Of a stretch of 18,980 nt of DNA, positions 1 through 18,980 are shown in pieces (the stretch's first letter is position 1; each line of letters opens with the position of its first letter). Below the pieces are notes generated by a model that searched no databases, had not been told where the DNA came from, and saw nothing but the letters and a program-made list of their open reading frames with translations. The translations under genes and the position numbers were made by a program. This stretch comes from Candidatus Altiarchaeota archaeon (GTDB lineage Archaea; Altiarchaeota; Altiarchaeia; IMC4; SCGC-AAA252-I15). The stretch spans positions 1 through 18,980 of the forward strand of contig JAZDIN010000029.1 in assembly GCA_043804895.1 (NCBI GenBank), in the 5' to 3' direction.

Positions 1-1
1 G

Positions 2-157
2 AAATGTAGACTACAGAAGCCAAGGAGGATAAAAACAGCCACTATGACGGTGTGGTTCATACGGTTCACAAACAAGAAGACAGGTGAGTGCTTCGAAGTT
101 GCGCCAATACATCTATATCGCAACATCAAAGGTGTGAAGAATAAGGCGAAGCGATAA
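2..157 (+). CDS. Possible 3' part of a basic hypothetical ORF truncated by the window edge
   Basis: Open frame from base 2 (KCRLQKPRRIKTATMTVWFIRFTNKKTGECFEVAPIHLYRNIKGVKNKAKR) to TAA at 155-157; no recognisable motif. Confidence 0.3.
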   Translation, partial: KCRLQKPRRIKTATMTVWFIRFTNKKTGECFEVAPIHLYRNIKGVKNKAKR

Positions 158-273
158 ACCGATGAACACGGTCTCAACGCCCCGACCGGGCTTAGAAGAA
201 TCTGTTCGGTTTAAGTGGGGGAAACTCCTGAGGAACATACGGGGTTTTATTCTTTGTTTACGCGATAACTAAT

Positions 274-861
274 ATGCCACAGCAACCACTTAAATCAGGG
301 AAAGTTAGGGGGAATACTCCAGATAGTGTGGAAATAGACTCGCATCTAATGCCCCCAACGATTAAATCCCTGAAGGATAGATATCTGCCGAATGTTGGCA
401 TGGTTCTAGTCGATAATGCAGGTAATCTCGCTGACGTAGTGGAACCCCAACTGGAAAGGGATTACACTAACAACCCGGGCAGCGGGACTTATTCGGTTAG
501 CACACGTGATAGGGTGAAAACTTTGACTGTTGATGGGACTTGGCAGATGATGTCTGGATTCGACAGTCCCTGGGAGAGATCAAGGGGTTTTTTGAACATA
601 ATGGGGGCCATGGAGGATATTGCAAGAATTAAGGGATGTGGGAGCGTCAAAACGACAACATGGATTTTCACAGCCCATCCTAAACTCATGGAAAAACTAG
701 GCTACAGGCCCTTAGACCCTACCCAGGAGGAAAAACACAATATAGGAGTAACAGAATACCCTACCCATAAGGGCCGAGATAAAGTCTGGAACCAAAAACC
801 ACAAGCATATGCATCCTACGTGAAAGAATTAACGCAGATAAAAGAAGCTAAGACCGACTAG
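274..861 (+). CDS. Hypothetical protein, C-terminal half weakly GNAT-like
   Basis: 195 aa ORF with a TTTTAT box about 25 bp upstream. The segment ARIKGCGSVKTTTW...KLMEKLGY resembles the C-terminal beta-strand / KLGF-type motif of GNAT folds. Confidence 0.55.
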   Translation: MPQQPLKSGKVRGNTPDSVEIDSHLMPPTIKSLKDRYLPNVGMVLVDNAGNLADVVEPQLERDYTNNPGSGTYSVSTRDRVKTLTVDGTWQMMSGFDSPWERSRGFLNIMGAMEDIARIKGCGSVKTTTWIFTAHPKLMEKLGYRPLDPTQEEKHNIGVTEYPTHKGRDKVWNQKPQAYASYVKELTQIKEAKTD

Positions 862-912
862 AACTAAGTAAAGTCGAATCAAAAGAAGAAGATAAGACCG
901 AATAGAACTTAG
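842..912 (+). repeat. Imperfect 27-bp direct repeat duplicating the 3' end of ORF 274..861
   Basis: AAGAAGCTAAGACCGACTAGAACTAAG (842-868) versus AAGAAGATAAGACCGAATAGAACTTAG (886-912): 24/27 identical, period 44 bp. Confidence 0.8.
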
Positions 913-959
913 GAAGAAGTAACGGGTTTTATCCTAATAATCTCAAGGAGGATAATCAA

Positions 960-1161
960 ATGGATGAAGCATTGGGTGCACTTTTTTTAAATGTTTGTTG
1001 TAGTAGTCGTAACTGAACTCTTTAATAATCTCTATCTGTGGGTGGTTGTAGACTGGAAGCATATACGCACACACACAAATTACCCCCAACCACTAGGACA
1101 ATCAATCCTCCCCCTCCTCATCCACAATAGGCGGGAGCAAAAGTTACAAAAAAGCAACTAA
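960..1161 (+). pseudogene. Possible frameshifted small membrane-protein gene
   Basis: SD AAGGAGGA at 945-952 and ATG at 960 give MDEALGALFL. A hydrophobic continuation MFVVVVVTELFNNLYLWVVV lies in the +1 frame from 991, after a T7-A3 run. Confidence 0.3.
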
Positions 1162-1214
1162 CTAGTTGTATAGTGTCCGGTTATTATTTATTGTTTGGCT
1201 GTGTAATACTTACT

Positions 1215-2606
1215 ATGCCACTAGATCCAAGTAAGGTATTAAAGGTCGGACAAAAACCAGTAATCTACGATAGCTTTCCTGATCTTGAGTACCTTATACC
1301 CTCATTGCTAGAGGCGAGAGTCCCTCCAGGATATAGGGAGGCTAGGGTTCGGATAGCAAACAGCATATTGGGTGGTGAGCCAGATATACCCTTCCTATTA
1401 GGTCAGTTAGACAGCAGCGACTTTGTTGGCAGGCTGGGTTCGCTATGGGCTCTTCAGAAGGTAAGGAAAATAGATTCAAACTATCAAGACAAGTTACAGC
1501 ATAGATTAGAGACGCTAGCAGAAGACCCAGACCACCATGTTCGGGGAGCTACAGCAAATGTGTCGGGTTTGTTGGGTAAGAAAGCATTACCCTTACTGAA
1601 AAAACTAGTGAAAGACCAATACTTCCACGTCCGCAGGAATACGGCAAACTCGTTGGGTTTGGCTGGTCCGGAGGCGTTACCCCTCTTAGAGACGCTAGTG
1701 CAAGACGGGCATGAAGACGTCCGAGAAGCTGCGATAGCTGCGTTGGGTTTGGTGGGTGAAGAGGCCGTGCCATTGCTAAAAAAACTGGCGGAAGATCCAA
1801 GCTGGCATGTCCGCAATGCTAGGTTAACAAGGTTTAGTGATAGCATACGGATTGAGGATGGGGTGCCTGGGATGGAGCCAGTGCCGAATCCTGTGGAATC
1901 CGCCCGCAAGGCTGCGAAAGCTGCTTTGGACGTGGTGAAGGGTGTGGTGGATGACGTAAGAAAGGCTACTACGCCCCCACGGGTTAAAGACAAAGTCGAA
2001 GATACTGATAGGCATGAACAGAAGAAACTGATGTTGAGATACCTGCTTACACTAGAGGAGCCTGCGATAGCAACACCCTACACACAACACGTAGTGGATA
2101 GGCTGCATGCTTTTGCCGAAATATCCAAGAGGCTGCAGGAAAAATTCGGTGACAGATACCTCGGCTTTTTGGTTGCCGGGGGCACGGAAAAGGGCTACGT
2201 GACTCCGACCAGTGACGTAGACTATTACATAATCGGCGAAGATAAGGACATAATAAAGGAGTTCAAGCGTCTTGTTCGTGCAGATAAAGAACTATCCCTT
2301 AAACCGTGTCCCCTACAAGATAATGTTAATACGACGTACAAAATACCGCTGTTCCAGGGAATGTTCTTCGGAGACCGGGAGAAACTAAGGAGACTGCAGC
2401 AGGAAGATTTAAAAAAGATGACGCCAGAGGAATGGGATAAGTTGAGGGGAGACATTATACATGAAAACACCCGGTTGGATAAATTAAGCAGCCATGGATT
2501 CACCGGGGAAGAGATAGAATTCATAAAACAAATGAGGTTGATTCTATACACGCCGCCAGACCACGGAACAATGGAAAAACATTTAGCAAAACAAGCTTAC
2601 ACATGA
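1215..2606 (+). CDS. HEAT (PBS-lyase-like) repeat protein fused to a Pol-beta-superfamily nucleotidyltransferase domain
   Basis: 30-aa repeats (LETLAEDPDHHVRGATANVSGLLGKKALPL and others). C-terminal GFLVAGGTEKGYVTPTSDVDYYI matches the hG[GS]-x9-13-DhD NTase signature. ATG 1215 preferred over GTG 1173 because an AT-rich promoter-like stretch lies between them. Confidence 0.8.
   Translation: MPLDPSKVLKVGQKPVIYDSFPDLEYLIPSLLEARVPPGYREARVRIANSILGGEPDIPFLLGQLDSSDFVGRLGSLWALQKVRKIDSNYQDKLQHRLETLAEDPDHHVRGATANVSGLLGKKALPLLKKLVKDQYFHVRRNTANSLGLAGPEALPLLETLVQDGHEDVREAAIAALGLVGEEAVPLLKKLAEDPSWHVRNARLTRFSDSIRIEDGVPGMEPVPNPVESARKAAKAALDVVKGVVDDVRKATTPPRVKDKVEDTDRHEQKKLMLRYLLTLEEPAIATPYTQHVVDRLHAFAEISKRLQEKFGDRYLGFLVAGGTEKGYVTPTSDVDYYIIGEDKDIIKEFKRLVRADKELSLKPCPLQDNVNTTYKIPLFQGMFFGDREKLRRLQQEDLKKMTPEEWDKLRGDIIHENTRLDKLSSHGFTGEEIEFIKQMRLILYTPPDHGTMEKHLAKQAYT
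1506..1820 (+). repeat. About 3.5 tandem 90-bp coding repeats (HEAT units)
   Basis: TTAGAGACGCTAG recurs at 1506 and 1686; units alternate LETL/LKKL, implying a 180-bp dimer duplication. Confidence 0.8.
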
Positions 2607-2630
2607 ACCCGTAACGCACACAACTTAACA

Positions 2631-2716
2631 AACCTACGGTTCCGATACCTCCCTCTTCGATTTGCGCAGCAAATCGAACTTTATGGTTTTGATGAAACTT
2701 TTACCTAAAAGTTTCA
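2631..2716. repeat. Cluster of three perfect inverted repeats 3' of tRNA-Cys
   Basis: AACC-TAC-GGTT (2631-2641); TTCGATTTGC-GCA-GCAAATCGAA (2656-2678); TGAAACTTTTA-CC-TAAAAGTTTCA (2693-2716). Confidence 0.8.
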
Positions 2717-2806
2717 AGCGAGGGAAGGGATTTGAACCCCTGATTGTACGGTTAACTGCAGTCGGCTGTTGCAGACCGTTCCGTTTGGCCTCTCCGGCAC
2801 CCTCGC
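2717..2806 (-). tRNA. trnC: tRNA-Cys(GCA) with a 15-nt intron at position 37/38 (intron 2754-2768)
   Basis: Minus strand folds as acceptor GCGAGGG/CCCTCGC, D arm CCG-GAGAGGCCAAA-CGG, anticodon arm ACGGT-CT GCA A[CAGCCGACTGCAGTT]A-ACCGT, T arm AGGGG-TTCAAAT-CCCTT, discriminator U73. The intron forms a bulge-helix-bulge (CTGC/GCAG helix, AAC and TTA bulges). CCA is not encoded. Confidence 0.95.
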
Positions 2807-2870
2807 ATATTTGTGTGGTGGGTTTGGGTGTAATTATTAGGCCTTTTTTGGTTTATTAAGGGTTTTGGGT

Positions 2871-3698
2871 TTAGGTCCAGTCTTCTTGTAGGATGTCTCC
2901 GTTTATGCCGACTATTATTGATTTTACTGGTATTTTCCTTTTTGCTTGTTCGGTTGCTTGTTTGGCTAGGTGGAGTAGGCCGCTGCAGCATGGGACTTCC
3001 ATTGTCATCACCGTTAGGGTGTTTATTCTAGCCTCGTCTATCATGGCTGTGAGCTTTTCCACGTATGTTTCCTGTTCTTCGTCAAGTTTCGGGCAGGCTA
3101 TGGCGAGGCTTTTGCCTTTCAGGTGTTTGGTGTGGAAGTCGCCTAGGGCGTATGCTACGCAGTCTGCTGAGAGTAAAACATCATTGCCTTGGTAGTAGGG
3201 TGCGTTGGGGTTCACCAGGTGCAGTTGGACTGGCCATTGTCGTAGTTGACTTGATGTGTCTCCCTGTTGTTGTTCGACTTTTGATTCTGAGAAGTCCATC
3301 ATCCTCGCTCCAGGGCAGCCTCCATGGTGTTTGGTGTGGGTTTCTGTTGGGACTTTTATGTTCTTCTTGTTCAGGATTGTGATTGCTTCCTTCAGGTACT
3401 TGTGTTCTCCGTGTTCTCTGAGGTGGTCTAGGTGTGCCTTTATTGTGTTAGGGCCTGCCTTGATTATGTTCTCCATGACCTTGCTTTCGTCGTATGGTTG
3501 CGCTTCCCTTTCTATGACGTTGATTGCGCCTTCAGGGCAGTGTCCTATGCAGGCTCCTAGGCCGTCGCAGAACAGGTCGCTTATGAGTCTCGCCTTCCCG
3601 TCTATCACCTGCAATGCGCCTTCAGGGCAGTTCGGTATGCATTGTCCGCATCCGTTGCATTTTCTCTCGTCTATCCGTATTATCTTCCGTCTGGTCAT
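2871..3698 (-). CDS. 4Fe-4S dicluster (ferredoxin-like) domain protein
   Basis: CNGCGQCIPNCPEGA and CDGLGACIGHCPEGA motifs, plus GGCPG, QWPVQLHLV, ADCVAY, IACPKLD and MEVPCCSGL, all typical of this anaerobe Fe-S protein family. Confidence 0.9.
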   Translation of the reverse strand: MTRRKIIRIDERKCNGCGQCIPNCPEGALQVIDGKARLISDLFCDGLGACIGHCPEGAINVIEREAQPYDESKVMENIIKAGPNTIKAHLDHLREHGEHKYLKEAITILNKKNIKVPTETHTKHHGGCPGARMMDFSESKVEQQQGDTSSQLRQWPVQLHLVNPNAPYYQGNDVLLSADCVAYALGDFHTKHLKGKSLAIACPKLDEEQETYVEKLTAMIDEARINTLTVMTMEVPCCSGLLHLAKQATEQAKRKIPVKSIIVGINGDILQEDWT

Positions 3699-3755
3699 AT
3701 CGTACTTTCTTTGTCGCGCTGATATTTAATCTGGGTAGTAACTAGGATGAAACCG

Positions 3756-5246
3756 CTATCTGCCTGAGATTATCTCCTCCACGATTTCTTTGGAGGAGTT
3801 TTCGTAGCGTATTCTTTTCTTGTGCGGGTCTTTGTATCTGATTAACTCAAGGGGGTTGGGTTCGTCAGTCGACGCTTTCTTGCCTGGGGTGAGTGGATAC
3901 ATGAGGGGGGAGTTGTACAGGTGCCTTAGCTCTTCTACTCCAAGTCCTGTTGCAATGAATAGGAACTCATTTATCGTCGGTTTCACCTCATCCTCCCCGG
4001 TTAAAAACTCGTGGAATCCTCCGATGTCTGAGAGCATTTCTGGGGCTGTGTCCTGGATGTACCTCTCAAGGTTCTCGCCTTTCCCTGCGATTGGGCTGTA
4101 GACTATGCTGACTAGCTGGTCTTTTGTGATTCCGATGTTTAGGGCGAATTCCTCGGCTTTGCGTCTCTGCGCCTCTATCCTCTCAGGGGAGCTGTACCTG
4201 CCTAAGGTCTGTTGAATCGTCTCTTCGTGGAATTCCTTCTTGTCCATGAGGTATTCTGCAAGCTCCAGGTACTCTAACACTCCCTGGTTGTACCCCCTAC
4301 CCTCTGCTTCCGCGCTTAAGCCTCGCAGGTGGCACATCAAGAGGGGGTGGCAGCAGTCCGATTCTGAGAAGTTGAGCGTGTTCTCGGAGAGGCTGAATCC
4401 GATGTGGTCTTTAAAGAAGCTCCAGTGCTTTTTGATTGTGTAGTCTGTGAAATCGAATATGGATATGAATTCGAATTCCTGTTCGATTCCATTCTTCTGG
4501 TCGCCGAACCGTCCACTCCCTGTTTTTATGCCGTGTATGTCCCTGAAAACTATCTCTCTCAGGTTAAGGACCTTCTCCAGATTCTTGCGCACCAGGTCCT
4601 TGAAGTCCAGCTTGTTGAGGCCTGTTCTTTTTAGGATGTCCTGCATCCAAGTGTGGTATTTACTAAGTTCGTCGTTTGAGTCGCCGGTTATGACGAAGTG
4701 GATCCCATCAGGCAACTGCGATATGAACGAGGAAATCAGGTGCAGGTTGCACGAGGCGCAGAATGTGGTCCTCGGGTCGCCGTGGGAGCGGTGGCCTGCC
4801 ATTAATATGTCCTCCCTGAGGAGGGCTACTTTCTCCTTGGGTATTGCGTACTCTGGTGAAAACTCCGCGATTTCACCGTAGCAGTATATGTTGCATTGGA
4901 CCCTGTCTGCGTCGCCTTTGACTCCCAGGAAGGAGTAGACTAAATCGATGTTGTCGAGTATCCCTTTGCTGGTGCCAAGATGGACCATGGTGACTACTTG
5001 TAGGTTGAATGTTTCCCCGCATTCCTTGGCGCATATTAGCTGGGCTAGGCGGGTGAATGTCAGGGACCATGTTGAGTCCTTGCCTCCCCCGTAGCCTACC
5101 AGTATGTTGGTATCTCCTAGTGTCAGGTCTCTTCTTTTTGCGGCGTTCCTGATGTGTTCGGCGAATTTTAGCGCGTTGCTGTACTCCTCTTCCCCGACAG
5201 CCAGCCTTATCGTCTCCAGGGTATCCTCTGGTGCCGTTTTTTCCAT
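3756..5246 (-). CDS. Adenine-nucleotide alpha-hydrolase (PP-loop) superfamily enzyme of unknown substrate
   Basis: 496 aa; LVGYGGGKDS is a PP-loop variant (SGGxDS-like); also FCASC (CxxC), VITGDS and ESDCCHP. Confidence 0.75.
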   Translation of the reverse strand: MEKTAPEDTLETIRLAVGEEEYSNALKFAEHIRNAAKRRDLTLGDTNILVGYGGGKDSTWSLTFTRLAQLICAKECGETFNLQVVTMVHLGTSKGILDNIDLVYSFLGVKGDADRVQCNIYCYGEIAEFSPEYAIPKEKVALLREDILMAGHRSHGDPRTTFCASCNLHLISSFISQLPDGIHFVITGDSNDELSKYHTWMQDILKRTGLNKLDFKDLVRKNLEKVLNLREIVFRDIHGIKTGSGRFGDQKNGIEQEFEFISIFDFTDYTIKKHWSFFKDHIGFSLSENTLNFSESDCCHPLLMCHLRGLSAEAEGRGYNQGVLEYLELAEYLMDKKEFHEETIQQTLGRYSSPERIEAQRRKAEEFALNIGITKDQLVSIVYSPIAGKGENLERYIQDTAPEMLSDIGGFHEFLTGEDEVKPTINEFLFIATGLGVEELRHLYNSPLMYPLTPGKKASTDEPNPLELIRYKDPHKKRIRYENSSKEIVEEIISGR

Positions 5247-5373
5247 TTTGCGTAAGTAAAACCGTTAATTCATATATAAATACAATATGTTATTTTTTAT
5301 GCTCTTATGCATAATTTATTACATGACGAATACTAGCATCCACTTTAAAACATAACTATCGTTAATCATAACA

Positions 5374-5667
5374 ATGAAACTCCCCTGCGAGAACGCCATC
5401 TGGTATACGCTGCCGAGAATAAGGGCCGACATAGCGAAGGAACTGGTGAAAGGCGGCATGAGCCAGAGGGAGGTCGCCCAGAAACTTGGGCTTACGCCCG
5501 CAGCAGTCTCCCAGTACCTGAACAGGAAGCGCGGCGGCAATTTGAGGATGCCCAAAGAATACAAGACTCTAATCAAGGGCGCATCTAGCGAGATAATGGA
5601 ATCAGGCGACTCTCAGGTCATCTCCAGGATACTATGCCGCTGTTGCGCATGCTCAAGGCCTAAGTGA
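5374..5667 (+). CDS. Archaeal HTH transcriptional regulator with Cys ligands (COG2522-like)
   Basis: N-terminal LPCE, HTH MSQREVAQKLGLTPAAVSQYLNRKRG, C-terminal CRCCAC. Confidence 0.85.
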   Translation: MKLPCENAIWYTLPRIRADIAKELVKGGMSQREVAQKLGLTPAAVSQYLNRKRGGNLRMPKEYKTLIKGASSEIMESGDSQVISRILCRCCACSRPK

Positions 5668-5668
5668 C

Positions 5669-6013
5669 TCAAGCGAAGAGAAGCTCTGAGACTGCGGGCA
5701 GTACGACGTAGATGAGAAGTGCCGTGAGCACCGCATAACTGACGAGGCTGACAGCTATCAGGCTCTTCTCCTTTTTCACGTCACATATCCTACAGGTTCC
5801 GCCGGAATTCCTCTTCACAGTCATGTAAAGCGACGAGAGCAGGAATAATGTGCCTGCCGCGGCGAAGAACATCTTGTACCTCGGTATCTTAAGCGCGGCC
5901 GTCATGCTCCCACTCCCAAGCGCGCTGAACACCAGCACTAGGGCGAGCGGGAGGCTACAGCAGCTTGAAGCTATAATCGCTGATTTTAGTCCGAGCCAGA
6001 GTCCTTTAAACAT
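5669..6013 (-). CDS. MerT-like small membrane protein (heavy-metal transport candidate)
   Basis: From ATG 6013: ASSCCSLPL in the first TM, a cytoplasmic-loop CRIC, and three hydrophobic segments. Confidence 0.7.
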   Translation of the reverse strand: MFKGLWLGLKSAIIASSCCSLPLALVLVFSALGSGSMTAALKIPRYKMFFAAAGTLFLLSSLYMTVKRNSGGTCRICDVKKEKSLIAVSLVSYAVLTALLIYVVLPAVSELLFA

Positions 6014-6126
6014 TTTATAAACTGTGATTATTCTCCTAATAGTTGAATCAACAATTAATAAGCGAAAGAACGGAAATGAATTAACGGAATACAATCGGGG
6101 ATATTCATGCCCCCTAAAAGCCTAAA

Positions 6127-6894
6127 ATGTCTGCAAAGGCGGCCTTTTTTGACGTTGACGGCACTTTAGCCAAAGGTTACCTTATCATAGACTTCCCCCA
6201 TTATTTACATGAAAAGGGACTGTTCAATCCGGAGGAAATTGAGTTCATCAACCAACAATACGCAGGATACAAGAAAGGGGAGATAACCTACCTGACACTT
6301 GCCAGATCCCTCCCTGAGGCTTATGCAAGGGGCATCAAGGGCCAAAAGGAGTCTGATGTGGTTGAATGCGCAAGGAATTTCGTTTCAGAGCATCCTGAAA
6401 GAGCATTCTCTTTCTCCAAAGGTCTTATCGAGCTTGTTAAATCACGAGGCTTCGAGCCTGTTCTTGTAAGTGGCTCCCCCCAGGAGATAGTCCAAGCCTT
6501 CGGAGATTCAATCGGCGCTGGCACCTGTTTGGGGACGGAATGCGATATCAAGGACGGTGTGTACACTGGCGGTCTCAAACTGAATGCTGCGATATTCGTG
6601 ACGAAGCGCGGTCTCGTTGAGTCATACGTTAAAGAAAACAAGTTGAACCCTCTGCTTTGTGCGGCCTTCGGCGATACTGACAGGGATTTGGCGCTCCTAG
6701 GAATGGTCGGATTCCCGGTTGCCATAAACCCTAACAAACGGTTTCGTAGCTTTGCAGAGGCGAAAGGTTGGTTAGTGTGCGGTGGCGACAATGTAATACC
6801 TGAAGTTGAGAAGTATCTGCAAATCTCAAATGATATCTCACCACCTAACACTTCAAATACCGTTACTAGGCTAGAAAAACGTCTGAATTCGTGA
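6127..6894 (+). CDS. HAD-superfamily hydrolase, subfamily IB (SerB/PSP-like)
   Basis: FFDVDGTL (motif I), LVSGS (II), conserved Lys, AFGDTDRD (IV), PVAINP. Confidence 0.88.
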   Translation: MSAKAAFFDVDGTLAKGYLIIDFPHYLHEKGLFNPEEIEFINQQYAGYKKGEITYLTLARSLPEAYARGIKGQKESDVVECARNFVSEHPERAFSFSKGLIELVKSRGFEPVLVSGSPQEIVQAFGDSIGAGTCLGTECDIKDGVYTGGLKLNAAIFVTKRGLVESYVKENKLNPLLCAAFGDTDRDLALLGMVGFPVAINPNKRFRSFAEAKGWLVCGGDNVIPEVEKYLQISNDISPPNTSNTVTRLEKRLNS

Positions 6895-6917
6895 TGAAGA
6901 AAATTCGCCTAATCTCT

Positions 6918-7436
6918 TTATATCGCCGTGTCGTTTATTACTTGTGCTCCTCCGCTTGATGCTGCGAGCTCCACTATACGTTCTAAATCCACGACTTTCG
7001 GGTCGTATACTACCCAGCTGACCTCCTGCCTGTAGCCTATGCTCTTGCCCATGACTCCAGGCTCATGCTGGACGTTCTGCGCCACCGCCGGAACGCAGCT
7101 CGGGCAGAAATACTGTATGTCAAGGAACGCCTGCCTGTACCCCTTCCCGGCGTACCTGTCCAAGTACGTGCTCTTCTGGATTGTGGTGGTTGTGGTAGTG
7201 GAAGTCGACGTCGTCATGCTAGATGTTGAGGTTGATGCAACCTCCTCCTGGGTTGTTGAGGTTGAAGTCTCAGTGGATGAGGTAGTGGAAGTTGATGCTG
7301 TCGTGGATGTCGTTGACGTTATTGTGGTCTTTGTTGCTTCCTTCTCGCTTGTGTATTCGATGGAGTAGAATACCAGCCCCCCTGAGACAACCAGCAATAG
7401 GGCTCCAGTAAAAATAATATTTTCTGAGAGTTTCAT
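6918..7436 (-). CDS. Membrane-anchored protein with a Thr/Ser-rich stalk and an HMA-like CxxC domain
   Basis: N-terminal TM, about 55-aa T/S-rich linker, then YFCPSCVPAVAQNVQHEPGV...VVYDPKVVD resembling HMA/MerP/CopZ domains. Confidence 0.75.
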   Translation of the reverse strand: MKLSENIIFTGALLLVVSGGLVFYSIEYTSEKEATKTTITSTTSTTASTSTTSSTETSTSTTQEEVASTSTSSMTTSTSTTTTTTIQKSTYLDRYAGKGYRQAFLDIQYFCPSCVPAVAQNVQHEPGVMGKSIGYRQEVSWVVYDPKVVDLERIVELAASSGGAQVINDTAI

Positions 7437-7488
7437 GTTGAATATACTAGAAAAAGCTTAAATGTAAAAATAAATAATCATCTGGATT

Positions 7489-7518
7489 TTACCTGCATTT
7501 CCCGCATCCTGGCCCCAT
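7489..7518 (-). CDS. Putative micro-peptide MGPGCGKCR (or MEVNDMGPGCGKCR from ATG 7533)
   Basis: Minus strand GGAGGTGA-acgac-ATG GGG CCA GGA TGC GGG AAA TGC AGG TAA: perfect archaeal SD, with TTTTAAATAT about 40 bp upstream. Confidence 0.45.
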   Translation of the reverse strand: MGPGCGKCR

Positions 7519-7557
7519 GTCGTTCACCTCCATATGGTTTTATTATGTGGTTCCGTC

Positions 7558-7590
7558 ATATTTAAAACGGTCGGTAACCTCCGGGTTACC
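7558..7590. promoter_or_regulatory. Bidirectional TATA element plus palindromic operator upstream of the HxlR gene
   Basis: ATATTTAAAA at 7558-7567; perfect 7-4-7 palindrome GGTAACC-tccg-GGTTACC at 7573-7590, ending 7 bp before the ATG. Confidence 0.75.
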
Positions 7591-7597
7591 ATAACTT

Positions 7598-8029
7598 ATG
7601 AAAGCTGCGCAAACGAGGACGTTCAACCTGGATGAGTTCTGCCCGATAAGGCAGACTGTGAGACTCCTTGGGAAACAGTGGACCATGCTCATAATAAGCG
7701 AACTCAACTATGGGAAGCGGAAGAAGCTCAGCTTCATGGACCTAAGCCGGAAGCTTAAGAGCGCAAGCAGCAAAGTGCTCTCAGAAAGGCTTAAGGAGAT
7801 GGCGCAAGACAGCCTGATAAGGCGTAGGGTGGATGATACTTCTAAGCCTGCGAGGGTCTACTACTCTTTAACAAAGAAGGGCCGGGATGCATGCGACATA
7901 CTCGAGGAGTTCAAGAAGTACGGGCTGAAATGGGGCGACAAGAGGACGGTCGACTGTTCAACGGTTGAATGCGAACTGTGCCCTAGGAAGGACGAGGCTG
8001 CCGCATCAGCCTCAAGTGTTCGAGTTTGA
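7598..8029 (+). CDS. HxlR/DUF24 (MarR-type winged HTH) transcriptional regulator
   Basis: FCPIRQTVRLLGKQWTMLII...SSKVLSERLKEM...RVYYSLTKKG; N-terminal Cys as in thiol-sensing DUF24 members; C-terminal CxxxxCxxC. Confidence 0.92.
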   Translation: MKAAQTRTFNLDEFCPIRQTVRLLGKQWTMLIISELNYGKRKKLSFMDLSRKLKSASSKVLSERLKEMAQDSLIRRRVDDTSKPARVYYSLTKKGRDACDILEEFKKYGLKWGDKRTVDCSTVECELCPRKDEAAASASSVRV

Positions 8030-8405
8030 TGCACCTCTTGTACACTACTAGTATACCATTCTCATGCGCCAATTCACGAGCCTCCAGGTCATCAATACCA
8101 AGCTGCAGCCAAATCGCTTTCGGCTTCAGCTTAACAGCCTCCTTGACTATACCTAACACCTCAGCGCTCGGCCTGAATACGTCAACTACATCCACTTGCT
8201 CTTTGATGTCGCTTAAGCTCTTGTAGGACTTCTCTCCGAGTATCTAATCAGCTGAAGGATTAACCGGTATTATCCTGTACCCCTCCTCCTGCAGGTATTT
8301 CGGCACCTTATAGGCGTCCTTCTCAGGGTCTTTCGAGCATCCTACGACTGCGACAGTCCTTGCACTCTCGAGAATATGCCTAACCCCCTCGTCAGTCAAG
8401 GCCAC
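7983..8405 (-). pseudogene. CoA-binding protein (YccU-like) interrupted by a single in-frame TAG at 8244-8246
   Basis: ORFs 8244..8486 and 7983..8195 are in the same frame: TVAVVGCS...YRIIPVNPSAD*ILGEKSYKSLSDI...VDVVDVFRP...KAIWLQLGI...VVYKRCIKLEH. Probable start GTG 8405. Confidence 0.85.
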
Positions 8406-8416
8406 AGTAATTGGAT

Positions 8417-8815
8417 TCAGGCTTCTGTCTTCATTTTGAAGACTATGAATGCTGTTATGATTACTCCATACCCTAGGAGGACCCATTTCATCGGCACTAA
8501 GTCGGAGATTACCAATATCGTCCCGAATATGAGGGCTAGGAGGCCGGTCGTGAGTAGGATGGCCTCGACTATCGCCCTGAAGAAGGCTTTTTTAACTGCG
8601 TATCCTGTCTTTATCGCCTCCTCCTTCAGCTCCTCTACCTTCTCTTTAGCGTCTTCCTTGAAGTGCTGTACTCTCTTCTCAACCTCGTATCTCTGCGCCA
8701 TGAACTTTATCAGGAACGATCCCACGCTGTCGACGACGTCTAAGGCTGAGCCGAACGGAACTCCGCGGAGTAGTCCCTTAGGTTTCTCCTCCTTCTTATC
8801 CGACTTCTTCGCCAT
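8417..8815 (-). CDS. Membrane protein with a coiled segment and two C-terminal TMs (YqjE/holin-like, tentative)
   Basis: 132 aa; GAGGT SD; begins 1 nt after the stop codon of the upstream gene; hydrophobic C-terminal helices. Confidence 0.7.
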   Translation of the reverse strand: MAKKSDKKEEKPKGLLRGVPFGSALDVVDSVGSFLIKFMAQRYEVEKRVQHFKEDAKEKVEELKEEAIKTGYAVKKAFFRAIVEAILLTTGLLALIFGTILVISDLVPMKWVLLGYGVIITAFIVFKMKTEA

Positions 8816-8816
8816 C

Positions 8817-9122
8817 TTACCTCTTTTTCAGCTTAGACATGACGAACGCGCCGACTATCGCGCCTATCGCAGCTGATGCGAGTGCGGCTCCTGCAGGGTT
8901 CCTTCTGACTTCTGTCTCTATCCTCCTGCCTGCCTTTTGGACGTTCTTCTTCGCTATATTCCTGTACTTGCCTGCCTGCTTCTTCCAGTCCTTCCCTGAC
9001 ATCTTCACTGCCTTCTGGTAGTTTTCGACAAGCTTCTTCTCAGCGTTTTTGATTGCGTTCTTAATCCTGGTCTTCTGTGCTAGTGTCAGCACCTTTCTAG
9101 TAACCTTTTTCTTGCTAGCCAT
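8817..9122 (-). CDS. Basic tail-anchored protein, ElaB/YqjD (DUF883)-like C-terminus
   Basis: EVRRNPAGAALASAAIGAIVGAFVMSKLKKR matches the VRxNP-hydrophobic GxxxG-basic tail pattern; SD GAGGTGA and TATA TTTATATT upstream. Confidence 0.7.
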   Translation of the reverse strand: MASKKKVTRKVLTLAQKTRIKNAIKNAEKKLVENYQKAVKMSGKDWKKQAGKYRNIAKKNVQKAGRRIETEVRRNPAGAALASAAIGAIVGAFVMSKLKKR

Positions 9123-9172
9123 TTCATCACCTCAGAAATAATACTATAACTTGACAGTAGTATAATATAAAC

Positions 9173-10150
9173 TCATTCCAGCGTATATCCCCACCTCCAT
9201 TTCGTGTTCCTGTAAACGGCCTTCACCTCAGCTTTCAGGGCGTCTCCTTTCCTGACCTTCATCCTCTGGTCGTTCGGGAGGAAAACCTGCTTCCAGTGCG
9301 TCTGTGGCTTCCTCGGGTCTGTTGAGAGCGTCACATTCTTTGAGAGTTTCGCCTCAAAGTACATGACGCAACCGTGGAATTCCCCGTCCGAGTCCATCCT
9401 GAACCTTCCGCTGTATTTTATATTCTTTCCCCCCTCGGTTGTGAGGTCTATCTCCGCAATCCTCTGCGGTTGAGAGAGGAACTTCGACCTGCTCATGTCA
9501 TAATTCCTTATCTCATGCGGGACCTTCTCGACAGCGGAGTAGTCTACCTCATAGAGCATCCTCCAGAAGCCGAGGCCAGCGTCAGGCGACTCCACAGGCG
9601 CGAGGTATATGTCAATCCTCTCAGGCATGATTCTCCCTCCTTTTTTCAGGAACTTCAGGGCGTTTTCGGTCTTGTAGATGATGCCCTCGTCTGTTATGTG
9701 CATGCCCAAGAGCTCGCAGATTATGCAGTCGACCTTTTCTATATCCAGGTCTCTCAAGTCAGCCCTGATGAACTCAACATTTCCTATCCCGTTCTTCTTC
9801 GCCGTTTTTCCGGCCACATCTATTATGCTCGCTGAATCGACTCCGATGACCTTCCCAGCCCCTGCCTTAGCTGCCAGGAACGCTAGTATCCCAGTCCCAG
9901 TTCCGAGGTCCAGCACCCTGTCGCCAGGCTTCACAGTCTCCTCTATGGCCTTCCGGAACGCCTCAACCCTAACCCTGTCCTCAAGGAGCGTCCGGTGGAC
10001 GTCCAACTTAGACCACGTGTACTGGTAGGCCGTGTCAGTGAAAAAATACGCAGCCATCAAATCATCGAAAAAAATCGTCGAATCACTGGCCCTCATAATC
10101 AAATCACGCCACAGAATCCTCGGAATCCTCCTCAAATCAGAAAAAACCAT
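9173..10150 (-). CDS. Protein-arginine N-methyltransferase (PRMT)-like SAM-dependent methyltransferase
   Basis: VHRTLLEDRVR helix, VLDLGTGTGILAFLAAKAGAGKVIGVD, double-E loop IICELLGMHITDE, FLKKGGRIMP, FW..LYEVDYS, FHGCVMYF and LSTDPRKPQTHWKQ (THW loop). Confidence 0.88.
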   Translation of the reverse strand: MVFSDLRRIPRILWRDLIMRASDSTIFFDDLMAAYFFTDTAYQYTWSKLDVHRTLLEDRVRVEAFRKAIEETVKPGDRVLDLGTGTGILAFLAAKAGAGKVIGVDSASIIDVAGKTAKKNGIGNVEFIRADLRDLDIEKVDCIICELLGMHITDEGIIYKTENALKFLKKGGRIMPERIDIYLAPVESPDAGLGFWRMLYEVDYSAVEKVPHEIRNYDMSRSKFLSQPQRIAEIDLTTEGGKNIKYSGRFRMDSDGEFHGCVMYFEAKLSKNVTLSTDPRKPQTHWKQVFLPNDQRMKVRKGDALKAEVKAVYRNTKWRWGYTLE

Positions 10151-10152
10151 TT

Positions 10153-10677
10153 TTACTCGGTAGTTATGTCTGCTCTGTCTTTTCCGCCGTCGACTTCGGT
10201 GAGCCTTACCTTTATCTTCTCCTTCACTGAGGTGGGTATCTGCGTGCCTACGTAGTCTGCTGTTATTGGGAGTTCCCTGTGGCCTCGGTCTATGAGGGCT
10301 GCGGTTTTGATGCTCCTGGGCCTGCCGAATTTTATGAGGGCGTCCATGGCGGCCCTTATGGTCCTGCCTGTGGACATGACGTCATCGACTAGTATCACGT
10401 CTTTTCCGGTTATTGGAAACGGTATGTCAGTCCTGTCTTCTATGCTGCCGTCTTTTCGGTCGTCGCGGTACGGTCTCGTGTCCAACACCCCAAGGTGCAA
10501 TTCTATCCTGGCCTCCTCCTTGATTGCCTTTTGGATTCTTCCAGCCAGTGTGGCGCCCCTCGTCAATATCCCCACGAGTACGACGTTCCCCAGGTTAGCA
10601 TTTTCCTCGATAATCTCCTCAGTGACTTTTTTCACGCACTCCCTGAGCTCCAGATGGTTGAGCACCTGTTTTTTCAT
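10153..10677 (-). CDS. pyrR: PyrR: pyrimidine attenuation regulator / uracil phosphoribosyltransferase
   Basis: GILTRG, LD.RPYRDD, VILVDDVMSTGRTIRAAMDAL, GRP and LIDRGHRELPITADYVG. Confidence 0.92.
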   Translation of the reverse strand: MKKQVLNHLELRECVKKVTEEIIEENANLGNVVLVGILTRGATLAGRIQKAIKEEARIELHLGVLDTRPYRDDRKDGSIEDRTDIPFPITGKDVILVDDVMSTGRTIRAAMDALIKFGRPRSIKTAALIDRGHRELPITADYVGTQIPTSVKEKIKVRLTEVDGGKDRADITTE

Positions 10678-11321
10678 TTTCTAGATTTGTTTATCAGCGA
10701 CCTTACTATATCCACTGCCTTAAGCGAGTCCTTCTTCTCGACAATAAGGAACGTGTTGTCGTAGCTTGACGTCACTTCCACGACGTTTATCCTGCTGCCT
10801 CCGAGGGCCATCATGAGGTGGGCTATCACGCCCGGGGTTTCCACGATCTCCTTCGGGCTTGTTATTATTATGGCGCTGAGGTTGCTTATCCTCTTTATCA
10901 GGTTCTCCTTTTTATACCTGATCTCATCGAGGAGTTCGTCGTCGACGAGTATCGTGGTCGTGCCGATGCCTTGTATGTTCACGTAGAAGTTGCTAGTCTT
11001 CTTGCCCTCCGTCTGCAGCGGCTCCACCAAACCCCGTATATATACTATGCTTATGTCGTCCCGAAGTTGCAGCCTGCTTCTCCCGAAGATGCCTGAATAC
11101 CTTGCGTCCGCCTCCCTTTTGATTCTCCCACCAAGCCGTTGGAGCGCGACAGCTATCGTGCCTATGCTAGTGTTCCTTCCAGAAAGTGAGGACACCTCCT
11201 TTTGTATCTCCCTTGCAAGCCTTCTGTTGTTGGTTATTCCCATGCGGATTGCATCGTGTATCCGCAGGTCAGATTTTACTGCCTCCTCAACAGCGTCTGC
11301 GATTGACTTTTTTCCTTCCAC
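10674..11321 (-). CDS. Archaeal ACT-domain protein with a helical N-terminal (putative DNA-binding) domain
   Basis: Probable GTG start at 11321. N-terminal GITNNRRLAREI...TIAVALQR; C-terminal ACT-like ETPGVIAHLMMALGGSRINVVEVTSSYDNTFLIV. Overlaps pyrR by 4 bp. Confidence 0.8.
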   Translation of the reverse strand: MEGKKSIADAVEEAVKSDLRIHDAIRMGITNNRRLAREIQKEVSSLSGRNTSIGTIAVALQRLGGRIKREADARYSGIFGRSRLQLRDDISIVYIRGLVEPLQTEGKKTSNFYVNIQGIGTTTILVDDELLDEIRYKKENLIKRISNLSAIIITSPKEIVETPGVIAHLMMALGGSRINVVEVTSSYDNTFLIVEKKDSLKAVDIVRSLINKSRK

Positions 11322-11414
11322 GGTGTTATATATGTAACATCCTGTATAAAAATGTATCAAATAAAACACAAAGTTTTATCCATGTAACAGGATATCCTAT
11401 AACTGGGGATAACC
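11322..11414. promoter_or_regulatory. Divergent promoter region with several dyads
   Basis: GTTATATATGTAAC (11325-11338); ATAAAAC-acaaa-GTTTTAT (11361-11379); GTAACAGGAT/ATCCTATAAC (11384-11403, 8/10 palindromic); ATGTAACA occurs twice. Confidence 0.6.
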
Positions 11415-12674
11415 ATGGACGCAAAGGAAATACTGAAAAAGATTGAAGGGATGCCAATACCAAAAGTTAAAAAGACTTGTCTAGCATATTCAGGAGGACT
11501 CGACTCATCACTTGGTGTGGAATTCTTAAGAAGGATATACAAGGTCGATGAGATAGTCCCAGTCATGCTGGACGTCGGCCAAGGAGAGGAGGAGATAGAA
11601 GAAGCCTATCGTAAGGCAAAGATAATGGGGATAAAGCCGATCCTCGTGGACGTGAAGGAAGAGTTCACTGAAGTCTGGCTTGGCAAGGCTATACGCGCTA
11701 ACAGCAACTACAACGGCTACCCTGTTTCGACGTCGATGACAAGGCAGCTTGTCGCAAAGTACGTCGCCGAGGAGGCTGTGAAGCACGGCTGCGACTCCTT
11801 CCTCGAAGGCTGCACAGGCAAAGGCAACGACCAGTACAGGATGCACAACGTGTTCACCTACTTCGCTCCTGGACTTGAGGTACTGCAGCCTGTCCGCGAC
11901 TTCGACCTCACCCGCGGCGAGGAGGAACTACTCTGCAAGGAATGGGGCGTGCCGGTGAAAGAGCAGATAACAGGCGGAGACGACAAGACGATGTGGTGTC
12001 GCTCCATCGCCTCAGGCGCAGTCGACCTCAACCAGAAGCTCGCAGACGACATATGGATGTGGTTAGTTCCACCAGAGAAGGCCCCTGACAAGCCGACTGA
12101 AATCGAGATTGAATTCGCTGAAGGAATACCGGTCGCACTCAACGGCAAGAAAAAAACCCTCGCCGACATCATCATGGAACTGAATGTCCTCGGAGGCAAG
12201 AACGGAATCGGAAAAATAGACATGTTCGAGGACGGTATCATGGAGATGAAAAGCCGCGAAATCTACGAGGCCCCGGGAGCCCACATACTGCTGAAGCTGC
12301 ACAGCGACCTTGAGCAGTTGTGCCTGACGAAGGAGGAGATACAGTTCAAGAAGATGGTGGACGCGAAATGGTCTTACATGGTCTACCACGGGGAATGGTA
12401 TCACCCCCTGAAGGAGGACCTTGACGCATTCATAGAACAGAGCCAGAAGGTCGTGAACGGCACATACAAGGTCAAGTTGTACAAGGGCAACATAGACATA
12501 ATCGATCGCGAATCAGATACAGGTCTCTTCAACCAGGAGATGCGCTCCATAAAGAGCAGGGGATTCGACCAGCGCTGGAGCATAGGCTATGCGAAGGTGA
12601 AGGGACTGCCCTGGCTGATACTCGCCAAAGCAGGCAGAGGGAAGGCGGAATCACCAAAGAAAAGTCGTGCATGA
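11415..12674 (+). CDS. Argininosuccinate-synthase-family protein, divergent paralog
   Basis: Retains [23 protein letters not shown] and MKSREIYEAP; several citrulline-pocket motifs differ from canonical ArgG. Confidence 0.85.
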   Translation: MDAKEILKKIEGMPIPKVKKTCLAYSGGLDSSLGVEFLRRIYKVDEIVPVMLDVGQGEEEIEEAYRKAKIMGIKPILVDVKEEFTEVWLGKAIRANSNYNGYPVSTSMTRQLVAKYVAEEAVKHGCDSFLEGCTGKGNDQYRMHNVFTYFAPGLEVLQPVRDFDLTRGEEELLCKEWGVPVKEQITGGDDKTMWCRSIASGAVDLNQKLADDIWMWLVPPEKAPDKPTEIEIEFAEGIPVALNGKKKTLADIIMELNVLGGKNGIGKIDMFEDGIMEMKSREIYEAPGAHILLKLHSDLEQLCLTKEEIQFKKMVDAKWSYMVYHGEWYHPLKEDLDAFIEQSQKVVNGTYKVKLYKGNIDIIDRESDTGLFNQEMRSIKSRGFDQRWSIGYAKVKGLPWLILAKAGRGKAESPKKSRA

Positions 12675-12710
12675 AGGAGGGTGGTGGCTCAACCACCCGC
12701 CTTTAATATA
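12674..12710 (+). terminator. GC-rich hairpin after the ArgG paralog, followed by a TATA-like box for argH
   Basis: AAGG-A-GGGTGGT / loop GGCTCA / ACCACCC-G-CCTT (12674-12703), then TTTAATATA (12702-12710) about 24 bp before the argH ATG. Confidence 0.5.
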
Positions 12711-12733
12711 TCACTCCAATATTAGGGTATACT

Positions 12734-14245
12734 ATGGCGAAACTCTGGGGCGGACGGTTCGAGAAGGACTTCACGAAGGAGGTCGAACACTTCGTGCAAT
12801 CCATTGAAGTTGACAGCGAGATGATTCTCGAGGACATATGGGGCAGCGAAGCCCACGCCATAATGCTCGCCAAATGCGGCATCATCACGTCCAAAGACCT
12901 GAAGAAGATACTCCAATCCCTCGAGAAGGCCAGAAAAGACTATCAATCCGGCAAACTAGTCCTTCGCGAACACGACGAGGACGTCCACATGAACGTCGAA
13001 AATTACATCATCAAAGGCGCAGGCCCAGAGTACGGCGGAAAGCTCCACACTGCAAGAAGCAGAAACGACCAGGTCCTGGTCGACGCGAAACTGCACATAC
13101 GCTACAAGATACTTGATGTGAAGAAAAAGGTGGTGAACCTCCAGAACGTGTTCCTGAAGATAGCATCAGAGAACCTGGAGACTCCAGTTCCAGGCTACAC
13201 CCACACCCAGGACGCGCAGCCGATAACGCTCGCTTACTGGGCGACAGCATATGTCAGCGCACTCAACCGCGACCTGGAACGCCTGGACCACGCATACTCG
13301 AACGTGGACACGAACCCTCTCGGCTCCTGCGCCCTAGCCGGGACTAGCTTCCCGATAGACCGGATGATGACCACGAAGCTCCTAGGGTTCGGCGCAGTCC
13401 ACAAGCACAGCCTCGACGTGATAAGCTCACGCGACTTCGCAGCTGAGACGATGTGCGCCCTTGCGATACTGATGAGCAACCTCAGCAAACTCGCTGAGGA
13501 GATAGTCTACTGGAGCACATACGAGTTCGGCATACTCGAGCTAGACGACAGCTACACTGCAGGCTCGTCAATAATGCCGCAGAAAAAGAACCCGTGCGTG
13601 GCAGAACTCATACGCGGCCGCACAGGCCGTGTGTACGGTTCGCTGGTTCAGCTTCTCACCATGATGAAGGGGATACCGATGGGATACAACCGCGACCTGC
13701 AGGAGGACAAGCCCCCCCTGTGGAACACGTTCAAGGTGATTGAAGCCACTCTCGACGTCACAGCAGGTATGATAGATACGATGAAGGTGAACAAGGAGCG
13801 CCTCGCAGAGCTTTCTGGAGCGAACTTCACCACCGCGACGGAACTTGCGAACCACCTAGTCCGCGAGCACGGCCTCACGTTCAGGCAGTGCCATCACATA
13901 GTCGGCGGCCTCGTCGGCGAACTGCACAGGAAGGGGAAGAATTTCATGGACTTCGACGAAGTCCATAGCATACTGTCGAAGCACGGCGTTGAGGTGAGCT
14001 TCGACGAGATGCGGCAGATATTCGACCCGAAGAAGAACATACACACATACAGGAGCCTCGGTAGCACGTCTCCGAAGGAAGTCTCGAAGATGATGGTCGA
14101 ATTCAGGAAAAATGTCGCTGAGAATGTGAAGAAAATCAACTCCCAAGAGAAGAGGATAGAGGATGCAAAGAAGCTCACACAGAAGTTAACATCCGCAGCC
14201 CTGAAAGACGCGGACATGAGAAAAATAAAATGGCAAAAAAGGTAG
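12734..14245 (+). CDS. argH: Argininosuccinate lyase
   Basis: [46 protein letters not shown] and YNRDLQEDK. Confidence 0.97.
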
Positions 14246-15444
14246 TTCTAGCATACTCCGGCGGATTGGACACGAGCGTGATACTCAAGTGGCTGATAAA
14301 CAAAGGATACGAAGTCATAGCATACGTCGCAGACGTAGGCCAGGGAGACGACTTCCAGAAGGTCAAAAATAAGGCCCTCGCGGTCGGAGCGAAGAAAGTC
14401 TACGTTGAGGACTTGAAGGAGGAGTTCGTCCGGGACTTCGTGTTCAAGGCGTTGAAGTGCAACGCAATCTACGAGAACAAGTACCTGCTCGGGACTTCAG
14501 TCGCGAGGCCGCTGATTGCGAAACGCCATATTGAGGTAGCGCGGAAGGAGGGCACCAACATAGTCTCCCACGGCGCAACTGGGAAGGGCAACGACCAAGT
14601 CCGCTTCGAACTCACATACATGACTCTCATGCCTGGGGTGCACATAATCTCCCCCTGGAAGAACGACGAATTCCTCTCCCAGTTCCAAGGCCGCTCAGAC
14701 ATGCTAGAGTACGCGAGAAAGAACAAGATACCTGTGGAGGCGACGGTCAAGAATCCGTACAGCTCTGACGAGAACTTGATGCACAAGAGCTTCGAGGCCG
14801 GAATGCTCGAGGACCCTGATGCGCCAGCGCCAGCTGACATGTTCACAATGTCCGTGTCGCCGAAAGAAGCCCCAGACAAGGAAACCAATCTCAGAATAAC
14901 GTTCTCTAAGGGGGTGCCAGTGAGGGTGGAATGCGGCAACATCATTAAGACGAAGCCGCTTGACACCCTACTGTACCTGAACAAAATCGGCGGAGAAAAC
15001 GGTGTCGGCAGAATCGACCTCGTGGAAAACCGCTTCGTGGGCATGAAATCACGCGGAGTCTACGAGACGCCGGGCTACACAATCCTCAGAACAGCCCACA
15101 TGGACATCGAAGGCCTCACCATGGACCGCGAAGTCATGCACCTGCGGGACATGCTCACACCAAAGATATCAGAGCTCATGTATAATGGATTCTGGTTCTC
15201 ACCCGAGATGGACTTCCTGATGGCAGCGGTGGAGGAAAGCCAGAAGCACGTCTCAGGCACAGTCAAACTCAGCCTATACAAAGGCAACGTCACAGTCAAA
15301 GGCCGCAAATCCAGGGAAAGCCTATACGACGAGAACATAGCAAGCATGGACGTGCACGGCCGCTACGACCAGAAGGACGCGAAAGGATTCATCAAATTGA
15401 ACGCCCTCAGGCTCAGAACCTGGGCTGCGAAACACGGGAAGTAA
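14230..15444 (+). CDS. argG: Argininosuccinate synthase (canonical)
   Basis: [54 protein letters not shown] and [16 protein letters not shown]. Confidence 0.97.
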
Positions 15445-15470
15445 TATACTAATCCTTCCTCCTCTTATAC

Positions 15471-16568
15471 ATGGTTGTTAAGGGAAAGCACCCGCTTGAA
15501 GAATATCCGGATTCAGCAGTGAAATTTTCTGGTATTATGGGTTCTGACGAGCAACTAGCTGCCGCTGTGGACCAATCCTTTGCCAGCGCAAATATGTTCT
15601 CCCCTAACAACCCACAAATAGCTGAGAAGGAGTTTGTCGCACTCGCCTCCAAGGACCAGTATCTTAAAAAAATAATCATAGAATCTTTCAAACTCCCCCA
15701 AGAGACTGTGCTGGCCGCGTATTTCGCCAAACGCCACATGGACGAACTGGTCGGCGGTGTCAGAGTCCTAACTGAACTCAGTTCGCATGCCCCCCCACCC
15801 ACTCCAGCATTGACTCCAAAAGACAGGGAACCGGTTGCACTGCACAACTACGAGCCGTTCTTAGGAAACCCCGAAGATGCAGTTTCACGCGGCTTTGAGG
15901 GGACAGAATATGGGCAGGAAGTCTTCGCTGTGTTGGCAGACCTCTTGAACAGGCGGCCTTCGGATAAGCTGTTGGAGGTGTTATTTGTCGGTCCTGGTCG
16001 GGGTATTGAAGTCTATGATTTGATGCGACGTTTTGGCGACAAACTAAAGTTCACATTACTGGCCAATGAGAACCTTCTTGCAAACCCGGATTACCTTCAC
16101 CTCAGGTCAAAGTCATATGTCATGTCAGACAGTTCAGGGAAGATTTCCCCAAACCTGAATTATGGGCCTGAAAACTTCCCGCCTCTCAACCTTGGCCAAT
16201 TCCCGCTTACAAGCCCTGATGAGGCGAAGAAATACACAGATGCGATGAGGGAAGGCCTTAAGATAGGCAATTTCGAGGACATGTTTTTTCCTGACTCAAG
16301 CTTCGACTTTGTAGTTTTCGGCAAATCAACAGTCCTCTACTGTGATGACCTAAACAGCGTCTTTAACGAGGCTAAACGGGTTCTTAGGCCGGATGGCTCG
16401 GCATTGATACCTCTAATAGACATCATAGGGGTCGGTAAAGCCTTGGGGCATCATGCCCTCCCACGAGTAAAGAAGATGTGCGATAACTACAGTGACTGTT
16501 CTATGATGGAACACTCACTCAAGATAACCAACAATTCCCCGGACAAGTTGGTTCTCAGGTGGATATGA
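15471..16568 (+). CDS. Class I SAM-dependent methyltransferase-like protein with an unrecognised N-terminal region
   Basis: VLFVGPGRG (motif I-like), FEDMFFPDSSFDFVV and FNEAKRVLRPDG. Confidence 0.7.
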   Translation: MVVKGKHPLEEYPDSAVKFSGIMGSDEQLAAAVDQSFASANMFSPNNPQIAEKEFVALASKDQYLKKIIIESFKLPQETVLAAYFAKRHMDELVGGVRVLTELSSHAPPPTPALTPKDREPVALHNYEPFLGNPEDAVSRGFEGTEYGQEVFAVLADLLNRRPSDKLLEVLFVGPGRGIEVYDLMRRFGDKLKFTLLANENLLANPDYLHLRSKSYVMSDSSGKISPNLNYGPENFPPLNLGQFPLTSPDEAKKYTDAMREGLKIGNFEDMFFPDSSFDFVVFGKSTVLYCDDLNSVFNEAKRVLRPDGSALIPLIDIIGVGKALGHHALPRVKKMCDNYSDCSMMEHSLKITNNSPDKLVLRWI

Positions 16569-17260
16569 TGAAGCCTATCAGAATACTATACCTCTCCCTT
16601 CTAGCTGTCGTCACCTTACTGCTCCTACCCTCCATCCTCTCCCATTTCATCTGGCTTATGGGCGGCGAAGGCCTGCCGAACATCGTGAAGGGTAGGTGGG
16701 ATATTGCGGCAGTGAACGTGCTGTTCTTCGGGTTCTTCATAGTCCTGACTCAGTATCGGCGGCGCGTCGACTGGCGTTCCAGGAACATCTACATAGCGTT
16801 CATCATAGCCCTATTCGCTGAGATGTACGGGTTCCCGCTGACCGCGTACTTCATGGCCAACTATTTCGGCACGGTCCCGGTGGACTATGAACCTGCGTAT
16901 AACCTCTCCCTCTCCTTTATGGGGGTGTACTTCACCCTCCCCACGATGATGATAGTCGGGGGAGCAGTCACAGTATTCGGCCTAGCCCTCATAACCGTAG
17001 GCTGGTACCAGATATACAAGAGCAAGGGAGGCCTCGTCACAAACGGTCTCTACAAGTACTCGCGGCATCCGCAGTACGTCGGCATACTCCTTGTCACCCT
17101 CGGCTGGGTGATACACTGGCCGACGATAATAACGATACTCCTATGGCCTGCCTTGGCTGTGATATACTTCCGACTCGCCAGGGCAGAGGAGTCTGATGTT
17201 AGGAAGGAATACGAGAATGAGTTCGAAAAATACGCCAAGGTAACCCCGATGTTCATCTAG
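16565..17260 (+). CDS. Isoprenylcysteine carboxyl-methyltransferase / PEMT family membrane protein
   Basis: Multiple TMs; ALFAEMYGFPLT, GLVTNGLYKYSRHPQYVG, EE and TPMFI. ATG 16565 overlaps the upstream stop (ATGA). Confidence 0.88.
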   Translation: MMKPIRILYLSLLAVVTLLLLPSILSHFIWLMGGEGLPNIVKGRWDIAAVNVLFFGFFIVLTQYRRRVDWRSRNIYIAFIIALFAEMYGFPLTAYFMANYFGTVPVDYEPAYNLSLSFMGVYFTLPTMMIVGGAVTVFGLALITVGWYQIYKSKGGLVTNGLYKYSRHPQYVGILLVTLGWVIHWPTIITILLWPALAVIYFRLARAEESDVRKEYENEFEKYAKVTPMFI

Positions 17261-17850
17261 TTCGCGCTCGTGTAAACTGTGGTCGCAGGCTCGAATGTCC
17301 TGCTCTTGTCAGACTGCTGGCTGAACTGCACTTGCACCTCATGGTAGAACAATTCTGTGGTGTCCTCCACTATGGGTTCGTACTCTGCCCTAAGTATCAA
17401 CTTGAATCTCTTCTCGGTCACTGATGCGTTTTCGCCTTCGCCAGGTATCAGGTAGCTGGTCTCCACTCCCTGCTGGTTGGGGAATATGACGCCCTCCTGA
17501 TTGGTGGATTGCGTCTGGTTCAATGACATCACTAGCTTCCCAGCGGCAAACTCGGATTTGGCCATACTGTACTTGGCAGGTATCGGCCCGACGTTCCTTA
17601 ACGTTCCACCGCACCACATATCCTGGTCAATCCGCCAGCATCTCACGTTGTCTATGAAAAGGAAGGGCCTGTTGTCCTGCTGGTACTGTCTCTTGGAGAG
17701 GTCCAGTTGCTGCTTGGATATTTCTGACTGCTGCCTGCTGGCTTCGACTATGCTCTCAGTAAGCATAACATACCTTGCTGTCACAAAGATGAGTATTATC
17801 GTCAACGCGACCTGCAGCACCATAACCGTGTTCTGTGTCCTCTCTGACAT
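17257..17850 (-). CDS. Hypothetical membrane-anchored protein
   Basis: N-terminal TM, Q-rich coil, RPFL motif, then a beta-rich domain (LRNVGPIPA). Confidence 0.7.
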   Translation of the reverse strand: MSERTQNTVMVLQVALTIILIFVTARYVMLTESIVEASRQQSEISKQQLDLSKRQYQQDNRPFLFIDNVRCWRIDQDMWCGGTLRNVGPIPAKYSMAKSEFAAGKLVMSLNQTQSTNQEGVIFPNQQGVETSYLIPGEGENASVTEKRFKLILRAEYEPIVEDTTELFYHEVQVQFSQQSDKSRTFEPATTVYTSAN

Positions 17851-17863
17851 ATTAAATATTCCT

Positions 17864-17921
17864 ATAACTATTCAAAATACCTATCAAATTATTAATCCGA
17901 TAAGTATTTAAATAACTATTC
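17864..17921. promoter_or_regulatory. AT-rich divergent promoter with a direct repeat
   Basis: ATAACTATTC at 17864-17873 and 17912-17921; the second copy overlaps the palindromic TATTTAAATA box (17905-17914). Confidence 0.5.
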
Positions 17922-17936
17922 CAATACACTATTTCC

Positions 17937-18077
17937 ATGATTCTCCAACAGAACGCGAAAGGCCAGTATACTGTAACATTACCTAAACCACTTGTCGAGG
18001 GTATGTGCTGGAAGAAAGGCCAGGCGCTTGCATTGGAGATACTAGGGAAGGGTCGGCTGCTTTTGAGGGGAACATGA
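17937..18077 (+). CDS. AbrB/MazE/SpoVT-family DNA-binding protein (46 aa, absent from the ORF track)
   Basis: MILQQNAKGQYTVTLPKPLVEGMCWKKGQALALEILGKGRLLLRGT fits the GQxxxTLPK...xWxxG swapped-hairpin pattern. Confidence 0.8.
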   Translation: MILQQNAKGQYTVTLPKPLVEGMCWKKGQALALEILGKGRLLLRGT

Positions 18078-18208
18078 AAGAAAGAATACTCAGGAAGGTT
18101 AAACGGTGCACGTACTGCAACAGCCCGGAGATTGACATAGCCCACCATCACGACCTAGGCGTCATCCTGTGCCTGTGCAAGATATGCGGCAACAAATGGG
18201 GACAATAA
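18074..18208 (+). CDS. Small Zn-ribbon protein (44 aa)
   Basis: ATGA overlap with the AbrB gene; MKERILRKVKRCTYCNS...CLCKICGNKW has two CxxC pairs. Confidence 0.7.
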   Translation: MKERILRKVKRCTYCNSPEIDIAHHHDLGVILCLCKICGNKWGQ

Positions 18209-18621
18209 ATGACCTCAGCCTAAAGGCTGAGGTACTCTCGGATTCAGCAGAAAGCACAGGATACTCATCTGCGTATTCTGCTGAATCCTCGATAACGGAC
18301 AGGGAAGAGACGCTCAGAGAGTTCCTCGAATCCCTGGAAGGATGCACAGTACTAGTTGAAGGCAGAAAGGACGAGGAAGCCCTAATCCGACTAGGCGTAG
18401 AACCAGAAAACATAGTCGTCCTACACAAAGGCCAGACAATCCTCGACACAATCGAAGCACTACAAGGACGCGAAGTCGCCATACTAACTGACATGGACCA
18501 GGAAGGCAAAATAATGCGACACAGACTCCTCAAACAATTCAGCATGTACGGCATAACCGAGAACAAAAGACCCCGCGAACTATTCGCAAAACTAAGACTC
18601 AGCCACGTAGAAGGGTTATAA
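18196..18621 (+). CDS. Small TOPRIM-domain protein (RNase M5 / primase-like, archaeal type)
   Basis: VLVEGRKDEEALIRLG and VAILTDMDQEG TOPRIM motifs; C-terminal VEGL. Start uncertain (ATG 18196 assumed). Confidence 0.85.
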   Translation: MGTINDLSLKAEVLSDSAESTGYSSAYSAESSITDREETLREFLESLEGCTVLVEGRKDEEALIRLGVEPENIVVLHKGQTILDTIEALQGREVAILTDMDQEGKIMRHRLLKQFSMYGITENKRPRELFAKLRLSHVEGL

Positions 18622-18671
18622 CCCGCGCTTTTTATCCTTGTATTCTGTAGATTGTTAATGAGGTGTCTGAG

Positions 18672-18836
18672 ATGGCTCACCCAATCGAATCCACGGTATT
18701 GAATAAGGCTGACTATGCCAGGTTACTAAAAGATTTGGAAAACCCAAAACATGACTCTGAAGTAAAGGCATTGTTTGACCTTGGCAAGAAAAATCTTCAG
18801 TTGTTTAAGCGAAATGATTTCCAGCTTGTGAAGTAA
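18672..18836 (+). CDS. Small hypothetical protein, antitoxin-like (54 aa, absent from the ORF track)
   Basis: TTTTTATCC box, SD GAGGTG, then MAHPIESTVLNKADYARLLKDLENPKHDSEVKALFDLGKKNLQLFKRNDFQLVK. Confidence 0.6.
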   Translation: MAHPIESTVLNKADYARLLKDLENPKHDSEVKALFDLGKKNLQLFKRNDFQLVK

Positions 18837-18980
18837 AGTGACCTAGGATAATTGACGCCACCTGGAACCTCACCAAACAAGCCCTCGGCGAATTCTCCCA
18901 CTCTAAGAAACCGCACGTAACGACCGTATGACTGACTCAACCATGCTGAAGGCTTTAATTCTCATCCTTCCCGATATATG

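Follow-up and report, generated by a model that had tools for sequence, protein, structure and literature searches.

The association that is conserved at this arginine locus is that of an ACT-domain gene with the gene for a divergent ArgG-like protein, and not that of a PRMT-fold methyltransferase gene with the arg genes; conservation of the methyltransferase link is partial. Our preferred interpretation, offered tentatively and as falling a little short of probable, is an arginine operon under the control of a sensor, whose own operon was joined by PyrR and the PRMT in one lineage. The locus would then serve arginine biosynthesis on the chromosome of an Altiarchaeota-like archaeon, and its plus-strand operon of the ArgG-like gene, argH and a canonical argG would be read from a bidirectional promoter region of 93 bp (a size that presupposes GTG 11321 as the start of the ACT gene, since the longest ORF extends to 11369). 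The same region would serve a minus-strand operon for a DUF7523/tandem-ACT sensor, PyrR and a type-I PRMT-fold methyltransferase (Table 1).

Table 1. Features of the locus; positions refer to the window, i.e., the whole stretch of 18,980 nucleotides that was analysed.
Feature	Position	Strand	Remarks
PRMT-like gene (P0001)	9173-10150	-	325 aa; last gene of minus-strand unit
pyrR (P0002)	10153-10677	-	174 aa
ACT gene (P0126)	10674-11321	-	215 aa from GTG 11321; longest ORF reaches 11369
Divergent intergenic region	11322-11414	no strand	93 bp
ArgG-like gene (P0004)	11415-12674	+	419 aa
argH (P0006)	12734-14245	+	503 aa
Canonical argG (P0005)	14230-15444	+	404 aa

The ORF coordinates bear out the compact arrangement described in the original prediction, with its 2-bp gap between the PRMT-like gene and pyrR, 4-bp overlap between pyrR and the ACT gene, 93-bp intergenic region and two ArgG genes; argH and argG overlap by 16 bp. 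Starting the ACT gene at GTG 11321 gives the 215-aa form present in the protein collection, and its relatives are about 211 aa long. The Pfam domains encoded at the locus are PRMT_C together with class-I methyltransferase domains, Pribosyltran, ACT_7, two sets of Arginosuc_synth/Arginosuc_syn_C, and Lyase_1 with ASL_C2. Two more methyltransferase-like genes, recognised with Pfam and NCBIfam models, are located downstream of argG. For the PRMT, ACT and ArgG-like proteins alike, the nearest named homologs among the matches listed belong to Altiarchaeota/Altiarchaeales. According to one study, 77.3% of Altiarchaeota genomes encode ArgG and ArgH, and the two are described there as laterally acquired (PMC8407392).

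Linkage in relatives was assessed through a stand-in, in which proteins were matched by contigs of identical bp size with matching source labels; linkage therefore means presumed presence on the same contig, with gene order legible only on very short contigs. The counts that involve the ArgG-like family are lower bounds, because its list consists of the best 120 of 7997 scored proteins. Of the 35 ACT relatives, at least 10 are encoded on contigs that also carry an ArgG-like gene (contigs of 2138, 5288, 5388, 10091, 15064, 18932, 28589, 41348, 116263 and 120302 bp). The two genes take up 1929 bp of the 2138-bp contig and must therefore be adjacent there. The PRMT orthologs behave differently: among the matches listed, 6/23 are on the same contig as an ACT relative (3364, 6992, 41348, 85526, 116263 and 120302 bp), and at least 3/23 are on that of an ArgG-like protein. 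In the same matches, neither an ACT relative nor an ArgG-like protein appears on seven contigs of 8.9-59 kb that bear a PRMT, and at least seven contigs combine the ACT and ArgG-like genes without a PRMT. Neighbourhood conservation had been set beforehand as the test that could refute the predicted system, and on this stand-in its outcome is mixed.

The patchiness of these counts lends itself to a different explanation, namely that an ancestor of one Altiarchaeota lineage simply came to carry the PRMT gene, and perhaps pyrR, downstream of its ACT gene, and that the adjacency was inherited without any shared function. This explanation is also favoured by the presence of an ACT relative on just 4 of the 11 PRMT-bearing contigs of at least 8.9 kb among the matches listed, and by the heterogeneous neighbours of the more distant PRMT-like genes. 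However, junctions of 2 bp and 4 bp speak for co-transcription of the PRMT gene with the ACT gene, and the ACT-linked PRMT orthologs, at 51-69% identity, fall on separate branches of a quick tree and include the deep-branching P0028, which suggests that the arrangement was retained over a long time. We regard an adjacency devoid of shared function as possible but unlikely. According to the sensor-controlled reading, one Altiarchaeota lineage would instead have recruited the PRMT gene to the operon of the sensor, so that PRMT expression tracks arginine status.

The intergenic region carries a 17-nt box in two copies 50 nt apart (11323-11339 and 11373-11389), the first of which contains TGTTA-N6-TAACA; a palindrome at 11384-11403 surrounds GGATATCC (11390-11397), and AT-rich TATA-like stretches are found at 11343-11352 and 11374-11381. 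One box is located between a TATA-like element and the ACT start codon, and the other overlaps the TATA-like element that precedes the ArgG-like gene. The core TTATNNATGTAACA occurs twice in the whole window, both times in this region, versus 0.07 occurrences expected for a pattern that was picked post hoc. Judged from the DNA sequence, the boxes and TATA-like stretches may function as promoter or operator elements, and the two divergent units are predicted, as had been proposed, to share one short promoter region; this region bears the repeated box. The description of this promoter as dyad-rich fits the repeated box and the palindrome, but its dyad content is modest.

A candidate for the protein that acts at these boxes is the ACT protein itself. 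Its ACT_7 match, at 26.3 bits, narrowly misses the cutoff of 27, and its relatives reach 33.9-43.6 bits and match the first part of DUF7523; the literature searched yielded no mention of DUF7523 or PF24367. In the predicted structure (pLDDT 89.2) a four-helix N-terminal domain (helices within residues 7-80) is followed by two units with the beta-alpha-beta-beta-alpha-beta fold of ACT domains. The best Foldseek matches are regulatory domains of aspartate kinases (E 6e-8) that bind Thr or Lys. The protein resembles aspartate kinase regulatory subunits in its tandem ACT fold; unlike these subunits and ACT transcription regulators, it stands alone, and its four-helix N-domain shows kinship with the start of DUF7523. 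For residues 1-82 no sequence match was found in Pfam, NCBIfam or the PDB, and no DNA-binding family was recognised; an Atlas model of the same residues matches large clusters of archaeal ACT proteins (TM 0.82-0.89), placing the protein in a large, uncharacterised archaeal family. The N-domain may be read as a helix-turn-helix on the basis of its sequence and model. The protein is probably an amino-acid sensor, and possibly a DNA-binding regulator. It would bind an amino acid through the aspartate-kinase-like ACT pair, the simplest candidate being arginine or a pathway intermediate, and would act at both 17-nt boxes, so that both operons answer the same signal.

The pyrR product is an ordinary member of its family, as predicted. 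Five NCBIfam PyrR models are its top matches; it passes the cutoff of NF003549 (190.9 bits versus 138) and stays below those of the other four, including NF003548 (199.6 versus 218). In its PRPP motif, D98, D99, V100 and R105 are invariant among 41 homologs, and T103, G104 and T106 are conserved in at least 90%. In family, PRPP motif and length it resembles bacterial PyrR (the pyr operon attenuation protein/uracil phosphoribosyltransferase), and it is 40-56% identical to many representatives. Unlike bacterial PyrR, it is encoded in an archaeal genome and adjoins arg rather than pyr genes, and searches for a PyrR-binding RNA element gave no match in the window (E <=1) or in positions 9000-12900 (E <=10); its targets would be expected near pyr genes in other parts of the genome. 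In the proposed operon PyrR would add a pyrimidine-nucleotide input, which is consistent with the carbamoyl-phosphate branch point of arginine and pyrimidine synthesis, or may just contribute to uracil salvage.

The plus-strand unit combines an altered ArgG with two standard enzymes, in agreement with the original prediction. The canonical ArgG scores 564.7 with NF001770 (cutoff 334) and 487 with TIGR00032 and has the canonical residue at 24/24 mapped active-site positions; ArgH scores 537 with TIGR00838 (cutoff 279.5) and contains Lyase_1 and ASL_C2. Both are standard members of the ArgG/ASS1 and ArgH families. The ArgG-like protein is 35% identical to its canonical neighbour. Its best-scoring NCBIfam model is NF010392, with a score of 399 under a cutoff of 512, and it passes TIGR00032 (362.5 versus 268) and NF001770 (367.5 versus 334). 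Its 119 listed relatives, which with it make up the best 120 of 7997 scored proteins, are 67-79% identical and bear archaeal and bacterial names, which marks a large and highly conserved subfamily. Positions are given in human ASS numbering, transferred to P0004 by motif. On this mapping, Ser180 is replaced by Gly, Glu191 by Ala, Arg272 by Gly and Thr17 by Ser in 120/120 members of this set, and the other 20 mapped active-site positions are kept or conservatively changed. Like ArgG/ASS1, P0004 has the PP-loop (SGGLDSS), the aspartate-site residues (Thr119, Asn123 and Asp124 are T/S, N and D in 120/120) and 6/7 citrulline-contact residues; unlike ArgG/ASS1, it lacks a full set of citrulline and ATP contact residues, with Gly, Ala and Gly in place of Ser180, Glu191 and Arg272, and misses the NF010392 cutoff. 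The roles of these residues in human ASS are taken from parts of a study that describe Ser180 and Glu191 as substitution-sensitive, with S180N, S180I and E191Q retaining little to no activity (PMC13289927). We infer that the ArgG-like enzyme would still adenylate a ureido or carbonyl group with aspartate as the nitrogen donor, and that its acceptor pocket has been remodelled. It may thus be a variant argininosuccinate synthase or use a citrulline analogue, in which case ArgH could cleave the adduct.

The minus-strand methyltransferase has a complete arginine-methyltransferase catalytic core with type-I fold and motifs, which upholds its description as PRMT-like. PRMT_C (PF22528) matches with 74 bits (cutoff 27), alongside class-I methyltransferase domains, and the nearest solved relatives are PRMT6 and PRMT1 (E ~1e-32). 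Aligned to these two, P0001 contains motif I (VLDxGxGxG, here VLDLGTGTGIL), with D81, G83, T84, G85 and G87 invariant in 24 PRMT orthologs. It also contains the double-E loop, a motif with two catalytic Glu nine residues apart (E146 and E155, both invariant and aligned with their counterparts in PRMT6 and PRMT1), and the THW loop (T284-H285-W286, with H285 and W286 invariant and T284 conserved in at least 90%). The predicted structure (pLDDT 84.1) matches PRMT6 (4c08; TM 0.78, E 2e-26). P0001 thus shares with the eukaryotic type-I PRMTs (PRMT1, PRMT3, PRMT6 and PRMT8) the Rossmann SAM domain, motif I, the double-E and THW loops and the C-terminal beta-barrel, the last indicated by the PRMT_C match and the model, at about 27% identity and a TM of 0.78-0.80. 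Unlike them, it is archaeal, shares its operon with genes for PyrR and an ACT protein, and has a conserved N-terminal extension with an RILWRD motif; the region matching the eukaryotic dimerisation arm is modelled mostly without helices. The enzyme would most likely methylate protein arginine residues and would not be a step of the arg pathway.

A methylated guanidino metabolite had been envisaged as one product of the locus. In a dedicated pathway of this kind, the ArgG-like protein and ArgH would make an unusual guanidino compound or additional free arginine, and the PRMT-fold enzyme would N-methylate a small molecule. PRMT-fold enzymes that act on free arginine do exist, as had been pointed out: sections of a study on streptozotocin synthesis describe SznE/StzE as an arginine-guanidino methyltransferase acting on free L-arginine (PMC11705231). 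Like P0001, SznE/StzE is a methyltransferase that could act on a guanidino group; SznE was not identified among the matches, and the kinship serves as a lead only. Distant relatives of P0001 (31-33% identity) do occur in Streptomyces, where two of the PRMT-like loci (L043 and L048) adjoin iron-containing redox proteins (Haem_oxygenas_2). The uniform loss of Ser180, Glu191 and Arg272, the first two at substitution-sensitive positions, with the aspartate and ATP sites kept, also suits such a pathway, as do the position of the ArgG-like gene directly upstream of argH and the two further methyltransferase-like genes after argG. The presence of a canonical argG means that the two ArgG genes are not obviously redundant. 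However, few PRMT orthologs are on contigs with the ArgG-like gene, and the ArgG-like family is, among the matches listed, far wider than the PRMT clade. At 54 distant PRMT-like loci, argG is found within the flanks of one, and the 104 genes immediately next to these loci include no arg, PyrR or ACT gene. Pfam recognised no SznF-like N-oxygenase, exporter or other typical tailoring gene among the 22 ORFs of the window, which tells against the metabolite part of the prediction, and we consider a dedicated guanidino pathway improbable. The broader proposal of a co-regulated guanidino or arginine-methylation system retains its shared promoter region, PRMT core and altered ArgG, but not the linkage of the PRMT with arg genes.

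If protein arginines are the substrate, as we favour, the target might even be an operon partner, the RNA-binding PyrR or the ACT protein, whose methylation would tune regulation. We give this idea very little credence: no RNA target of PyrR was found in the window. It would nevertheless fit the tight pyrR/PRMT junction, and eukaryotic type-I PRMTs typically modify RNA-binding proteins. The arginines R71, R105, R108 and R131 of PyrR are invariant.

The locus at 9173-15444 consists of a minus-strand unit (ACT-domain gene, pyrR and PRMT-like gene) that diverges from a plus-strand unit (ArgG-like gene, argH and canonical argG), and the open reading frame and domain calls reproduce exactly the gene list that the original prediction had given for it. 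The G+C content of the window is 44-56%. We place the start of the ACT gene at the GTG that leaves an intergenic region of 93 bp, because the form in the collection has 215 aa and its relatives have about 211 aa; the longest open reading frame offers an alternative start at 11369.

Coordinates of the genes and sequence elements discussed in the text
Feature	Coordinates	Strand	Remarks
tRNA-Cys (GCA)	2717-2806	minus	90 nt
ORF, 496 aa	3756-5246	minus	no Pfam or NCBIfam match
MerT-like gene	5669-6094		membrane protein, weak match
MerTP-related gene	6918-7436		weak MerTP/metal-binding C-terminus
HxlR-type regulator	7598-8029
Small ORF	8417-8815	minus	no family match
Small ORF	8817-9122	minus	no family match
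PRMT-like gene	9173-10150	minus	begins 2 bp past the pyrR stop
pyrR	10153-10677	minus	4-bp overlap with ACT gene
ACT-domain gene	10674-11321	minus	3' end at 10674, GTG start at 11321
Box 1	11323-11339		GTGTTATATATGTAACA
TATA-like stretch	11343-11352		AT-rich
Box 2	11373-11389		82% copy of box 1
ArgG-like gene	11415-12674	plus	followed by 59-bp gap
argH	12734-14245	plus
Canonical argG	14230-15444	plus	16-bp overlap with argH
Methyltransferase-like gene	15471-16568	plus	26-bp gap after argG
Methyltransferase-like gene	16559-17260	plus	10-bp overlap with preceding gene

A 17-nt box occurs twice in the intergenic region, at a distance of 50 nt; its first copy encloses the dyad TGTTA-N6-TAACA, and a further palindrome lies around GGATATCC. 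The core of the box, TTATNNATGTAACA, is found at two sites in 18,980 bases, both of them in the intergenic boxes, against an expectation of 0.07, and two matches occurred in none of 200 shuffles, the pattern behind both figures having been picked after inspection of the data. Archaeal promoter geometry is the basis of our promoter readings. Box 1 sits between the AT-rich TATA-like stretch and the ACT start codon, at a spacing that would be compatible with leaderless transcription; box 2 overlaps the TATA-like TTTTATCC, some 35 nt ahead of the start codon of the ArgG-like gene. Scanning for promoters and terminators with bacterial models, which are ill-suited to archaea, returned background levels only. 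It is well supported that the arginine operon (ArgG-like gene, argH and argG) faces the gene for a probable amino-acid sensor; the repeated box lies in the putative promoter region that serves both.

PyrR, ArgH and the canonical ArgG are typical of their families. PyrR passes NF003549, carries the PRPP motif and is 40-56% identical to many representatives, with 161 proteins matching at E values up to 1e-30; a search of the window for a PyrR-binding RNA element found none. The argH and second argG products clear their NCBIfam cutoffs by wide margins. Two methyltransferase-like genes that follow argG may be co-transcribed with the arg genes; the first encodes a protein of 365 aa in which a class-I methyltransferase domain is recognised over its C-terminal half only, the second an ICMT/PEMT-type membrane protein.

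The ArgG-like protein (P0004) shares 35% identity with the canonical ArgG of the same window. It passes TIGR00032 and NF001770 and reaches 399 bits with its best NCBIfam model, NF010392, under the cutoff of 512; its best solved relative is the ArgG of Mycobacterium tuberculosis (252 bits). All 7997 scored candidates in a search with this protein were significant, the best 119 relatives (P0162-P0280) being 67-79% identical. Among the matches listed, the named relatives come from Altiarchaeota, an uncultured archaeon, Planctomycetes, Armatimonadota, Brocadiia and Desulfohalobiaceae, and the nearest Atlas cluster is mixed, with 56% bacteria. The family is annotated everywhere as argininosuccinate synthase.

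We aligned 120 ArgG-like members with the canonical ArgG of the window and with the ArgG of L018, one of the distant PRMT-like loci. Human argininosuccinate synthase (ASS) numbering was placed on the family by motif, from what we take to be the human sequence. The alignment is gap-free from position 180 to 193, and aligning the protein to M. tuberculosis ArgG with HMMER gives a consistent numbering. The substrate-contact residues mapped are those of the human ASS list in a passage of PMC13289927. All 120 members, the best of the 7997 candidates, have Ser180 replaced by Gly, Glu191 by Ala, Arg272 by Gly and Thr17 by Ser. The family keeps Tyr87, Arg95, Gly117, Asn123, Asp124, Arg127, Arg157, Asp182, Ser189, Glu270 and Tyr282 as well as the PP-loop residue positions, with Thr or Ser at Thr119. 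Because the PP-loop and aspartate residues are retained while Ser180, Glu191 and Arg272 are changed, the sequences suggest that adenylation and aspartate chemistry would be kept and that the acceptor pocket has been remodelled. In human ASS, Ser180 and Glu191 are described in the same passage as very sensitive to substitution, S180N, S180I and E191Q having little or no activity (PMC13289927). Since a widespread and very conserved family does without two residues whose substitution, as that passage has it, abolishes or nearly abolishes the activity of the human enzyme, either the textbook picture of the ASS active site is too strict, or the ArgG-like enzyme has been misannotated in many genomes. 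We regard this family as the most interesting open item at the locus and as a cleaner lead than the PRMT-fold enzyme. ArgG, which could be either of the two types, and ArgH are reported for 77.3% of Altiarchaeota genomes and as laterally acquired (PMC8407392).

In the ACT protein Pfam recognises only a C-terminal ACT_7 domain, at 26.3 versus a cutoff of 27; its relatives score 33.9-43.6 for ACT_7 and also align with DUF7523, over positions 1-60 of that family. The predicted model (pLDDT 89.2) has four helices (residues 7-80) followed by two ACT-like units, and the best Foldseek matches are aspartate kinase regulatory domains that bind threonine or lysine (E 6e-8). A profile search of the PDB matched the ACT part only and gave no solved structure for the N-terminal domain by sequence. 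By predicted structure, this domain falls with large uncharacterised archaeal clusters of ACT proteins in the Atlas, one of which has 1024 members with Thermoproteota as the commonest phylum; its second and third helices may resemble a helix-turn-helix. A search of the literature library used here for DUF7523 or PF24367 found no entries. The pairing of ACT and ArgG-like genes offers an initial functional context for this large archaeal DUF7523/ACT family.

For the PRMT-like, ACT and ArgG-like proteins, the nearest homologs that carry an organism name come from Candidatus Altiarchaeota or Altiarchaeales assemblies, and by these names the window would derive from an Altiarchaeota-like archaeon. 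As a stand-in for linkage, homologs were scored as sharing a contig when the sizes of the longest contigs and the source labels matched. For short contigs a chance match in size is not negligible, at an estimated fewer than one coincidence; long sizes cannot coincide, and all matches agree in source label. The original prediction had joined the PRMT-like, ACT and ArgG-like genes into one system, and the ACT/ArgG-like part of this proposal holds up, whereas the linkage of the PRMT gene is patchy. An ArgG-like protein is found on the same contig for at least 10 of the 35 ACT relatives and at least 3 of the 23 PRMT orthologs (41348, 116263 and 120302 bp), both counts being lower bounds with partners drawn from the best 120 of 7997 candidates. 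Six of the 23 PRMT orthologs share a contig with an ACT relative (3364, 6992, 41348, 85526, 116263 and 120302 bp), which in such counts is not the same as adjacency, especially on large contigs. On one contig of 2138 bp the ACT and ArgG-like genes must be adjacent, because together they fill 1929 bp. At least seven contigs, those of 28589, 18932, 15064 and 10091 bp among them, carry both ACT and ArgG-like genes without a PRMT ortholog. Of the PRMT-bearing contigs that reach 8.9 kb or more, 11 in all, four have an ACT relative and seven (59157, 26448, 23335, 22790, 16001, 12894 and 8900 bp) have none. The ACT relatives linked to PRMT are 56-68% identical; those at 47-55% have an ArgG-like partner and no PRMT. 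A quick tree of 24 PRMT orthologs and five outgroups, weakly resolved, places the linked contigs on separate branches, including the deep-branching ortholog P0028, with unlinked ones interspersed. Most simply, the ACT and ArgG-like genes form an old pair, and the PRMT gene, probably along with pyrR, was recruited into the ACT operon of a single lineage before being lost or relocated in some of its members. In this organism, and probably in part of the clade, PyrR and the PRMT-fold enzyme would be co-transcribed with the sensor, and their co-regulation with arginine status here is therefore likely.

The PRMT-like protein (P0001) has a class-I methyltransferase domain followed by a PRMT oligomerisation/beta-barrel subdomain (74 bits versus a cutoff of 27), and PRMT6 and PRMT1 are its top matches among solved structures (E about 1e-32). 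In the printed alignments, what we take to be motif I, the glutamates of the double-E loop (E146 and E155) and the THW loop (284-286) pair with those of PRMT6 and PRMT1. The clade is tight, with 23 relatives at 50-73% identity and the next ones at only 36-37%; throughout the alignment of 24 orthologs the catalytic residues are invariant, and an N-terminal extension bears a conserved RILWRD motif. The predicted model (pLDDT 84.1, pTM 0.81) matches PRMT6 with TM 0.78-0.80 and E 2e-26. Because Pfam domains, invariant catalytic motifs and the model match to PRMT6 agree, this is, as predicted from sequence and model, a structurally complete type-I PRMT-fold enzyme, whose substrate could be either protein or free arginine. 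Should it prove to methylate arginine in proteins, it would be an archaeal case of a modification system studied mostly in eukaryotes, here coupled to the supply of amino acids. The operon probably ends with the PRMT gene at 9173, because the small ORF immediately downstream has its own TATA-like stretch and GAGGTGAT ribosome-binding site within the 50-bp gap; a second small ORF follows it.

A scan of genome contigs with the PRMT-like protein gave at least 80 loci (1.2 Mb, 599 stretches); among the matches listed none exceeds 41% identity over most of the protein and none comes from Altiarchaeota. Within the 80 listed loci tblastn found ArgG in L018 only, about 6 kb away on the opposite strand, a PyrR-like segment in two, and no relatives of ACT or ArgH. 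None of the 104 ORFs flanking 54 near-full-length PRMT-like genes in these loci encodes an ArgG, lyase, phosphoribosyltransferase or ACT domain. One apparent PyrR link, in the Hermodarchaeota locus L046, was rejected: the phosphoribosyltransferase downstream of the PRMT-like gene pairs with a PNP-family phosphorylase, with an opposite-strand GNAT gene between, and is not PyrR. PRMT-like genes of Woesearchaeota and Hermodarchaeota (Asgard) assemblies (L021, L041, L046) show 29-33% identity and unrelated neighbourhoods. In the Streptomyces loci L043 and L048 the PRMT-like genes adjoin iron-containing redox (Haem_oxygenas_2) proteins (4186-5652 and 8140-9633, respectively), recalling the SznE/SznF pair, by which, according to a passage of PMC11705231, free arginine is methylated and oxidised. 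In Streptomyces and Pseudonocardiales, PRMT-like genes lie beside genes for Haem_oxygenas_2 and multicopper-oxidase-domain proteins, the latter very large (about 1260 aa) and encoded downstream in L044, L048 and L049; these loci look like natural-product clusters around a PRMT-fold enzyme.

The role in guanidino-metabolite biosynthesis that had been proposed for the PRMT-like protein finds little support. A literature search on archaeal and bacterial PRMTs, ArgG paralogs and arginine metabolism in Altiarchaeota returned nothing on this locus. In a more far-reaching scenario, the ArgG-like family would not be argininosuccinate synthases; governed by the divergent ACT sensor, the ArgG-like enzyme would instead ligate aspartate to a different ureido or carbonyl compound, ArgH would cleave the adduct to a non-arginine guanidino compound, and the PRMT-fold enzyme would methylate this small-molecule product in one Altiarchaeota lineage; we consider this improbable.

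Elsewhere in the window, the MerT-like, MerTP-related and HxlR-type genes form a possible metal-handling cluster. The tRNA-Cys gene has a 17-nt insert just past the anticodon loop, which fits an archaeon, and the odd four-base anticodon reported by ARAGORN is probably due to a tRNA intron.
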